A stretch of 64,000 nucleotides of DNA, from positions 1,664,001-1,728,000 of the forward strand of contig CBDETK010000013.1 of NCBI GenBank assembly GCA_965242865.1. Reading direction: 5' to 3'. How positions within the stretch are numbered: the first letter of the stretch is position 1; every line of letters begins with the position of its first letter. This document shows, in pieces, positions 1-64,000 of the stretch. The notes under the pieces were generated by a model. That model did not search any database. It was given only the letters and a program-made list of their open reading frames with translations, and was not told where the DNA came from. A program made the translations under genes and the position numbers. Source of the DNA: Candidatus Latescibacterota bacterium (GTDB lineage Bacteria; Latescibacterota; UBA2968; UBA8231).

Positions 1-1952
1 AATACACCTTGGGGTTTCAACTTTGGCGGCATCTGGTACTCAAAATCCGGCACAGGTATGGCTTTGACGGTGCTACTGATAACTCGGCGGATCACGGAGG
101 CTTCCAAGCTATCATCTGGAAAATTTTCCCGCAAAATTTTGGTCATGTTACGGTTGAGTTCCTTCCGCCAATCTTTCTTTTTTTCCTCTGCTTTCTCCAC
201 AACTTCCTCCACCAAGTTTTCAGAAAAATGTGACAAGTGATTGACGATTGCATTCGTGCGGATGGTCTTATGAACCTTAGTACGAGTTTTCTTAAATATA
301 ATACCCTCCTCATAGTGTTCTATTCGATCTCTCTCTTCGGTTTCTATTTTTCTTTTTAGATCCTCGTCCCTAATCCTTACCTCATTTCGCATAGATTTCC
401 CGATGCGATCAACCGAGTCGTCCTTTGCATCCTCAATATCCAAAGAAGCCTCTTTGAGAGACGCTTCCAGCGTTCTCCGCTGTTCCTTGAGCCTTTGAAT
501 ATCCGTCCCCTCAATTTCGGCTTGTCTCTCCTCGGCAAACGCGAGTAACCCCGCTTTCAGGTCCTGTAGCGACTGGCTTTTGTCGTGTACATAAGCGTCG
601 ATGCGCTCTTCAAGAATCTCCTGCTTTCTCGCCCGCACCTGCTCAACAATGCTCTGAATCGCCGATAGGTTGGACAGCTTATCTAAATTGAGGGCCGATC
701 GGTACTCGTCCGTGGCGGAGAAATAATCGGGATAACTCCTCTGCAAACGGTTCCACAAGTGCTTCATGGCCTCGTCCCATCCGTCCTCTTCCCCAAAGCG
801 TTGCTTCAGGCTTTCGCAAATACTTGAAGAATGGATGACTCTGCTTTGGCCTTCTTTGAGCAACTGATCATAGGTATCTCCCTCCTCGGGATAATTCTTT
901 TTTAGATCGGCGATGACCTTTTTCAAGTGCCCCCCAAGGCCCTCGGTGATACCGTCTAATACGCGATCCAACTGCCCGTCGTACTTCTCTTTCTCACTGG
1001 CAAACAATTCAGTATCTACTTTTACCGCCGCGACATACAGTTCCCGAACTCCCTGCTTGGTGGTGATTCGACCCATCAGTTCCTGATCCACCTTATTCAT
1101 AAATTGACTCGCCGGGCTAACCACGAGCACCACGTCGCATCGACTCAGGAGATCTCGGGTTCGTTGCTCTCGGGACTGCACCGGATCGTTGATACCCGGG
1201 GTATCTACGATCTCTATGTCCTGTAGATTCTTTTGGGGCAGCCGAATGTTGACGCTTTTGGTAAAAGGCATGTACGGGCCGTCCGCGCCCACGTAGTCCT
1301 CCAGTTGGCCTTGCAATGCCGAAAGGTCTCCCGACAAATCCAAGAGCTTGCTTGCCCCTAAACTCTCAACGGATATGCCGCTATCTTTTATTTTTTCTTG
1401 TTGCTCATGGGAGGCCGCGAGGACGGGATAATCTTCGCGCATCTTCCTTGCTGCCCTGCGCCGCACTCGGTCCCTTTCTTCCGAGGACATACTTCCGCGG
1501 GGATTTCTTAGGCTGCGGCTTTTGCTCTCTTTTTCCGCCAAAAGCGCGTCGGTGATCTCCTTCAACTGCCTTTCGTATTCTTCGGCTTTAGCCTCAATAT
1601 CCTCAAGGTCCTCGGGCGTAAAAAATTCCACTTCCGCTTGCTCCACCTCCCCGTGCGAAAGAACCGCCAAGGCCGCTGTCATGGGGGTCGCCGCCTTGGG
1701 CAGAATGCTCTGTCCCTCGAAGAGGAGGGCGTTTAGCAGCGAGGATTTCCCCGAGTTGACCCGCCCCACAATGCCGATCTTCAGCAGCCGTTCCGCGTCG
1801 GCAATGGCCGCCAATTCTTCTTGCAGCTTCTTGGCCGCGGGAATGCTGTGTTCAGCGCAAAGGCCCGCGGCTTCATCGCCGAGAAAGTCGCGACGCTTGT
1901 CAACGACCTGCTCTATCTTTTCTCGATAGGTGACTATTCCGCTAGCATTCAT
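1..1952 (-). CDS. Dynamin-like GTPase (bacterial DLP, second of a pair), 3' end beyond the left edge
   Basis: Not in the ORF track. Manual translation from the ATG at 1952 (TAATG overlap with the upstream stop) gives MNASGIVTY...KIGIVGRVNSGKSSLLNALLF (G1), LPKAATPMTA (G2), IVDTPGIND (G3, frame verified), followed by long coiled-coil sequence to the edge. Confidence 0.88.
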   Translation of the reverse strand, partial: MNASGIVTYREKIEQVVDKRRDFLGDEAAGLCAEHSIPAAKKLQEELAAIADAERLLKIGIVGRVNSGKSSLLNALLFEGQSILPKAATPMTAALAVLSHGEVEQAEVEFFTPEDLEDIEAKAEEYERQLKEITDALLAEKESKSRSLRNPRGSMSSEERDRVRRRAARKMREDYPVLAASHEQQEKIKDSGISVESLGASKLLDLSGDLSALQGQLEDYVGADGPYMPFTKSVNIRLPQKNLQDIEIVDTPGINDPVQSREQRTRDLLSRCDVVLVVSPASQFMNKVDQELMGRITTKQGVRELYVAAVKVDTELFASEKEKYDGQLDRVLDGITEGLGGHLKKVIADLKKNYPEEGDTYDQLLKEGQSRVIHSSSICESLKQRFGEEDGWDEAMKHLWNRLQRSYPDYFSATDEYRSALNLDKLSNLSAIQSIVEQVRARKQEILEERIDAYVHDKSQSLQDLKAGLLAFAEERQAEIEGTDIQRLKEQRRTLEASLKEASLDIEDAKDDSVDRIGKSMRNEVRIRDEDLKRKIETEERDRIEHYEEGIIFKKTRTKVHKTIRTNAIVNHLSHFSENLVEEVVEKAEEKKKDWRKELNRNMTKILRENFPDDSLEASVIRRVISSTVKAIPVPDFEYQMPPKLKPQGV

Positions 1953-3673
1953 TATTTCGTTTCTCCTTGTGCGAAGAGTGCTTGATTTGCCAATGAGCGA
2001 ATTCGATCCCGAACGCCGGTAAGTTCGGCGATGGTCTGCTCAATATCTCGCACCGCATCCTGCTTGGTCTGCTCAGCCGCGGCGATTTCGTCTTGCCGCG
2101 CCTTGATGTGCTCATCGAGAACTTTGGCCTGTTCGTCAATCAGAGCATTTACCTGCTCGTCAAAGTGCTTGGGCAGTTCACTGCGAATTTTGCTTTGCAC
2201 CGAAGGGATCACCGTGCCAATCAACTGGTTGCGAAGCTCCTCCTCTTGCCGCCGCCGCCGAAAGAAGTTGATGATGTCGGGCAGGAAGACGATGACCAGT
2301 TCCAAAAGCGGCATCACGATACTGGTGGTAATGGCAACCGCAGCCGTAACACCTCGGTATAACGTCAATCCCCCTTTTGCGGCCTTCGTGGCTGTAGTTA
2401 AGCCCTCAAGAAGGTCGCTTACCCCTCTAATCGCCAGTGGGATTTTCCCCAAATAGTGTTCAGTGCTCGTGTTGTCATACGAGAACAGGGTTTTACTGAC
2501 GCCTTCGAGGCTACCCGCCAAATCCTCGGCGATCTCTTGGTGCAACCGCCCCATTTCTTCCTTTGTCCGGCTCATGAGCGAGGTGCGGGCGATTTCCGAC
2601 AATTCGCGCTGCAAGGCGTCTGCCCCGCCGGACATAGCAAGCTGCGTTAGCTCCTCTACGGCCGCGCCCAGGTCCGCGCCGACCCCCTCCACAATGGCGT
2701 GGGTGCGGTCGGTGGAATACCGCGTCCGAACATCCTCGACCATCTCTTCCTTTTTGCGCTGTAACTCCCGCAAACCAGCGGCGAGTTCGTCGATGGCCTC
2801 TTGGTTTTCTCGCTCGTCCTTTTGCAGAGAGCTAATCCAAGTGTTCAGGCTGCCATCGAGCTCAAAGAAATGCGCCTCCAAGCCGGGCCGCCACAGCTTG
2901 CCGAACAGCTCTTCGGGATTGATGGCGTGAAGCATCCGGGCCAAGCGTTGCCCGTCGTCCATGCTCACCCGCTCAACGGAGCCGCCAAAACCAAAATCAT
3001 CTTCGAGCTGCTCCTTGACATTTTCGGCAATGTCAGCGACCTCGGAAGCCGGGCGCAGATCCGCCTTGCTCAAAAAGACCGAAAACTCCTTGCCCGCCTC
3101 GTGGACTTCGGCAAACTGCCGTTGGGCCGAGCGGGTGACCGTGCCCTCTTCCACGCTGATCAAAACCGCGTAGTGGCTCCCTCGGGCGAGATAGGTCAAA
3201 ATGGCGCGGTGATGCAGATCCAGCGGCGAGTCAAACCCCGGCATATCCACCAGCACCAAGGGGAGAATCGCTCGGAGCGGCTCGCTGTTGAGAAAGACCT
3301 TCGCGTATTGGTATTGCTGCGCCTGCTCTTTGAGGGCCGCGATCTCCGCGACGGCAAAACGGGCGGCCTCGCCATCGGCTCTGACCCCCTCGACATACTC
3401 GCTGGCCGAATGCCGCAACTCGGTCGCCAACGCGGTTTCTGGGGTAATGCCTACGGGCAAGGGGCCATCCCCCAGAAAGGAGTTGATCAACGTGCTCTTG
3501 CCCGCGCTAAACGCCCCGACCACCGGCACGATCAACTCGGCCTCGGCCAGCTCCTGCTTTAACGGCTCAAGGGCCTGAATGGTTTTTTCTAGGTCTCCCA
3601 CAGAGCCGGCTTTGCCCAGTTCCGCTTGTACCGCGTCGAGATAATCGAGAAACCGCTGCTGAGTCTGAAGCAT
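1952..3673 (-). CDS. Dynamin-like GTPase (bacterial DLP, first of a pair)
   Basis: GAFSAGKS (G1), PETALATE (G2), LVDMPGFDS (G3), coiled-coil stalk and a hydrophobic paddle segment (AAVAITTSIVMPLLELVIVFLPDII). Confidence 0.9.
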   Translation of the reverse strand: MLQTQQRFLDYLDAVQAELGKAGSVGDLEKTIQALEPLKQELAEAELIVPVVGAFSAGKSTLINSFLGDGPLPVGITPETALATELRHSASEYVEGVRADGEAARFAVAEIAALKEQAQQYQYAKVFLNSEPLRAILPLVLVDMPGFDSPLDLHHRAILTYLARGSHYAVLISVEEGTVTRSAQRQFAEVHEAGKEFSVFLSKADLRPASEVADIAENVKEQLEDDFGFGGSVERVSMDDGQRLARMLHAINPEELFGKLWRPGLEAHFFELDGSLNTWISSLQKDERENQEAIDELAAGLRELQRKKEEMVEDVRTRYSTDRTHAIVEGVGADLGAAVEELTQLAMSGGADALQRELSEIARTSLMSRTKEEMGRLHQEIAEDLAGSLEGVSKTLFSYDNTSTEHYLGKIPLAIRGVSDLLEGLTTATKAAKGGLTLYRGVTAAVAITTSIVMPLLELVIVFLPDIINFFRRRRQEEELRNQLIGTVIPSVQSKIRSELPKHFDEQVNALIDEQAKVLDEHIKARQDEIAAAEQTKQDAVRDIEQTIAELTGVRDRIRSLANQALFAQGETK

Positions 3674-3709
3674 GGTTACGCCCCCTGTTCGTTGTTTACG
3701 CGATGGCCC

Positions 3710-4705
3710 CTACGCCTTGGGCACCCTCACCACCTGCCCGGTTTCCCAGCTTTCGATGATGGCCTCAATGACGAGCTGCACCCGCAAGGCGTCCGCGCCT
3801 TTGGCATCCACCTGCTCCGGCGGCACTTGGTTGAGCAAATCGTCGATCCAAGCGTTGATGCGCGCCGGAAAGGTGTCGGCAAAGCCGGCCATGCCCCCGA
3901 GGTGATCGTAGCTTTCCACCTCGCGCGAAAAGCGCGGGTAAAACGTCAGCTTCTCGCAGGCTTCGTTGATGACGACCCGCCCCTCCGACCCGACCAATTC
4001 CAAGGTCTCCAAGCCGTAGCTGCCCCCGGCGTCGTACGACCCGGTCAAATGCCCGATGACGCCGTTTTCGTACAACAGGTTCGCCTGCACATTGGACCAG
4101 ATCTGCCGCCCTTTTCCCTTCTTAAAAAAGGCCTGGACCCGCTCTACCCCGCCGGCGAAATAGCTCATCACGTCGAGTGAGTGCGGGTGCAGGGCGCGGA
4201 TGTGGAACCACGGGCTCGACTCGTTGGGATTGTTGATCCACATCGTCATGTTGACCATCTGCAACTCGCCGAGCCGCCCGTGGGCCAGCCACTCTTTGGC
4301 CTTAACCGCGGCCGGGGTGAAGCGGTGATTCAGGTTGATCCCGTAGGGCAACCCCTGTTCGGCGGCCAAGGCCACCATCGCCCGCGCCTTGGGAATCTCA
4401 TTGGAAATAGGCTTCTCGCCCAGCACCGGAATGCCAGCGCGCAACAAGGCCATCGTCGGCTCGTAGTGATCGCCTCCGTTTTCTACCCCGGCCGTGGTCA
4501 CCGAACAGGCGTCGAGCCGCGGGCCATGGGCGAGCATCTCCTCGACCGCGTAAAAGGCCCGCGCTCCGTAGCGCTCGGCCGCTGCGTCGGCCTGCTTTGC
4601 GACCATATCGCACACAGCCACGACCTGCGCGTTCTCGTTTTCAGCGTAGCAACGGGCGTGATTGTTGCCAATTCCGCCCATGCCGACAATCCCAATGTGA
4701 AGCAT
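3710..4705 (-). CDS. Gfo/Idh/MocA family oxidoreductase
   Basis: IGIVGMGGIG Rossmann motif and EKP motif; ATG at 4705 follows a GGAGG RBS. Confidence 0.9.
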   Translation of the reverse strand: MLHIGIVGMGGIGNNHARCYAENENAQVVAVCDMVAKQADAAAERYGARAFYAVEEMLAHGPRLDACSVTTAGVENGGDHYEPTMALLRAGIPVLGEKPISNEIPKARAMVALAAEQGLPYGINLNHRFTPAAVKAKEWLAHGRLGELQMVNMTMWINNPNESSPWFHIRALHPHSLDVMSYFAGGVERVQAFFKKGKGRQIWSNVQANLLYENGVIGHLTGSYDAGGSYGLETLELVGSEGRVVINEACEKLTFYPRFSREVESYDHLGGMAGFADTFPARINAWIDDLLNQVPPEQVDAKGADALRVQLVIEAIIESWETGQVVRVPKA

Positions 4706-4722
4706 CGCACCCTCCTTTTTGA

Positions 4723-5787
4723 TTAAGTAGCGACCGGCGTGGGGAGCTCCACTCCCAACTCGGCCGCCAAAGCACCTATATCGGCCCAAGCCGCTTCATC
4801 TACGTATAGACCATCGCGCTGCCGCGCCTGCAAGCGCTGGTGTGCCCGCTCCCCGGGCAGCAACACCTCGGCCACCCCGGGCGCGGCCGGACCCGACTTG
4901 ACCCACTCGATAAAGCGGGCGACCTCAGCGTAAAATTCGTCCAACGGCTGGAAGGCCGCGACCTTGAGCACGGCGATGAACAAGGCGTTGCCCGGGCGCT
5001 CGGGCGCTTCACACGTCATCCCGGCCCCGGAAAGCGCCCCGGCCAAAACATCGACGAGCACGGAAAGCCCGTAGCCCTTGTGCCCGCTCTGGGGAAAACC
5101 AAGCGGCAAAATGGCCCCGGGCGGCGGGCCGTAGTACGCTTGTGTACTCGTCGTCGGCCGGCCCTCGGCGTCGATCAGCATCCCGGGGGGAGCGTCCTCG
5201 CCCCGGTTGCGCAAGAGACGCAGGTCGCCGCCGGAAATCATGCTCGTCGTCATGTCTAGGATTATGGGCCACGCGCCACGAGTGGGAATGCCGCAGCAGA
5301 TCGGATTGGTCGGCAGGCGTCGGCTGCGGCCGCCAAAGGGCGCGACCGCGCCATCGCCCCCGTGCCCATTGGCCGCGATGAGGCCGATGCAGTCGGCGCG
5401 GGTCGCAATTTCGACAAACCGACCCAGCCGCGCCACGTAGTTGCAGTCGCGCACTCCGACGACCGAGACCGCGCCGTCGCCGAGCTTGTCCAACGCCCAG
5501 CGCACGGCCTCGGTGGTCGTCACCGGGCCGTAATTCCACTGGCCGCTCAGCCGCCCGCCACCCGGGCTCTCGTTCAACACCACGAGCTCCGCGCCCGGCG
5601 CCACTTGGCCGTCGCGCACCATGCTCACGTATTGGGGCAACCGCAACACGCTGTGGGTATCGTGCCCCATTAGGCCGGCTTCGACCAAGTGTTCGGCCAC
5701 CAGCGCGGCGTCGGCCCGGGGGACGCCGACCTGCTGCAAGCAAGCCCGCGCGAGCGCGTCGAGGTCTGGGGCGCGCACGGTGGGCAC
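4723..5787 (-). CDS. Ldh_2 family (type 2 malate/L-lactate dehydrogenase, AllD/YbiC-like)
   Basis: GHDTHSVLRLPQY, PTNPI, LDMTTS, GHKGYGL, LLPGE motifs; GTG start overlaps the upstream TAG. Confidence 0.88.
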   Translation of the reverse strand: MPTVRAPDLDALARACLQQVGVPRADAALVAEHLVEAGLMGHDTHSVLRLPQYVSMVRDGQVAPGAELVVLNESPGGGRLSGQWNYGPVTTTEAVRWALDKLGDGAVSVVGVRDCNYVARLGRFVEIATRADCIGLIAANGHGGDGAVAPFGGRSRRLPTNPICCGIPTRGAWPIILDMTTSMISGGDLRLLRNRGEDAPPGMLIDAEGRPTTSTQAYYGPPPGAILPLGFPQSGHKGYGLSVLVDVLAGALSGAGMTCEAPERPGNALFIAVLKVAAFQPLDEFYAEVARFIEWVKSGPAAPGVAEVLLPGERAHQRLQARQRDGLYVDEAAWADIGALAAELGVELPTPVAT

Positions 5788-6953
5788 TAGGGCCGCTCCT
5801 CGTCCCAAGCCGGCGCCACGACCAACAGGGCGTTGGCCACCGGCCGCTCCCCCGTGGGGTCCGAGGGCGTGTTGACCACCTGCTCGCCTACGACCATGGT
5901 CGTCGAGCCGCCGCCGTCGAGGTTTAGGCCCTGATAGGCATTGGCCTTGGCGTGGGAAAAATCGGCCAAGCGCGTGCGCATAAATTCGGCCAACTCCCGC
6001 AAACTCATGCCCTCGCTGTACCCGGGTTGCCGCCCATCGACCACAATCAGAAATAGCACTTGCTCGTCTTGAGAATAGCCAACGGCCGTGCGCGGGTGTC
6101 GCTTGTCGGCAAAGCTGCGGCTGAGCCGCTCTTGTTCCACTTCAATAGATACGTTGCCATCGCGCAGGATGCGCGGCCCGCCGCTGACGGCCTCCATCAG
6201 CTTGGCGCGGGCTGGCAGCAGCCGGCAGTACAGTTGCACGGTGTCGCCCAAGGCGACCTGTTCGGTTGCCGCGGACCCGGCGCCAACGGCCAACAGCCAC
6301 TGGTCCGGCTGGAGGACGAGCGGCCAAGCCTGCCGCCGGACTTGCTGGACCCAAACCGAGATCGTGTCGTTGGCAATGGAGGTGGCGCCCAACCCTTGCA
6401 ACAGGAAGCCCGTGGGGGCATGCAGGGAATCGCCCTGCACCTGCGCCCGGTCGTTGAACACCGCCAGTTCCCCTGGGGCCGGCTCGCGGTTAAAGCCCGC
6501 GATGGGCAGGGGCTCGCCTTCGGCGGTCAACAGGCCCAATTCCATCTTGTACACGGCGATCAAGGGCTGGCCGAGCGCCGTAATGGCAAAGGCCGAGCGC
6601 CGCTGGGGGACGCGGATGAGGTTGCCGGACTCGATGTACAAGCCGGCCGGCCGACCGGCCTCCCCGGGAAACAAAAAGTCCCCATTTATGGCGGCTAAGG
6701 CGCCGGCGGCCAAGTGGCTCGTCTTTCGCGCCTCGGCCTGCTTGGCCGTGCGCACGCGGATGCCCGCGGCCCAAGAGCGCGGCAGGTCCACTTCCACTAT
6801 ATGGATCTGCCACGGTCCTTCGGGCAGGTGAATCTCGCGGTACACTACCCCGGGCGCGAGCTCCGCGGTGTTTTCCCGGGCGCAGCTCCAAACCAAGCAC
6901 CACGCGAGAATCGAGAGGACGAGGCGCGTGGACGCGCCGTGCAATATAGGCAA
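5787..6953 (-). CDS. Phosphodiester glycosidase (NAGPA-like) exported protein
   Basis: AAINGDF, GGPRIL, HPRTAVG, VDGRQ, LNLDGGGSTTM, RPVANAL; N-terminal signal-like segment. Confidence 0.9.
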   Translation of the reverse strand: MPILHGASTRLVLSILAWCLVWSCARENTAELAPGVVYREIHLPEGPWQIHIVEVDLPRSWAAGIRVRTAKQAEARKTSHLAAGALAAINGDFLFPGEAGRPAGLYIESGNLIRVPQRRSAFAITALGQPLIAVYKMELGLLTAEGEPLPIAGFNREPAPGELAVFNDRAQVQGDSLHAPTGFLLQGLGATSIANDTISVWVQQVRRQAWPLVLQPDQWLLAVGAGSAATEQVALGDTVQLYCRLLPARAKLMEAVSGGPRILRDGNVSIEVEQERLSRSFADKRHPRTAVGYSQDEQVLFLIVVDGRQPGYSEGMSLRELAEFMRTRLADFSHAKANAYQGLNLDGGGSTTMVVGEQVVNTPSDPTGERPVANALLVVAPAWDEERP

Positions 6954-6998
6954 GAGAAGCGGACCTCAGTGGCAAGGGGACGGCGTTAAAACGGCCCA

Positions 6999-7027
6999 AA
7001 GGTAGCTTTGCGCTGCAACCCTGTCAA
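6999..7027 (-). promoter_or_regulatory. Sigma70-type promoter for the leftward operon
   Basis: Minus strand TTGACA (7027-7022), 17-nt spacer, TACCTT (7004-6999), in the divergent intergenic region. Confidence 0.6.
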
Positions 7028-7099
7028 TTTTTTCCAGCCACTGGCCCGGCCACCGGCCAAACCCTTTATTGTATATAAATGAAAGGAGAAAGGATGCCC

Positions 7100-8107
7100 A
7101 TGAAAGCCATAGTCGTAGGGTTGGGTGGCCGGGGCCGCTATTGGCTCGACCAATGCAAACAGCAGCCCGGGGTTGAGGTGGCCGCCTGCGTCGAGCCGGA
7201 CCCCCAAAACAGCTTAAGCGCCCTCTCCGAAGGCGCCACCCAGACCGTCTACCGCGACCTCAGCGCGGCCCTCGCGACCGCGCAAGCCGACTTTGTCCTC
7301 GACGTGACGCCGCCGGCCATTCACGAAGAAGTCGCCATGCAGACTTTTGCGGCCGGCCTCCACCTGCTCGAGGAAAAGCCCCTCAGCGACCGATACGAGG
7401 CCGCCCGGCGCATGGTCGTGGCCGGTGCCCAAGCTGGCGTCGTCCACATGATCACCCAGAACTACCGGTTCAACGGCCTGCCGCGCACGACCCGCCGCCT
7501 GCTCGCCGAAGACCGCATCGGCTCGGTCGGCCAGCTCGACGTCTCCCTGTACGTCAACTGGGCCGACTCGCCCGGCTCGCATTACGTCACCGAGCCGTAC
7601 ATGTTTCTCACGGACATGGGCATTCACCACTTCGACATGATGCGCTACACCCTCGGCCAAGACCCGGTGAGCGCACACGCCCTCACTTGGAACCTCCCCT
7701 GGGGCTGGCACCAAGGCGACGCCGCCCATGTTGTCCTGTTCCGCTTTGCCAACGGCGCGGTTGCCACGCATCGCGGCATCGGCTGCACAGTGGGCCACGT
7801 ACCGGCCGGGCACAACGGCGAGTGGCGTTACGAGGGGCCGCGCGGCACCCTGACGTGGGAGGGCTTTGACCTGTACCACACCCATTCGCACCGCGCTGAC
7901 CCCCCCATTAGACGGCAGGTCCCCCTCGACGACGACGGCACCCCAGGCCAAAACCCGGTGCTGAGCGAATTTGTCGCGGCCATAGAGGAAGGCCGCCCTC
8001 CCGAGTGCAACGCGGCCGACAACCTCAAGTCCATGGCCATGGTGTTTGCGGCCGTCAAAAGCGCGGAGGAAGGCCGGCCCGTGCCGCTGGCCGAGCTCGA
8101 CGCCTGA
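7100..8107 (+). CDS. Gfo/Idh/MocA family oxidoreductase
   Basis: VVGLGGRG, EEKPLS, QNYRF, DMGIHHFD. Confidence 0.9.
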   Translation: MKAIVVGLGGRGRYWLDQCKQQPGVEVAACVEPDPQNSLSALSEGATQTVYRDLSAALATAQADFVLDVTPPAIHEEVAMQTFAAGLHLLEEKPLSDRYEAARRMVVAGAQAGVVHMITQNYRFNGLPRTTRRLLAEDRIGSVGQLDVSLYVNWADSPGSHYVTEPYMFLTDMGIHHFDMMRYTLGQDPVSAHALTWNLPWGWHQGDAAHVVLFRFANGAVATHRGIGCTVGHVPAGHNGEWRYEGPRGTLTWEGFDLYHTHSHRADPPIRRQVPLDDDGTPGQNPVLSEFVAAIEEGRPPECNAADNLKSMAMVFAAVKSAEEGRPVPLAELDA

Positions 8108-8150
8108 GCACCTTGCGCCCAATGGTCTGTTGCCACAGCTTGTTTGCGCT

Positions 8151-9533
8151 ATGACGCTTCGCCTCTTCGACACCTACGCCCGCCAAGCGCGCCCGTTTAA
8201 GCCGCTCGCGCCGCCGCAAGTCCGCTTGTACGCCTGCGGCCCGACCGTGTACAACTACCAGCACATCGGCAACTTGCGCACTTACATCTTTGAGGATGTC
8301 CTGCGGCGCGCCCTCGAATACAGCGGCTATGCGGTCCACCACGTCGTCAACATCACGGATGTAGGGCACCTGACCTCGGACGCGGACACCGGCGAGGACA
8401 AAATGGAGGCCGGGGCGCGGCGCACCGGCCGGACGGCTTGGGAAATCGCCGAGCACTACACGGCCGATTTTCAGGAAAAGCTCGCGTGGCTCAATGTGCG
8501 GCCGCCCCACGTCTGGTGCCGGGCCACCGACCACATCCGCGAGCAGATTGCGGCCATTGCCGCGATTGTGGAAAAAGGCTATGCGTACCGCACGGACGAC
8601 GGCCTGTACTTCGACACCTCGCGCTTGAGCGACTACGGGCACCTCGCCCGCCTCGACATTGCGGGCCTGCAAGGCGGCCAGCGCGTCGAGCTCGGGCAAA
8701 AGCGGCGCGTCACGGACTTTGCCCTGTGGAAGTTCAGCCCGGCCCAAGCGCAGCGGCAGATGGAATGGGACAGCCCGTGGGGGCGCGGCTTCCCGGGCTG
8801 GCACATTGAATGCACGGCCATGGCCGCCAAGTACTTGGGGCCGTACTTCGACATCCACTGCGGCGGCGAGGACCACATCCCGGTCCACCACACCAACGAA
8901 ATGGCCCAAGCCCAAGCCTGCTACGACACGCGGCTGGCCGAGTTCTGGCTCCACGGCGCGTTTTTGCAGCTCGACGGGGAGAAAATGTCCAAGTCGAGCG
9001 GCGACTTCCTGCGCCTCGAATCCTTGGTCGAAGCGGGGTACGATCCGCTCGCCTACCGCTTTTTCTGCCTCGGGGCGCGCTACCGCGCCAAGCTCTCCTT
9101 CACCTACGAGAGCCTGGCCGGCGCGGCCACCGCCCTCGACCGGCTGCGCGCCGCGACCCATGCTTGGGGCGCACCGTCTGAGCCGGATGACCGCTACGTG
9201 GCCGCGTTCAAGGAGCGCGTCGAGGACGACCTCAACCTGCCGCGCGTCCTCGCCCTGTGCTGGGAACTGGTGGCCGACGATCGCCCGGCGGCCGTCAAGA
9301 AGGCTACGATCTTGCACTTCGACCAAGTCATGGGCTTGGGGCTGGCCGCGTGGACGCCGCAAGAGGCGGCCGTACCCGAGGCGATAACCGCGCTCGCGGC
9401 CCAGCGGCACCAAGCCCGCGTTGCCAAGGACTGGGCCACGGCCGACGCCCTGCGCGACGAAATCGCCGCGGCCGGCTACGAAATCGAAGACACCCCGCAA
9501 GGCCCTCACATCCGCCCGCGCCCCCCCGCCTAA
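8151..9533 (+). CDS. cysS: Cysteine--tRNA ligase
   Basis: YACGPTVY, HIGN, GFPGWHIEC, DIHCGGEDH..HHTNE, KMSKS, C-terminal AD.LRDEI motif. Confidence 0.97.
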   Translation: MTLRLFDTYARQARPFKPLAPPQVRLYACGPTVYNYQHIGNLRTYIFEDVLRRALEYSGYAVHHVVNITDVGHLTSDADTGEDKMEAGARRTGRTAWEIAEHYTADFQEKLAWLNVRPPHVWCRATDHIREQIAAIAAIVEKGYAYRTDDGLYFDTSRLSDYGHLARLDIAGLQGGQRVELGQKRRVTDFALWKFSPAQAQRQMEWDSPWGRGFPGWHIECTAMAAKYLGPYFDIHCGGEDHIPVHHTNEMAQAQACYDTRLAEFWLHGAFLQLDGEKMSKSSGDFLRLESLVEAGYDPLAYRFFCLGARYRAKLSFTYESLAGAATALDRLRAATHAWGAPSEPDDRYVAAFKERVEDDLNLPRVLALCWELVADDRPAAVKKATILHFDQVMGLGLAAWTPQEAAVPEAITALAAQRHQARVAKDWATADALRDEIAAAGYEIEDTPQGPHIRPRPPA

Positions 9534-9547
9534 CCGAACGGACGCCC

Positions 9548-11035
9548 ATGGCCCGCATCCTCGTCGCCGAGTGCAAGCAAGAAATCTCTTCCTTCAACCC
9601 GATCATCGGCGCGTACGACAATTTTTCCATCCGCCGCGGCTCCGAGCTGCTCGCCTATCACCAAGGCCGCGAGACCGAGCTGACCGGCGCCTTGCAGGTC
9701 TTTGCCGACAGCCACGTGGAAGTCGTGCCCACCTACGGGGCCTGCGCCCCCTCGGCCGGGCCGTTAGACCAACGGGCCTTTGAGCGCATTGCCGCCGAGC
9801 TCCTCGACGCGGTCGTGCCGCACCTCGCGGACGCCGATGGCCTGTACTTTTGCCTGCACGGAGCTATGGGCTGCACCGAGGAGCTCGACCCGGAGGGGTA
9901 CTTGCTGCAACAGATTCGCCTGAGGGCCGGTCCCGACTTCCCCATCGTGATCTCGCAAGACCTCCACGGCATTCTCACCGAGCGCATGCTGGAGCACTCA
10001 AACGGCCTCGCCATGTATCACACCTATCCGCACGTGGATTTGGCCGACACGGGACGCCGCGCCGCGTACTTGCTCCTCCAAGTCCTCGCCGGTGCCCAGC
10101 CCGTGGTGGCCCGGGTGCGAATTCCCGCGCTCGTGCGCGGCAACGAACTCATCACGGCCTCGGGCGTGTACGGCGAGTCCATCCGCTACTGCCAAGCCCT
10201 AGAGGAGCAGCCCGACATCCTCGCGGCCGGCGTGTTGATCGGCAACCCGTTCACCGATGTGCCCGAGCTGTGCTCGCAAGCGGTCGTCGTGGCCGATGCC
10301 GACCCAGACCTCGCCCGCAGCGAGGCCCTCCACCTCGCCGCCAACTTCTGGGACCGCCGCGCCCTCATGCAGCCCGACCTCGTGTCGGTCGAAGACGCCG
10401 TAGCCCAAGCCGCCCAATACAGCGGTCCCGTGCTCTTTACCGATGCGGCCGACGCCCCGTCCTCGGGCGCGACCGGCGACAGCAATGTGCTCCTCCAAGC
10501 CCTACGCGCCAGCGGGTACTCGGGCCGAGTGCTCGCGCCGCTGGTGGATGCGCCCGCCGCGTACATGGCCCACGACGCCGGGCTGGGCGCCCGCATCCGC
10601 GTGGTTTTGGGCGGCTCGCTCGACTCGCGCTTTTCCCCGCTCGACCTAGCCGTTGAAGTCGCCCAACTCGGCGACGGCGAATACGTCTGCGAATCTTGGA
10701 ACACGCCCCAACACGCCGGGCCTACGGCTGTGCTAGCAAGCGATGAGTTCACCATTGTCTGCGTCAGCCGCTCAGTGCCCTTTATCGATCGCTCGGTCTT
10801 TATGGCCCACGACCTCAACCCCAAGGACTACGATCTCATCGTCATCAAGTCGCCGCACTGCCAGTGGCACTTTTTCGACGAGTGGGCCGAGATAAACTTC
10901 AACATCGACGCCCTCGGCTCGACCAGCGCGAACTTGCCTACCCTCGGGCACCGCGTCTGCCAGCGGCCCATGTACCCGCTCGAACCCGAGGCCCCCTTTA
11001 CCCCGGTGGCCGAAATGTTCGGCGCAGGAGCGTAA
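9548..11035 (+). CDS. M81 family metallopeptidase (MlrC-like)
   Basis: QEISSF, LHGAM, DPEG, DLHG, TYPHVD, DAADAPSSGATGD, VIKS. Confidence 0.88.
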   Translation: MARILVAECKQEISSFNPIIGAYDNFSIRRGSELLAYHQGRETELTGALQVFADSHVEVVPTYGACAPSAGPLDQRAFERIAAELLDAVVPHLADADGLYFCLHGAMGCTEELDPEGYLLQQIRLRAGPDFPIVISQDLHGILTERMLEHSNGLAMYHTYPHVDLADTGRRAAYLLLQVLAGAQPVVARVRIPALVRGNELITASGVYGESIRYCQALEEQPDILAAGVLIGNPFTDVPELCSQAVVVADADPDLARSEALHLAANFWDRRALMQPDLVSVEDAVAQAAQYSGPVLFTDAADAPSSGATGDSNVLLQALRASGYSGRVLAPLVDAPAAYMAHDAGLGARIRVVLGGSLDSRFSPLDLAVEVAQLGDGEYVCESWNTPQHAGPTAVLASDEFTIVCVSRSVPFIDRSVFMAHDLNPKDYDLIVIKSPHCQWHFFDEWAEINFNIDALGSTSANLPTLGHRVCQRPMYPLEPEAPFTPVAEMFGAGA

Positions 11036-11038
11036 CTT

Positions 11039-11800
11039 ATGCCCGCCATCAAACAATCCGTCTGCTTCAATCCCTTCACCGCCCGCGGCCTCAGCCCGCG
11101 GGAATTGATCGCGGCGGCCGCGCGCATCGGCTACCAGTCCGTAGAGATGGCCCCCCGAGAACACTGGCCGCTCATCCAAGACCACGGCCTCGCCATCGCC
11201 ATTGTCGCCGGCCATGCTTCCCTGCCCGACGGGCTCAACAAGCCCGAAAACCACGACCGCATCGAAGACGAGCTCCTCGCCCACTGCGACCTCGCCGTTG
11301 AGTACGGCATCCCCTCGCTGATTTGCTTTTCTGGCAATCGCGAGGGCCGGTCCTCCGAAGAGGGGCTGGCCCACTGCGTCGCTGGCCTGCGCCGCGTCAC
11401 CGGGGTGGCCGAGGAAAAAGGCATTACCCTCTGCATGGAATTGCTCAACTCGCGCGTCAACCATCCCGACTATCAGTGCGACCGCACCGCTTGGGGCGCG
11501 GCCTTGTGTCGGGCCGTGGGCTCGCCCCGGTTCAAGCTCCTCTACGACATCTACCACATGCAGATCATGGAAGGCGATCTCATCCGCACCATCACCGAGC
11601 ACATCGACTGTATCGGCCACTTCCACACCGCCGGCAATCCCGGCCGCCAAGACCTCGACGATCAGCAGGAGATTTACTATCCGCCGATCATGCGGGCCAT
11701 CGCCGCCACTTCCTACGAAGGCTACGTCGGCCACGAGTACCGTCCCAAGGCCGACCCCCTTGACTCCCTGACCCACGCCTTCGCCGTCTGCAATGTCTGA
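11039..11800 (+). CDS. Hydroxypyruvate isomerase-like TIM-barrel (AP_endonuc_2) protein
   Basis: ELLNSRVNHPDY, LYDIYHMQIMEGD, GHFHTAGNPGR, VGHEY. Confidence 0.88.
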   Translation: MPAIKQSVCFNPFTARGLSPRELIAAAARIGYQSVEMAPREHWPLIQDHGLAIAIVAGHASLPDGLNKPENHDRIEDELLAHCDLAVEYGIPSLICFSGNREGRSSEEGLAHCVAGLRRVTGVAEEKGITLCMELLNSRVNHPDYQCDRTAWGAALCRAVGSPRFKLLYDIYHMQIMEGDLIRTITEHIDCIGHFHTAGNPGRQDLDDQQEIYYPPIMRAIAATSYEGYVGHEYRPKADPLDSLTHAFAVCNV

Positions 11801-12227
11801 AGTACCTATCGCACCCACCAGCGGTGTGCTCGGCGCAGCGATCGCAAGGGGCGACCCGTCCTCGAAAACCGCCCGACCATGCACCGCCGCCTCGCCTTCC
11901 CCCCACCAACGCACTCAGGTTTTTAACGACGAAATCCCGACGGAATAGGACCTTCTAATCATCATTAGATAGAATACGTATTGATACAACAGACATGACG
12001 ATGCACGGGCTAAAGCCTGCGTGTTCCATCCACCTATTGCCTACGGTGAAAGGGCCTTTTAACGCGATGACTCGATGACAGCATATCGCCCAAGGTGCGT
12101 TCGCTTTTACGGGAGCGGCGTAGGGCCATCTGTTTGTCCATGTTGGCCAGCGCGCATAACTTTCTTTCTGCAAGGGCTGCTCGCCTTGACGGATTCGCCC
12201 TTAACTTCTGGTTCAGAAGGAAGGCTA

Positions 12228-12554
12228 ATGGTGAGTAACACGTTCAATCGCATTCGGGTGCTGATTTCCGGGGGCAGTGTCCGAATTTCGGAGCACGGAT
12301 ACGACAAACTAGCTGCTGAGGGATTACTTGCAAGGGAACTCGTCAAAGGGGCAGAAACCGCGGAATTGATTGAGGATTATCCGGCCTATCCCAAAGGACC
12401 GTGCGTTCTGCTGCTTCAACGAACGGAGGACGGGCGCTCGGTTCACACTGTATGGGGACTGCCCGCTGGCCACACGAGCCCAGCAGTGTTGGTTACAGCG
12501 TACTTACCTGATCCCGAAAAATGGGAATCTGGCTTCAAGCGGAGGCGAAAATGA
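12228..12554 (+). CDS. DUF4258-family putative toxin
   Basis: ISEHG, IEDYPAYPKGPCVLLL, HTVWG, LVTAYLPDPEKW; AT-richer than its flanks. Confidence 0.75.
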   Translation: MVSNTFNRIRVLISGGSVRISEHGYDKLAAEGLLARELVKGAETAELIEDYPAYPKGPCVLLLQRTEDGRSVHTVWGLPAGHTSPAVLVTAYLPDPEKWESGFKRRRK

Positions 12555-12766
12555 ATAAGAGGGAATGGACGAAGCTCGTTCACGAGGGAAACTATGTTGC
12601 AGCAGTTGACGTAGAGCTACTAGAAGAGCCTGAAGGATGGTCCCCGTACCTTTCTCTTGAAGACGCATATCGTCTCGACGATGTGCGAGAGGCTCTGCGT
12701 CGAGGGGACATTAAGACCGCTGCAAAATACTCGCGCGTGTTCAGTCTCACGCCTATCTCCGTGTAA
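12551..12766 (+). CDS. Small partner of DUF4258 (putative antitoxin)
   Basis: ATGA overlap with the DUF4258 gene; 71 aa (KLVHEGNYVAAVDVEL...WSPYLSLEDAYRLDDVREAL). Confidence 0.65.
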   Translation: MNKREWTKLVHEGNYVAAVDVELLEEPEGWSPYLSLEDAYRLDDVREALRRGDIKTAAKYSRVFSLTPISV

Positions 12767-12795
12767 AGCCACATAACCTGTCGTTTAGAAGAACC

Positions 12796-13770
12796 ATGTT
12801 CAAAGCACTCGTCTTACATCAGCCCTCAGCCCTCATTGAGGAACTCGACGAAAGCCGCCTCCCCCAAGGCGACGTAGAAATCGCCGTTGCGTACTCCTCG
12901 CTCAATTATAAGGACGGGATGATTCTCAACGGCTTGGGCGGCTTGGTCAAAACCTATCCCCACGTCCCCGGCATTGATCTCGCCGGCACCGTCGTCCACA
13001 GCCAAAGCGATCGGTTCCAGCCCGGCGACCAAGTTATATGCACGGGCTGGCGCGTCGGCGAAACCCACTGGGGCGGCTACGCGCAAAAGGCGCGGCTCAA
13101 GGCCGAGTGGCTCGTGCCCCTGCCCGCCGGTCTGACCTTGCGTACCGCCATGGGCTTGGGCGCGGCCGGCCTGACCGCGGCGATTTCCATAGAAAGACTC
13201 GAAGCGCACGGGCTCGCGCCGGACCAAGGCGAAGTCCTCGTCACGGGCGCGGCCGGCGGCGTGGGCTCCTGCTCGGTTCTGCTGCTCGCCGCGCTGGGCT
13301 ACCCAGTCGCCGCATCTACGGGCCGCCCCGAACTCGAACCCTATCTAAAAGACCTCGGCGCTCAGACCATCATTCCGCGCCAAGCCTTGGCCGAGCCATC
13401 CAACAAGCCGTTGGAAAGTGCGCGCTGGGCCGCCTGCATCGACTCGGTCGGCGGCACTACTTTGGCCCGCGTCTTGGCCCAGATGGCCTACGGAGGTTCG
13501 GTCGCTGCGGTGGGCTTAACCGGCGGCGCGCAACTGGCAACCACCGTCATCCCCTTCTTGCTGCGCGGGGTCAACATCCTCGGCATCGACTCGGTCTTCT
13601 ACCCCATTGAGCGTCGAGAGCCCGCTTGGGCGCGCTTGGCGGCCGAACTGCCCTTGGAAAAATTAGATCGCCTCTGCACGGAGGTCGGTTTAGCCGACGT
13701 CCCCCGCCTCGGCAAGGACATCTTGGCGGGCCAAGTGCAGGGCCGCGTCATCGTCAATCCCAATGATTGA
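12796..13770 (+). CDS. acuI: YhdH/AcuI-type MDR oxidoreductase (acryloyl-CoA reductase-like)
   Basis: YSSLNYKD, VPGIDLAG, VTGAAGGVGS, PFLLRGVNILGIDSV. Confidence 0.85.
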   Translation: MFKALVLHQPSALIEELDESRLPQGDVEIAVAYSSLNYKDGMILNGLGGLVKTYPHVPGIDLAGTVVHSQSDRFQPGDQVICTGWRVGETHWGGYAQKARLKAEWLVPLPAGLTLRTAMGLGAAGLTAAISIERLEAHGLAPDQGEVLVTGAAGGVGSCSVLLLAALGYPVAASTGRPELEPYLKDLGAQTIIPRQALAEPSNKPLESARWAACIDSVGGTTLARVLAQMAYGGSVAAVGLTGGAQLATTVIPFLLRGVNILGIDSVFYPIERREPAWARLAAELPLEKLDRLCTEVGLADVPRLGKDILAGQVQGRVIVNPND

Positions 13771-13818
13771 CTTGGGATTCCTGCTATCTTAAACTCAAGT
13801 ACACAAAAGGAGTTTAGA

Positions 13819-14130
13819 ATGCCCATAGACAACCAATATTTGATGGATTTGCCTGAGATATACCGCGCTATCCTTGCGGCCTATCCCCGTTTCGACTCGA
13901 TGCGCAAGGTTGGCTATGGCTTGTCGTACCAGTCTTTGTATTCAGCATTGGAAGGTCAGTACACTCCCGGCCAGATTATGACGGCATGTAAAAACATGGC
14001 GGATGGAAAAGTTATGCAGATCAAGCAGCGGATATTCGCTTGTCCGACGCCCCTTGGCGAAGAACTCATTGCTGCGATTACGGGTAACTCCATACCTGAG
14101 CAGGAAGTTCCTCCTTTTAATCCTCCCTAA
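13819..14130 (+). CDS. Hypothetical 103-aa protein, possible winged-helix fold
   Basis: AGGAG RBS, AT-richer; helical N-terminus followed by a wing-like 'PTPLGEELI' ending. Confidence 0.6.
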   Translation: MPIDNQYLMDLPEIYRAILAAYPRFDSMRKVGYGLSYQSLYSALEGQYTPGQIMTACKNMADGKVMQIKQRIFACPTPLGEELIAAITGNSIPEQEVPPFNPP

Positions 14131-14149
14131 TTAAACCCCTTATCCTATA

Positions 14150-14767
14150 ATGATCGGTGATTGGAAAATCCGCCATTTGCCGCGGTGTACCCATCATGTA
14201 TTTCTCTCGCATTGTGCTGAAGATCGAGATCGTCTGGTACTACCTGTGTACAATGCCTTAAAAGACAGCCAGTACTCGCCGTGGCTCGATCAACATCACT
14301 ACCCAAGAGGTCGGGATCCTTTTGCTGCACTTCGAGAGAAAATTATACACTGTCGTCACGTTGTATATTTTGTTACAGCAAAGTTTCTCGCGCAGGGACG
14401 GGGATGGAATAGCACCGAAAGAGCCTATTCAAATCTGCTTCAGAAAAACCTGCATTTTCGGTTGGAACTGTGCCATATCCAATTCCCCTTATTCTTTATG
14501 CCTCGAAGTCATGCGATCCTACAGAGATCGGCATGGGAACCTCTTGTTCAATATGGGCGGTTTTATAAACCGGGACGAGTGGACAGTGGGGCGGTGAAAT
14601 GGGCGACTAGAGAAATTACAGCCTTCATTAGACAAGAGGAAAAGGACGGGGCATTTCTGGCGGCTCAAGTTCAGCACGATCCCGATTTCCGGCTATTGTT
14701 CAAAAAAGAAAAAAACTTACTACGGAGGATCATGTGCGCGGATCCTCTGCCTGATGCTCTAAACTGA
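14150..14767 (+). CDS. TIR-domain protein
   Basis: HVFLSHCAED, PWLD, G.....LREKI..CRHVVYFVT..F, W...E (candidate catalytic Glu in GWNSTERAY). Confidence 0.8.
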   Translation: MIGDWKIRHLPRCTHHVFLSHCAEDRDRLVLPVYNALKDSQYSPWLDQHHYPRGRDPFAALREKIIHCRHVVYFVTAKFLAQGRGWNSTERAYSNLLQKNLHFRLELCHIQFPLFFMPRSHAILQRSAWEPLVQYGRFYKPGRVDSGAVKWATREITAFIRQEEKDGAFLAAQVQHDPDFRLLFKKEKNLLRRIMCADPLPDALN

Positions 14768-14852
14768 TCAACCCAATCACTAACGGACGTTGCGGATCGT
14801 CGCTTGGGGCCGGGCCGTGCGTCTATCGCCTATAACGAGAGGAAACCGCACC

Positions 14853-15836
14853 ATGCGCCGACTCACGCTTCTACTGCTCACGCTAACAGCCATCCAAGCA
14901 GGAGCCGACTCCACCATGCCCGGCACCGACCGCATCCCCTACTTCGGCTACGAGGACTGCATCCTCCTCGAAAACGCCCACACCCGCGTCGTCCTCACCT
15001 CGTCGGCCGGCCGCATCCTCGAATACTCGCGCAAAGGCCCCAACGCCATTTACCTCGACCCGGCGCAAGAAGGCGCGACCTTTGAGGGCGGCGCCCCACC
15101 GTTTGGCCCGACGGGCGGCCGCCTCGACATCGGCCCGGAAATGGTCATCCCCGCTCATCCCGACCTCTGGCTCGGGCGGTGGGAAAGCCAAATCACCGGC
15201 CCGCGCTCGGCGCGCCTGATCAGCAAAAAGGACGCGCCCACCGGCGTCCAACTCATCCGCGACTTTGAGCTCGCCGCGCACTCCACGCACTTGCGAGTCA
15301 CCCAAACCATCAAAAACGTCTCCGACCGCGAAAAACACTGGGGGCACTGGAGCCGCACCTTTGGCACTGGCGGCGGCATCGTGCTCATTCCCCTGACGCC
15401 TGCGAGCCGCTTCCCGGCCTCCTATGTCATGTACGGCCCCGGCCCGGTCATCAACTACCGGCCCGAAGACCCCAATATCCGCATCCGCGACAACTTCCTC
15501 GAAATCCTCGCCACGCCGCTTCGCCCCAAGCTCGGCATGGACTCGCAGGCCGGGTGGTTCGCGTACCTCGACCGCAACGACCTGCTGTGGGTCAAGCGCT
15601 ATCCCGTGTATCCCGACCGCCCCTACGGCGAACTGGCCGGGCTGACGATCTCGATCTGGTATTACCAAGACCTGATGTGCGAGCTGGAGCCGATTGGGCC
15701 GCGAGAGAACATTCCCCCGGGCGGCGAAGCCTCCTTCACCGAGGATTGGTGGCTCCTGCCCTACACCTATCCCCACGACGGCCGCGCCCTCGACCTCGAA
15801 GCCATCAGCGCATTCGTGGAGCGAGGGGCGCGGTGA
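14853..15836 (+). CDS. Secreted galactose-mutarotase-like (DUF4380-type) protein
   Basis: Signal peptide; GRILEY, GGRLDIGPE, ELEPIGP, FTEDWWL beta-rich pattern. Confidence 0.6.
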   Translation: MRRLTLLLLTLTAIQAGADSTMPGTDRIPYFGYEDCILLENAHTRVVLTSSAGRILEYSRKGPNAIYLDPAQEGATFEGGAPPFGPTGGRLDIGPEMVIPAHPDLWLGRWESQITGPRSARLISKKDAPTGVQLIRDFELAAHSTHLRVTQTIKNVSDREKHWGHWSRTFGTGGGIVLIPLTPASRFPASYVMYGPGPVINYRPEDPNIRIRDNFLEILATPLRPKLGMDSQAGWFAYLDRNDLLWVKRYPVYPDRPYGELAGLTISIWYYQDLMCELEPIGPRENIPPGGEASFTEDWWLLPYTYPHDGRALDLEAISAFVERGAR

Positions 15837-15851
15837 TCAGATTTTATAGCA

Positions 15852-16103
15852 ATGGAAATGACCGAGAACAAGCCGTATATAGACGCCGATTCCGATGAAG
15901 ACCTGCCGGATCTCGCCACCTCGGAATGGCAGGCAAAGTTTGCCCGCGTCCCGGTTCAGCGAGGCCGACCCAAGACCGCTACGCCCAAAGTATCCACCAC
16001 CATCCGGCTCGATCCCGACGTGTTGGCTGCCTTTAAGGCCGATGGCCCCGGTTGGCAAACGCGGATCAATCAAGCTCTCCGAAAAAGTGCCGGACTAGAG
16101 TAG
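15852..16103 (+). CDS. brnA: BrnA-family antitoxin (orphan)
   Basis: RGRPK...KVSTTIRLDPDVLAAFKADGPGWQTRINQALR; no BrnT gene adjacent. Confidence 0.85.
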   Translation: MEMTENKPYIDADSDEDLPDLATSEWQAKFARVPVQRGRPKTATPKVSTTIRLDPDVLAAFKADGPGWQTRINQALRKSAGLE

Positions 16104-16140
16104 GAATGGCCTCGGACAAGTTGCACGTCATCATCGCCAA

Positions 16141-16170
16141 TTGACAGGGATTGGCGGCGTCCATTATGTA
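16141..16170 (+). promoter_or_regulatory. Possible sigma70 promoter for the propeller/tailoring cluster
   Basis: Perfect TTGACA at 16141 with a weak -10 region (CATTATGTA) 15-18 nt downstream. Confidence 0.4.
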
Positions 16171-16214
16171 CTCTGTACCGAATCAACCGCCACCCCGATC
16201 GAGGCAGACTCGCC

Positions 16215-18365
16215 GTGTCCATTCCCTTCGTCCTTTTTGGCCTCCTGCTCATCGCTGCTAGCGCGTTTTCGGCCGACTGGCCTGCTTGGCGCGGCCCGGC
16301 GCAAACCGGCGTCTCCCAAGAAACCGGGCTCGTCGCCTCTTGGTCGCCGGTCTGGCGCGCCGAATTCACCGGCCGCTCAACCCCCATCGTCCTCAAGGGC
16401 CGGGTCTTTGTCATCGGCCGGCGCGGCGAGGGCATCGCCCGCGAGGGGGTCGTGGCCGCCTTTGACGCCCAAGACGGGGCCCTGCTCTGGGAACACCCCT
16501 ACAACATCTTCCACACCACCATCCCCTTCAATCGCGTCGGTTGGGCCAGCCTCACCGGCGACCCAGAGACCGGCTACGTCTATGCCCACACGGTCAGCGG
16601 GCTGTTCTTGTGCTTTGACCGCGATGGCCAAGTCGTCTGGTCGCGCTCGCTGACCGAGGAATTTGGGCGCATCTCCGGCTACGGCGGTCGCGTCCACACC
16701 CCGGTCGTCGATGAAGACCTCGTCATCATCAGCTATCTCAGCTCCAATTGGGGCGAGCACACCCCGGGCCGCCACCGCTACTTCGCCGTTGACAAGCGCA
16801 GCGGCGAAGTGGTCTGGATCGCCACCCCAGGGGGCCGGCCGCTCGACACCACGTACTCGGTGCCGGTCGTCGCCGTCATCAACGGCGTCCGCCTGCTCAT
16901 CGGCGGCAATGCCGACGGTGCTATCTACGCGCTAAAAATCCGCACGGGCGAGGCGGTGTGGGGCTTTAAGCTCAGTCGGCGCGGCATCAACTCCTCGGTC
17001 GTGGTGGCCGGCGACAAGGTGTACGCGGCCCACAGCGAGGAAAACCTCGACAACACCGCCCTCGGCCGCGTCGTGTGCATCAATGCCACCGGCCAAGGCG
17101 ACGTCACCAACACCCACGAGGTCTGGCGTTACGACGGCATCTTTGCCGGTTATAGCAGCCCAATCGTCCACGACGGTCGCTTGTACCTCATCGACAATTC
17201 GGCCAACATCCACGCGCTCGCCGCCGAGACCGGCCAACTACACTGGATCCACAACATCGGCACTGTCGGCAAAGGGTCGCCCGTGCTGGCCGACGGCCGG
17301 CTCTACGCGCCCGAGGTCAACGGTCGCTTCGCGATCGTCGCCCCGCGCCATGCCGACGCTGAGACGCTCGACCTCGCCGAAATTGCCATGCCCGACGGCC
17401 GGCCGGCCGAGCTGTTCGGCTCACCCGCCATAGCCGACGGCCGCATCTACCTTGCAACAGAAGCGGGCCTGTACTGCCTCGGCGACCCCGCGACGCCGTT
17501 CCAAGTCACAGCGACCGGGGCCAGCTACCCGCGCGACCCAGCCCCTCCAAACGCAACCCCGGCGCACCTGCAAATCATTCCCGCCGAAGTAGTGGCCCAG
17601 CCCAAGGCCCGCGTGTCTTTCCGCGCTCAAGCCTTCGACGCGCAGGGCCGCCTGATCGGCCCGGTCGCCGCCCAATGGGTGCTCACCGGCCCGGTCGGCC
17701 AACTCGACGACAACGTGCTCGCCCTCGCGGATGCACCCGGCGGCGGCACAATCACCGCCCGCACCAGCGCATTGACCGCCCAAGCGCGCATTGCCGTGCT
17801 GCCTCCGCCGACCTACCGCGAAGACTTTGAGGGATTCGCCGACGGGGCCTCGCCGGCTTGGATCGGCACGGGCAGCAAATTCAAGGTGGGCGAAGTCGCC
17901 GGCAACAAGGTGTTGGTCAAGCCGCCGGCCGCGCGCGGCTTGCACCGTGCCAACACGTATTTCGGTGCGCCCGACATGGCCGGCTACACCCTCCAAGCCG
18001 ACCTGCTCGGCGCCAAGAAGCGCCGCGCCGTCCCCGACATGGGGCTGATTGCCCAGCGCTACACCCTCGACCTAATGGGCTACCACCAGCAGTTGCAGAT
18101 CCGCACTTGGGCCGCCGAACTGCGCATGGCCCAAACCGTTCCCTTCGCCTTTGAGCCTGACGTCTGGTACACCATGAAGATGCAGGTGGCGATCGAAGGC
18201 GAGGTGGCCCATATCCGCGGCAAGGTCTGGCCCCGCGACGAATCGGAGCCCGCTCGCTGGACCATCCAAGCGGTCGATCCGCGGCCCAACCGCAGCGGCA
18301 GCCCCGGCCTCTACGGCTATTCTCCCGCTGAAATCTACTACGACAACCTGAAAGTTTGGCCATGA
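16215..18365 (+). CDS. Secreted PQQ-like beta-propeller with C-terminal Ig-like and ConA/lectin-like domains
   Basis: Signal peptide, ADWPAWRGP N-terminal motif, repeated 'SP...DG..Y' and 'D..TG..W' blades; beta-sandwich tail (WYTMKMQV, GKVWPR, GSPGLYG). Confidence 0.82.
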   Translation: MSIPFVLFGLLLIAASAFSADWPAWRGPAQTGVSQETGLVASWSPVWRAEFTGRSTPIVLKGRVFVIGRRGEGIAREGVVAAFDAQDGALLWEHPYNIFHTTIPFNRVGWASLTGDPETGYVYAHTVSGLFLCFDRDGQVVWSRSLTEEFGRISGYGGRVHTPVVDEDLVIISYLSSNWGEHTPGRHRYFAVDKRSGEVVWIATPGGRPLDTTYSVPVVAVINGVRLLIGGNADGAIYALKIRTGEAVWGFKLSRRGINSSVVVAGDKVYAAHSEENLDNTALGRVVCINATGQGDVTNTHEVWRYDGIFAGYSSPIVHDGRLYLIDNSANIHALAAETGQLHWIHNIGTVGKGSPVLADGRLYAPEVNGRFAIVAPRHADAETLDLAEIAMPDGRPAELFGSPAIADGRIYLATEAGLYCLGDPATPFQVTATGASYPRDPAPPNATPAHLQIIPAEVVAQPKARVSFRAQAFDAQGRLIGPVAAQWVLTGPVGQLDDNVLALADAPGGGTITARTSALTAQARIAVLPPPTYREDFEGFADGASPAWIGTGSKFKVGEVAGNKVLVKPPAARGLHRANTYFGAPDMAGYTLQADLLGAKKRRAVPDMGLIAQRYTLDLMGYHQQLQIRTWAAELRMAQTVPFAFEPDVWYTMKMQVAIEGEVAHIRGKVWPRDESEPARWTIQAVDPRPNRSGSPGLYGYSPAEIYYDNLKVWP

Positions 18366-19786
18366 AAACGACAGCGCAACGCCTGATCCTCATCCTCGTC
18401 CTAACCGCTTCCGCGAGCGCCCAAACCGCCATGTGGGGCGGCTCGCCCGGGCGCAACCAAGCCTCGGGCGAGAAAAACCTGCCCACCGTTTGGGATGTCG
18501 AGACCGGGGCCAACGTCAAGTGGCGGGCCGCGCTCGGCTCGCAGACCTACGGCGGCCCCTTGATCGCTGGCGACAAAATTTTCGTCGGCACCAACAACCA
18601 AGCCGAGCGTGACCCCAGCCACCAAGGCGACCGGGGCGTGATCATGGCCTTTTCCTTAGAGGACGGCTCGTTCCTCTGGCAAATCGCCCATCCCAAGCTG
18701 CCGGCCGGCCGCGTCAACGACTGGCCTCAGCAGGGCGTTTGCTCCACCCCTTACATCGCTGGCGACCGCCTCTACTACGTCTCCAACCGCGCCGAAATCC
18801 TGTGCCTCGACACCGAGGGCTTTCGCGACGGCGAGAACGACGGCCCGATCACGGACGAACCCGCCACCGCGCCGACCAACGCGGATCTCATCTGGAAGTT
18901 CGACATGATCGCCGAGTTGGACGTCTTTCCCCACAACCTCGCGACCAGCTCGCCCCTCGGGGTGGATGGCCGGCTCTTCGCCTTGACCAGCAACGGCGTC
19001 GATGAGAGCCACATCCACATCCCCGCTCCCTTTGCCCCCAGCTTCATCGCCCTCGACCTGCAAACCGGCCACCTGCTCTGGGAGAGTGCCTTGCCCGGCG
19101 ACCGGATTCTGCACGGCCAATGGTCCAATCCCGCGTATGGCGAGGCCGCCGGCCGCCAGCAGGTAATTTTCCCCGGCGGCGACGGCTGGGTCTATGCCCT
19201 CGCCCCGGACACCGGCGAACTGATCTGGAAATTCGACTGCAACCCCAAGGAATCGGTCTGGGCCTTGGGCGGCCGCGGCACCCGCAACAACCTCGTCTCA
19301 ACCCCGGTCTTTCACGATGGCTTGGTCTATATCGGCGTCGGCCAAGACCCCGAGCACGGCGAGGGCGAAGGGCACCTGTGGGCCATTGACCCCAGCGGCA
19401 CCGGCGACATCACCGCGACCGGCGCGGTCTGGCACGTCGGCGGCAAAGCCTACAACCGCACCATCTCCACCGTGGCCATTGCCGATGGCCTGCTCTACGC
19501 CGCCGACCTGAGCGGCTTCGTCTATTGCCTCGACGCCAAGACCGGCGCCCACCACTGGACGCACGACACCTTGGCCGCAATCTGGGGCTCGCCCTTTGTC
19601 GCCGACGGCAAAATTTACATCGGCGACGAGGACGGCGATGTCGAGGTGCTCAAGGCCGGCAAAACGCTCACCGTGCTGCACGAGACCAATCTGGGCAGCG
19701 CCGTGTACACCACTCCGGTCGCCCGCGACGGCGTGCTCTACATTGCCTCGCGCAACACCCTCTTCGCCATCGCAGCGAGCCAATGA
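18362..19786 (+). CDS. Secreted PQQ-like beta-propeller protein
   Basis: ATGA overlap; signal peptide; Trp-docking blades (WDVETGANVKW, LDAKTGAHHW, WGSPFVADGKIY). Confidence 0.85.
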   Translation: MKTTAQRLILILVLTASASAQTAMWGGSPGRNQASGEKNLPTVWDVETGANVKWRAALGSQTYGGPLIAGDKIFVGTNNQAERDPSHQGDRGVIMAFSLEDGSFLWQIAHPKLPAGRVNDWPQQGVCSTPYIAGDRLYYVSNRAEILCLDTEGFRDGENDGPITDEPATAPTNADLIWKFDMIAELDVFPHNLATSSPLGVDGRLFALTSNGVDESHIHIPAPFAPSFIALDLQTGHLLWESALPGDRILHGQWSNPAYGEAAGRQQVIFPGGDGWVYALAPDTGELIWKFDCNPKESVWALGGRGTRNNLVSTPVFHDGLVYIGVGQDPEHGEGEGHLWAIDPSGTGDITATGAVWHVGGKAYNRTISTVAIADGLLYAADLSGFVYCLDAKTGAHHWTHDTLAAIWGSPFVADGKIYIGDEDGDVEVLKAGKTLTVLHETNLGSAVYTTPVARDGVLYIASRNTLFAIAASQ

Positions 19787-20859
19787 GCGCTGCGCCCGAC
19801 GCCATCGCGGCCGCTCGCCACGCCCTTGACGCCCATGTCCGCGCCCTTGTCGAGTGGCACTTCAGCCCCGAGACCGGCTGTCCGTTTTGGCTTTCCCACG
19901 CCCAGCGGCTCGGCTTTGACCCACGCGAGCAAATTCGCTCCTACGCCGACTTGGCCCGGCTCGGCCACTTTGAGGACGAGTGGCTGCGCGGCGGCCCGGT
20001 GCGCCAGTGGGTGCCCAAAGCCTACGCGGACGAGCCGATCTACGTGTTTGAGACCGGCGGCTCAACCGGCCTGCCCAAATACCGCGTCAACATCCGCGAC
20101 TTCCAAACCGACTACGCGCTCTACAGCGAGAGCCTGTCTGAGGAGGGTTTCCCCAAGGGGGCCGACTGGCTGATGCTGGGGCCTTCGGGACCGCGCCGCC
20201 TGCGTCTGGCCATTGAATACTTGGCCCAGCACCGCGGCGGCTTGTGCTTCATGGTCGATCTCGACCCGCGCTGGGTCAACGAACTCATTCGCGCTGGCGA
20301 GATGCGTGCGCTGGAAGTCTATAAGGCTCATGTCGTCGATCAGGCGCTCAAAATCCTCAAGGCCCACGACAACGTGCAGTGCGTGTTCACCACCCCCCGG
20401 CTCCTCGAAGCCCTCTGCGAAAAAGTCTCCCTGCCCAAGCTGGGCATTAAGGGCGTCTTCTGCGGCGGCACGGAAATGAACGCCCAGTTCCATCGCTTCG
20501 CCCGCGAGGAGCTGGTGCCCGGCCTCGCCTTTGTGCCCACCTACGGCAACACCCTGATGGGCTTGGCCTGCCCCAAGCCCTTTGACCCGGCCGACGAGTA
20601 CGCCATCACGTATTACCCGCCGCAGCCCCGCGCCGTCATCGAGTTGGTCGATCCCCACGATCCCGCACGCAAGGTCGGCTACGGCGAGACCGGCCAAGTC
20701 ATGCTCACCACCCTGACCAAGGAGTTTTTCATGCCTCGCTTTCTCGAGCGCGACGAAGCCGAACGCGCCGCGCCCATCGCCGCGTATCCTTGGGACGGGG
20801 TCAAAGACCTGCGGCTGCTGACGGAGTTGCAGGAGGCCGTGGTGGTGGGAGTGTATTGA
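19783..20859 (+). CDS. EhpF/LuxE-like adenylate-forming enzyme (stand-alone ANL N-terminal domain)
   Basis: WHFSPETGCPFWL..LGFDPR, ETGGSTGLPK P-loop, PTYGNTL, ERD; recalled as resembling the phenazine-modifying enzyme EhpF. Confidence 0.72.
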   Translation: MSAAPDAIAAARHALDAHVRALVEWHFSPETGCPFWLSHAQRLGFDPREQIRSYADLARLGHFEDEWLRGGPVRQWVPKAYADEPIYVFETGGSTGLPKYRVNIRDFQTDYALYSESLSEEGFPKGADWLMLGPSGPRRLRLAIEYLAQHRGGLCFMVDLDPRWVNELIRAGEMRALEVYKAHVVDQALKILKAHDNVQCVFTTPRLLEALCEKVSLPKLGIKGVFCGGTEMNAQFHRFAREELVPGLAFVPTYGNTLMGLACPKPFDPADEYAITYYPPQPRAVIELVDPHDPARKVGYGETGQVMLTTLTKEFFMPRFLERDEAERAAPIAAYPWDGVKDLRLLTELQEAVVVGVY

Positions 20860-20874
20860 AAGGAGTAAGTAAAG

Positions 20875-21150
20875 ATGGCCAGAGTTCAGTTAGTGATCCC
20901 CGACGAAGACCGCGACCGCTTCGTCCATCAGGCGCAGCGCGAAGGTATGACCTTGAGCGCGTGGCTCAGGGCCGCCGCCCGCCGACGGCTCGAAGAACAG
21001 CAGCAGTCCCACCCCTTCAAATCGCCAGCCGACCTTGAGAAATTCTTCAGTGCCTGCGACGCATTGGAAGGCCCTAGGCGAGAACCGGATTGGCAAGAAC
21101 ACTTGGCCGTCATCGACGAATCGCGAAAACGGAACGCATTCAAGACGTGA
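20875..21150 (+). CDS. Ribbon-helix-helix antitoxin (VapB-like)
   Basis: MARVQLVIPDE...AQREGMTLSAWLRAAA; GTGA overlap with the PIN gene. Confidence 0.75.
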   Translation: MARVQLVIPDEDRDRFVHQAQREGMTLSAWLRAAARRRLEEQQQSHPFKSPADLEKFFSACDALEGPRREPDWQEHLAVIDESRKRNAFKT

Positions 21151-21539
21151 TCTTTGTCGATACCAACATCTTCATGTACGCAGTGGGCCGACCGCATCCC
21201 CTCCGCGATCCAGCGCGGGAATTCTTCGCCGAATGCATCCGATCCCACACTTCTCTGTGTACATCGGCAGAGGTGCTGCAGGAGCTGGCCCATGCCTACC
21301 TGCCGGTTGCACGGGCGCAGACGCTCGATGCCGCCCTAGCACTGATAGCCAAGTCCCGCGTGGAGGTGTGGCCGCTAGAACAGGAGGATGTCACCCTAGC
21401 GCGGCAACTCCACGAACAGTATCCCACTGTAGGTGCCAGAGACCTATGCCACCTAGCTAGCTGCCGCCGACGCGGCGTGAACGAGATCCGGACCTTTGAT
21501 CAGGCCCTCAGAACCGTCGTCGGTTGGGCTGTAGGGTGA
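21147..21539 (+). CDS. vapC: PIN-domain toxin (VapC family)
   Basis: IFVDTNIFMYAVG, EVLQE, ARDLCHLA, TFD acidic tetrad. Confidence 0.9.
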   Translation: MIFVDTNIFMYAVGRPHPLRDPAREFFAECIRSHTSLCTSAEVLQELAHAYLPVARAQTLDAALALIAKSRVEVWPLEQEDVTLARQLHEQYPTVGARDLCHLASCRRRGVNEIRTFDQALRTVVGWAVG

Positions 21540-22936
21540 TGCACCTACCCCTCCTCCGCGCCGGCCAGCCCTACGCCAGCCTCGACCGCTTGGCCGTCGT
21601 CCACATCGCCACCGGCCAGCCTGTGGCGCAAGTCAGCCAAGCCAACCGCGGCCTAATCGTTCGCGACTTGGCCGCGCAAGAGCGCAATCGCCAAGCACTG
21701 CAAGCTCTCCCCGTCGCCGACTTGGTCGCCATCAGCCAACGCGCCGCCGACCTCTTCTCGCACGCCGAACTGCCTTTGGGCGACGACGGCCAAACCCCGG
21801 ACGACTACGTCGCGCAAGTCTCGGCCACGACCGGCCTGCCCCAGTCGCTGGCCCGCGCCAACATGGACAAAATCCACCGCGTCGGCGTTGAAATGCCCGC
21901 CGTGCTCAGCGGCCTAACCCGGGGCTTGGACCCGACCGTCCTCGACGACGGCCCCAGTGCGCTCCACTTCGTGCCCCATGCCCACGCCCTCGGCTGCATC
22001 CTACCGAGCAATTCGCCCGGCGTCCACGCGCTGTGGCTGCCGGCCATCGCGCTCAAGACCCCGCTGGTGCTCAAGCCGGGCCGCGAAGAGCCGTGGACGC
22101 CCTATCGCATCGCCCAAGCCCTGATCGCGGCGGGCTGTCCACCCCACGCCCTGAGCTACTACCCGACCGACCACGGCGGCAGCACCGAAATCCTACTCGG
22201 CTGCGGGCGGGTGCTGCTGTTTGGGGGCGGTTCCACTGTGGCCCCTTGGCGCGCCGACGCCCGCGTCCAACTGCACGGCCCAGGGCGCAGCAAAATTCTC
22301 ATCGGCGCGGACAAAATTGACCAGTGGGAGCACTACCTCGACCTCATGGTCGCCTCCATCGCCGCCAATGGGGGCCGCTCTTGCCTCAACGCCTCGGGCG
22401 TCTGGGTGCCCACGCACGGCCGCGAAATAGCCGCCGCCCTCGGCGAGCGTCTGAGCCAAATCGAGGCCCGTCCCCTCGACGACCCCCAAGCCCAAGTAGC
22501 CGCCTTCCCCAATCCCGCCGGCGCGCACCAACTCTCGGCCTCGATCGACGCCCAACTCGGCGACGCAGCCCAAGACACGGCCCGAGGCCGAAGCGAACGC
22601 ATCGCCGAGACCGGCGGCTGCACCTTCCTCAACCCGACTTTGCTCCACGTCCCCGACTGGCAACATCCGCTCGCCAACACCGAATACCTCTTTCCCTTTG
22701 CCGCGGTCGTCGAAGTTCCACCAAAAGAAATGGTCGCCCGCATCGGCCCGACGCTGGTAGCGACCGCGCTGACCGAGGACGAGGGCCTAACGCGCCAACT
22801 GCTCGCGGCTCCTCACATCGAGCGCCTCAACCTCGGTCCGATTCCCACCCACCAAATCGCTTGGGACCAGCCGCACGAGGGCAACCTCTTCGATTTCCTG
22901 TACCAACAACGCGCCTTGCAGTGCCGCACCGGATGA
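21539..22936 (+). CDS. Aldehyde dehydrogenase-fold protein (LuxC/EhpG-like acyl reductase)
   Basis: LPSNSPGVH, LKPG, HGPGRSK, catalytic Cys in GGRSCLNAS, EYLFPF, PHEGNL. Confidence 0.8.
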   Translation: MHLPLLRAGQPYASLDRLAVVHIATGQPVAQVSQANRGLIVRDLAAQERNRQALQALPVADLVAISQRAADLFSHAELPLGDDGQTPDDYVAQVSATTGLPQSLARANMDKIHRVGVEMPAVLSGLTRGLDPTVLDDGPSALHFVPHAHALGCILPSNSPGVHALWLPAIALKTPLVLKPGREEPWTPYRIAQALIAAGCPPHALSYYPTDHGGSTEILLGCGRVLLFGGGSTVAPWRADARVQLHGPGRSKILIGADKIDQWEHYLDLMVASIAANGGRSCLNASGVWVPTHGREIAAALGERLSQIEARPLDDPQAQVAAFPNPAGAHQLSASIDAQLGDAAQDTARGRSERIAETGGCTFLNPTLLHVPDWQHPLANTEYLFPFAAVVEVPPKEMVARIGPTLVATALTEDEGLTRQLLAAPHIERLNLGPIPTHQIAWDQPHEGNLFDFLYQQRALQCRTG

Positions 22937-24060
22937 CCCCCTTCGACTTTGATCCGTCCATCCGCGTCGTCTTTGGGGCCGGAACCTTGGGGCAGCTAGG
23001 CGACCTCGCCCGCGCGTTGGCTGGCCCCCGCGCCCTGCTCGTAACCGACCCCGGTCTCGTGCAAGCCGGCCTCGCCGAACAGGCCGAGCACGCCCTACAA
23101 AACGCCGGCCTAACGACGATCCTCTTCGCCTCAGCAGGGGAAAACCCCACGACCGAACACGTGGGCGCAGGCGTCCACCACGCCCGCGCCCACGGCCCCA
23201 TCGATCTGATCGTCGCTTTGGGCGGCGGCAGCGCGCTGGATTGCGCTAAAGGCATCAACTTCCTGCTGACCAACGGCGGCCAAATGCAGGATTATCGAGG
23301 CTACGGCAAAGCCACCCAGCCCATGCTGCCCTCCATCGGCATCCCGACCACGGCCGGCACGGGGAGTGAAGCCCAATCCTACGCCCTGATTGCCTGCGCC
23401 GACACTCGCGCCAAGATGGCCTGCGGCGACCGCCAAGCGCGCTTTTGCATCGCCCTCCTCGACCCGAATCTGCTGGCCAGTACGCCCCAGTCCGTGCGCG
23501 CCGACGCCGGTATGGACGCCCTCGCCCACGCCGTCGAAAGCTACGTCTCCACCCGCAGGACGCCGCTGTCGCACATGTTCGCCAGCCAAGCCTGGGAGCT
23601 GCTCGCGCTCCACTACGAGGCGACCGTCGCCGACCCCCAAAACGCCGCCGACGCCATGCTCTTGGGGGCCCACTTGGCCGGCGCGGCCATTGAAAACTCC
23701 ATGCTCGGTGCCGCCCACGCCACCGCCAACCCCCTCACCGCCCGCTACCCCCTCTCGCACGGCCGCGCCGTGGCCCTGATGCTGCCGCACGTAATTCGGT
23801 TGAACGCCCCGGCAGTGGACGATCTATACGGCCAGCTTTGCGCCAAAATCCAACTCAAGGGCCGCGGGCTCGCGCTCGCCGCGCATCTCGAAGCGTTGGG
23901 TGCTAGGGTGGGGCTGCCGCGTCGGCTCGCCGATTGTCCGGTCGCCGCCAGCGATCTACCCGCCATGGCCCGAGAAGCCGCTGGCCAATGGACCGGCACC
24001 TTTAACCCACTTCCCCTGCAAGAGGCGGATTTCCTGCGGCTTTACGAGGCGGCGTTTTGA
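22933..24060 (+). CDS. Iron-containing alcohol dehydrogenase
   Basis: VTDPG, GGGSALDCAK, PTTAGTGSE, DALAHAVES, GAAH...SHG. Confidence 0.92.
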   Translation: MTPFDFDPSIRVVFGAGTLGQLGDLARALAGPRALLVTDPGLVQAGLAEQAEHALQNAGLTTILFASAGENPTTEHVGAGVHHARAHGPIDLIVALGGGSALDCAKGINFLLTNGGQMQDYRGYGKATQPMLPSIGIPTTAGTGSEAQSYALIACADTRAKMACGDRQARFCIALLDPNLLASTPQSVRADAGMDALAHAVESYVSTRRTPLSHMFASQAWELLALHYEATVADPQNAADAMLLGAHLAGAAIENSMLGAAHATANPLTARYPLSHGRAVALMLPHVIRLNAPAVDDLYGQLCAKIQLKGRGLALAAHLEALGARVGLPRRLADCPVAASDLPAMAREAAGQWTGTFNPLPLQEADFLRLYEAAF

Positions 24061-24105
24061 TGGAGGGACTTCCAACTGAGACTAATTTGAGGATTTTTTA
24101 GAACC

Positions 24106-24124
24106 GCCTACCGATTCGGTAGGC
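24106..24124. repeat. Perfect 8-bp-stem hairpin at a cassette boundary
   Basis: GCCTACCG-ATT-CGGTAGGC. Confidence 0.6.
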
Positions 24125-24154
24125 TTAGGCTGGTCAAGGTTTTTAATATGTAGC

Positions 24155-24183
24155 TTGACTTGAATCCAGAAATCTAATAAAAT
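24155..24183 (+). promoter_or_regulatory. Sigma70-type promoter of the DUF3800 cassette
   Basis: TTGACT (24155-60), 17 nt, TAAAAT (24178-83). Confidence 0.6.
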
Positions 24184-24270
24184 ATGCTTGACAGTCGAGA
24201 GGTCTGACCACCTTGGACCGTGGAAGCTTGGTCTTCCCTTGACTGTCTTTTTTTGTTTAGAGGAAAAATC

Positions 24271-24963
24271 GTGCATTTATTGTACGCTGACGAGTCTGGT
24301 TCACCAAAGGACCCCAACCAAAACTATTTGGCCCTAGCAGGGGTCTCTATCTTTGAAAGGCAAAGTTACTGGATTTCCAATAAGCTTGATGAAATAGCTG
24401 CCAGATTTGATCCAGCCAATCCAGACGAAGTTGAACTTCACGGTAGCCCAATGATCAATGGTAAGGGTATATGGAGGCGTTATCCAAAAGATAAAAGATT
24501 CAAGGCCGTTGAAGATATTTTACAGGTGCTTGCTGATTCACACATCTCTAATCGGATATTTGCCATTGCAATCAAGAAATCCTCTATATCACCTAAAAAT
24601 CCTGTCGAAACAGCCTTTGAACAATTATCTAGTCGTTTCGATTTGTACCTAATGAGACTTTACAAGAACAAAGATACCCAGAGAGGAATTATTATTTTTG
24701 ACAAATCAACTTATGAATCGTCGTTACAGGCATTGGCCACTAATTTCAGAACGATTGGTCATAGTTGGGGGGTGCTAAGAAACCTCGCTGAGGTTCCTTT
24801 ATTTTTGGATTCAAGGGCATCTAGACTAATACAGTTAGCAGACATAATCGCGTATGTTATTTTTCGCTACTATGAAAGGTCTGACAATCGGTTTTTCCCC
24901 ATCATAAAGAGTCGGTTTGATGCGGAAGGAGGCAATGTACACGGCCTACATGTAATTCAGTAA
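24271..24963 (+). CDS. DUF3800 family protein (RNase H-like acidic motifs)
   Basis: LLYADESG, ELHG, IIFD, S...IQLADIIAY; markedly AT-rich. Confidence 0.85.
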   Translation: MHLLYADESGSPKDPNQNYLALAGVSIFERQSYWISNKLDEIAARFDPANPDEVELHGSPMINGKGIWRRYPKDKRFKAVEDILQVLADSHISNRIFAIAIKKSSISPKNPVETAFEQLSSRFDLYLMRLYKNKDTQRGIIIFDKSTYESSLQALATNFRTIGHSWGVLRNLAEVPLFLDSRASRLIQLADIIAYVIFRYYERSDNRFFPIIKSRFDAEGGNVHGLHVIQ

Positions 24964-25011
24964 TTGCTTTGTCCTCTAAAGACGATGATTTCTAATTTAC
25001 TTTCCCCTAAT

Positions 25012-26100
25012 ATGCCACTCTACTTCCTAGCCCTTCTCCTATTCACCACGGCCGCGGCCGACACTTGGAACACCTTTCGCGGCAATCCCCAACTCACTGG
25101 CGTCGCCGCCTCCAACCTCGTCCCACCGCTAACGCTGCTTTGGGCCTACTCCACCCAAGACGCGATTGAATCCACCGCTGCCATTTGCGAGGGCCGGGTG
25201 TACGTCGGCTCGCTCGATGGCCAGCTCTATGCACTCGATTTGCACACCGGCGCGCTAGTATGGCAGTACCAAGCCGACGGCGAGATCAAGTCCTCCCCGA
25301 CCGTGGCCGACAGCACCGTGTACTTCGGCGACGAAGCCGGCACCTTCCACGCGGTCGCCACCCAGAGCGGTCGCCGCCGCTGGACTTTCGCCGCCGCCGC
25401 GGGCATCACCTCCTCGGCCAATTACGCCGACGGCCGGCTCTACTTTGGCAGCTATGACCAGCACCTGTACTGCCTCGATGCCGCGGCCGGGACCTTGATT
25501 TGGAAAACCGCCACTGAGGGATATATTCACAGTACGCCGGTGCTGTACGAAAATCGCGTGGCCGTGGCCGGTTGCGATGGATACTTGCGGCTTTTGGACC
25601 GCGCCGACGGTTCGCAGCACCAGCAGCTCGCGCTGGGCGGGTACGCGGCCTCCAGCGTCGCTGTTCACGCGGGCCGTGCGTACCTAGGCACCTTTGGCAA
25701 CGAAGTGCTAGGCGTTGATTTGGGCGCGGGAAAAATCGGCTGGCGCTACGCTCATGCGGTGCGGAAATTTCCGTTTTACTCGTCGCCGGCCGTTGCCGAC
25801 CACGCCCTCGTCATTGGCGGCCGGGACAAGCTCGTCCACGCCCTCGACCCGCAAACCGGCCAACCCTTGTGGACCGGTGCCGCGGGAGCGCGGGTGGATT
25901 CATCGCCGGTCATTGCCGGCGAATACGTGTACGTAGGAGCCAATGCGCTCGTCGCGCTCGCACTCGCATCGGGCGCAGAGGTCTGGCGCTTTGAAACGGG
26001 CGCGGCCCTCGCGGCGTCGCCAGCTATCGCCGCCGGTCGGCTCGTCATTGGGGCCGCCGATGGGGTGCTGTATTGTTTCGGGAGCGCGAGCACCCAGTGA
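25012..26100 (+). CDS. Secreted PQQ-like/BamB-like beta-propeller protein
   Basis: WNTFRGNPQLTG and eight regular blades (SSP....VY.G..DG.LYALD..TG..W). Confidence 0.88.
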   Translation: MPLYFLALLLFTTAAADTWNTFRGNPQLTGVAASNLVPPLTLLWAYSTQDAIESTAAICEGRVYVGSLDGQLYALDLHTGALVWQYQADGEIKSSPTVADSTVYFGDEAGTFHAVATQSGRRRWTFAAAAGITSSANYADGRLYFGSYDQHLYCLDAAAGTLIWKTATEGYIHSTPVLYENRVAVAGCDGYLRLLDRADGSQHQQLALGGYAASSVAVHAGRAYLGTFGNEVLGVDLGAGKIGWRYAHAVRKFPFYSSPAVADHALVIGGRDKLVHALDPQTGQPLWTGAAGARVDSSPVIAGEYVYVGANALVALALASGAEVWRFETGAALAASPAIAAGRLVIGAADGVLYCFGSASTQ

Positions 26101-27332
26101 CCCCCGGCAGAATCCGCTACGTCCTGTCCTATGTCGGCGGCAATGCGTTGTTGTTCGCCTTGACTTGGGTGTTCATCGCCGGGATCGGCGAAGTCTGGTT
26201 GCGACTGCAGTGGCCTTTCGCGCATAAGAGTCGGCCCTGGCACTTTGTCCCGAAGATGGGCCGTATGCTCAAACCCAACGCGGAAGTGCATGAGACGAAC
26301 CACTTTGACTTCTGGACCGTCTCGCGCACCAACAGCTGGGGTTTTCTCGACCGCGAACCCATCGCTCCCGAACGCGCCGCGTCAAGCTGCCATATCGCCC
26401 TGATCGGCGATTCCTTCGTCGCTGCCCGCCAAGTGCCCATTGCCGATAAATCGCACATTCGGCTCGAAGCACTCGCTGCCCGGGTGCTGCCCGAACTAGA
26501 CGTTACTACCTCGGCATTTGGGATCGGCAACACCGGCCAGCTCAACCAACTGCCGTTGTACGACGAATTTGCCCAGCGGTTGCGTCCCAAACTGCTGGTG
26601 CTCGTCTTTGTGTCAAACGACTTCGCAGACAACTCCTCGGTCTTGAAGAGCCTGCTATATGAATGGGACCCAGACCGGATACCGTGGGTGTCCGCTCAAC
26701 GAGACGCAGATGGCCGTATGAGGCTGCTGCCGCCTGATCCCAACTGGCGGGTGCAGCGGCCCCCGGCCAAGAGGACCCCCCAATACCTCACGAGGCGCAC
26801 GCTGCAGCTTGCGTCTCGGCGATCTTGGTTCGCGACTTGGTTGAATGCCACGCTCATCAGGCTCGGGGTGTTGTACTCGCTCGACGCGGCGGAAGAGTTG
26901 CGCCGGCGTCCCGGCTATGAAGCGTTGCTGGGCGGCTGGCAACCCAAGACAGGGCAGCGCATAGATTTGATGTTCAATGAAAAGGACCTGCCGCCATTTT
27001 TTGAGGCGGCCTTGGCCTTCACCGCCTTCGGCTTGGATCAATTCAAGGAACGCGCCGACCGCGATGGGGTGTCGTTAGTGATCTTGTCCACCCACACGAT
27101 GGGAAGCCGAGGCGACCCGGCCTTTGACCGCCTGACCGCCTTGGCCACCGCGCAGGGCATTCCCGTCATTGACCAGACCGACTATATCCGCCGCCAAGGT
27201 GCCAAGCGCAAGGATGCACATTGGCGGCTCGACCCTCATTGGAACGCGGCTGGCCACCAGTGGGCAGCCGAAGCCGTGCTCGAATACCTCAAGCGGAACC
27301 CAGCGGTCTGCCGGGCGTCCGCATCGCGCTGA
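26097..27332 (+). CDS. Membrane-anchored SGNH/GDSL hydrolase-like protein
   Basis: N-terminal TM helix, NSWGFLD, IGDSFV, SND, DPHWNAAGH. Confidence 0.8.
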   Translation: MTPGRIRYVLSYVGGNALLFALTWVFIAGIGEVWLRLQWPFAHKSRPWHFVPKMGRMLKPNAEVHETNHFDFWTVSRTNSWGFLDREPIAPERAASSCHIALIGDSFVAARQVPIADKSHIRLEALAARVLPELDVTTSAFGIGNTGQLNQLPLYDEFAQRLRPKLLVLVFVSNDFADNSSVLKSLLYEWDPDRIPWVSAQRDADGRMRLLPPDPNWRVQRPPAKRTPQYLTRRTLQLASRRSWFATWLNATLIRLGVLYSLDAAEELRRRPGYEALLGGWQPKTGQRIDLMFNEKDLPPFFEAALAFTAFGLDQFKERADRDGVSLVILSTHTMGSRGDPAFDRLTALATAQGIPVIDQTDYIRRQGAKRKDAHWRLDPHWNAAGHQWAAEAVLEYLKRNPAVCRASASR

Positions 27333-27386
27333 TTGCAACCTGAACGGCCTCTTTCCCATACCCTAGATTATCGCTAAACTTTTTCT

Positions 27387-28718
27387 ATGAATAAGAACGA
27401 CCCGGCCACCACGCGCGCCGACCGCACCGAAACCGAGGTCGGCAGTGTTTTTGTTTCCAACTATCCGGCCTATTCGTTTTGGGGCGAAGCGGACATCCCA
27501 CAGGCGCACCGCGCCCTCGCCGCCCCACCGCGCCCCAACACTCAGCTCGGCCTCTACCTCCACATTCCCTTCTGCCGCAAGCGCTGCAAGTTTTGCTACT
27601 TCCGCGTTTATACCGACAAAAACAGCGAGCAGATCCAAACCTATCTCGACGCCCTCGCCCGCGAGGTGGAACACTACGCCCAGCAGCCGGCGGTCCAGGA
27701 CCGGCCCCTGCACTTTATCTACTTTGGCGGCGGCACCCCCTCCTATATCAGCTCGCGCCACCTGCGCTCCTTAGTCGAGCGTCTCAAGGACGCCCTGCCT
27801 TGGGACCGCGCCGACGAAATCGCCTTTGAGTGCGAGCCGGGGACGCTGACCCAAGCCAAATTGGCAACTATCCGCAGCATCGGCGTTAGCCGCCTCAGTC
27901 TAGGGATTGAAAACCTCGACGACGAGATTTTGCGCCACAACGGCCGCGCCCACGTCAGCCGGGAAATTTACCAAGTCATGCCCTGGATCCACGCGCTCGA
28001 CTTCGAGCAGGTCAACGTCGATCTGATCGCCGGCATGGTCGGCGAGACCTGGGCGAGCTGGCGGCAGACCGTGCAAAAGACCATCGCGCTCAACCCGGAC
28101 AGCGTCACCGTCTATCAGATGGAGTTGCCCTACAACACGCTCTATTCCAGGGACTTGCTCGCGGGCGACGGCGAGCCGCTGGCCTTGGCCGACTGGAAAA
28201 CCAAGCGCGCCTATCACGCCTATGCGTTTGAGCAATTGGCCGCGGCTGGGTACGGGCGTTCGAGTGCCTACACCATGCAGAGAACGCCCGACGCCCGCTT
28301 CGCGTACCGCGACGCTGTGTGGACCGGCCAAGACCTAATCGGCGCGGGCGTTGCCTCCTTTTCCCATCTGAGCGGAGTTCACTATCAAAACGCGCCGCAC
28401 TGGGACGCGTACCTCGCCGCCATCCACCGCGGCGACCTCCCCATTCACCGCGCCTTTGCCACCGACCGCGAAGAGCAACTGACCCGCGAGGTGATTTTGC
28501 AGCTCAAGTTAGGCGCGCTGGAGCCCGCGTATTTTCGCGCCAAATTCGGGGTCGATATCGTCGCCCACTTTGCCGCGGCACTCAGCAGTCTGCGCGACGA
28601 AGGCATGCTCCAGTTCGATGCGACCTCCATCGCCCTGACCGACGAGGGCCTCATGCGCGTCGATCAGCTGCTGCCCGACTTGTACCAAACCAAATACCGC
28701 AACGCACGCTATACCTGA
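27387..28718 (+). CDS. HemN-like (class C type) radical SAM enzyme
   Basis: LYLHIPFCRKRCKFCY (CxxxCxxC), YFGGGTPS, ECEPG, DLIAG; N-terminus (VSNYPAYSFW) differs from the HemN-proper YTSYP motif. Confidence 0.88.
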   Translation: MNKNDPATTRADRTETEVGSVFVSNYPAYSFWGEADIPQAHRALAAPPRPNTQLGLYLHIPFCRKRCKFCYFRVYTDKNSEQIQTYLDALAREVEHYAQQPAVQDRPLHFIYFGGGTPSYISSRHLRSLVERLKDALPWDRADEIAFECEPGTLTQAKLATIRSIGVSRLSLGIENLDDEILRHNGRAHVSREIYQVMPWIHALDFEQVNVDLIAGMVGETWASWRQTVQKTIALNPDSVTVYQMELPYNTLYSRDLLAGDGEPLALADWKTKRAYHAYAFEQLAAAGYGRSSAYTMQRTPDARFAYRDAVWTGQDLIGAGVASFSHLSGVHYQNAPHWDAYLAAIHRGDLPIHRAFATDREEQLTREVILQLKLGALEPAYFRAKFGVDIVAHFAAALSSLRDEGMLQFDATSIALTDEGLMRVDQLLPDLYQTKYRNARYT

Positions 28719-28728
28719 AGGAGGGACC

Positions 28729-29976
28729 ATGAAAAACGCGATCGCACTGCTGCTGCTCTCAACCGCCGTGGCCCAAGCGGCCGACTGGCCCCAGTGGCGC
28801 GGCCCCCAGCGCGACGGCATTTCCAGCGAAACCGGCCTTTTCACCACCGAGCGCCCTTTTGCCGAAGCATGGCGCGGCCCCCTCGGTCCGGGCTTTTCTG
28901 GCATCGCCGTTGCCGATGGCCGGGCCTTCACCCTGTTCGCCCACGGGGACGACGAGTTTGCGGTCTGCCTCGACGCCCAAACCGGCGAGGAACGCTGGCG
29001 CTTCCGCACCGGCCCGTACTACACTGAAACCCAAGGCGGCGATGGCCCGCGCTCAACGCCCACGGTCGATGGCGAGATCGTCTATGTGCTCGGTGCTCAC
29101 GGCCAGCTCTACGCCCTAGCGGCCGCCAGCGGCACCACGGTGTGGCAAAAGGACTTGGTCGCCGAGTTTGGCAGCAAAATGCCGCGGTGGGGGTTTAGTG
29201 CTTCCCCATTAGTTGAGGGCGATTTGCTCCTAATCGAAGCCGGCGGACGCAGCGGCAACTTCCTCGACTCCCTCACCGAAATGGTCGTCGATCGCCCGGT
29301 ACCCGCCACCGTCATCGCGTTCGACAAGGCCACCGGCCAAACCGCTTGGACCGCGCTCGACGACAAGATGGGGTACTCGTCGCCCATCGCCTTTACGGCC
29401 GGCGGTCAGCGCCAACTCGCCTTCTTTACCGGCTACGCCCTGACCGGCTTGGCCCCGGCCGACGGCCAGACCCTCTGGACGCATCCTTGGAAGACAGCTC
29501 ACGACATCAACGTCGCCACTCCGATCTTCATCCCGCCCAATCGCGTCTTTATCTCCTCGGGCTATGACAAGGGGGCCACGGTCTTGCAGATCGGCCCGAA
29601 CGCAGCGGTCGAGGAAATCTGGCGCAACAAAAAGATGAAGAACCAATTTTCCACCTGTGTGTACTACCAAGACCATCTCTACGGGTTTGACAAGACCATC
29701 CTCAAGTGCATTGACGCCCGCACCGGCGAGGAAAAGTGGAAGGCCCGAGGCTACGGCAACGGCACCCTAATCGCGGCCGACGGCCACCTCATCGTATTGG
29801 GCGAACAAGGCAATCTCGGCCTAGCCGAAGCCACGCCCGCCGGCTTCGACGTCAAGGTCAACTACCCCGCCTTACATGGCCGCTGCTGGACGGCCCCTTC
29901 GCTGGCCAATGGCCGCCTCTATATGCGCGACGAAAGGGAAATCGCCTGCCTCCAGATCCAAGGGGCGGCCCAATGA
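28729..29976 (+). CDS. Secreted PQQ-like beta-propeller protein
   Basis: Signal peptide, ADWPQWRGPQRDG, GPRSTP, YSSP, WTAPSLANGRLYMRD. Confidence 0.88.
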   Translation: MKNAIALLLLSTAVAQAADWPQWRGPQRDGISSETGLFTTERPFAEAWRGPLGPGFSGIAVADGRAFTLFAHGDDEFAVCLDAQTGEERWRFRTGPYYTETQGGDGPRSTPTVDGEIVYVLGAHGQLYALAAASGTTVWQKDLVAEFGSKMPRWGFSASPLVEGDLLLIEAGGRSGNFLDSLTEMVVDRPVPATVIAFDKATGQTAWTALDDKMGYSSPIAFTAGGQRQLAFFTGYALTGLAPADGQTLWTHPWKTAHDINVATPIFIPPNRVFISSGYDKGATVLQIGPNAAVEEIWRNKKMKNQFSTCVYYQDHLYGFDKTILKCIDARTGEEKWKARGYGNGTLIAADGHLIVLGEQGNLGLAEATPAGFDVKVNYPALHGRCWTAPSLANGRLYMRDEREIACLQIQGAAQ

Positions 29977-32072
29977 GGCATATCCGTGGTGCGTTGTGGG
30001 TCTTTGCGGTGTCGCTTACTACGACGCTGGCCCATGCCCAGCGCACGGCCGACTCCCTCCACGTCGTCGGCGAGACCATCGTCACGGGCGCGCGGCTGGC
30101 CATCCCCCGCGCCAACGCCATTGCCACCAAGATGCCGCTGCCCCTGCACAAAACCCCCTTGAGCGTCGGCATCGTCACCCAAGCCCAGATCGAAGCGCAG
30201 GATGGCGCGACACTCGGCGACGCGCTGGCCAACGTCAGTGGCGTTGGCGTCCACACCAACTTCGGCGTCCACGACCTGTTTTACCTGCGCGGCTTTGACT
30301 CGCTCGCCAACGGCTTGGTGCTCTCCGACGGAGCACCTGAACCCGAAGCGACCTTCTATCAGCTTTACAACGTAGCCCGCGTTGAGGCCCTCAAAGGGCC
30401 GGGGGCCTTCCTCTACGGCGGCAATCCCCTGTCGGGCACGATCAACCTCGTCCGCAAGCGGCCGGTTCCGGCCAGCCCTTTCGCCCGGATCAACGCCTCG
30501 GTCGGGAGCTTCTCCACTTACCGCGCTACCCTCGATGTGGGCCGCCCGGGGTGGCGCGTCAACGCTCTGTGGCAGGACTCGGAAGGCTACCGCGACGGCA
30601 AAGACAGTTCGATTCTCGCCGTAAACCCGACGCTGCGGCTGGACCTCGGCGCACGAGCGACCCTGCACCTCGACTTCGAGTACTTGACGAGCGAACACCG
30701 CTCGGACTCGGGGCTGCCCATCGTCAACGGCGCATTGCCCGACGTGCCGCGCACCCGCTCCTACCAGTCGCCCTTTGACCGCTCCTCTCAGGCCATCCAG
30801 CGCGCCCGCGCCGATTGGGAGTGGCACCTAACGCCTAATTTTACGGTGCGCGACAAACTCTACTACACCCACCTCGACTGGCCCTCGCAGGGCACCCTCT
30901 TCAACGGGGCTTTCCCCAATGCCGCTGGTTCGCTCGACCTCGCCCGCAGCTTGCTCGATCTCGACGACCAGCAGCGGATTGTCGGCAACCAACTCGAAGG
31001 GCTGCTCGCACTGCACACCGGCGGCATTGAGCACCAGCTCCTCTTGGGCGTGGAGATCGCCCACCACACAGACGACTTCACGCTCGACATGGCCTTGCTT
31101 TCGCAGGTCGATCTGTTCACCCTCAACGCGACGTTGCCGCCGAATTTGGCCGCCTCCATGTCGGCCGATTCCCTCCGGGTCCCCCTCCCCGACCAAGCGA
31201 CAGCCGGTCAGACCGCGGCGCAACTGCTGGCCCCCTACGTCGTCGATCGCATCATCGTCAGCCCGCACTTTGAGCTGTTGCTCGGAGGCCGCTTCGACTG
31301 GATTGACTACGAGGACGATCGCACCGCGACCCAGCGCGATTACCGACAGGTCAGCCCCATGTTCGGCGCGGTCTTTGCTCCGAGCCAAGCCCTTTCGCTA
31401 TACGTCAACGCGGGCCGCGCTTTTGCCGCGCCTTCCGCGCAAGTCGTCGGCGACCGCGCGCCCGAGGAAAGCACCCAATACGAAATCGGCGTCAAAGCCG
31501 CGCTGCTCAACGGCCACCTCAACCTCAACGGCGCGGTCTTTACCCTCGACAAAGAGCGCATCGCCATCCCGGACGACAACGGGATCACCCAGCAACTCGG
31601 CAACCAACGCGCTCGGGGCTTGGAGTTGGAACTGGCCGCGCAACGGTCCACATGGTACGCCCAAGGCACCTATACCTATCTAGACGCCGAGCTGACGCGC
31701 TTTAGCGAATCCGTATTCGTCCCCACCGCCGAGGGCTTCGTCCCCCAAGTATTCGACCGCACGGGCAACGCACCGGCCTTCGCGCCCGAGCACCTTTTGA
31801 CCCTGTGGGCGGCCCGCGACATGGGCAACTTCACCGTGGCCGCTGGCCTCCGCTACGTCGGCCGCCAATTCGTGGCCGAGGACAATGTCTATGCGATCGA
31901 CGGCGCGCTGACGCTCGACTGTGGGCTGACCTACCGGCAGGGGCCGGGACAGCTGCGGCTCAACCTCAAGAACGCAACCGGCCGCGCATACGAGACCCGC
32001 GGCTTCGGCAGCACCTCGGTCATTCCGGCGGCCCCTTTCTCCTTTAAGGCGACCCTAGGGTACTCGCTGTGA
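29973..32072 (+). CDS. TonB-dependent receptor (siderophore-receptor-like)
   Basis: ETIVTG TonB box, plug (LRGF, VEALKGPGAFLYG..GTINLVRK), barrel strands, C-terminal LGYSL. Confidence 0.92.
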   Translation: MRHIRGALWVFAVSLTTTLAHAQRTADSLHVVGETIVTGARLAIPRANAIATKMPLPLHKTPLSVGIVTQAQIEAQDGATLGDALANVSGVGVHTNFGVHDLFYLRGFDSLANGLVLSDGAPEPEATFYQLYNVARVEALKGPGAFLYGGNPLSGTINLVRKRPVPASPFARINASVGSFSTYRATLDVGRPGWRVNALWQDSEGYRDGKDSSILAVNPTLRLDLGARATLHLDFEYLTSEHRSDSGLPIVNGALPDVPRTRSYQSPFDRSSQAIQRARADWEWHLTPNFTVRDKLYYTHLDWPSQGTLFNGAFPNAAGSLDLARSLLDLDDQQRIVGNQLEGLLALHTGGIEHQLLLGVEIAHHTDDFTLDMALLSQVDLFTLNATLPPNLAASMSADSLRVPLPDQATAGQTAAQLLAPYVVDRIIVSPHFELLLGGRFDWIDYEDDRTATQRDYRQVSPMFGAVFAPSQALSLYVNAGRAFAAPSAQVVGDRAPEESTQYEIGVKAALLNGHLNLNGAVFTLDKERIAIPDDNGITQQLGNQRARGLELELAAQRSTWYAQGTYTYLDAELTRFSESVFVPTAEGFVPQVFDRTGNAPAFAPEHLLTLWAARDMGNFTVAAGLRYVGRQFVAEDNVYAIDGALTLDCGLTYRQGPGQLRLNLKNATGRAYETRGFGSTSVIPAAPFSFKATLGYSL

Positions 32073-33346
32073 GTGCCGGCGAACGCCTCAGCCGCGACGC
32101 GCTGGCCGCGCAGCAACTCAAGCGGCTGCACGCCCTGCTCCGCTCTGTGTTGGCGACCAACGCATGGTATCGCGGCAAGCTCAACGCGGTCGGGATCACG
32201 CGCGCCGAGGACGTCGCTTCCCTCGACGACTTGGCCCGCCTCCCCTTTACCACCCGCGCCGAGCTTTCCGCCGACCAAATCGCGCATCCCCCGTACGGCA
32301 CCAACCTCACCTATCCGCCCGAGCGCTACACCCGCATCCACCAAACCTCCGGCACCACCGGCCAGCGTCTGCGCTGGCTCGACACGGCCGCAAGCTGGGC
32401 ATGGTGGGGCCGCTGCTGGTCCCAAGTCTATGGCGCGGCCGGCGTCGGCGGGCGCGACCGCATCTTTTTCGCCTTTTCCTTTGGCCCCTTCATCGGCTTC
32501 TGGAGCGGGCACCAAGGGGCCAGCCACATCAACGCCCTGATCGTGCCCGGCGGCGGCATGTCTTCGGCCCAGCGCCTAGACGCCATCGTCGAAAACGAGG
32601 TCACCGTCCTCGTCTGTACGCCCACTTATGCCTTGCACTTGGGAGAAGTCGCCCGCGACCGCGGCCTCGACCTCGCCGCCAGCAGCGTCCACACCACCAT
32701 CCACGCTGGCGAACCGGGCGCGAACCTTCCGGCAACCCGCGCCCAAATCGAGCGCACTTGGGGCGCCCGCTGCTTTGACCACGCCGGGGCCACTGAGGTC
32801 GGCGCTTGGGGGTTCGACTGCGGCGAACAGGCCGGCTTGCACCTCAACGAGGGCGAGTTCATCTGCGAGGTCGTGGATCCGCAAAGCGACGCCCCGGCCG
32901 ACGAGGGCGAGCTGGTCCTCACCAATCTCGGTCGCACCGGGATGCCGGTCCTCCGCTACCGCACCGGCGACCGCGTCGCGCTCAATCGCGCACCCTGCGC
33001 GTGCGGCCGCACCTTCCTGCGGCTGCAGGGCGGCGTCATTGGCCGCCTCGACGACGCCTTGCTCATCCGCGGCGTGGTCGTCTATCCCAGCGCCATTGAA
33101 AACGTCGTGCGCCAGTTTGCCACGGTCACCGAATTTGCCGTGGACGTCCACCGCCGCCGCGCCCTCGACGAGTTGGAGGTGCGCCTAGAGGTCAATGGCC
33201 GCGCCCACGACACGGCCGACCAAGTGGCACGCGCCCTCGCCCATCGCCTCGGGCTGCGGGCCGCCATCCAAGTCGCCGCGCCCAATACCCTGCCCCGCTT
33301 TGAACTCAAGGCCCGGCGCGTCACCGATCACCGGACCGGCGCGTGA
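32069..33346 (+). CDS. Phenylacetate--CoA ligase-like (PaaK family) adenylating enzyme
   Basis: QTSGTTG, TPTYAL, AGEPG, GATE, RYRTGD, GRLDD..IRGV.VYP, KARR. Confidence 0.88.
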   Translation: MSAGERLSRDALAAQQLKRLHALLRSVLATNAWYRGKLNAVGITRAEDVASLDDLARLPFTTRAELSADQIAHPPYGTNLTYPPERYTRIHQTSGTTGQRLRWLDTAASWAWWGRCWSQVYGAAGVGGRDRIFFAFSFGPFIGFWSGHQGASHINALIVPGGGMSSAQRLDAIVENEVTVLVCTPTYALHLGEVARDRGLDLAASSVHTTIHAGEPGANLPATRAQIERTWGARCFDHAGATEVGAWGFDCGEQAGLHLNEGEFICEVVDPQSDAPADEGELVLTNLGRTGMPVLRYRTGDRVALNRAPCACGRTFLRLQGGVIGRLDDALLIRGVVVYPSAIENVVRQFATVTEFAVDVHRRRALDELEVRLEVNGRAHDTADQVARALAHRLGLRAAIQVAAPNTLPRFELKARRVTDHRTGA

Positions 33347-34578
33347 GCGACGTCATCGTCATCGGTGGGGGGCCGGCCGGCAGTACGGTCGCCGCCCTCG
33401 TGGCCGCAACCGGCCGCCAAGTCCAGCTCTTCGAGCGGGCGCAGTTCCCCCGCTTTGCCATCGGCGAGTCCCTGATGCCCGCAACCTACTGGACCTTCCG
33501 CCGGCTCGGGGTGCTCGACCAACTCAAAGCGAGTGCCTTCCCCCGCAAACACAGCGTGCAGTTTTTCGGCCCGTCGGGTCGCGGCTCAGCCCCCTTTTAC
33601 TTTGCGGATACCAACCCCCACGAAAGCGCGGTCACTTGGCAGGTCTTGCGCGGCCCCTTCGACGCAATGCTCCTCGACAACGCCCGCGCCAAAGGCGTCC
33701 AAGTGCATCAGGGTGCCCGGGTCCTCAATGTGCTGTGGGAAGGGGAGCGCGCCACCGGGGTACGCGCCAAGCTGGCCAATGGCCAAACCCGCGATTTTGC
33801 CGCGCAAGTCGTAGTCGATGCCACCGGCCAGAGCGCGCTAATTGGCCGCAAGCTCAAGCTGACCCAGCCCGAACCCAAGCTGAAAAAGGCTTCGATTTAC
33901 ACCCACTATCGCGGCGGCCAGCGCGACGACGGCATTGACGCCGGCGCGACCTTGATCCTCCACACCGCCAACCGGGACTCTTGGTTTTGGTACATTCCCC
34001 TGTCCGACGATGTGGTCAGCGTCGGCGTGGTCGGCGCGATCTCCTATTTGCTCCAAGGCCGCGCCGCCGACGCGCAAACCATCTTCGACCAAGAGCTGGC
34101 CCAATGCCGCCCCTTGCAAGAGCGACTGCAACGGGCCGAGCCACTTTTTCCGGTCAAAACCACCAAGGACTTTTCCTACCGCGCCCGCCGCATGGCCGGC
34201 GAGGGCTGGGTGCTGGTCGGCGACGCGTTCTGCTTTCTCGACCCGATGTATTCCTCGGGCGTGTACCTAGCCCTCAAATCCGGCGAGATGGCGGCCGACG
34301 CCATTGCCGGGGCCTTTGCCCAAGGCGACTTTTCGGCCGTGCAACTGGGCAGCTTCGGGCCGGAGCTGGTGCGCGGCATGGAGGCGGTGCGCAAAATGGT
34401 GTACGCCTTCTACGCCAAAGACTTCAGCTTCGCCGAATTCCTCAAGCACCATCCCGAATGCAAGCAGGGGGTCATCGACGTCCTCAGCGGCAACCTCTTC
34501 AGCGACCGCGTCGAGCCTATTTTCGGGCCGCTGAGCGCGGTGTGCCCCATGCCCGACCCCATCGCCTTGACGCGGTGA
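33343..34578 (+). CDS. Flavin-dependent halogenase-like oxidoreductase
   Basis: GGGPAGS, FPRFAIGESL, FPRK (candidate catalytic Lys), WFWYIPL (WxWxIP), GDAFCFLDPMYSSGV. Confidence 0.78.
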   Translation: MSDVIVIGGGPAGSTVAALVAATGRQVQLFERAQFPRFAIGESLMPATYWTFRRLGVLDQLKASAFPRKHSVQFFGPSGRGSAPFYFADTNPHESAVTWQVLRGPFDAMLLDNARAKGVQVHQGARVLNVLWEGERATGVRAKLANGQTRDFAAQVVVDATGQSALIGRKLKLTQPEPKLKKASIYTHYRGGQRDDGIDAGATLILHTANRDSWFWYIPLSDDVVSVGVVGAISYLLQGRAADAQTIFDQELAQCRPLQERLQRAEPLFPVKTTKDFSYRARRMAGEGWVLVGDAFCFLDPMYSSGVYLALKSGEMAADAIAGAFAQGDFSAVQLGSFGPELVRGMEAVRKMVYAFYAKDFSFAEFLKHHPECKQGVIDVLSGNLFSDRVEPIFGPLSAVCPMPDPIALTR

Positions 34579-34645
34579 CGCCGCTTTGCCTTTGTAGAGG
34601 CCGAGCGACGCCCCAACGCAACCACTGCTACCGCTGGAGCGCACC

Positions 34646-34873
34646 ATGAACGCCACCGTCCGCCGGCTCCTCTACTGGGGGCTTTTGGTCCTCTACCTCT
34701 TGCACAACGACCTCTGGCTCTGGGACGATCCGCGCATCGTCTGGGGGCTGCCCATTGGGTTGCTCTACCACATCGGCTTCTGCGGGGCCGCGGCCGGGCT
34801 GATGGTCTTGCTGGTCAACTACGCTTGGCCAGCCGAACTCGACGCGGAAGGCGAGGACCAGCAATCGACATGA
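34646..34873 (+). CDS. DUF3311-like small membrane partner of the symporter
   Basis: Two hydrophobic helices, LHNDLWLW, GLPIG; overlaps the symporter start. Confidence 0.75.
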   Translation: MNATVRRLLYWGLLVLYLLHNDLWLWDDPRIVWGLPIGLLYHIGFCGAAAGLMVLLVNYAWPAELDAEGEDQQST

Positions 34874-36324
34874 CCACGGCCATCATCTTCTGCTATCTAG
34901 GGCTCGTCCTCTGCATCGGCGTCCTCTCCAACCGCTTCTTTCGCGGCACGGGCGAGGACTACTTCGTGGCCAGCCGCTCCATCGGCCCCTTCCTGTTGCT
35001 GATGTCCCTGTTTGGCACCAACATGACCGCGTTTGCCATTTTGGGGGCCTCGGGCGAAGCCTATCACACCGGCATCGGCGTCTTTGCCCTCATGCCTTCG
35101 GGCGCGGCCCTCATTATCCCAGCGGTCTTTTTCTTCATCGGCCCCCGCGTCTGGGCGTTGGGCAAGCGGCACAACCTGCTCACCCAAGTCCAGTACTTCC
35201 GCCGCCGCTGGGACTCCGATGGCTTGGGGCTGCTGCTCTTCGCGGTCATGATCGCGCTGCTGATTCCCTACTTGCTCATCGGCGTCATGGGCGGCGGCAT
35301 CACCCTCGCCCAAGTTACCAAGGGGCAAATTCCCCAATGGGCCGGCGGCCTGCTGATCTGCTTGGTGGTGCTGACGTACGTCAGTTTCGGCGGCATGCGG
35401 AGCACGGCTTGGGCCAATGCCTTCCAAACGCTGGTCTTTATGATTCTCGGCGGCGCGACCTTCTTCGTCATCGTCGAGGAATTGGGCGGGCTAGACCACG
35501 CCCTAGCGCAAGTGGCCACCGCGCACCCCGAGCTGCTGATCAAGGGCGACCGCATCAGCCCGATCAAGCTGCTGACGTACACCTGCATCCCCCTGTCGGT
35601 GGGCATGTTCCCCCACCTGTTTACCCACTGGCTCACCGCCCGGAGCGCCCGCACCTTCCGCTATCCCCTGATGCTGTACCCGCTGTGCATCGCCATCGTC
35701 TGGATTCCGAGCGTCCTCTTGGGCATTTTCGGCCGCATTGACTTTCCCGGCCTCGAGGGCGCGGCCGCCAACTCCGTGCTGGTCAAGCTAATCGACCTCC
35801 ACGCGCCCGGGGCGCTGGCCGGCTTGCTCGCGGCCGGCGTCTTTGCCGCCATTATGTCCTCGCTCGACTCGCAGGTGCTCTCCATCAGCAACATGTTCAC
35901 CCAAGACGTCGTCCGGCACTACCGCCAGGGCGACGAACTGAGCGAAAAGGCCCAAGTCCTGTGGGGCCGCCTCTTTGTGATCGCGATCTTGGCCCTTACC
36001 TACGTGCTCTCGCTGGTCTCGGCCCGCAGCATCTTCTCGCTCGCGGTCTGGTCCTTCACCGGCTTTGCCGCGCTCTTTCCGGTGGTGGTCGCGGCCCTGT
36101 TCTGGAAGCGCAGCACCCAATATGGCGCTTGGGCCTCAGTGCTCACCGTGGCCGCGCTCTGGTCCTATTTCTTTTTTCAGGGGTGGAAAATCCCCGGCTA
36201 CACGGTCGGCATGACCGGGGTCATGCCCGTGGCCGTGATCCTCGCCGCTTCGGCCGCGGCCATGGTCGTCGGCTCGCTGCTGACTAAGCCCCCGGCCAAA
36301 ACCACCATCGATTCCTTTTTCTAA
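34870..36324 (+). CDS. Sodium:solute symporter (SSS family)
   Basis: DYFVASRSIG, GGMRSTAW, AAIMSSLDSQ, ~13 TM helices. Confidence 0.92.
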   Translation: MTTAIIFCYLGLVLCIGVLSNRFFRGTGEDYFVASRSIGPFLLLMSLFGTNMTAFAILGASGEAYHTGIGVFALMPSGAALIIPAVFFFIGPRVWALGKRHNLLTQVQYFRRRWDSDGLGLLLFAVMIALLIPYLLIGVMGGGITLAQVTKGQIPQWAGGLLICLVVLTYVSFGGMRSTAWANAFQTLVFMILGGATFFVIVEELGGLDHALAQVATAHPELLIKGDRISPIKLLTYTCIPLSVGMFPHLFTHWLTARSARTFRYPLMLYPLCIAIVWIPSVLLGIFGRIDFPGLEGAAANSVLVKLIDLHAPGALAGLLAAGVFAAIMSSLDSQVLSISNMFTQDVVRHYRQGDELSEKAQVLWGRLFVIAILALTYVLSLVSARSIFSLAVWSFTGFAALFPVVVAALFWKRSTQYGAWASVLTVAALWSYFFFQGWKIPGYTVGMTGVMPVAVILAASAAAMVVGSLLTKPPAKTTIDSFF

Positions 36325-36326
36325 CC

Positions 36327-37610
36327 ATGCGCCTCGCCTATATCACGGCCGGGGCCGCCGGCATGTACTGCGGCAGCTGCATTCACGACAACGCGCTCGC
36401 GGCCGCCTTGGTGCGCCGCAACGTCGATGTGGCCCTCATCCCGACCTATACCCCCCTGCGCACGGACGAGGAAAACGTCTCCCTCGACCGCGTCTTCTAC
36501 GGCGGCGTCAACATCTTCCTGCAACAGCAGTGGTCGTTTTTTCGCCGCACCCACCGCTTGTTCGACCGCGTCCTCGACGCGCCGTTTTTGCTCCGCATCC
36601 TCGCGCGCTTTGGCTCCTCAACCAACGCCCGCGACTTGGGGCCGCTCACGGTCTCGATTCTCGCCGGCGAGGAGGGAAACCAACAAAAGGAACTCACCCG
36701 CCTCGTCGCCTATCTCCAGCGCGACTTCAAGCCCGACCTCATCGAGCTGACCAACGCCCTGTTCGCCGGCATGGCCCGGCAACTGAAAGCGCGCCTCGGC
36801 GTCCCGGTCCTCTGCGCCCTCCAAGGCGAGGACCTCTTCTTGGACGGCCTGCCCGAACCCCACAAGACCCAAGCCCTAAAAATCCTGCGCCAACGCGCCC
36901 AAGACATCGACGCCTTCATCGCGCCGTGTGCGTATTACCAAACGCAGATGGCCGCGTACTTGCAGGTGCCGCGCACCAAAATCCACGTGGTCCCGCTCGG
37001 CCTCAACCTGACCGGCCACCGCCGCGAGCCACCGCCCGCCGATGGCCCGGACACAATCGGCTACCTCGCCCGGATATGCCCGGAAAAGGGCTTTCACCTG
37101 CTCGTTGAAGCCTTCGAGTGCTTAAAAGAGCAGCCCGAATTTGCCGCCCTCCGCCTCGAAGCGGCGGGCTACCTCAGCGCGTACGACAAGCCCTTTTTCG
37201 CCGAGCAAGTGCAAAAGCTCCGCCGCTGGGGGCTCGCCGATTCGTTTGCCTATCACGGCGCGGTCGATCGACGCGAAAAAATCCGCTTCCTCGGCTCGCT
37301 CCAAGTCTTTTCCGTCCCTTCGGTGTACGCCGATCCCAAGGGGCTGCCGGTTCTCGAAGCCTTGGCCAACGGCGTTCCGGTCGTCCAGCCCGACCACGGC
37401 GCATTCCCCGAGCTGATCGCGGCCACCGACGGCGGCCTGCTCGTCGAACCCGATTCCCCGGCGGCCCTCGCCAACGCGCTAGCCGCCTTGCTGCGCGACC
37501 CCAAGCGCCGACGCCAGCTCGGACAAACCGGCCAAGCAGCGGTCCACAATCGCTTCCACGCCGACGCCATGGCCGCGGCGACGCTCGCCGTGTACGAGCG
37601 GTATCTATAG
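36327..37610 (+). CDS. Glycosyltransferase family 4 with N-terminal CxxC
   Basis: GMYCGSC, ARICPEKG, GLPVLEALANGVPVV, GAFPE. Confidence 0.85.
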   Translation: MRLAYITAGAAGMYCGSCIHDNALAAALVRRNVDVALIPTYTPLRTDEENVSLDRVFYGGVNIFLQQQWSFFRRTHRLFDRVLDAPFLLRILARFGSSTNARDLGPLTVSILAGEEGNQQKELTRLVAYLQRDFKPDLIELTNALFAGMARQLKARLGVPVLCALQGEDLFLDGLPEPHKTQALKILRQRAQDIDAFIAPCAYYQTQMAAYLQVPRTKIHVVPLGLNLTGHRREPPPADGPDTIGYLARICPEKGFHLLVEAFECLKEQPEFAALRLEAAGYLSAYDKPFFAEQVQKLRRWGLADSFAYHGAVDRREKIRFLGSLQVFSVPSVYADPKGLPVLEALANGVPVVQPDHGAFPELIAATDGGLLVEPDSPAALANALAALLRDPKRRRQLGQTGQAAVHNRFHADAMAAATLAVYERYL

Positions 37611-37641
37611 AACTTAGGTCTCGTATTTGGACATATTTACG

Positions 37642-37800
37642 ATTCAATATGGGTTGCGGGCGTCCGAGCTGCCGTCGCGATACGAGAATTTCTTTATCTG
37701 CGCCCGGCTGCCGCACGACAAGTACCGGCCCGACAAGGCCAAGCGGCTCTTGGGGTGGGAGGCCAAGGATCGGTTTGAGGCCCTGTACCGGCGGCGGTAG
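37642..37800 (+). pseudogene. C-terminal remnant of a probable NAD-dependent epimerase/dehydratase
   Basis: Start-less frame ...IQYGLRASELPSRYENFFICARLPHDKYRPDKAKRLLGWEAKDRFEALYRRR*; KAKRLLGW is typical of extended-SDR C-termini; in-frame stop at 37615. Confidence 0.55.
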
Positions 37801-37883
37801 TACGTGCTTGCTATCTGCCCGAACTGAGCGTTATCTTTCTCAGTAGCATTTCATTTTGTTTCCCACCTAAAGAGAGGTTTTTT

Positions 37884-40800
37884 ATGCGATTCTGGAGTAC
37901 GTGCATTTTTTTGGCCCTGTTTTTGGCGTTGCTTGCCGCCCGCGCTCAGGCGCAATCCATGGGGACCATTGTAGGGACTGTCCGCGACGCTGAGGACGGG
38001 ATGATGCTGGATCAAGCCCAAGTCTATATCGCGGCCTTGAACATGGGTGCGCTATGGGGCGAGGACGGCCGCTTCACCATCGCCGATGTCCCCGCGGGTG
38101 AGCACCTGCTCGCGGCCGAATTGATTGGCTACGAGACCGTGACCACCACCGTCTTGGTAATAGCGGGCGAGACCGCGACCGTCGATCTCGAACTGATGGC
38201 CAGTGCGGTCGAATTGGAGGAAGTGGTGGTGACCGGCACCGCCTTTAAGGAATCTCCGATCAGCTTGCCCTACGCGGTCGCCGTGACCGGCCGCGAAAAG
38301 ATGGAAGAGCAAGGTTCCCCACAACTCGTCGATTTCTTCAAGAATTTGGGCGCGAGCCACGGGGTCATCGGCGAGCGGAGCAGCTGGTACAACGCCGGCC
38401 AAGCCGCCACTCTTTCCGAGAGCATCGCCAACGTGAACCTGCGCGGCTTGGGGGCCTCGCGGACCCTCGTGTTGATCAACAGCCGCCGCCAAACCTATGT
38501 CCCGGCGCGCTTGATCGGGGGCCGCTTCGTCGATGTAAACGCCATGCCCTCCATCGCCATGGACCGGGTCGAGGTGCTCAAGGAGGGGGCCTCGGCCATC
38601 TATGGCTCGGATGCCGTGGCCGGCGTGGCCAATTTTTTAACTCGCTCCGACTTTGAGGGCTTTGAGGTCTCGGCGTCCCACGAGCATTTTTCCGGTGCGG
38701 GCGATACCAACACCGGCGCTATATGGGGTGGGAAGCTCGGCAGTGCCCATGCGGTTGTTTCTGCCGAATGGCGGCGGCGTCAGGAGCTGAGGATCACAGA
38801 GCGGTCCTACCTGCTGCAACCGTGGTACGGCGGCGGGCAACGCTTGGGATGGTCGAGCTTGGGCAACCCCGGCACCTTCGCCATTGGTTCGCCTGCCCCA
38901 TGGACCGCCCAAATCCACGCCCCCCGTTGTGATGAGTTTGGCGGCTTCCGGGAATCTTGGACTTGCCGCTTTCGCTATCAGCCGTGGGACAATCTGATCG
39001 AGCGCACGGACTATACCCGGGCCTTTGCTGAGCTCAATGGTTCGCTGAACAGTGGCACCGATTGGCACATTGAGGGGCTGTGGGCCGAGGCCGAGATTCC
39101 CGATTGGTACACGACCCCTTCGTATCCGCCCTTCCCCCTGACCGACACGAGCATCATGCAGGTCGCGCCCGACCACCCGGGCCGACGGGCATTTTGCGCG
39201 GACCACGGGGCTGAGGATGGCGACCTCTACTACGACGCATGCCAAGGCGAGGAGAACTGGTATTTCAACGGTCGCCCCTTTGGCAACTCGGGTCCCGAGC
39301 GCACGCTGGGCCGCACCTCCCGCACTTGGCGCGTGGCCGCTTCGGCCAATGGCGACTTTGCGTCGTTTGGCGGTCGAGATACCCACTTCGACTTGGGGCT
39401 TTCCTATTCCCGCACCGAAGGCAACTACAACCTGCCGGGGGTGTACGTCGAGCGGCTGTTCCTCGGCTTCCGCGGTTTTGGAGGGCCGGATTGCGGCGTG
39501 GGCGTGACGCCCGATAACGACTCCCTCGCGGGGATGCGGCTCGGTGCGCTCAACGGTCAAGTGGCCGGCGAAGGCGACTGCCAGTACTACAACCCCTTTA
39601 GCAATGCCATCGAGTTCTCGCAGCAGCCCGGCTCGGACTTTGAGAACAACGCGAATCCCGACTATCGCCCCGGCTTGGCCAATTCCCCCGAATTGAGGCA
39701 ATGGCTCAATCAGGAGGTCGATCTACTGAGCACCGCGGATATGCTGGTCGCCGATGCAACGCTGACGGGCAGTTGGATTGAGGACGTCGCCAGTTACGCG
39801 GTCGGCTACCAGTTCCGCCTACTCAACGCCAAGGGCGACCCCAACGACGCCGGCGACGTGACCGTCAACCCTTGCCCGGTCATAGGCGATACGGGGTGCG
39901 GAGCAGAGGACCGGTTCGGTCCCTATGCGTTTACCAACGTGCATCTGCCTTATGAAGAATCGCAAACGGTCCACCGCTTCTTTGCCGAGATTCCCCTGAG
40001 CTTGGGGGCGCGCTTTGAGACCCAACTCGCCGCCAACTACGAGTTTCACGATGTGGCGAGCAGTTTTGATCCCAAGTTCGGGTGGCGCTATCAGATCTCG
40101 GAGTCTGCGAACCAATCCTTGTTTGTGCGCGGCTCGGTGCAGACGACGTTTCGCACGCCCTCGCTGGACGATGTGAATGAAAGCCCGCTGACGACGCTCG
40201 AATGGATCAACGAGACGGGCGCCTACCAAGCAGTGGACCGAATCGGGAGCAAGGACCTCAAGCCCGAACAGGCTCTTACCTATAATGCGGGCCTCGTCTT
40301 GATCACAGAGGGGGGCTTTGATGCGACGTTCGACTACTGGCGCTACGATTTCAGCGATGTAATCGGCTCTATGCCGCACGGGGCCATCACGGCCTTATAC
40401 GACGCGAATAAGGCGGCCCTACAGCAATTCATCGTCTGCTCGGACGGGAGAGGCACCGGGACCTGCTCGGCCTCGGAACTCGAGCGAGTGCAAGTTGATA
40501 TCGTCAACTGGCCGGGGGTCAAGACCTCGGGGATTGATTTGCATCTGGGCCAGCGCGCGGCTGTCGGCGACGGAGAATTGTCGCTCAACTTGGACGGTAC
40601 GTACACGTTGGAGTACCGGACCAAGGCCCTGATGTACGGCGACTTGGAGCTTCAGGAGGCGGCCGACGTGGCCGGCTACCTGAACTTTGGCAATCCCATT
40701 GCGACCTCGCTGCCGCGGATAAAGAGCCGAGCATCGGCGGGCTATTACTGGGGAACCTATAGCCTCGTCAGCTACCTGAACTACATTTCGTCGTACGAGG

Positions 40801-41048
40801 ACCGGGGATCGACCGCCTCCGATACGGAAGAAATCAAGGAATTGTTCGGCACCATTGACGCATCCCTCACCTGGGATATGACCTTCTTGTGGAACGTGTC
40901 CAAAGGCGTCAAGCTCGTGCTCTCCGGGGTGAACCTGCTCAATAGTAAGCCGCCGCTGGCAAACATTGAGCAAGGGTACGATGGCTTTGTACACGACCCC
41001 AAAGGCCGGCGGTTGAAGCTCGCGGTCTCCTATGGTTTTGGCGGGTGA
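37884..41048 (+). CDS. Large TonB-dependent receptor with N-terminal CarboxypepD_reg-like domain
   Basis: GTIVGTVRD..., EEVVVTG, NLRGLG..RTLVLIN, VEVLKEGASAIYGSDAVAGV; Cys-containing loops; C-terminal SYGF. Confidence 0.92.
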   Translation: MRFWSTCIFLALFLALLAARAQAQSMGTIVGTVRDAEDGMMLDQAQVYIAALNMGALWGEDGRFTIADVPAGEHLLAAELIGYETVTTTVLVIAGETATVDLELMASAVELEEVVVTGTAFKESPISLPYAVAVTGREKMEEQGSPQLVDFFKNLGASHGVIGERSSWYNAGQAATLSESIANVNLRGLGASRTLVLINSRRQTYVPARLIGGRFVDVNAMPSIAMDRVEVLKEGASAIYGSDAVAGVANFLTRSDFEGFEVSASHEHFSGAGDTNTGAIWGGKLGSAHAVVSAEWRRRQELRITERSYLLQPWYGGGQRLGWSSLGNPGTFAIGSPAPWTAQIHAPRCDEFGGFRESWTCRFRYQPWDNLIERTDYTRAFAELNGSLNSGTDWHIEGLWAEAEIPDWYTTPSYPPFPLTDTSIMQVAPDHPGRRAFCADHGAEDGDLYYDACQGEENWYFNGRPFGNSGPERTLGRTSRTWRVAASANGDFASFGGRDTHFDLGLSYSRTEGNYNLPGVYVERLFLGFRGFGGPDCGVGVTPDNDSLAGMRLGALNGQVAGEGDCQYYNPFSNAIEFSQQPGSDFENNANPDYRPGLANSPELRQWLNQEVDLLSTADMLVADATLTGSWIEDVASYAVGYQFRLLNAKGDPNDAGDVTVNPCPVIGDTGCGAEDRFGPYAFTNVHLPYEESQTVHRFFAEIPLSLGARFETQLAANYEFHDVASSFDPKFGWRYQISESANQSLFVRGSVQTTFRTPSLDDVNESPLTTLEWINETGAYQAVDRIGSKDLKPEQALTYNAGLVLITEGGFDATFDYWRYDFSDVIGSMPHGAITALYDANKAALQQFIVCSDGRGTGTCSASELERVQVDIVNWPGVKTSGIDLHLGQRAAVGDGELSLNLDGTYTLEYRTKALMYGDLELQEAADVAGYLNFGNPIATSLPRIKSRASAGYYWGTYSLVSYLNYISSYEDRGSTASDTEEIKELFGTIDASLTWDMTFLWNVSKGVKLVLSGVNLLNSKPPLANIEQGYDGFVHDPKGRRLKLAVSYGFGG

Positions 41049-41156
41049 CGCCCGGCGGTAATAGGCACGTAAAAAACGCAACGTGGCCGACCAAATTGGC
41101 CCTGTTCGCTGAACCGGCTTGAGGTGCTGGGGGGGCGGCTGACGACTTGGGTCTGT

Positions 41157-43244
41157 ATGTCGATCTCGACGAATGAGAAAAGGCCGTTCCGACCCGCCCC
41201 CTCCACCTTGCTCATCGTCGTCCTCGCCGGGCTGGGCACCGCCCACATCCTCGTCCGCACCGCCACCTACGGCGCGGCCATCGGCACGGACTCCACAATA
41301 TTCCTGTCCACGGCCCTGAACTTCCTCGCAGGAAAGGGTTGGCGAGATTTCACGGGCGGCCTGCCGGTGTCTTGGCCACCCTTGTTCCCCCTGCTGCTGG
41401 CGGCCTTGGGTTGGGTCGGCCTTGAGCCGCTGGCGGCGGGTCGGTGGATCAACGCTACCGCCTTTGGGCTGACCATCCTCGCCGCGGGGGGCTGGCTGCG
41501 CTCGCATCTCCGGTCGCAGTGGCTGGCAGTGGCCGCCACCGTGGCCATCGCGGCCTCCCTGCCCTTGAGCCATTTCGCGTCCGACTTCAGGACCGATTCC
41601 CTCTTCGTCCTATTCACGCTCCTCGCCTTGATCCAATTGGTGTCCTTCCTGTATCGCGGCGGGCGGACGCCCCTGCTGTGGGGCGCGGTTTGCACCGCAC
41701 TGGCCGCGCTGACCCGCTATCCGGGCGTGGTCCTGATCGGCGTCGGCGTCCTGCTGCTGCTGGTGCGTCGCGCTCCGCCGCTGGCCGCCCGGTTGAAAGA
41801 CGCCATCGTATTTGGGGCCGTCTCGTCCCTTCCCCTCGCGTTAGTGCTGACGCGCAACTGGGCGGTCTCTGGGAGCTGGACCGGGAGGATAGAGTATAGC
41901 GTGTCGGGACAGTCCCTATCCGATTCGCTGAACCAAGTGGCGGATGTATTCCGGGAATGGGTGATGCACCAGGACGCGCTGGACGGGTTGGGTTATCTCT
42001 TATGGACAGCGACCAGGCTAGGCACCCCGGACTGGTTCGGTGGTCTCCTGTGGGCGACGATCGGGTTGGTTGTTGTGGCCATGGCCATGGTTGTCGTTGT
42101 GTCTGGTCGCTGGGCGAGAAGGACGGAGGGGACGGAAGTAAGGGAAAGGATCGGCCAGCGTGCGCTGTCGGCTCTCTCATTCGGGGTGTTTGTCGTGGCG
42201 TACCTAGTATTCATGGTCGCTGTCGTGCCCTTCACGGTTGAGTTGGGCATCGACAGCCGCTATGTGCTGCCGGTATATGTCCCGCTGCTGTTGGTGGCGG
42301 TATTGTTGCTGGATCGGTTCCTGTCCATCAAGGCTGCGGGTCGGAGGGCCGCGGCCAAGTGGGGTCTGGCGGCCCTCGTCTTGCTGGCGGCCCTCGCCCA
42401 CACCGGCTTCTCGGCGCAAAAAAACCTCCGTCTTACTGCCCAAGCATTGGATACCGGATACCCGGACGACGAGGCTTACAACATCGCTGCTTGGCAACAC
42501 TCCGCGACCCTGAATTACATCCGAGACCACCTTAGCGATAGCATAACGTACAGCAACAACCATTACCTCGTCTGGTTTGCCGATCGGACCGCCGCCATCA
42601 GAACACATCGGCAGCTTCCTTTTGAGATACACCAGTGGACGCGGTTTGCGAGAAAGTGGAGCAAACGAGGCGAAGACGAAGTCTATATCGTCTGGATCAA
42701 AGACAGTCATCGATCGGTTTACTACGACTACAACGACCTTGACATTCGCCTCTTGCCCGGCGTGGAGGTGGTGGTCGAGTCGCCCGACAGCGTGGTACTC
42801 CGCGTAAGAGAGGCGGCGACCGAACCGTTTGATGCGGACCGGCATCGCGCCCGGAAACAACGCTACCAAGAACGCTACGTGGAGCAATGGCTCGCACAGG
42901 CGGGCGAGCGGGTGGTTCACGCCGGTTGGGACGTGTACCGCAACGGACGCAAGCTGACCTACTTCAAAAAGCCGTGCGTCCCCGCCGATGTGCAGGCGAA
43001 GTTCATTTTGCACGTCATTCCCGCCGACCCGGGCGTCCTGCCCATCGCCCGCCGGCGGTACGGCTTTGACAGCCGCGGCTTCCATTTCGACTGGCTCGAG
43101 CATACAGCGCGTGTGCTGGTCGCTGACCAGTGTATCGCGGTCGTCGAGCTGCCCGCCTACGCCATTGACCGCATCCGGGTCGGCCAGTGGATTGCCAACG
43201 GGAATCGCACCGTCTGGGACGCAGAGTTTTCGCCGGGCCGGTGA
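41157..43244 (+). CDS. GT-C-like (ArnT/PMT-type) polytopic membrane glycosyltransferase, copy 1
   Basis: TM1 then 'D....LSTALN', WPPLFP, LTRY, RYVLP; soluble C-terminal domain; paralog of the next gene. Confidence 0.7.
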   Translation: MSISTNEKRPFRPAPSTLLIVVLAGLGTAHILVRTATYGAAIGTDSTIFLSTALNFLAGKGWRDFTGGLPVSWPPLFPLLLAALGWVGLEPLAAGRWINATAFGLTILAAGGWLRSHLRSQWLAVAATVAIAASLPLSHFASDFRTDSLFVLFTLLALIQLVSFLYRGGRTPLLWGAVCTALAALTRYPGVVLIGVGVLLLLVRRAPPLAARLKDAIVFGAVSSLPLALVLTRNWAVSGSWTGRIEYSVSGQSLSDSLNQVADVFREWVMHQDALDGLGYLLWTATRLGTPDWFGGLLWATIGLVVVAMAMVVVVSGRWARRTEGTEVRERIGQRALSALSFGVFVVAYLVFMVAVVPFTVELGIDSRYVLPVYVPLLLVAVLLLDRFLSIKAAGRRAAAKWGLAALVLLAALAHTGFSAQKNLRLTAQALDTGYPDDEAYNIAAWQHSATLNYIRDHLSDSITYSNNHYLVWFADRTAAIRTHRQLPFEIHQWTRFARKWSKRGEDEVYIVWIKDSHRSVYYDYNDLDIRLLPGVEVVVESPDSVVLRVREAATEPFDADRHRARKQRYQERYVEQWLAQAGERVVHAGWDVYRNGRKLTYFKKPCVPADVQAKFILHVIPADPGVLPIARRRYGFDSRGFHFDWLEHTARVLVADQCIAVVELPAYAIDRIRVGQWIANGNRTVWDAEFSPGR

Positions 43245-43251
43245 TTGAAAG

Positions 43252-45381
43252 ATGAAGTCCTCCGCATCCGAGTGGATCGCCCGGTTCGGGCGCGACCCCT
43301 TCGCGCTGCTCATCGTCGTCCTCGCCGGGCTGGGCACCGCGCACATCCTCGTCCGCACCGTCCCCTACGGTGCCGTAGTCAGCACGGACACCATACTTCA
43401 CCTGTCCACGGCCATGAACTTCCTTGCGGGAAAGGGCTGGCGGGAGTTCACGGGCTTCAGGGCGATAGAGTGGCCGCCCTTGTTTACCCTGCTGCTGGCG
43501 GCCTTCGGGTGGGTCGGCATCGAGCCGCTGGCCGCGGGTCGGTGGATCAACGCCACGGCCTTCGGGCTGACCATCCTCGTCGCGGGGAACTATCTGCGCT
43601 CGAATCTTAGGTCGCAGTGGCTGGCCTCGGCCGCCACCGTAGCCATCGCGGCCTCCCTGCCCTTGAGCGATCTCGCGTCGCGCCTCATGACCGAGCCCCT
43701 CTTCGTCTTATTCACGCTCCTCGCCTTGACTCAGTTGGCGTCCTTCCTCAACCGGAGGACGACCGCGCCTCTGTGGTGGGCGGCCGGTTTCACCGCACTC
43801 GCCGCGCTGACCCGCTATCTGGGCACGGTGCTGATCGGTGCTGGCGTCCTCATGCTGCTGGTGCGTCGCACTCCGCCGCTGGCCGCCCGGTTGAAAGACG
43901 CCATCGTATTTGGGGCTGTCGCGTCCCTTCCCCTCGCGTTAGTGCTGACGCGCAACTGGGCGGTCTTCGGGACCCTGACCGGGGCTGCGGCCTTGCCGTA
44001 CAGCGCAGTCGTCAGCAGGATCCACAACTGGGCTGTCTTGAGAACTCTGACCGGGGGGGGCAGGTCCCTGTCCGATTCGCTGAGCCAAGTGGCGGATGTA
44101 TTCCAGAAATGGGTGATGCCCCAGGACGCGCTGGACAGGGTTGATTATCTCTTGTGGACAGCGACCGGGCTGGGTACCCCGGACTGGTTCGGTTCTCTTA
44201 TATGGACGACGATCGGGCTGGTTGTTGTGGCGATGGCTGCGGCGGTCGTTGCGTCTGGTCGCTGGGGAGCAAGGGAAAGGATCGGCCGGCGTCCGCTGTC
44301 TTTTGGGTTGGGGCCGGCTCTCCCATTCGGGGGGTTTACCCTAGCCTACCTCCTATTCATGGTCGCTATCGTGCAGTTCGTGTCCGCCGTTCCGATCCTC
44401 GACCGTTACCTGCTGCCGGTGTATATGCCGCTGCTGTTAGCGGCGGCGTTGTTGCTAGACCGGTTCCTGTCCATTGAGGTTGCGGGTCGGGTGGCCGTGG
44501 CCAAGTGGGGTCTGGCGTCCCTCGTCCTGCTGGCGGCCCTCGCCCACCTTGGCTTCTCGGCGCAAAAAAACCTCCGCCTTACTGCCCAAGCATTGGATAC
44601 CGGATACCCAGACGACGGGGATTACAACGCCGCCTATTGGCAACACTCCGCGACCCTGAATTACATCCGGGACCACCTTAGTGATAGCATAACGTATAGC
44701 AACAACCATTTCCTCCTCTGGTTTGCGGATCGGACCGCCGCCATCAGAACACATCGGCAGCTTCCTTTTGAGCTCCGCTACTGGACGCGGCAGGCCAGAA
44801 AGTGGAGCAAACGAGGCGAAGACGAAGTCTATATCGTCTGGCTCAAAGACACCTATCGAACTGCGTATTTTGACTACAACGACCTCGACCTCCGCTTGCT
44901 GCCCGGCGTGGAGGTGGTGGTTGAGTGGTCCGACAGCGTGGTATTCCGCGTAAGGGTGGCGGCGACTGAACCGTTCGATGCGGACCGGCATCGCGCTCAG
45001 AAAGAACGCTACGTGGAGCAATGGCTCGCACAAGCGGGCGAGCGGGTGGTTCGCGCTGGCTGGGACGTGTACCGCAACGGGCGCAAGCTGACCTACTTCA
45101 AAAAGCCGTGCGTCCCCGCCGATGTGCAGGCGAAGTTCATTTTGCACGTCACCCCGGCCGACCCAGGCGTCTTGCCCATCGCCCGCCGGCGGTACGGCTT
45201 TGACAACCTCGGCTTCCATTTCGACTGGCTCCGCAGGCCGCACCGCATACAGGTGGCTGACCAGTGTATCGCGGTCGTCGAGCTGCCCGCCTACGCCATT
45301 GACCGCATCCGGGTCGGCCAGTGGATTGCCAATGGGAACCGCACCGTCTGGGACGCAGAGTTTTCGGTGGCCGGTGATTAA
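43252..45381 (+). CDS. GT-C-like polytopic membrane glycosyltransferase, copy 2
   Basis: Long near-identical nucleotide blocks shared with 41157-43244; WPPLF, TEPLF, LTRY, RYLLP. Confidence 0.7.
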   Translation: MKSSASEWIARFGRDPFALLIVVLAGLGTAHILVRTVPYGAVVSTDTILHLSTAMNFLAGKGWREFTGFRAIEWPPLFTLLLAAFGWVGIEPLAAGRWINATAFGLTILVAGNYLRSNLRSQWLASAATVAIAASLPLSDLASRLMTEPLFVLFTLLALTQLASFLNRRTTAPLWWAAGFTALAALTRYLGTVLIGAGVLMLLVRRTPPLAARLKDAIVFGAVASLPLALVLTRNWAVFGTLTGAAALPYSAVVSRIHNWAVLRTLTGGGRSLSDSLSQVADVFQKWVMPQDALDRVDYLLWTATGLGTPDWFGSLIWTTIGLVVVAMAAAVVASGRWGARERIGRRPLSFGLGPALPFGGFTLAYLLFMVAIVQFVSAVPILDRYLLPVYMPLLLAAALLLDRFLSIEVAGRVAVAKWGLASLVLLAALAHLGFSAQKNLRLTAQALDTGYPDDGDYNAAYWQHSATLNYIRDHLSDSITYSNNHFLLWFADRTAAIRTHRQLPFELRYWTRQARKWSKRGEDEVYIVWLKDTYRTAYFDYNDLDLRLLPGVEVVVEWSDSVVFRVRVAATEPFDADRHRAQKERYVEQWLAQAGERVVRAGWDVYRNGRKLTYFKKPCVPADVQAKFILHVTPADPGVLPIARRRYGFDNLGFHFDWLRRPHRIQVADQCIAVVELPAYAIDRIRVGQWIANGNRTVWDAEFSVAGD

Positions 45382-45417
45382 AGCAGGGCGACGTGCGATG
45401 GCGTTCAAAATAGATCG

Positions 45418-45446
45418 TTGACAGTGCCCGTCTGACACTCTATACT
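45418..45446 (+). promoter_or_regulatory. Near-consensus sigma70 promoter
   Basis: TTGACA (45418-23), 17 nt, TATACT (45441-46), 30 nt upstream of the ATG at 45476. Confidence 0.75.
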
Positions 45447-45475
45447 GCCCGGCGATAATTCACCGCGGAAATCCC

Positions 45476-46495
45476 ATGATCATATCCCAAATCGTCGTCC
45501 ACCAGCCCGCCGGTCTGTTGCGCCTTCTGACCGATGGGGGACTAGAAGGTCGCTGTACCGGGGTTGCGGCCCCGGTCTCTGAGGCCGACGTGGCCGAAGC
45601 GGCCTCCATCCTCGTCAATGCGAATCCCGTGGATCGCGAACGGCTCTGGCTGGCGTTCAACCAAGTAGATGGAAGGGTGCCGGCTGCCCTGTGCGCCGGT
45701 ATCGACGTCGCATTGTGGGACCTGGCGGCGAGGGCGGCCGGCCAGCCGGTTCATCGGTATGTCAATGGCTTTCGCAATCGCATTCCGGTGTGCCGGCGGG
45801 GCGCGGAGCAACGCTCGGCGGAAGGAATCGTCGAGGAAGCGCGAGAAGCGCAGCGCGCCGGTTTTAGGGCGTACAAGTTCGACGCCCTTTTGGACGAAGC
45901 CGTGCTCGTTGAGCTAATACGCGATGTGCGCCGAGCCGTCGGGCCGGATTTCTGCCTGTTGTTCGACGGCCGGATGCGGTGGATCATTGACCAAGCGATC
46001 CGAATCGGCCGGGCGCTCGATGCCGCGGACTTCTTCTGTTTTGACCAGCCGCGTCCCGATGGCGATATGTCTGGCGGCCGGCAGGTCGCCTCCGCGCTGG
46101 ACACCCCGACGAGCATGGGCGTGTCCAGCCCCATGGCAGCGGCCCAAGTCATGGCAGCCCAAGCCGCCGACCACGTGCGCACCGGGGTAACCCGGGCCGG
46201 CGGCATGACGGATGTGCTCAAGTCCGCTCGCTGCGCCGAAGCCTTTGGGGCCTACTGCCATCTAGACGGGTTCGGGATCTGCGACGGTTTCGCCCATCTG
46301 CACATCGCGGGCACCAGCCGGAATACGCCCTTCTTAGAGGTGGGCGATGACCTATCCCCGACGCCGTTTATTGAGAATCCGCTACAGATCTGCGATGGGC
46401 ACATCGAGATTGCCGCTGCGCCGGGACTGGGCATGGAAATAAATCTCGACGCGGTCGAGGAGCACACTGCGGAACGGATTCAGATCGGAGGCTGA
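45476..46495 (+). CDS. Mandelate racemase/enolase superfamily protein, degenerate active site
   Basis: GIDVALWDL, VRRAVGPD..L.FD, PGLGMEIN; metal and base motifs altered (FDQP, SMG, HLDG). Confidence 0.78.
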   Translation: MIISQIVVHQPAGLLRLLTDGGLEGRCTGVAAPVSEADVAEAASILVNANPVDRERLWLAFNQVDGRVPAALCAGIDVALWDLAARAAGQPVHRYVNGFRNRIPVCRRGAEQRSAEGIVEEAREAQRAGFRAYKFDALLDEAVLVELIRDVRRAVGPDFCLLFDGRMRWIIDQAIRIGRALDAADFFCFDQPRPDGDMSGGRQVASALDTPTSMGVSSPMAAAQVMAAQAADHVRTGVTRAGGMTDVLKSARCAEAFGAYCHLDGFGICDGFAHLHIAGTSRNTPFLEVGDDLSPTPFIENPLQICDGHIEIAAAPGLGMEINLDAVEEHTAERIQIGG

Positions 46496-46517
46496 CCGCT
46501 CGCCGGTTCAGGACGCC

Positions 46518-47705
46518 ATGCAAATTCGCGCTGTCAAGTGTTACTTGTTGAAAGGGGAACCCGCAACGCGGCAGGAAAGTTGCGGGGCGAGAGGAAGCAT
46601 CGCCCCGGTGCCGCCGGGCATCTCCGGGTTGCTTACCCACGACCAAGGATTCGGCGGCGCCGCTCCCGAAGGATTTGCGTTCTCCGGCACAGACCCCGAG
46701 CCAACCTACCGCCTGATGCTCCGGCTCGTGACCGATGGCGAGCTGGATGCGTACGCCGACTATGCTACGGGTTTTGATCCCCGGGAACTGGAATGGCAGG
46801 CCAAAGCGTTTTTGGCCCGATATGCCCACATGCTCATCGGCGTGGATGCCTTTGACCGGGAATACATCTGGCAGCGGTTTTGGATGGCCCAGCGGTTCAT
46901 GTACACGGGAAGGGCGCTGCTCGACGCGATTGACCGGATGTTGTGGGACTTGGCCAGTCGCTGTGCTCGTCTCCCGATCTACAAGCTGCTCGGGGCCAGC
47001 CGCGAAAGCGTCCCCGCCTACTGCAACGTCGGCGGCCGGACCATCGACGACTTGGTGGCCCATGCGGTCAAACGGGTGGAAGAAGAAGGATTCATCGGCT
47101 GCAAGGATCATTCGTACCGCGGCGTGAAAGGCAACGGGGAAATGGCCGTGAAAATGCGCGAGACGCTGGGCGACGATATCCTGCTCTTTCACGACCCGGT
47201 TGAGTCCTACACGTTTGAGGAAGCCGTGAAAATCGGCCGCATCTTGGAGAAGTGCTGTTACCGGTGGATCGAAGAGCCGCTGCAGGACTACGACATCATG
47301 GGGCTGAGAAAGCTGTGCGCCGCCCTCGACCTTCCGGTCTTGACCCTCGAGTGGATCGGGGCCATCGGCGGACAGCCCTACAATACGGCACCGTATTTGG
47401 CGTTGCAGGCCGCTGACATCGTCCGGCAGCGGGGCATCGGTATCACCGGCCAAGTCAAACAGGCCCAACTGGCCGAAAGTTTCGGCGTCGAGGTCCACGG
47501 CGGCGATCCCCATGTCATCCTATCCATTGGCAACGACCCGGTCTTTGAAGCCATGGGCGTCCAGCCGCGTCCGGCCGAGGAGGCCCTAGACTGCCGCGGT
47601 ACGCTCGTCGTCGAGGACGGCGTCATGTCGATCGCTTGGAGCGACCGCCCCGTAGTTGAGCCGGACTGGGACGAAGTGGCCCGGAGTGCCGTTGCCGTCA
47701 TTTGA
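46518..47705 (+). CDS. Mandelate racemase/enolase superfamily protein
   Basis: IDRMLWDL, PIYKLLG, CKDH, HDP, WIEEP, LEW, EVHG. Confidence 0.85.
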   Translation: MQIRAVKCYLLKGEPATRQESCGARGSIAPVPPGISGLLTHDQGFGGAAPEGFAFSGTDPEPTYRLMLRLVTDGELDAYADYATGFDPRELEWQAKAFLARYAHMLIGVDAFDREYIWQRFWMAQRFMYTGRALLDAIDRMLWDLASRCARLPIYKLLGASRESVPAYCNVGGRTIDDLVAHAVKRVEEEGFIGCKDHSYRGVKGNGEMAVKMRETLGDDILLFHDPVESYTFEEAVKIGRILEKCCYRWIEEPLQDYDIMGLRKLCAALDLPVLTLEWIGAIGGQPYNTAPYLALQAADIVRQRGIGITGQVKQAQLAESFGVEVHGGDPHVILSIGNDPVFEAMGVQPRPAEEALDCRGTLVVEDGVMSIAWSDRPVVEPDWDEVARSAVAVI

Positions 47706-47893
47706 CTGCCTACCCACGCCCTACTGACCTGCCTTTATACGTCGTTGAATCCGCGTTTACGCATCGGCCGCGGTGTGTTTGTTGCGCGGGAAGCGATTGT
47801 GTACCTTAGTCCAACCGCGAGCGATAAGCGCTAGAACAAGCACCTTATTTAGAGGCCCTAACAAATCGCTCTGCTCGCTCGCGCTGAGTTTGT

Positions 47894-47927
47894 TTCAAGA
47901 CTGGATTCCCGCTTTCGCGGGAATGAC
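47894..47927 (-). repeat. REP-like palindrome, 'empty' form
   Basis: Reverse complement reads GTCATTCCCGCGAAAGCGGGAATCCAGTCTTGAA, matching both ends of the elements at 56456 and 59054. Confidence 0.85.
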
Positions 47928-47961
47928 CCTTCTATGCAAAAACAGGGCCGATAAACATTCC

Positions 47962-50133
47962 ATGCTTTCAAGTCATTTAGGGCTGCTATATCTGCGCGCC
48001 AAGGCTCTGGTGCTGATATTGTTAGCGGTCCAAGACCTAGGGGCCGAGCGGCGCACCATTGTCATGGGCGGCGAGGATGGGTTGGAGTGGGCTGGTGGCG
48101 GCGGCGCTATCGCGGCCTTGATCCAAACTGGGCCGACCGAGGTCGAGGCCAGCAATACCCCAGGCAATGTGCTCGAATTTGACGCGGCTGGCCGGCCGGG
48201 CTGGCTGGCGCCGCAGCGGGCGGATGAGACCGCCAATATCGCCTTGGGCCTGCTCGATCGCGGGGGTCGTCTCGGCGCGCCGACCATCTTGTCGCAGGTC
48301 ATAAAAGACCAGTTGATTTTTATGATTGACGACGATCCCACAACCGCCTTTGAGCGCAAGACCGCCCGGGGGGCGACCCAAGTCAACTCCTTGGGGGTGA
48401 TCATGGATTTCGACCTCGGCGCGCGGTTCGGGGTCGAGCGCATCCAGTTTTTTCCGCGCAACGCGCATCCCGATTTCCCCACCCCGGATTTTCCGTTCCA
48501 AAACGATTTTCTGCGGGGCTTTGAGCTGCTGCTCAACGACGGCCGCGAAGAAACGCAGGTGGCCAATCAGCCGGTGCTGACCACCGTTGAGCTGGAGCCG
48601 GAAAACCAAGAGCCGGTCGTCGAGCTGACCATCCCGCCGCAATACGTCCGCTACATCCGCTTGAAATCCCAGACCACCGTGGGGTTTGAGATCGCGGAAT
48701 TCCGCGTCTTTGGCTCCGGTTTTGTGCCCCGGGCCGATTATCTTTCCAACGTCTTTGATTTTGGCGAGGAATTGGCGCTGTGGGGGCGCATCCGCTGGGA
48801 AGAGCAGCCCTTTGGGGTCGAGCGTCTGTCGCGCTTGCTGATCAGCTCGCGCAGCGGCTGGGACGACACGCCGTTGGAATTTACCCGCCAACATCGCGGC
48901 GAGGACGTGCCGTGGCGAGCGGGAGCGGTCGCGGGCGATGCAGTTGATCTAGACGCCATGGCCGACGTCCAAGAGGCCCGCGACCTGTTCAACGCCCTGC
49001 CCATAGACGAGCGCAATCGGGTCGCCCTGACGCGGGACGAGTACGACGATTTGAAAAACGCGGACAAGGGCGACATCCGCGACGACCTCGTCGCGTGGAG
49101 CCGCTGGTCGCCGCCCTATAAGCTAACCGCCGAAGCTGTCGGCGTGCCTATTCTCTCGCCCGGCCCCCGCCGCTACTTCCAGTTGAAGGCCGAATTTGCC
49201 AGCGAGGATTTGGAATCGGCCCGGGCCTTGGGCCCCCTCGCCTTTACGGTGTCGAACCCGCCGCTGACCGAGCGGATCATCAGCGAGGTCGTCCCGCGCC
49301 AAGTCGAGCTGGGCGTCCCCGTGTCGTTCACGTATGCCGTCCTGCCGACCAAAATGCGCCGGGGCGTGGATTTGGGCTTTGACACGTTTGCGATCGCCAC
49401 GCCCGTGCGGGCCGAAGCGGTCGAAACTATCGAGGTAATCCACGCCGATGGCCGAGTGCAAGCGGCCGATTTCACGGGCGTCGCCCTGACCGACCTGCCC
49501 GTCCAAGACGCCAGCGGCCTCTTTGCTATAGAAGCGGCGACCGAGCGGCAATTGCGGGTGCGCTTTCCCGCCATTGTCGAAAGCGATTTGGCGGCCGGCC
49601 GAGCGGCCGTGGTCAAAATCCGCTTTGAGTGCCGCGTGCTGCGGTTTGGCACGACCTTTGCCGGCACCGCTTGGAACAGCGCGACCGACGACCTCGGCCA
49701 GCGGGTCATCGGCGGCAACGCAGCCGACTTGGGGGCCGCGGACGACGATTTAATCCCGCTGGGGGCCGCCGACCCCAACGACCTAGCGGTAAAGGTGCCG
49801 TTAGCGGGTAGCCGCCTGATGATCAACGTCGCGGCCCGACCGCGCCTGTTCACGCCCAACGGCGATGGGATCAACGACGAAACGCAAATCCACTGCGACT
49901 TGGTGCGGCTGGTCGATGCCGCGCCGCTCACGGTGCGCGTGTTCGATCTGGCCGGGCGGCTCGTCCGCACGCTCTTTGCCGGCGAGCGAGGCGGCGGGAG
50001 TTTTTCCGCGGCTTGGGACGGGGCGGACGCAGCGGGCCGCCGGGTGCCCCCGGGCATTTACCTCTTCCGCGTCCGGCTGGCCACCGATGCCAAAGAAGAA
50101 GCGGTCATGGGCGTCGTCGAAATGGTGTATTAA
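47962..50133 (+). CDS. Exported protein with a discoidin-like region and a C-terminal FlgD-Ig/CHU_C-type sorting domain
   Basis: C-terminus PRLFTPNGDGIND...VRVFDLAGRLVRTL...WDG.D.AGRRVPPGIY; 'DLG..F.V.RI.FFPR...RYIRL...EIAEFRVFG' discoidin-like pattern. The longer ORF start (47773) merely reads through the REP (WIPAFAGMT). Confidence 0.75.
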   Translation: MLSSHLGLLYLRAKALVLILLAVQDLGAERRTIVMGGEDGLEWAGGGGAIAALIQTGPTEVEASNTPGNVLEFDAAGRPGWLAPQRADETANIALGLLDRGGRLGAPTILSQVIKDQLIFMIDDDPTTAFERKTARGATQVNSLGVIMDFDLGARFGVERIQFFPRNAHPDFPTPDFPFQNDFLRGFELLLNDGREETQVANQPVLTTVELEPENQEPVVELTIPPQYVRYIRLKSQTTVGFEIAEFRVFGSGFVPRADYLSNVFDFGEELALWGRIRWEEQPFGVERLSRLLISSRSGWDDTPLEFTRQHRGEDVPWRAGAVAGDAVDLDAMADVQEARDLFNALPIDERNRVALTRDEYDDLKNADKGDIRDDLVAWSRWSPPYKLTAEAVGVPILSPGPRRYFQLKAEFASEDLESARALGPLAFTVSNPPLTERIISEVVPRQVELGVPVSFTYAVLPTKMRRGVDLGFDTFAIATPVRAEAVETIEVIHADGRVQAADFTGVALTDLPVQDASGLFAIEAATERQLRVRFPAIVESDLAAGRAAVVKIRFECRVLRFGTTFAGTAWNSATDDLGQRVIGGNAADLGAADDDLIPLGAADPNDLAVKVPLAGSRLMINVAARPRLFTPNGDGINDETQIHCDLVRLVDAAPLTVRVFDLAGRLVRTLFAGERGGGSFSAAWDGADAAGRRVPPGIYLFRVRLATDAKEEAVMGVVEMVY

Positions 50134-50499
50134 ATGTCCACCTATCAAAACGCCAAGGCTGCGATCATCACCATCTTGGAGCTTTCGCACGACGCGATCC
50201 ACGTTCACCTCGGATTGATCGTGTTTTTTGCGGCCGTAGTCCTTTGGAAAAAAGGCTCGATTGAAGCGCGCTGCTTGATCCCGGTGGTCATTGCGGCCTC
50301 CTTGATGGAGGCTTTCGATCTGGGCGACGATTATACCTATCTGCATTACTTTCGCCAGACAGCCCTAGAGGCCAGTATCCACGATCTACTCAATACCCTG
50401 TTTTGGCCGGTGGTCATCGTCATACTGGCTCGGCTCGGCCAATGGAAGAACGATCGGAAGGAAGGCCTAGCGATGGAGGAATTTGATGGGCAAAACTAG
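50134..50499 (+). CDS. Small membrane protein (VanZ-like H/E/D pattern)
   Basis: DAIHVHLG, ME..D, SIHDLLNTLFWP; three hydrophobic segments. Confidence 0.6.
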   Translation: MSTYQNAKAAIITILELSHDAIHVHLGLIVFFAAVVLWKKGSIEARCLIPVVIAASLMEAFDLGDDYTYLHYFRQTALEASIHDLLNTLFWPVVIVILARLGQWKNDRKEGLAMEEFDGQN

Positions 50500-53278
50500 G
50501 GGGATACCCGCGTGGTTGGTCCTCGTGGCCTTGGTCGCGCCGGCGACCGGGGCAGTAGGCCAGACCCTGGACCGTCGTTTCGGGACCCAGCGCGGTGCCC
50601 AGCTCACCTTTGAGCCCCGAGGGCCGGGCGTCCTCTTCGATGCCCTCGACCCGGCGCTCAAGAAATGGTACGTGCCGCAGGAGCTGTACGTGGATTACGG
50701 CTTTCGCCAGTGGGAGTACTCAAACTACGCCCGCACCCTATACCAGCGCTACGTCAACACCAACCGCCAAGGCGGGCCGTTTTACGACCTGTACGGGAAT
50801 TACCAGACTTGGGGTTGGTTGATTTTCGACTGGAACCAGACGCAACCGGGCCAATTTGGTTCGTCGATATACAAAGACCCCAAGTTCAATTCGTGGTTCA
50901 ACGCCGTCACGGTCTCGTCCGATGCACGCGATCAGTATTACCTCGCGATCACCATTGGCGAGCGCATCCGCACGGCCCTGACGCCGCTGACCTTTTCCAA
51001 GCCGCGCTTCAACGGCATCCAGATGGACTTTGCCGCGGACAAGTACGAGGCGACCCTGTTGTTCTCCCGCGCCAGCGAGGCCATCCTCGGCACCACCCCC
51101 GAACGCCAGCCCAGCACCTCGACCAACGCGACCAACATGATGGGGGGCCGGGCCACCGCGCAGGTGGGGGATTTCGTCAAGGTCGGCGCGACGCTGGTCA
51201 ACGCCCATCACTCGCAGACGCTGGCCGAGGCGTTTGAACGCAACCCCCTCGTCGGCACCTTGGGGGCCGAGCAGGGCAGCGACCCGATCCGGGCCATTGC
51301 CATCGTCCTGAGCGACGACTCCCCGGAAGACGGTCGGGGCGGGGCCGCGCTGTTTGCCCACGACATTATCATTACGGCCGAGGATTTCGACACCAAGAAG
51401 CGCACGAAATTCCGCTGGCGGGAGGTGGTGGCCGATCCGACCAAGTGGCCGGTCCTCACCGGCGGCTTCCCCCGGGAGGGCTTTTTGGCGGCCGACGGCA
51501 GCGAGCAGATCGTCATCAACTACGATTTCACGGACTTGGCGTACATCGGTCCTAGGCCGACCGAGATCGTGGATATCCAGTTCGATTTGGTGGTGGCCAA
51601 CGACTACAAAATTCAGGTTTGGTCCGATCGCCAAATCGGGCGCGGCAGCCTGCCCAGTCCGCCGCTTACGAGCTTGGATTTGGAACAAGCCGGGGCCGTG
51701 CTCTTTGACGTCCGCAGCGCGGCCGGCAATGTGACGGACAATTCAAACCAACAGCGCGTAGTCTTTGACTATGGGTTGCCGTCGGCCAACATGGTGTTCG
51801 GGTTTACGCTCGAAGTGTTGCAGTGGCTGGGCTTTGACGCCTATGCCGAGTACGACATCAACCGCGCGTACACCCAGTATCCCAACCTCACGCTCGTCAA
51901 CTCCGATCGCAACCTGAATACCCACGCCCGCGACGCAGCCGCTTGGATGGTCAACGTGTCCAAGCAGGCGTATCCGTTTTTCTTGTTCGGCGAAGCCTTC
52001 AGCATGGACCCGGCGTACTCGACGACCGCGTTTATCGTGGATTCGGGCGGCAGCGTGTATTACGACGACGAGCGCACCTCAGTCTATGAGTTTGTCGATG
52101 ACAACGACGACCAAGACCGCACGCCCGATTGGAGCCGCTGGGGCCAAGGCGGCCCGGACGCAATCGTCTTCCCCGGGTGGGACGAAAACAACGATTTTGT
52201 CTCGGATTTCAACCAGAACGACAACATCTCTCTGAGCAATCGCATCCCGGATTACGAGGAGCCGTTTTTCCGCTACACCGTCGACCGGCCCGAATTCCTC
52301 TTTGGCATCGACCTCAACAACAACAACTGGATCGACCGCTTTGAAAACGACGACTTGCCCGACTACCCCTATCGCCGCAACCACCGGGGCTACAATGTGT
52401 ACGTCGGCCAACACCTGACGCCGGACGCTCGCCTGACCGTCGGGCGGCTGCGCGAGGACGAAATATCCTCCAACCGCCGCAACCACGTGACCTACGGCAT
52501 CTTCGCGTACGACCGCGACCACCCGCGCTGGGGCCGCCTGCGGTTTTTCAATTCCCTGAAAAAGGTCGCCGACGACATCCCGGACATTCGCCGCGAGCCA
52601 ACTCCCGACTTGCAGACGGTCTCGCTGGCCCACGTCGAGGACATCCTGCCGGCGCGGGACACCTGGGTCAACGACAGCTACGTGCAATTCGATTACGCCC
52701 CCGTGCAAAACCTAAACGCGATCAACAAGTTCAAGTACAGCCTGTTCCACCAGCGCGGCACGGCGTTCAAAAGCGGCGACGCGCCCATCCTCAACCAGCG
52801 CACCTATTTTCTGGGGTTGATCAACAAGGCCGATTACACCTACGCGATCGGCCAACTCGTGCTGCAACCCAAGGTCAAAAGCGAATACCTCAACCAGACG
52901 GCCTTTTTGGCGGCCGATCCTGACCGCGAGGAGTGGATGGGCATTGGCATTGTGCAGGCGCGGCTGCCGGTGTTGAACAACTCCTTCCTCGAAAGCGGCG
53001 TGGAGTACTCCATGTTCCGCGAATTGGTCCTCAACGAAGACGCCTTGCTGGCCGCTGGCCCGACCGGGGACACGGGCGATTTTCGCAACTTGGTCTTGGC
53101 CGTGCAGTGGACGACGCTCGGCCACTACTTGGGCTACAAGCTGACCACCCAGTTCGGCCTCAGCTACACCAAGCGATGGGACGAGGCCGTAGTCTTGACC
53201 ACCGAGGGCCTAGTCAAACAAACCGAGAGCCGCTCCTTCGGCACCAGTTTTATCTCAGTGTACGCCGGCGTAGAATAA
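50486..53278 (+). CDS. Large exported/outer-membrane protein of unknown family, paralog A
   Basis: GGAGGA RBS, signal peptide, Asp/Asn loops (DDNDDQD, DENNDFVSD, DLNNNNWID), amphipathic C-terminal strands (SFISVYAGVE). Confidence 0.75.
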   Translation: MGKTRGIPAWLVLVALVAPATGAVGQTLDRRFGTQRGAQLTFEPRGPGVLFDALDPALKKWYVPQELYVDYGFRQWEYSNYARTLYQRYVNTNRQGGPFYDLYGNYQTWGWLIFDWNQTQPGQFGSSIYKDPKFNSWFNAVTVSSDARDQYYLAITIGERIRTALTPLTFSKPRFNGIQMDFAADKYEATLLFSRASEAILGTTPERQPSTSTNATNMMGGRATAQVGDFVKVGATLVNAHHSQTLAEAFERNPLVGTLGAEQGSDPIRAIAIVLSDDSPEDGRGGAALFAHDIIITAEDFDTKKRTKFRWREVVADPTKWPVLTGGFPREGFLAADGSEQIVINYDFTDLAYIGPRPTEIVDIQFDLVVANDYKIQVWSDRQIGRGSLPSPPLTSLDLEQAGAVLFDVRSAAGNVTDNSNQQRVVFDYGLPSANMVFGFTLEVLQWLGFDAYAEYDINRAYTQYPNLTLVNSDRNLNTHARDAAAWMVNVSKQAYPFFLFGEAFSMDPAYSTTAFIVDSGGSVYYDDERTSVYEFVDDNDDQDRTPDWSRWGQGGPDAIVFPGWDENNDFVSDFNQNDNISLSNRIPDYEEPFFRYTVDRPEFLFGIDLNNNNWIDRFENDDLPDYPYRRNHRGYNVYVGQHLTPDARLTVGRLREDEISSNRRNHVTYGIFAYDRDHPRWGRLRFFNSLKKVADDIPDIRREPTPDLQTVSLAHVEDILPARDTWVNDSYVQFDYAPVQNLNAINKFKYSLFHQRGTAFKSGDAPILNQRTYFLGLINKADYTYAIGQLVLQPKVKSEYLNQTAFLAADPDREEWMGIGIVQARLPVLNNSFLESGVEYSMFRELVLNEDALLAAGPTGDTGDFRNLVLAVQWTTLGHYLGYKLTTQFGLSYTKRWDEAVVLTTEGLVKQTESRSFGTSFISVYAGVE

Positions 53279-56200
53279 TGCGACGCAATTCAACCCAGCC
53301 GCCGCCCTTATGGTGCCCCGCGATTTCCCTGCTGTCCATCCTATCCCCGGCGATTCGCCGTTGGGACAGGCCCCCGTTGGGACAGGCCCCCGTTGGGACA
53401 GGCCCCCGTTGGGACAGGCCCCGTTGGGACAGGCCCCGTTGGGACAGGCCCCGTTGGGACAGGCCCCGTTGGGACAGGCCCCGTTGGGACAGGCCCCCGT
53501 TGGGACAGGCCCCCGTTGGGACAGGCCCCTGTTGGGACAGGCCCCCGTGCCTGTCCATCCCCATACCTATCCCCACCCTCATCGCAATCTCCCTCCTCTC
53601 CCTCCTCTCCCTCCTCCTCTCCCCCGCGACCGCCCAACCCGACTACGGCAACCGCCTAGGAACCCACGAAGCCGACCGGGTCTCCTACTACGCCAGCGGC
53701 CCGCTCGTACAGCAGGCGGCGTTGGTCCCGGCGTTGAAGCGCTGGTACATGCCGCAGGAAATGGCCTCGGAATACCGCTACCAGTGGGAGTACACCAACT
53801 ACGCCAAGACGCCCTACCGCCGCTATTTTTCGCCCCAGCAAGAAGGCGATTATTTCTACGACCTGTACGGCCGCTACTTGACCAAGGGGTGGCTGGTGTA
53901 CGACTGGCGGCAGCGGCAGCCGACCAGCTCGGGCGGCTCGGGCCTGCTCAAGCCCGATGGCCGCTACAACTCGTGGTTTAGCAACCTGCTCGTCTCCACC
54001 GACGCCAAGGGCCAGCACTACTTGGGGGTGACGATCGGCGACTTGATCAACACCACGCTGACGCCGATGACGTTCCGCAAAACCCGCTTCAACGGAGTGC
54101 AATTCGACTATGCGGCCGATCGCTTGGCCGCGACCGTGCTGCTGTCGCGGATTAGTCTGCCGGTGCATCAGATCGCTCCCGGGGTGCGCGTCCCGGTGGT
54201 CACGGAAAACTTTACCAATCTGCTCGGCTTCAGGAGCGAGTGGAAGGCCCTCGACGCGGTGCGCTTGGGTGCGACCTTTGTCAACGCCCACAACGGCCGG
54301 GCGCAAGCCGACCGCGGCGGCAACCCGTTCAAGGGCAAGCTGACCAACGGCCAGCTAGAAAACCGCATCAACTGGATCATCGTCCGCATCACGGACGACT
54401 CGCCCGAAGACGGCGTGGGCGGCCCCATGGTTTTCGACCGCGACATTGAGGTCCATACCCAAATCGGCGGCCGCGACACCGTGCTGGTCGGCAGCCGGCT
54501 CGGGTTTCAGCCGCAGGTGGAAGGGGGCACCACGCGCAATGGCTTTCCCGTGGCCGAAGGAGCCGGCAGCGAGGGCGCGATCACGTACCGCTACAATTTT
54601 TCGGCGGCGGACCCGGCCGTGGCGGCGTTGGAAGACCTCGTAGATGACGCCGATTTGGTCAACAACATCACCGCGGTGCGGTTCCGCTTCTTGCTCAACA
54701 ACGATTACCGGGTCGCGGTCACCTCGGATGTCCAGACGGACAACGAGCCGTTGGGGGCCCAATCCAAGTTCTTGACGGTGGTGCGGGCCGCGGGCAATGT
54801 CCGCGACAACTCCAATCAGCAGTGGGTAGTCTTTGACTACGGCTTGCCGACCGCGACGCAGGTTTTTGGCTTCAGTGTTGAGGTCCGCGACTGGGCGGGG
54901 TTTCAGCTATACGCCGAGTACAATGTCAACCACCAGTTCCGGCAGTACCCCAACATCGCGCGCTCAACGCACCGCAGCGCGTCCGGCGTGGTAGGCAACG
55001 AGTCCGCGACCGGCTGGATGATCAACGTCGCCAGAGAATTCTATCCCTTCTTCTTCTTTGGTGAGGCATTCGGCATGGACGCTGAGTACAATACCACGTC
55101 GTTTCTCGTCGATCAGGGCGGGCGGATCAATTACGGCGCGGACGAAGAGGCCCGGTCGGAATTTATCTACGACTTGGTCGACGACAACGACGACAACGAC
55201 CTCCGCCTCGACCAACGGCGCGACAAGGAGGGCTGGGCCGACGAGGCCGTGTTCCCCGGGCTTGACGAAAACAACGACTTCATTTCCGATTTCAACCAGA
55301 ACAATACTTCGGTGCGCCCCAACTTCACGCCCGACTACGAGGAGCAGTTTTTGCGCCACTACGTCGATCGCCCGGAATTCGTCTTCGCGCTCGATTTGAA
55401 CAACAACGGTTGGGGCGAGCGCTTTGAAAACGACGACGAGCCGGATTACCCCTACAAGCGCGACCGGCGCGGGTACAACGCTTACGTGGGGGCGTGGCTG
55501 ACGCCGGAATTGAAGTGGATGGCCGGGCAAGAGCACGTTCAGCGTTTATCGACGGGCGAAAGCAATGTGACCCGCTACGCCCTGCTGGCCTACGAGCGCA
55601 GCTTCCCCCAGGTGGGCAATGCAGCTTTGTACAACCTGTTCAAGGTGGTGCAGGACGACATCGCCGACGACGTGGTTCAGTGGGTGACGGCGCGGCCCGA
55701 GCTGGGCCGACCGCTGGACTCGTCCGGGTCGATGCAGCCCATTGCGGACCCGCTGGCGATGCGCGACGCGGTGGTCAACCGGCTGTGGGCTGGTTTTACC
55801 GGCAAGTCCTACAAGGGCATTCACAGCGAGGGCAAGTTCATTCACGAATTCATTCGGCAGCGCGACGCCAACGCCCGCGATCGCGCCGGTCGCCCGATCG
55901 CCCGCACCACGCGGCGGCTGGGGCTGATCAACCGCTTTGACTACCAGTTCTCGCTGGGCCGGACGGCGATACAACCGCGCTTCAAGCACGAGCTCTTCAT
56001 GGACGACACCCCCTACCACATCGGTCGCCTGACCAGCGCTGCGACCGCCGAGCGCCAAGACTGGAGCGGGATTTTCTCGCTCTTGTTGCGCCGTCCCTTT
56101 TTGAACCGCGTGTTGCTACAGTTGGGCGTTGAGCACCTGATCTTCCGCGATTTTGTCCAAGCCGAGACGGCCGCCGGTGGCTTGCGGGCGGGCGATGTAA

Positions 56201-56385
56201 CCGGGGATTTCGACGAGACATCGCTCGCCGTGCAATTTTCCATTGACAAGCCGTACCTGGGCTATACCCTGCAAACCCTGATGGGGATCAGACTGAGCAG
56301 ACGTCATCTAGAGCGCTTTGAGCAGCCGAGGGCGCGGGAGACGGGCGCGCTTTCCTTTGTGACGGTATATGGCAGCGTCCGCTAA
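53278..56385 (+). CDS. Large exported/outer-membrane protein of unknown family, paralog B, with repeat-expanded leader
   Basis: TAATG coupling to paralog A; shared motifs (PALK.WY.PQE, WEY.NYA, LTP.TF.K.RFNG.Q.D, DDSPEDG, FDYGLP, YPFF.FGEAF.MD, RFENDD.PDYPY). Confidence 0.75.
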   Translation: MRRNSTQPPPLWCPAISLLSILSPAIRRWDRPPLGQAPVGTGPRWDRPRWDRPRWDRPRWDRPRWDRPRWDRPPLGQAPVGTGPCWDRPPCLSIPIPIPTLIAISLLSLLSLLLSPATAQPDYGNRLGTHEADRVSYYASGPLVQQAALVPALKRWYMPQEMASEYRYQWEYTNYAKTPYRRYFSPQQEGDYFYDLYGRYLTKGWLVYDWRQRQPTSSGGSGLLKPDGRYNSWFSNLLVSTDAKGQHYLGVTIGDLINTTLTPMTFRKTRFNGVQFDYAADRLAATVLLSRISLPVHQIAPGVRVPVVTENFTNLLGFRSEWKALDAVRLGATFVNAHNGRAQADRGGNPFKGKLTNGQLENRINWIIVRITDDSPEDGVGGPMVFDRDIEVHTQIGGRDTVLVGSRLGFQPQVEGGTTRNGFPVAEGAGSEGAITYRYNFSAADPAVAALEDLVDDADLVNNITAVRFRFLLNNDYRVAVTSDVQTDNEPLGAQSKFLTVVRAAGNVRDNSNQQWVVFDYGLPTATQVFGFSVEVRDWAGFQLYAEYNVNHQFRQYPNIARSTHRSASGVVGNESATGWMINVAREFYPFFFFGEAFGMDAEYNTTSFLVDQGGRINYGADEEARSEFIYDLVDDNDDNDLRLDQRRDKEGWADEAVFPGLDENNDFISDFNQNNTSVRPNFTPDYEEQFLRHYVDRPEFVFALDLNNNGWGERFENDDEPDYPYKRDRRGYNAYVGAWLTPELKWMAGQEHVQRLSTGESNVTRYALLAYERSFPQVGNAALYNLFKVVQDDIADDVVQWVTARPELGRPLDSSGSMQPIADPLAMRDAVVNRLWAGFTGKSYKGIHSEGKFIHEFIRQRDANARDRAGRPIARTTRRLGLINRFDYQFSLGRTAIQPRFKHELFMDDTPYHIGRLTSAATAERQDWSGIFSLLLRRPFLNRVLLQLGVEHLIFRDFVQAETAAGGLRAGDVTGDFDETSLAVQFSIDKPYLGYTLQTLMGIRLSRRHLERFEQPRARETGALSFVTVYGSVR
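53360..53556 (+). repeat. Tandem array of 12 GTTGGGACAGG-C(4-5) units ending in a REP-like hairpin
   Basis: Counted directly: seven 16-bp and five 15-bp units (53360-53546); the last continues GTGCCTGTCC, giving the hairpin GGACAGGC-CCCCGT-GCCTGTCC. Confidence 0.95.
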
Positions 56386-56455
56386 ATTATATAGTCGTCC
56401 TAAATGACTTGAAAGCATGGCATGTTGATCGACGCCATCTTTTTTATCTAGGAAA

Positions 56456-56535
56456 CGTCATTCCCGCGAAAGAACGTCACCCCGTGCTCCGACACGGGGC
56501 GGGAATCCAGTCTTGAATGATGTAGGATTGCTATA
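56456..56535 (+). repeat. 80-bp nested REP-like element, copy 1
   Basis: CGTCATTCCCGCGAAAG[AACGTCACCCCGTGCTCCGACACGGGG]CGGGAATCCAGTCTTGAATGATGTAGGATTGCTATA. Confidence 0.9.
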
Positions 56536-56540
56536 CCGTT

Positions 56541-56798
56541 ATGAACAGGCCGGTGTGGTGGGATTGGGAATTGGAGTTATCCTTCCATTTGGAAAAGCGC
56601 ATGCTCCAGCGCGATTTTACCGAGATTGACTTGCGTACTATGTTGGATCGAGCCACTGGGTATCACCCGGACTTTGTAGAGGGACGCTGGAGCATTGCAA
56701 CAATTCATCGCTATCATCCATGGGAAGTTATCGTCGAACCGGATTTTCTGGAAAGGTTGCTGGTCGTTATAACTGCGTATCCCCTTTTGAGGAGTTAA
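56541..56798 (+). CDS. DUF4258-like putative toxin
   Basis: HLEKRMLQRDF...WEVIVEPD...LVVITAYP; AT-richer. Confidence 0.65.
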   Translation: MNRPVWWDWELELSFHLEKRMLQRDFTEIDLRTMLDRATGYHPDFVEGRWSIATIHRYHPWEVIVEPDFLERLLVVITAYPLLRS

Positions 56799-56800
56799 GT

Positions 56801-57085
56801 ATGAGACAACGCTATTTGGAAATTACCTTTCGCAAAGGAAAGCCCTTAGCCGCTTACTTGTACCTATCCGGTACTTCGGGTGTAAAAAGTCTGCGAACCG
56901 AGCCGAGAGATGTAGGTTTATTGGTGGACTTTGGCCCTGAAGATCGCCCTATTGGTTTAGAGATCACAGCACCAGAGCAAACAACGGTCGCTCAGATCAA
57001 CGAGATTTTGCGTAGTCTCGGTCTTTCTCCCATGGCGGAGGAGGACTTATCGCCGCTATACCAACTTAGTAAGGCACCACAATGA
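56801..57085 (+). CDS. DUF2283 family protein (putative antitoxin)
   Basis: AAYLYL, LLVDFG....IGLEI; GAGGAG RBS. Confidence 0.7.
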   Translation: MRQRYLEITFRKGKPLAAYLYLSGTSGVKSLRTEPRDVGLLVDFGPEDRPIGLEITAPEQTTVAQINEILRSLGLSPMAEEDLSPLYQLSKAPQ

Positions 57086-58779
57086 ATCTGCTACGGTTTT
57101 TATGCGTCGGCCTGGTCCTCGCCGGTTGTGCCAAGGATGCCGAGGAACTAGAAGATCCGGTTTTGGCCCAAGTGGGCGACCGCCGGATAACGGCTTCTCA
57201 ACTGATCGACTTTGAGCAGCGCGTGCCGGCGCAGCTCAAGACCAAGAAAGCTGGCTTGGACGGCTACCGCGATTATTTGCAGACGATTATCGACAAGGAG
57301 ATTTTCGTCCAAGAAGCGCTCAACAGGGGGCTCGACGAAACGCCGGAGGTGGCACAGAAGCTGGCGCGGGAAAAGGCCGAGCGGGTGTTGCGGCTGTTGT
57401 TCGAGCGCGAATTTCTCGCCAACGTCCACGTCGATGAGCAGGAGCTGCGCGCGGCCTACGAGGCTGCGGACCCAGAGCGCGAAGTCAAGCTGCGCCTAAT
57501 CATCGTGGCCACCCAGCAAGAAGCCGAGGAAATCCGGCAAAGCCTTGCCGACGGGCGGGATTTCGCCGAACTGGCCCTCAGCCGGTCGCTGCACCAATCA
57601 ACGGCGCCGCACGGCGGGGAACTCGACGGCTATCTGACCGCCAACCGCATCCCGATTTACCTGCAACCGTACATCAACGCGCTCGCAGTCGGCGAGTACT
57701 CAGAGCCGATCGGCTTGCCCAATGGCCAGTTTGGGATCTATCAAGTCATGTTCGCCCGGCCCGTGAGTTTTGCCACGGCGAGCCACGCGCTGGAAGCCAA
57801 GTTGAGAGAGGAAAAGACGACCGCGCTCATAGAGGCATTCCTAGCGCAACTGCGGACCGACATCGGCTTGCAGGCCAACGCCGAGACCTTGCGCCAGCTC
57901 CAGCAACAAGTGGCGGCCGGGCGCAGAGAGTTCAGCGCGGCCGAACGCGCCGAGGCACTCTTTCAATTTCGCGGCGGCCGGGTCACCGTGGGCGATTTTT
58001 GGCAGTACGCCGACGAGCTGAAGATGGGCTTTTCCGGCGACATAGCCGAGTCCGTGCGCTGGTTTGCCGAAGATGTGCTGCTGCCCCGCGCCTTGTTTTT
58101 GCACGTGGCATACAAAAGGGGCTTGGACCGCGAAGAGCCGATCGTGCGTTGGGAGCAGCGTCGCAAAGACGCGCTGTTGCTGTTGGCCCTTCGGCAGACA
58201 GCGGTCAAGGACCAAGTCCACATTGAGCCAGAGGCCGTCAGGAACCTATACGACGAGCGGCCCGAATTGTTTACCGCCCCAGAGGAGGTCTCGTTGCAGG
58301 AGATCATGGTGCAAACCCGGGCCGAGGCCGTTGCGCTCAAGGAGCGGATCGAAGCGGGGGAGCCGATGGGGCCGCTCGCGGACGAACACACCTTGCGCGC
58401 CGTAGGCAAGGGGGCGCAAGGCCAATTCCACATCCACGCCTTTGAACAATCCTTCTACCGCGAATTGATCGACGCGGTGCGCAACGCCGAGGTCGGCGGG
58501 TTGTACGGCCCGCTAGCGGTGACCGCGCAGGCCGCGCAGGTGGTTGGCCCGGAGGCCATGCCGCGGGGCGGCGAGTACTATTCGGTGTTCAAGGTGCTGG
58601 AATCGAATTTCGGTAGTGCGCCCGAGCCTTTTGACACGGCGGCGAAGCGAGCGCGGGTGCTGTTGAAACGCGCTGAGGAGAGCCGCTTGGCCGACGAGTT
58701 CCTGCGGCGGCTGCGGCGGGATTACGACGCGCGGGTTGTCGTGTATGAGGACCGCCTCGAGACGGTGTTGCCCCAATGA
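57082..58779 (+). CDS. Lipoprotein chaperone with two PpiC/parvulin PPIase domains (SurA/PrsA-like)
   Basis: Lipobox LAGC, VLAQVG...IT, F.ELA..RS....GGE, second domain EIMV...MGPLADEHT. Confidence 0.85.
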   Translation: MNLLRFLCVGLVLAGCAKDAEELEDPVLAQVGDRRITASQLIDFEQRVPAQLKTKKAGLDGYRDYLQTIIDKEIFVQEALNRGLDETPEVAQKLAREKAERVLRLLFEREFLANVHVDEQELRAAYEAADPEREVKLRLIIVATQQEAEEIRQSLADGRDFAELALSRSLHQSTAPHGGELDGYLTANRIPIYLQPYINALAVGEYSEPIGLPNGQFGIYQVMFARPVSFATASHALEAKLREEKTTALIEAFLAQLRTDIGLQANAETLRQLQQQVAAGRREFSAAERAEALFQFRGGRVTVGDFWQYADELKMGFSGDIAESVRWFAEDVLLPRALFLHVAYKRGLDREEPIVRWEQRRKDALLLLALRQTAVKDQVHIEPEAVRNLYDERPELFTAPEEVSLQEIMVQTRAEAVALKERIEAGEPMGPLADEHTLRAVGKGAQGQFHIHAFEQSFYRELIDAVRNAEVGGLYGPLAVTAQAAQVVGPEAMPRGGEYYSVFKVLESNFGSAPEPFDTAAKRARVLLKRAEESRLADEFLRRLRRDYDARVVVYEDRLETVLPQ

Positions 58780-58798
58780 GAATTTTTAGACGGAGTGC

Positions 58799-59050
58799 AT
58801 GATGTCAAAAATCACCTTTGAATGTCCAGATGATATTCTGCAAACCCTCGGCGAAACGCCTGTACACTTCGCTGAAAAAGGACGTCTGCTGATAGCTGTC
58901 AAACTGTTTGAACTCGGGCGTCTGTCTTCCGGGCAAGCCGCTCGATTTGCGGGTATGGACCGCGTTGTATTTTTAGACGCCTTAAAGACCTACCAAGTAT
59001 CGGCTATCAATCTATCCCCGGAAGAATTGGCAAAGGAAAGAATCAACTAG
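58799..59050 (+). CDS. UPF0175 family protein (orphan antitoxin-like)
   Basis: AVKLFELGRLSSGQAARFAGMDRVVFL; the usual PIN-like DUF3368 partner is absent. Confidence 0.85.
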   Translation: MMSKITFECPDDILQTLGETPVHFAEKGRLLIAVKLFELGRLSSGQAARFAGMDRVVFLDALKTYQVSAINLSPEELAKERIN

Positions 59051-59053
59051 AGT

Positions 59054-59133
59054 CGTCATTCCCGCACACGGACGTCACCCCGTGCTCCGACACGGGGCGG
59101 GAATCCAGTCTTGAATGATGTAGGATTGCTATA
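59054..59133 (+). repeat. 80-bp nested REP-like element, copy 2
   Basis: Identical to 56456-56535 except 4 mismatches in one 7-nt linker (GAAAGAA vs ACACGGA); runs into TGCTATAAT. Confidence 0.9.
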
Positions 59134-59174
59134 ATAGCTAGCGTGTCCCTCGTTCTTTAGAAAGGAGAGTTTCC

Positions 59175-59678
59175 GTGACCGATATATCTTTCGACGATTT
59201 CGTCGACCAACAAATAGCCAAGACCAAGCCATCAATTGACAGGCCCCAAAGACGCGACGATTGGGTCGAGCATCTCGATGAATTCTACCAGCTAGCCGAA
59301 GAATTCCTGCGGAAATACATTGAGCAAGACAAGGTCCATCTTACGCGGGCCACCAAGCAGATCAATGAGGAATATATGGATAGTTATGACGTGGCATCTC
59401 TCGAGGTCCAGATTGGTGCCGTCAATGTTCGCTTCGACCCCATCGGTACAAACCTGATCGGTGCCAAAGGTCGTGTAGATATGCACGGGCCGCACGGCAC
59501 GGTCAAGTTTGTTCTCGTCCCGAAAACCGCTTCGTCCCCGAGGATTCCAAAGGATGAACCGGAACCTGTTGTGGAGGAGTGGGCGTGGAAAATACTTACG
59601 CCACCTCCGAACATCAAACACATCGAACTTGTGGAGGAGTCCTTTCTTTCCGCAATAATGGAAGCTGCGAATGCCTAG
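59175..59678 (+). CDS. Hypothetical protein (cassette gene)
   Basis: AAAGGAG RBS, GTG start; motif PIGTNLIGAKGRVD; AT-richer. Confidence 0.7.
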   Translation: MTDISFDDFVDQQIAKTKPSIDRPQRRDDWVEHLDEFYQLAEEFLRKYIEQDKVHLTRATKQINEEYMDSYDVASLEVQIGAVNVRFDPIGTNLIGAKGRVDMHGPHGTVKFVLVPKTASSPRIPKDEPEPVVEEWAWKILTPPPNIKHIELVEESFLSAIMEAANA

Positions 59679-59856
59679 TGCGCGGAGAGTCACGTTTTCT
59701 GGAGAACATCTCCCACTTGTCGAGATTGCCCAATATTATAGCGACATTGAAGCAGCCGTAAGGAACTACTTTTCGTTATCGAACAAAAACACCCGTATCC
59801 AAGAGCACTCTCACCTGTTTCTGAGGAGGACAAATCGTGAAGATCACCAATGTTGA
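59671..59856 (+). pseudogene. Probable truncated partner gene (N-terminal fragment only)
   Basis: Overlaps the stop of 59175-59678; protein-like for ~40 codons, then runs into the leader of the next gene. Confidence 0.4.
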
Positions 59857-60991
59857 AGTCATTCGTTTTCGCACCAAGCATCGCGGCCGCAGTGCAGGAT
59901 CGCGCTGGGGCTACGGAGTGTGGATTGACGACGAAGAAGTAGAAAGCACCGGGGCGATCACCCGAATTTCCACCGACGAGGGCGTCGCCGGGCACAGCTT
60001 GGGCGGCAGCAAGGCGACCATGGAAGGCCCGGTCAAAGCCCTCCTCGTCGGCGAGGATCCCCTCAACCGCGAGAAGCTATGGCATTGGATGGACCAGATG
60101 TCCACGTTTGGCCACGGCCTCGCCGAACACGAGCTCGGGATTGTCGATTGCGCCCTGTGGGACTTGGCCGGGCAAAAAGCCGGCATGCCCGTGTACCAAC
60201 TCTTGGGCGGCGTCCGCGACACAGTCGAAGCATACGCCAGCACCTACCCGAACTTGGGCGACCCCGAGGTGTACGCCGCGCTGGCGCGAGAATGCGTCCA
60301 GCGCGGGTACAAAGCCTTCAAGGTCCACGCCAACATCTGCTGGAATCCGCACACCCGACAACCCGCGCCGCAACTGCCGGGATTTCCCAAGGAAGACATG
60401 GCGATCTGTCGCGCGGTGCGCGAGGCCGTGGGCGACGACATCGTGCTGATGCTCGATCCGTTTGGCGTCTATACCCTCGAAGAGTCGCTGGGGGTCGCGC
60501 GGGAATTGGAAGCACTCAATTACTACTGGTTGGAACACCCGATGGTCGAGACGCGGGTGGAGTCCTATCGCCGCTTGACCCAGCAAACCGCCATTGCGAT
60601 ATGCTCGCCCGAACACGTCAAGGGCGGTCCCTTTGCGCGGGCCGAGTGGCTGTTGCAAGGGGCCTGCGACATGCTGCGGATCGACGTGAATTACGGCGGC
60701 ATCACCGGCTGCTGGAAGCTGGTCAATTTGTGCCAGCTCTACGGCGTGCAATGCGAGTTGCACGGGGTGGGTGCTCCGCATCTGCACTTGGCCGCGGCCG
60801 CCCCGGAGGCCACCTGTCGCTATTACGAGCGCGGGCTGTTGCGCCCCGGGCGCGACTACGATGCCAGCCCGCCGCACCTCGATCAGATCGCCGATCCCAT
60901 GGATGGCGAAGGGCGCGTCCACGTATCGCCGGAGCCGGGGCTGGGCATGGCTTACAACTGGGACTATATCCATGCCAACCGCCTCGATTGA
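59837..60991 (+). CDS. Mandelate racemase/muconate lactonizing enzyme family (acid-sugar dehydratase-like)
   Basis: VDCALWDLAG, PVYQLLGG, FKVH, MLDP, WLEHP, PE, ELHG, PGLG. Confidence 0.9.
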   Translation: MKITNVEVIRFRTKHRGRSAGSRWGYGVWIDDEEVESTGAITRISTDEGVAGHSLGGSKATMEGPVKALLVGEDPLNREKLWHWMDQMSTFGHGLAEHELGIVDCALWDLAGQKAGMPVYQLLGGVRDTVEAYASTYPNLGDPEVYAALARECVQRGYKAFKVHANICWNPHTRQPAPQLPGFPKEDMAICRAVREAVGDDIVLMLDPFGVYTLEESLGVARELEALNYYWLEHPMVETRVESYRRLTQQTAIAICSPEHVKGGPFARAEWLLQGACDMLRIDVNYGGITGCWKLVNLCQLYGVQCELHGVGAPHLHLAAAAPEATCRYYERGLLRPGRDYDASPPHLDQIADPMDGEGRVHVSPEPGLGMAYNWDYIHANRLD

Positions 60992-61023
60992 GCGGGAGGG
61001 ACTAGGGGCCGCGAGGTGAGCGG

Positions 61024-62697
61024 ATGCTGCGGTGGGCCCCGGGGATCGTCTTTGCTCTGGCGTTGAGCCTGCGGCTGGCGCATGCGTTGCAGATGTCGGC
61101 CAGCCCCCTTTTTGCCATGCCGGTGGTCGATGCGGCCACCTACGCCGAACAGGCCGCCGGCATAGCCGCGGGCAACTGGTTGGGGCGCGACCAAGGCCCG
61201 TTTTGGCAACCCCCGCTCTATCCTTACTTCCTCGGCCTAATCAAGCTCGCATTTCCCGAATCCTTTTACCACGCATCCCGCTGGGCGCAGGCACTCATCG
61301 GCAGCCTTACCTGTGTGTTGCTGTACTGGGTTGGGCAGCGGCTTTTTGGCCACGGCGTCGCCTTCTGCGGCGGCCTCGTGGCCGCGGCGTACGGGCCGCT
61401 GATTTACTTTGACGCCCGGCTCTTGCCGACGGGGCTGGCCACGGTTCTCACCTTGGTCAGTCTGTTGCTGTTAATGCGCGCGGTCGAGCGGCCGACGCGC
61501 TGTGGTTTTATGGTCGCGGGGTTTGCGCTGGGCCTGGCCGCGCTGAGCGCGGCGATCCTCGCGGCCTTGATTCCGGGCGTGGCCCTCTGGCTGTTCTATT
61601 GGCAACGGAAAAGGGCCGCGCCTTTTGTGCTGGGTGCTCTGCTGGCGATTGCGCCCGTGACCCTGAGAAATTACACCATCGGCGGCGACCTCGTGCCGAT
61701 CTCCTACAACGGCGGCGTGAACTTCTACGTGGGGAACAACGCAAACTCCGAGCGGACGCTCGCCCTGCGCCCGGGGTGGGAATGGGAGGAATTGGTGGCT
61801 TGGCCGCTGCGAGAAGGAATCACCCGCCCTTCGGCCAAGTCTTGGTTCTTTTATCAGCAGGCCCTTGAGTACATCCTGAACGCGCCCCTCGATTACCTGG
61901 GGTTGCTGGCGGCAAAAACAGCCCAGTTCTGGCGCGGCCACGAAATAGAGCGCAACCAAGAGCTGTACTACTGGCGCAAGTACTCCAGCGTGCTCGCTGC
62001 TACCTTGTGGCAATGGGGCGTGGCCTTTCCCTTTGGCGTGGTAAGCCCGCTCGCGCTGCTGGGCCTGCTGGTGTACACCCGGCGGCAAGGCTTGGCCCTG
62101 CCGGTGCTTTTCGTCCTCGGCTACAGCTTGGCGGTGATCTCCTTTTTTGTCGCGGCGCGCTACCGCCTGCCAATCGTGCCGCTGCTGATTTTGTTCGCCG
62201 CTTACGGGGGAAGTTGGCTGTATGCAAGGGGGCGACAAGCGCTTTGGCCGACGGCTTTGCTCGCCGTTTTGATCCTGTTGGTCAATTGGGACCTGCCGCC
62301 GATGGATGGGCGGGGCCGAGCCGCCACGCACAACGACTTGGGCAACGCGTACCTGCGACAGGGCCGCGGCGAGCTGGCCCTGCTCAAATACGAACAAGCC
62401 ACCCGGCTCGACTCAACGTATTGGCAGGCTTGGTTCAACCTCGGCTCGTTGCGCGCACTGCGCGGCGATTTGCACGGTGCCTTGCCCATCCTCTTAAACG
62501 TGTTGGAGCGCGAGCGGGAACGCGCGGACGTGTGGAGCAATGTGGCCGGCGTCTATGTGGGGTTGGGGCAATATCAGCAGGCGGCCGAGGTGCTCGAACA
62601 GGCTGCGGTTGTCGCGCCGCGGGCGGATATAGACACGGCGTTGGCGCGGGTGCAGGCCATGCTGGGGAAGCCGAGGCGCGGTGGCCGCGACGACTAG
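61024..62697 (+). CDS. GT39/ArnT-like membrane glycosyltransferase with C-terminal TPRs
   Basis: VDAATY, PPLYPYFL, NGGVNFYVGNN, RYRLP; TPR motifs HNDLGNAY, AWFNLG, VWSNVA. Confidence 0.85.
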   Translation: MLRWAPGIVFALALSLRLAHALQMSASPLFAMPVVDAATYAEQAAGIAAGNWLGRDQGPFWQPPLYPYFLGLIKLAFPESFYHASRWAQALIGSLTCVLLYWVGQRLFGHGVAFCGGLVAAAYGPLIYFDARLLPTGLATVLTLVSLLLLMRAVERPTRCGFMVAGFALGLAALSAAILAALIPGVALWLFYWQRKRAAPFVLGALLAIAPVTLRNYTIGGDLVPISYNGGVNFYVGNNANSERTLALRPGWEWEELVAWPLREGITRPSAKSWFFYQQALEYILNAPLDYLGLLAAKTAQFWRGHEIERNQELYYWRKYSSVLAATLWQWGVAFPFGVVSPLALLGLLVYTRRQGLALPVLFVLGYSLAVISFFVAARYRLPIVPLLILFAAYGGSWLYARGRQALWPTALLAVLILLVNWDLPPMDGRGRAATHNDLGNAYLRQGRGELALLKYEQATRLDSTYWQAWFNLGSLRALRGDLHGALPILLNVLERERERADVWSNVAGVYVGLGQYQQAAEVLEQAAVVAPRADIDTALARVQAMLGKPRRGGRDD

Positions 62698-64000
62698 AAT
62701 CTGGTTTTTTCGCTTGGCGACCGTGGGAGTCGGCGCGGCCTTGGTGATCGGGGCCGAGGGCCTGCTGCGGCTCGTGCCGGGCTGGGGGCCAGTGCCGTTG
62801 GTCGCCACCTTAGTTGAGGACGAGGCGACCGGCCAATCGCTGCACGCCACGAGTCGGTTTTACGCCCAGCGATTTTTTACCCAGTACCAGGGTCGGCTGA
62901 CGGCGGCCGGTCAGATGGGAGAGCACTTTTTTGTCGAACCCGCGCCGGCCAACCGCTATCGCGTCGTTTTTGTCGGTGCTTCGACCGTGCAGGGGTTCCC
63001 CTATCCGCGCCGGTTGGCCGCGGCGTCCTTTTTGCAGGCGATGCTGGCGGATGCGTGGCCGGAGCGCACGGTGGAGGTCGTCAACTTGGGCATTACGTCC
63101 ATTGCCAGCTTTGCGGTGGCGCAAGTGGTGGAAGATGCGCTGGCGCTGACGCCGGATCTGGTCGTCGTCTATACCGGGCACAACGAGTTCTACGGGTTGT
63201 ACGGCGCAGGGCGGCACCATCGGCTGCAGTACTTTTGGCGGCAACTGCATTTGACGCATTTAGTGGGGGGCCTGATAGGGGGCTATGGGGCCAAGACGGA
63301 TTTGCTAAAAATGGCGGCCGAGCGCGGCGCAGTGCCGTGGGGCAGCCCCGGTCGAGCACGGGCCGAGCAGAATTTGCGCGCCAACTTGCAGCGCGTGGGG
63401 CGGCTCTGCGAGCGAGCGCAGGTGCCCTTAGTGTTGTGTACGGTCGTGGCGAATGACGCGGGCTTTGCGCCGGTGGGCTCGACCGAGGGGGGCGCGGCGT
63501 GGAAGGCGCGGGTGGAGCAAGCGGCGCAGCGGTTGACGCGAGGGTACGTCGCGCCGGAGGAGGCCGAAGCCGCGCTGCAGCAATTGGAGCAAGCCGCCGC
63601 CCTGTCGAGCGAACACGCTTGGCTGTGCTATTTGCAAGGCCGGGCGCTGGAACGCTTGGGGCGGAACGCTCAAGCGCGGCGGGCCTTTCGCCGGGCGCGG
63701 GATTTGGACACCAAGCCGTGGCGCGCTCCCACGGCCCACAATGCGGTGATTCGCGCGGTTGCCGCCGAGCACGAGGCCGGGTTGGCGGATGTGGAAGCGG
63801 CGTTTGCGGCCGTTGCGCCAGCGCAGGGCGTGGGGTGGGAGTGGATGGTGGATCACGTTCACTTCTCGGTGGCCGGGCAGGTGCTGTTGGCGCGAACCGT
63901 TCTCCATAGCATCGCCCAACGGCAGCCCATAGACTTGGGCTTGCTGCAAAGCGAGGAGGCGTATCGGCGCGCCTTGGGCGACCTGCCGGTGGAGCGCGCG
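62681..64000 (+). CDS. Membrane-anchored SGNH hydrolase with TPR insertion, 3' end beyond the right edge
   Basis: Not in the ORF track. Manual translation from GTG 62681: TM helix, RVVFVGASTVQGFPY, EVVNLG, YTGHNEFYG, TPR-like helices, DHVHFS. Confidence 0.82.
   Translation, partial: MAATTRIWFFRLATVGVGAALVIGAEGLLRLVPGWGPVPLVATLVEDEATGQSLHATSRFYAQRFFTQYQGRLTAAGQMGEHFFVEPAPANRYRVVFVGASTVQGFPYPRRLAAASFLQAMLADAWPERTVEVVNLGITSIASFAVAQVVEDALALTPDLVVVYTGHNEFYGLYGAGRHHRLQYFWRQLHLTHLVGGLIGGYGAKTDLLKMAAERGAVPWGSPGRARAEQNLRANLQRVGRLCERAQVPLVLCTVVANDAGFAPVGSTEGGAAWKARVEQAAQRLTRGYVAPEEAEAALQQLEQAAALSSEHAWLCYLQGRALERLGRNAQARRAFRRARDLDTKPWRAPTAHNAVIRAVAAEHEAGLADVEAAFAAVAPAQGVGWEWMVDHVHFSVAGQVLLARTVLHSIAQRQPIDLGLLQSEEAYRRALGDLPVERA

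Follow-up and report, generated by a model that had tools for sequence, protein, structure and literature searches.

The systems closest to the locus analyzed here are the GTAG REP elements with their RAYT genes (REPtrons), the opa genes of Neisseria, and the palindromic elements of Rickettsia. GTAG REPs within genes, as well as tandem REP clusters, are described in the excerpt of PMC3733652 available to us, and that excerpt makes no mention of arrays built from a single arm. In Neisseria opa, CTCTT repeats in the leader-peptide coding region underlie phase variation, with switching measured at ~1e-3 per cell per generation (PMC3960869, as excerpted). Rickettsia palindromic elements (RPEs) are in-frame insertions in protein-coding genes (PMC10969869, as excerpted). 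Judged by titles and the beginnings of abstracts, no case in the literature combined a REP, a signal peptide, and phase variation, and the papers listed for Latescibacteria, sponge symbionts, and repeats, judged in the same way, held nothing on an array of this kind.

The locus lies in a 64,000-nucleotide stretch of DNA (the window; positions 1,664,001 to 1,728,000 of contig CBDETK010000013.1) from a Candidatus Latescibacterota bacterium. It shares with the REPtrons a short GC-rich palindrome that is multicopy and species specific, that in many copies has a GTAG-type unpaired head (in others GTTG), that occurs in tandem clusters and in some ORFs, and that is accompanied by a single Y1/HUH transposase-like gene. 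It differs in that the amplified segment is a single arm plus loop, as opposed to an entire REP or REPIN, and forms 15/16-bp arrays with as many as 12 units; in that no inverted doublets were seen, whereas the known family is mainly extragenic and often forms REPINs; in that a hairpin lies inside the coding loop of the RAYT-like gene, with a copy ~150 bp upstream; and in that one array occupies a signal peptide. With opa it has in common a non-3n tandem repeat in the 5′ leader region of a gene for an outer membrane protein of a multigene family. The opa 5-mer, however, is present across its gene family, whereas the 15/16-mer mix found here, from a mobile palindrome, occurs in a single paralog of a single species; opa switching has been measured, whereas the frameshift effect here would follow from the arithmetic of the sequence. 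As in the RPEs, a palindromic element is translated within its host protein without breaking the frame, but RPEs are whole elements of ~150 bp in many genes, whereas here the local amplification involves one arm of a ~26-bp hairpin, and the protein segment that it encodes is probably removed by cleavage.

A tandem array in the leader of one gene of a pair

The array lies in the second gene of a tandem pair whose products are 40% identical over 959 aligned positions and in neither of which a Pfam or NCBIfam family was found. The features of the locus, in window coordinates, are as follows.

50483-53278, plus strand: upstream paralog of 931 aa, first of the tandem pair, with an ordinary leader (ORF list, translation)
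53278-56385, plus strand: array-bearing gene, an ORF of 1035 aa (translation)
53278-53352, plus strand: first leader copy, MRRNSTQPPPLWCPAISLLSILSPA (comparison with ortholog leaders)
53360-53546, plus strand: tandem array of 12 head-to-tail units, GTTGGGACAGGCCCC(C) (direct reading, TRF, unit cutting)
53377-53379, plus strand: in-frame TTG in array unit 2, which may be an internal start
53500-53502, plus strand: in-frame TTG in array unit 10, which may be an internal start
53535-53556, no strand assigned: sole complete hairpin, GGACAGGC-CCCCGT-GCCTGTCC, with the last array unit forming its left arm
53551-53583, plus strand: partial third copy of the leader core (CTGTCCATCC to CTATCCCC), read as LSIPIPIPTLI (direct reading; compare 53332-53348)
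53584-53631, plus strand: second core of the leader with the cleavage motif, AISLLSLLSLLLSPATA, directly before QPDYG

Cut at GTTGGG, the array yields units of 16, 16, 16, 15, 15, 15, 15, 15, 16, 16, 16, and 16 bp, that is, seven 16-mers and five 15-mers, with a final T in place of C in unit 11. TRF agreed with this cutting and with the 12 units of the preliminary description (53358-53548, period 16, 12.2 copies, 97% matches, score 340). The 15- and 16-bp units differ only within homopolymer C runs (C4 or C5), and the 16/15/16 pattern is blockwise (3, 5, and 4 units), without scatter. The unit has no stop codon in any of its frames and is translated in three frames by turns, as RWDRP, LGQAP, and VGTGP. 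As had been noticed earlier, CTGTCCATCC is present on both sides of the array, at 53332 and 53551, and the last unit completes a hairpin, here with GTGCCTGTCC (8-bp stem, 6-nt loop).

The TAA of the upstream gene (53276-53278) overlaps the ATG at 53278, from which the frame is open up to 56385. Translation and the comparison with ortholog leaders both bear out the earlier placement of the array in a leader that translation from this ATG must cross. The mature part begins with QPDYGNRLG at residue 119 (53632), and the first leader copy is the counterpart of an entire ortholog signal peptide, such as MMRRGSTKGTRMWWAAVCLLAGLVPAGA/QPDYG. The leader of 118 residues comprises a first core, a 74-residue P- and R-rich linker, and a second core with an ATA/Q motif; the hydrophobic core is duplicated in this genome, with one copy on each side of the array. 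The flanking segments AISLLSILSPA and AISLLSLLSLLLSPA, whose similarity had already been remarked upon, are both seen in the translation. The best 11-residue Kyte-Doolittle mean is 2.06 for the first core (versus 1.84 and 2.12 in two orthologs) and 2.61 for the second, within whose segment a 9-bp repeat, TCTCCCTCC, occurs 3.2 times (53588-53616). The partial third copy of the core shares CTGTCC with the right arm of the hairpin.

The preliminary description had reported no in-frame ATG or GTG between the array and the mature protein. None occurs between 53278 and residue 158, but the two in-frame TTG codons within the array had gone unmentioned; initiation at the second (53500) would leave a 44-residue leader in which the second hydrophobic core is retained. 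The two alternative frames terminate at 53657 and 53979, and translation would be shifted to one of these stops if a 16-mer or a single C were gained or lost, the changes that had been proposed to switch the protein off. Promoter-like and terminator-like sites were absent from 52900-53800, and no known RNA family matched 53000-53900 at E ≤ 1. A subthreshold match to Extensin_1 (20.8 bits versus a cutoff of 105) was produced by the repeat itself and was discarded. A G-quadruplex on the minus strand, also suggested earlier, gained no support from ViennaRNA with DNA parameters, a weak test in which the minimum-energy structures of both strands were the same with and without the G-quadruplex option.

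Support for an origin of the array in a REP-like hairpin family

The unit has 47 matches in the genome (≤1 mismatch), against 0 for a reversed-pattern control, which puts the array far above chance expectation. The 22-mer of the array-end hairpin is found, identical, at 5 further genome sites, and GGRCAGGCCCCCGTGCCTGYCC has 40 exact matches. A search for 8-bp stems (≤1 mismatch) around CCCCGT returned 72 hairpins; with TGCCCC as a control loop it returned 4. As expected of GTAG REPs (20 to 40 bp), the CCCCGT hairpins are short GC-rich imperfect palindromes in many copies; their stems vary by compensatory changes around a constant CCCCGT loop. Their heads are GTAG or GTTG, with GTTG in 30 of the 72. 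ACCGTAG[GA] is present in five of the seven hairpins with the left arm GGACAGGC, and both array loci have GTTG instead.

Most family copies follow one another head to tail in tandem, with unit lengths of 37, 41, or 57 bp, and inverted doublets (REPINs) were not seen in this genome. Arm-plus-loop arrays occur elsewhere: a right-arm array of 11 16-bp units in intergenic DNA (C13:5278028-5278203), further arrays at 1177797-1177870 (6 units) and 3400304-3400420 (4.9 units of 24 bp), and a left-arm duplication of two units at 1453154. Two loci of the family, the array leader and a RAYT-like gene, are intragenic. The latter came from the genome scan for a RAYT transposase that the preliminary description had recommended, and it is the single Y1_Tnp match in the genome (Pfam, 37.7 bits versus a cutoff of 23), although its score against NCBIfam REP_Tyr_transpos, 63 bits, falls under the cutoff of 80. 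In the loop after its HUH motif, this gene itself carries, in frame, three copies of the array unit plus the hairpin, and these copies show the 15/16 variation too. A second family hairpin lies ~150 bp upstream of the gene; none lies downstream by the 8-bp stem criterion.

The 72 CCCCGT-loop hairpins, many of them with GTAG heads, and the single RAYT-like gene agree with the REP left-arm origin put forward earlier and support the derivation of the array from the left arm and loop of a GTAG-tagged REP-like hairpin family. A larger mobile element spanning the flanks was considered and rejected, as BLAST against the genome gave only chance-level matches of 13 to 17 nt.

Restriction of the array to one lineage

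Ortholog comparison had been named as a check on the array. Eleven ortholog loci were available, 10 of them readable by leader pattern; their products are 88 to 91% identical to the array protein over residues 2 to 918 of the mature query, and they conserve the ATG overlapping the upstream stop. None of the 10 readable loci has the array, and their plain leaders are about 20 to 28 residues long, which, as far as leaders could be read, restricts the array to this lineage. Nor does the sharing of a repeat by relatives or by the gene family that characterizes opa extend to this case: the repeat is absent from the N termini of the 21 closest database proteins examined, including five that are ~93% identical over the mature part, and from the other 30 paralogs of this genome, all with ordinary leaders, so that one of 31 paralogs carries it. 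The unit and the hairpin family were found in none of the 30 other genomes of the genus, leaving the array genome as 1 of 31.

No other record of the array turned up in the sequence collections searched. A two-unit array pattern had no hits in metagenome-contig and genome-contig collections, and the 29-mer of the right flank had none in the metagenome-contig collection, all of which may omit the window's own genome. No shorter protein fragment matched residues 1 to 130 at E ≤ 0.001 among 6969 candidates.

The array genome has 19 to 27 unique residue changes in the protein, versus 23 to 27 in array-free sisters. By this comparison, the mature part is intact and evolving normally, without relaxed constraint. 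As in the RPEs, the element is translated in frame in a host gene that is otherwise intact. These results show a lineage-restricted array with the anatomy described above and an origin in the hairpin family.

A candidate origin and its alternatives

The explanation that we consider fairly probable is that a REP inserted by accident and slippage followed; the result would be tolerated because it lies in a leader that is cleaved, and would by its nature be prone to frameshifts. A species-specific GTAG-tagged REP-like hairpin would have landed in the signal-peptide DNA of one envelope protein gene, a member of a roughly 30-copy family encoding envelope proteins of ~920 aa. Its left arm and loop (15 to 16 bp) are bounded by direct repeats of CCGT, one in the loop and one at the foot of the hairpin. 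This unit would then have expanded to 12 copies, most simply via replication slippage, with a duplication of the leader's hydrophobic core around the array. Because no frame of the unit contains a stop and its present total length leaves the reading frame intact, for which the chance is 1 in 3, the gene would still be translated from the coupled ATG. The second, stronger core would drive export and the whole extension would be removed, accounting for the tolerance of the insertion.

The components of this scenario rest on different grounds. We infer slippage as the mechanism; the array flanks are equally compatible with slippage between CCGT repeats and with an origin at nick sites, the 37-bp arrays lack the CCGT-bounded unit register, and slippage and transposase-mediated amplification are, as far as the sequence goes, indistinguishable. 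The array-bearing leader is predicted to be competent for export, and its proneness to frameshifts would be a by-product, not an evolved switch. Several observations count against the scenario. Export via a 118-residue two-core leader would be out of the ordinary; the first core matches an ortholog signal peptide in hydrophobicity and could misdirect topology; and an intact frame over a hypermutable array could reflect selection for the ON state of a switch.

The preliminary description had instead seen a candidate phase-variation switch. As an evolved contingency locus, the array would persist because it toggles the second gene of the barrel pair at a high rate through 16-mers or single C's gained or lost, in the manner of the opa CTCTT repeats. 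The reading is arithmetically sound and makes the array a candidate frame switch. The repeat lies in 5′ coding sequence that translation from the conserved coupled ATG crosses, 7 of its 12 units are 16 bp long and hence not a multiple of three, and the other frames end at 53657 and 53979. The frame is intact, with a mature part free of relaxed constraint; the protein belongs to a large and probably surface-exposed family in a host-associated bacterium; and the leader-peptide repeats of opa offer a precedent (PMC3960869, as excerpted). Against this, the array is confined to one of 31 paralogs and one species and is present in none of the orthologs examined, and in-frame TTG codons within it could bypass the switch. 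Similar arrays also lie in intergenic DNA, where switching is impossible, and these arrays of the same family show that amplification occurs without selection for switching. We regard an evolved contingency locus as unlikely.

That the array is an artefact, with assembly errors in C runs or unit number, or that it marks a dying gene whose export is already lost and whose frame is open by accident, strikes us as quite improbable. C4 and C5 runs are miscalled by some sequencing chemistries, and the unit lengths differ only in such runs; a frame would be retained by chance 1 time in 3, and every homolog examined has a far shorter leader. Errors, however, would have to account for the orderly blocks of 3, 5, and 4 units and for the recurrence of the unit and its 15/16 variation, in frame, in the RAYT-like gene, and the contig of 5.6 Mb indicates that the assembly spanned the 187-bp array. 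A dying gene fits poorly with the lack of an excess of amino acid changes on the branch of the array genome.

We give similarly little credence to a more elaborate possibility, in which the RAYT-like HUH enzyme would nick at C/GT at the hairpin foot and in the CCCCCGT loop, and excised single-stranded units would be rejoined in tandem. Such an enzyme would build arrays genome-wide, including in its own gene, and the array in the leader, fed by the transposase, would work as a reversible frameshift switch on a surface protein with which the sponge symbiont faces its host.

Least probable of all is translation from TTG 53500 (or 53377), with the array and the first leader copy as an untranslated or separately translated spacer between the two genes, so that the frame further upstream would be of no consequence: both TTG codons have GGGACAGG 6 nt upstream, the three consecutive 16-mers at the 3′ end would arithmetically always leave one TTG in frame with the mature part, and the 44-residue leader would retain the strong second core, but orthologs conserve the ATG overlapping the upstream stop, the n-region of the leader from 53500 is weak, as a single R and a single D precede the core, and 52900-53800 has no promoter-like site.

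The locus shows a REP-type palindrome serving as a minisatellite seed: at several sites in this one genome an arm has multiplied together with the loop, and one of the resulting arrays is read in frame within a signal peptide. Variation of the array in the population, if present, would offer a new route to a phase-variable surface protein, through long mixed 15/16-bp units that stem from a mobile palindrome; to our knowledge, no such switches are known in this uncultured host-associated phylum. An invariant array would show how much extra sequence can be tolerated in a cleaved leader. The constant CCCCGT loop, the freely varying stems, and the hairpin in the RAYT-like gene provide handles on recognition by the enzyme. 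The bacterium is sponge associated, and the array protein is a large envelope protein.

An array of REP-arm units in a leader-coding sequence

Re-reading of the window confirmed the preliminary description of 12 tandem units, which lie at 53360 to 53546. Tandem Repeats Finder returned a single array at 53358 to 53548 (period 16, 12.2 copies, 97% matches, score 340). When cut at GTTGGG, it yields units of 16, 16, 16, 15, 15, 15, 15, 15, 16, 16, 16, and 16 bp, with T rather than C as the final base of unit 11. The last unit and the GTGCCTGTCC that follows it form the only complete hairpin of the locus, GGACAGGC-CCCCGT-GCCTGTCC (53535 to 53556). The array region matched no Rfam family and contained no sigma-70-like promoter or intrinsic-terminator pattern, and a search of the genome assigned its flanks to no larger repeated element. 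G-quadruplexes, suggested earlier for the minus strand, were absent from the minimum-energy fold of either strand, which is a weak test. The structure of the array is real and unusual.

The array-bearing ORF extends from an ATG at 53278, which overlaps the upstream gene's TAA, to 56385 and encodes 1,035 amino acids, of which the mature part begins with QPDYGNRLG (residue 119, 53632). The frame from this coupled ATG is open across the array, as previously stated, and the remaining two frames stop at 53657 and 53979. By direct reading, the unit is stop-free in all six frames, and translation of the array runs through all three unit frames (RWDRP, LGQAP, and VGTGP). In agreement with the preliminary description, no ATG or GTG occurs in frame between 53278 and residue 149; in-frame TTG, which that description did not mention, is present at 53377 and 53500, both within the array.

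The upstream gene (931 amino acids) and the array-bearing gene are paralogs with 40% identity over 959 aligned positions. Pfam and NCBIfam contained no family for either; the only hit, a sub-threshold Extensin_1 match, was produced by the repeat itself and was rejected. Their protein family, with approximately 30 members per genome, some seen as tandem pairs, was found in all 18 other same-genus genomes drawn and in none of 12 genomes representing two other families. The sources of the homologs list them as hypothetical proteins from MAGs of Latescibacterota or Gemmatimonadota, and the sequencing runs holding the array locus are labeled as sponge metagenome or coded organisms. A protein-atlas look-up of the family returned unnamed clusters only; the score of 0.89 that it gave to a TonB-dependent-receptor-like barrel family is a lead only.

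Evidence that the units derive from a REP hairpin

The origin of the array from a REP arm, proposed in the preliminary description, is well supported by multicopy CCCCGT-loop hairpins and by a Y1_Tnp gene carrying the same unit. Using an 8-bp stem with at most one mismatch, we counted 72 hairpins around the loop CCCCGT in the source genome, G000, versus 4 around the control loop TGCCCC. These hairpins have many different stems, with heads of the ACCGTAG[GA] or CGTTG type. The complete hairpin with the arm GGACAGGC is found at six loci, and a G-variant with a compensatory stem change (GGGCAGGC...GCCTGCCC) occurs about 31 times. The exact unit is present in 12 copies at the array and 3 at C13:3385158-3385202 (C13 and C3 denote contigs of G000). 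Searches of 30 other genomes of the genus returned neither the unit nor the 22-nt hairpin, and the array, its flank, and its peptide had no further record in the collections searched.

A scan for a REP-associated tyrosine transposase (RAYT) identified one Y1_Tnp match in G000:

C13:3384702-3385469, minus strand, outside the window: RAYT-like (Y1/HUH) gene, the only one in G000

Its 256-amino-acid product contains the HUH motif IMPNHLHGIIII and scores 37.7 bits in Pfam (cutoff, 23). The score for the NCBIfam REP-associated tyrosine transposase, 63 bits, is under the cutoff of 80, as a long low-complexity loop interrupts the match. This loop, just past the HUH motif, holds a second copy of the array, in frame, encoding VGTGP three times before the hairpin; another family hairpin lies approximately 150 bp upstream of the gene. 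Palindromes of the GTAGGGGC... type occupy the same loop of RAYT-like genes in four relatives (loci L025, L027, L028, and L029). The right arm of the palindrome is duplicated at L029, and L027 has two hairpins in inverted orientation. Further in-frame tandem repeats (PTTI runs and GPAT runs) swell the G000 loop, leaving about 90 residues between the two halves of the Y1 domain. A weak RAYT-like fragment that contains two stops (C13:1604453-1604650, minus strand; E = 1.5e-4) overlaps a family hairpin at 1604481, with others at 1605319 and 1600770, and may be a decayed second REPtron.

Amplified arms elsewhere in the genome

Hairpin arms are also multiplied at other loci in G000, which indicates that amplification is independent of coding context:

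C13:5278028-5278203, intergenic, between a stop codon and the start of the next gene: 11 copies of GCCCCCGTGCCAATCA (16 bp), the loop and right arm of a different-stem TGATTGGC hairpin
C13:1177797-1177870: about six right-arm units
C13:3400304-3400420: 24-bp unit in 4.9 copies, adjoining a hairpin
C13:1453154: two-unit left-arm duplication of the G-variant hairpin

The G-variant hairpin additionally forms head-to-tail 37-bp units, 1 to 5 per locus, at about 20 C13 loci (e.g., 2789578, 3988745, and 4747692), just upstream of a conserved region of about 0.5 kb and a multicopy lipoprotein gene (MSSLKSMKTLFAF...). Two regions with Tandem Repeats Finder periods of 72 to 77 bp and conserved cores of about 36 bp (C13:3522934-3525849 and 4797574-4800543) look like CRISPR arrays. 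Tandem repeats are unusually dense at 6068 to 12198 of the small contig C3, which is 17.5 kb long (periods of 15, 18, 25, 30, 48, 62, and 66 bp).

The array within a duplicated signal peptide

We compared the leader with those of 11 orthologous loci (88 to 91% identity), 10 of which were readable with our search pattern. All 10 encode a plain leader of about 20 to 28 residues immediately before QPDYGNRLG (e.g., MMRRGSTKGTRMWWAAVCLLAGLVPAGA), start at an ATG or GTG overlapping or abutting the upstream stop, and lack the array unit. The eleventh, L012, fell outside the pattern; at 953 amino acids, its open frame is too short to include a long leader. The repeat was likewise absent from the N termini of the 21 closest database proteins examined, 5 of which are approximately 93% identical over the mature part and have the leader MRRDATKGPRIGWAVVCLWAGLTPASA.

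Residues 1 to 25 of the array-bearing protein (MRRNSTQPPPLWCPAISLLSILSPA) are the counterpart of an ortholog's entire signal peptide. Next come ATTCGCC, the array, the hairpin's right arm, a partial core copy (CTGTCCATCC..CTATCCCC), and a second full core with the cleavage motif (AISLLSLLSLLLSPATA/QPDYG). Leader segments thus lie on both sides, and the hydrophobic core of the signal peptide that contains the array is duplicated around it, a position that is well supported. The last six bases of the right arm, CTGTCC, coincide with the native CTGTCC of the leader core, suggesting that the junction formed at microhomology.

Origin of the array and fate of the leader

On balance, we favor an accidental origin, in which a REP hairpin would have inserted into leader-coding DNA and its arm would then have multiplied by slippage. 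Cleavage of the leader would explain why the insertion is tolerated, with frameshift instability as a by-product. The left arm is bordered by a direct repeat, CCGT at the hairpin foot and in the loop, which as read should be sufficient to start slippage. Units made by the transposase, with nicks between C and GT, would fit the same register and are a possible alternative. The best 11-residue Kyte-Doolittle mean of the first core, 2.06, resembles those of two ortholog leaders (1.84 and 2.12), and that of the second core is 2.61. The 74-residue linker between the cores contains 16 Arg, 8 Asp, and 18 Pro. By the positive-inside rule, such an Arg-rich linker should remain cytoplasmic, so that the second core would serve as the export signal, with predicted cleavage between ATA and Q.

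An evolved phase-variation switch, as first proposed, appears unlikely. The frame arithmetic behind it is correct: from the unit lengths and reading frames, gain or loss of one 16-mer or one C leads to early stops. Long tandem units that are nearly identical tend to be unstable, and the array-bearing gene is therefore probably frameshift-prone. However, none of the 30 other paralogs of G000 has a repeat in its leader, no ortholog examined has the array, and the in-frame TTG codons could offer a bypass. The closest known working example is Neisseria opa, whose CTCTT repeats are located in the leader-peptide coding region (PMC3960869). Intragenic REPs (PMC3733652) and in-frame palindromic elements (PMC10969869) have also been described; the array combines two known things, an intragenic REP and a repeat in a leader.

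We consider it quite improbable that the locus is an artefact or a dying gene. The frame across the array is intact (chance expectation, 1 in 3), and in a relative-rate count residue changes unique to the array-bearing protein number 19 to 27, versus 23 to 27 in array-free sisters, depending on the outgroup. This gives no indication of relaxed constraint, although none would be expected after a recent insertion. Internal initiation at a TTG within the array is less probable still.

The leader contains a second slippage-prone tract, a separate 9-bp pyrimidine repeat found by Tandem Repeats Finder at 53588 to 53616 (TCTCCCTCC, 3.2 copies), which is in frame and gives rise to the SLL repeats in the second hydrophobic core.
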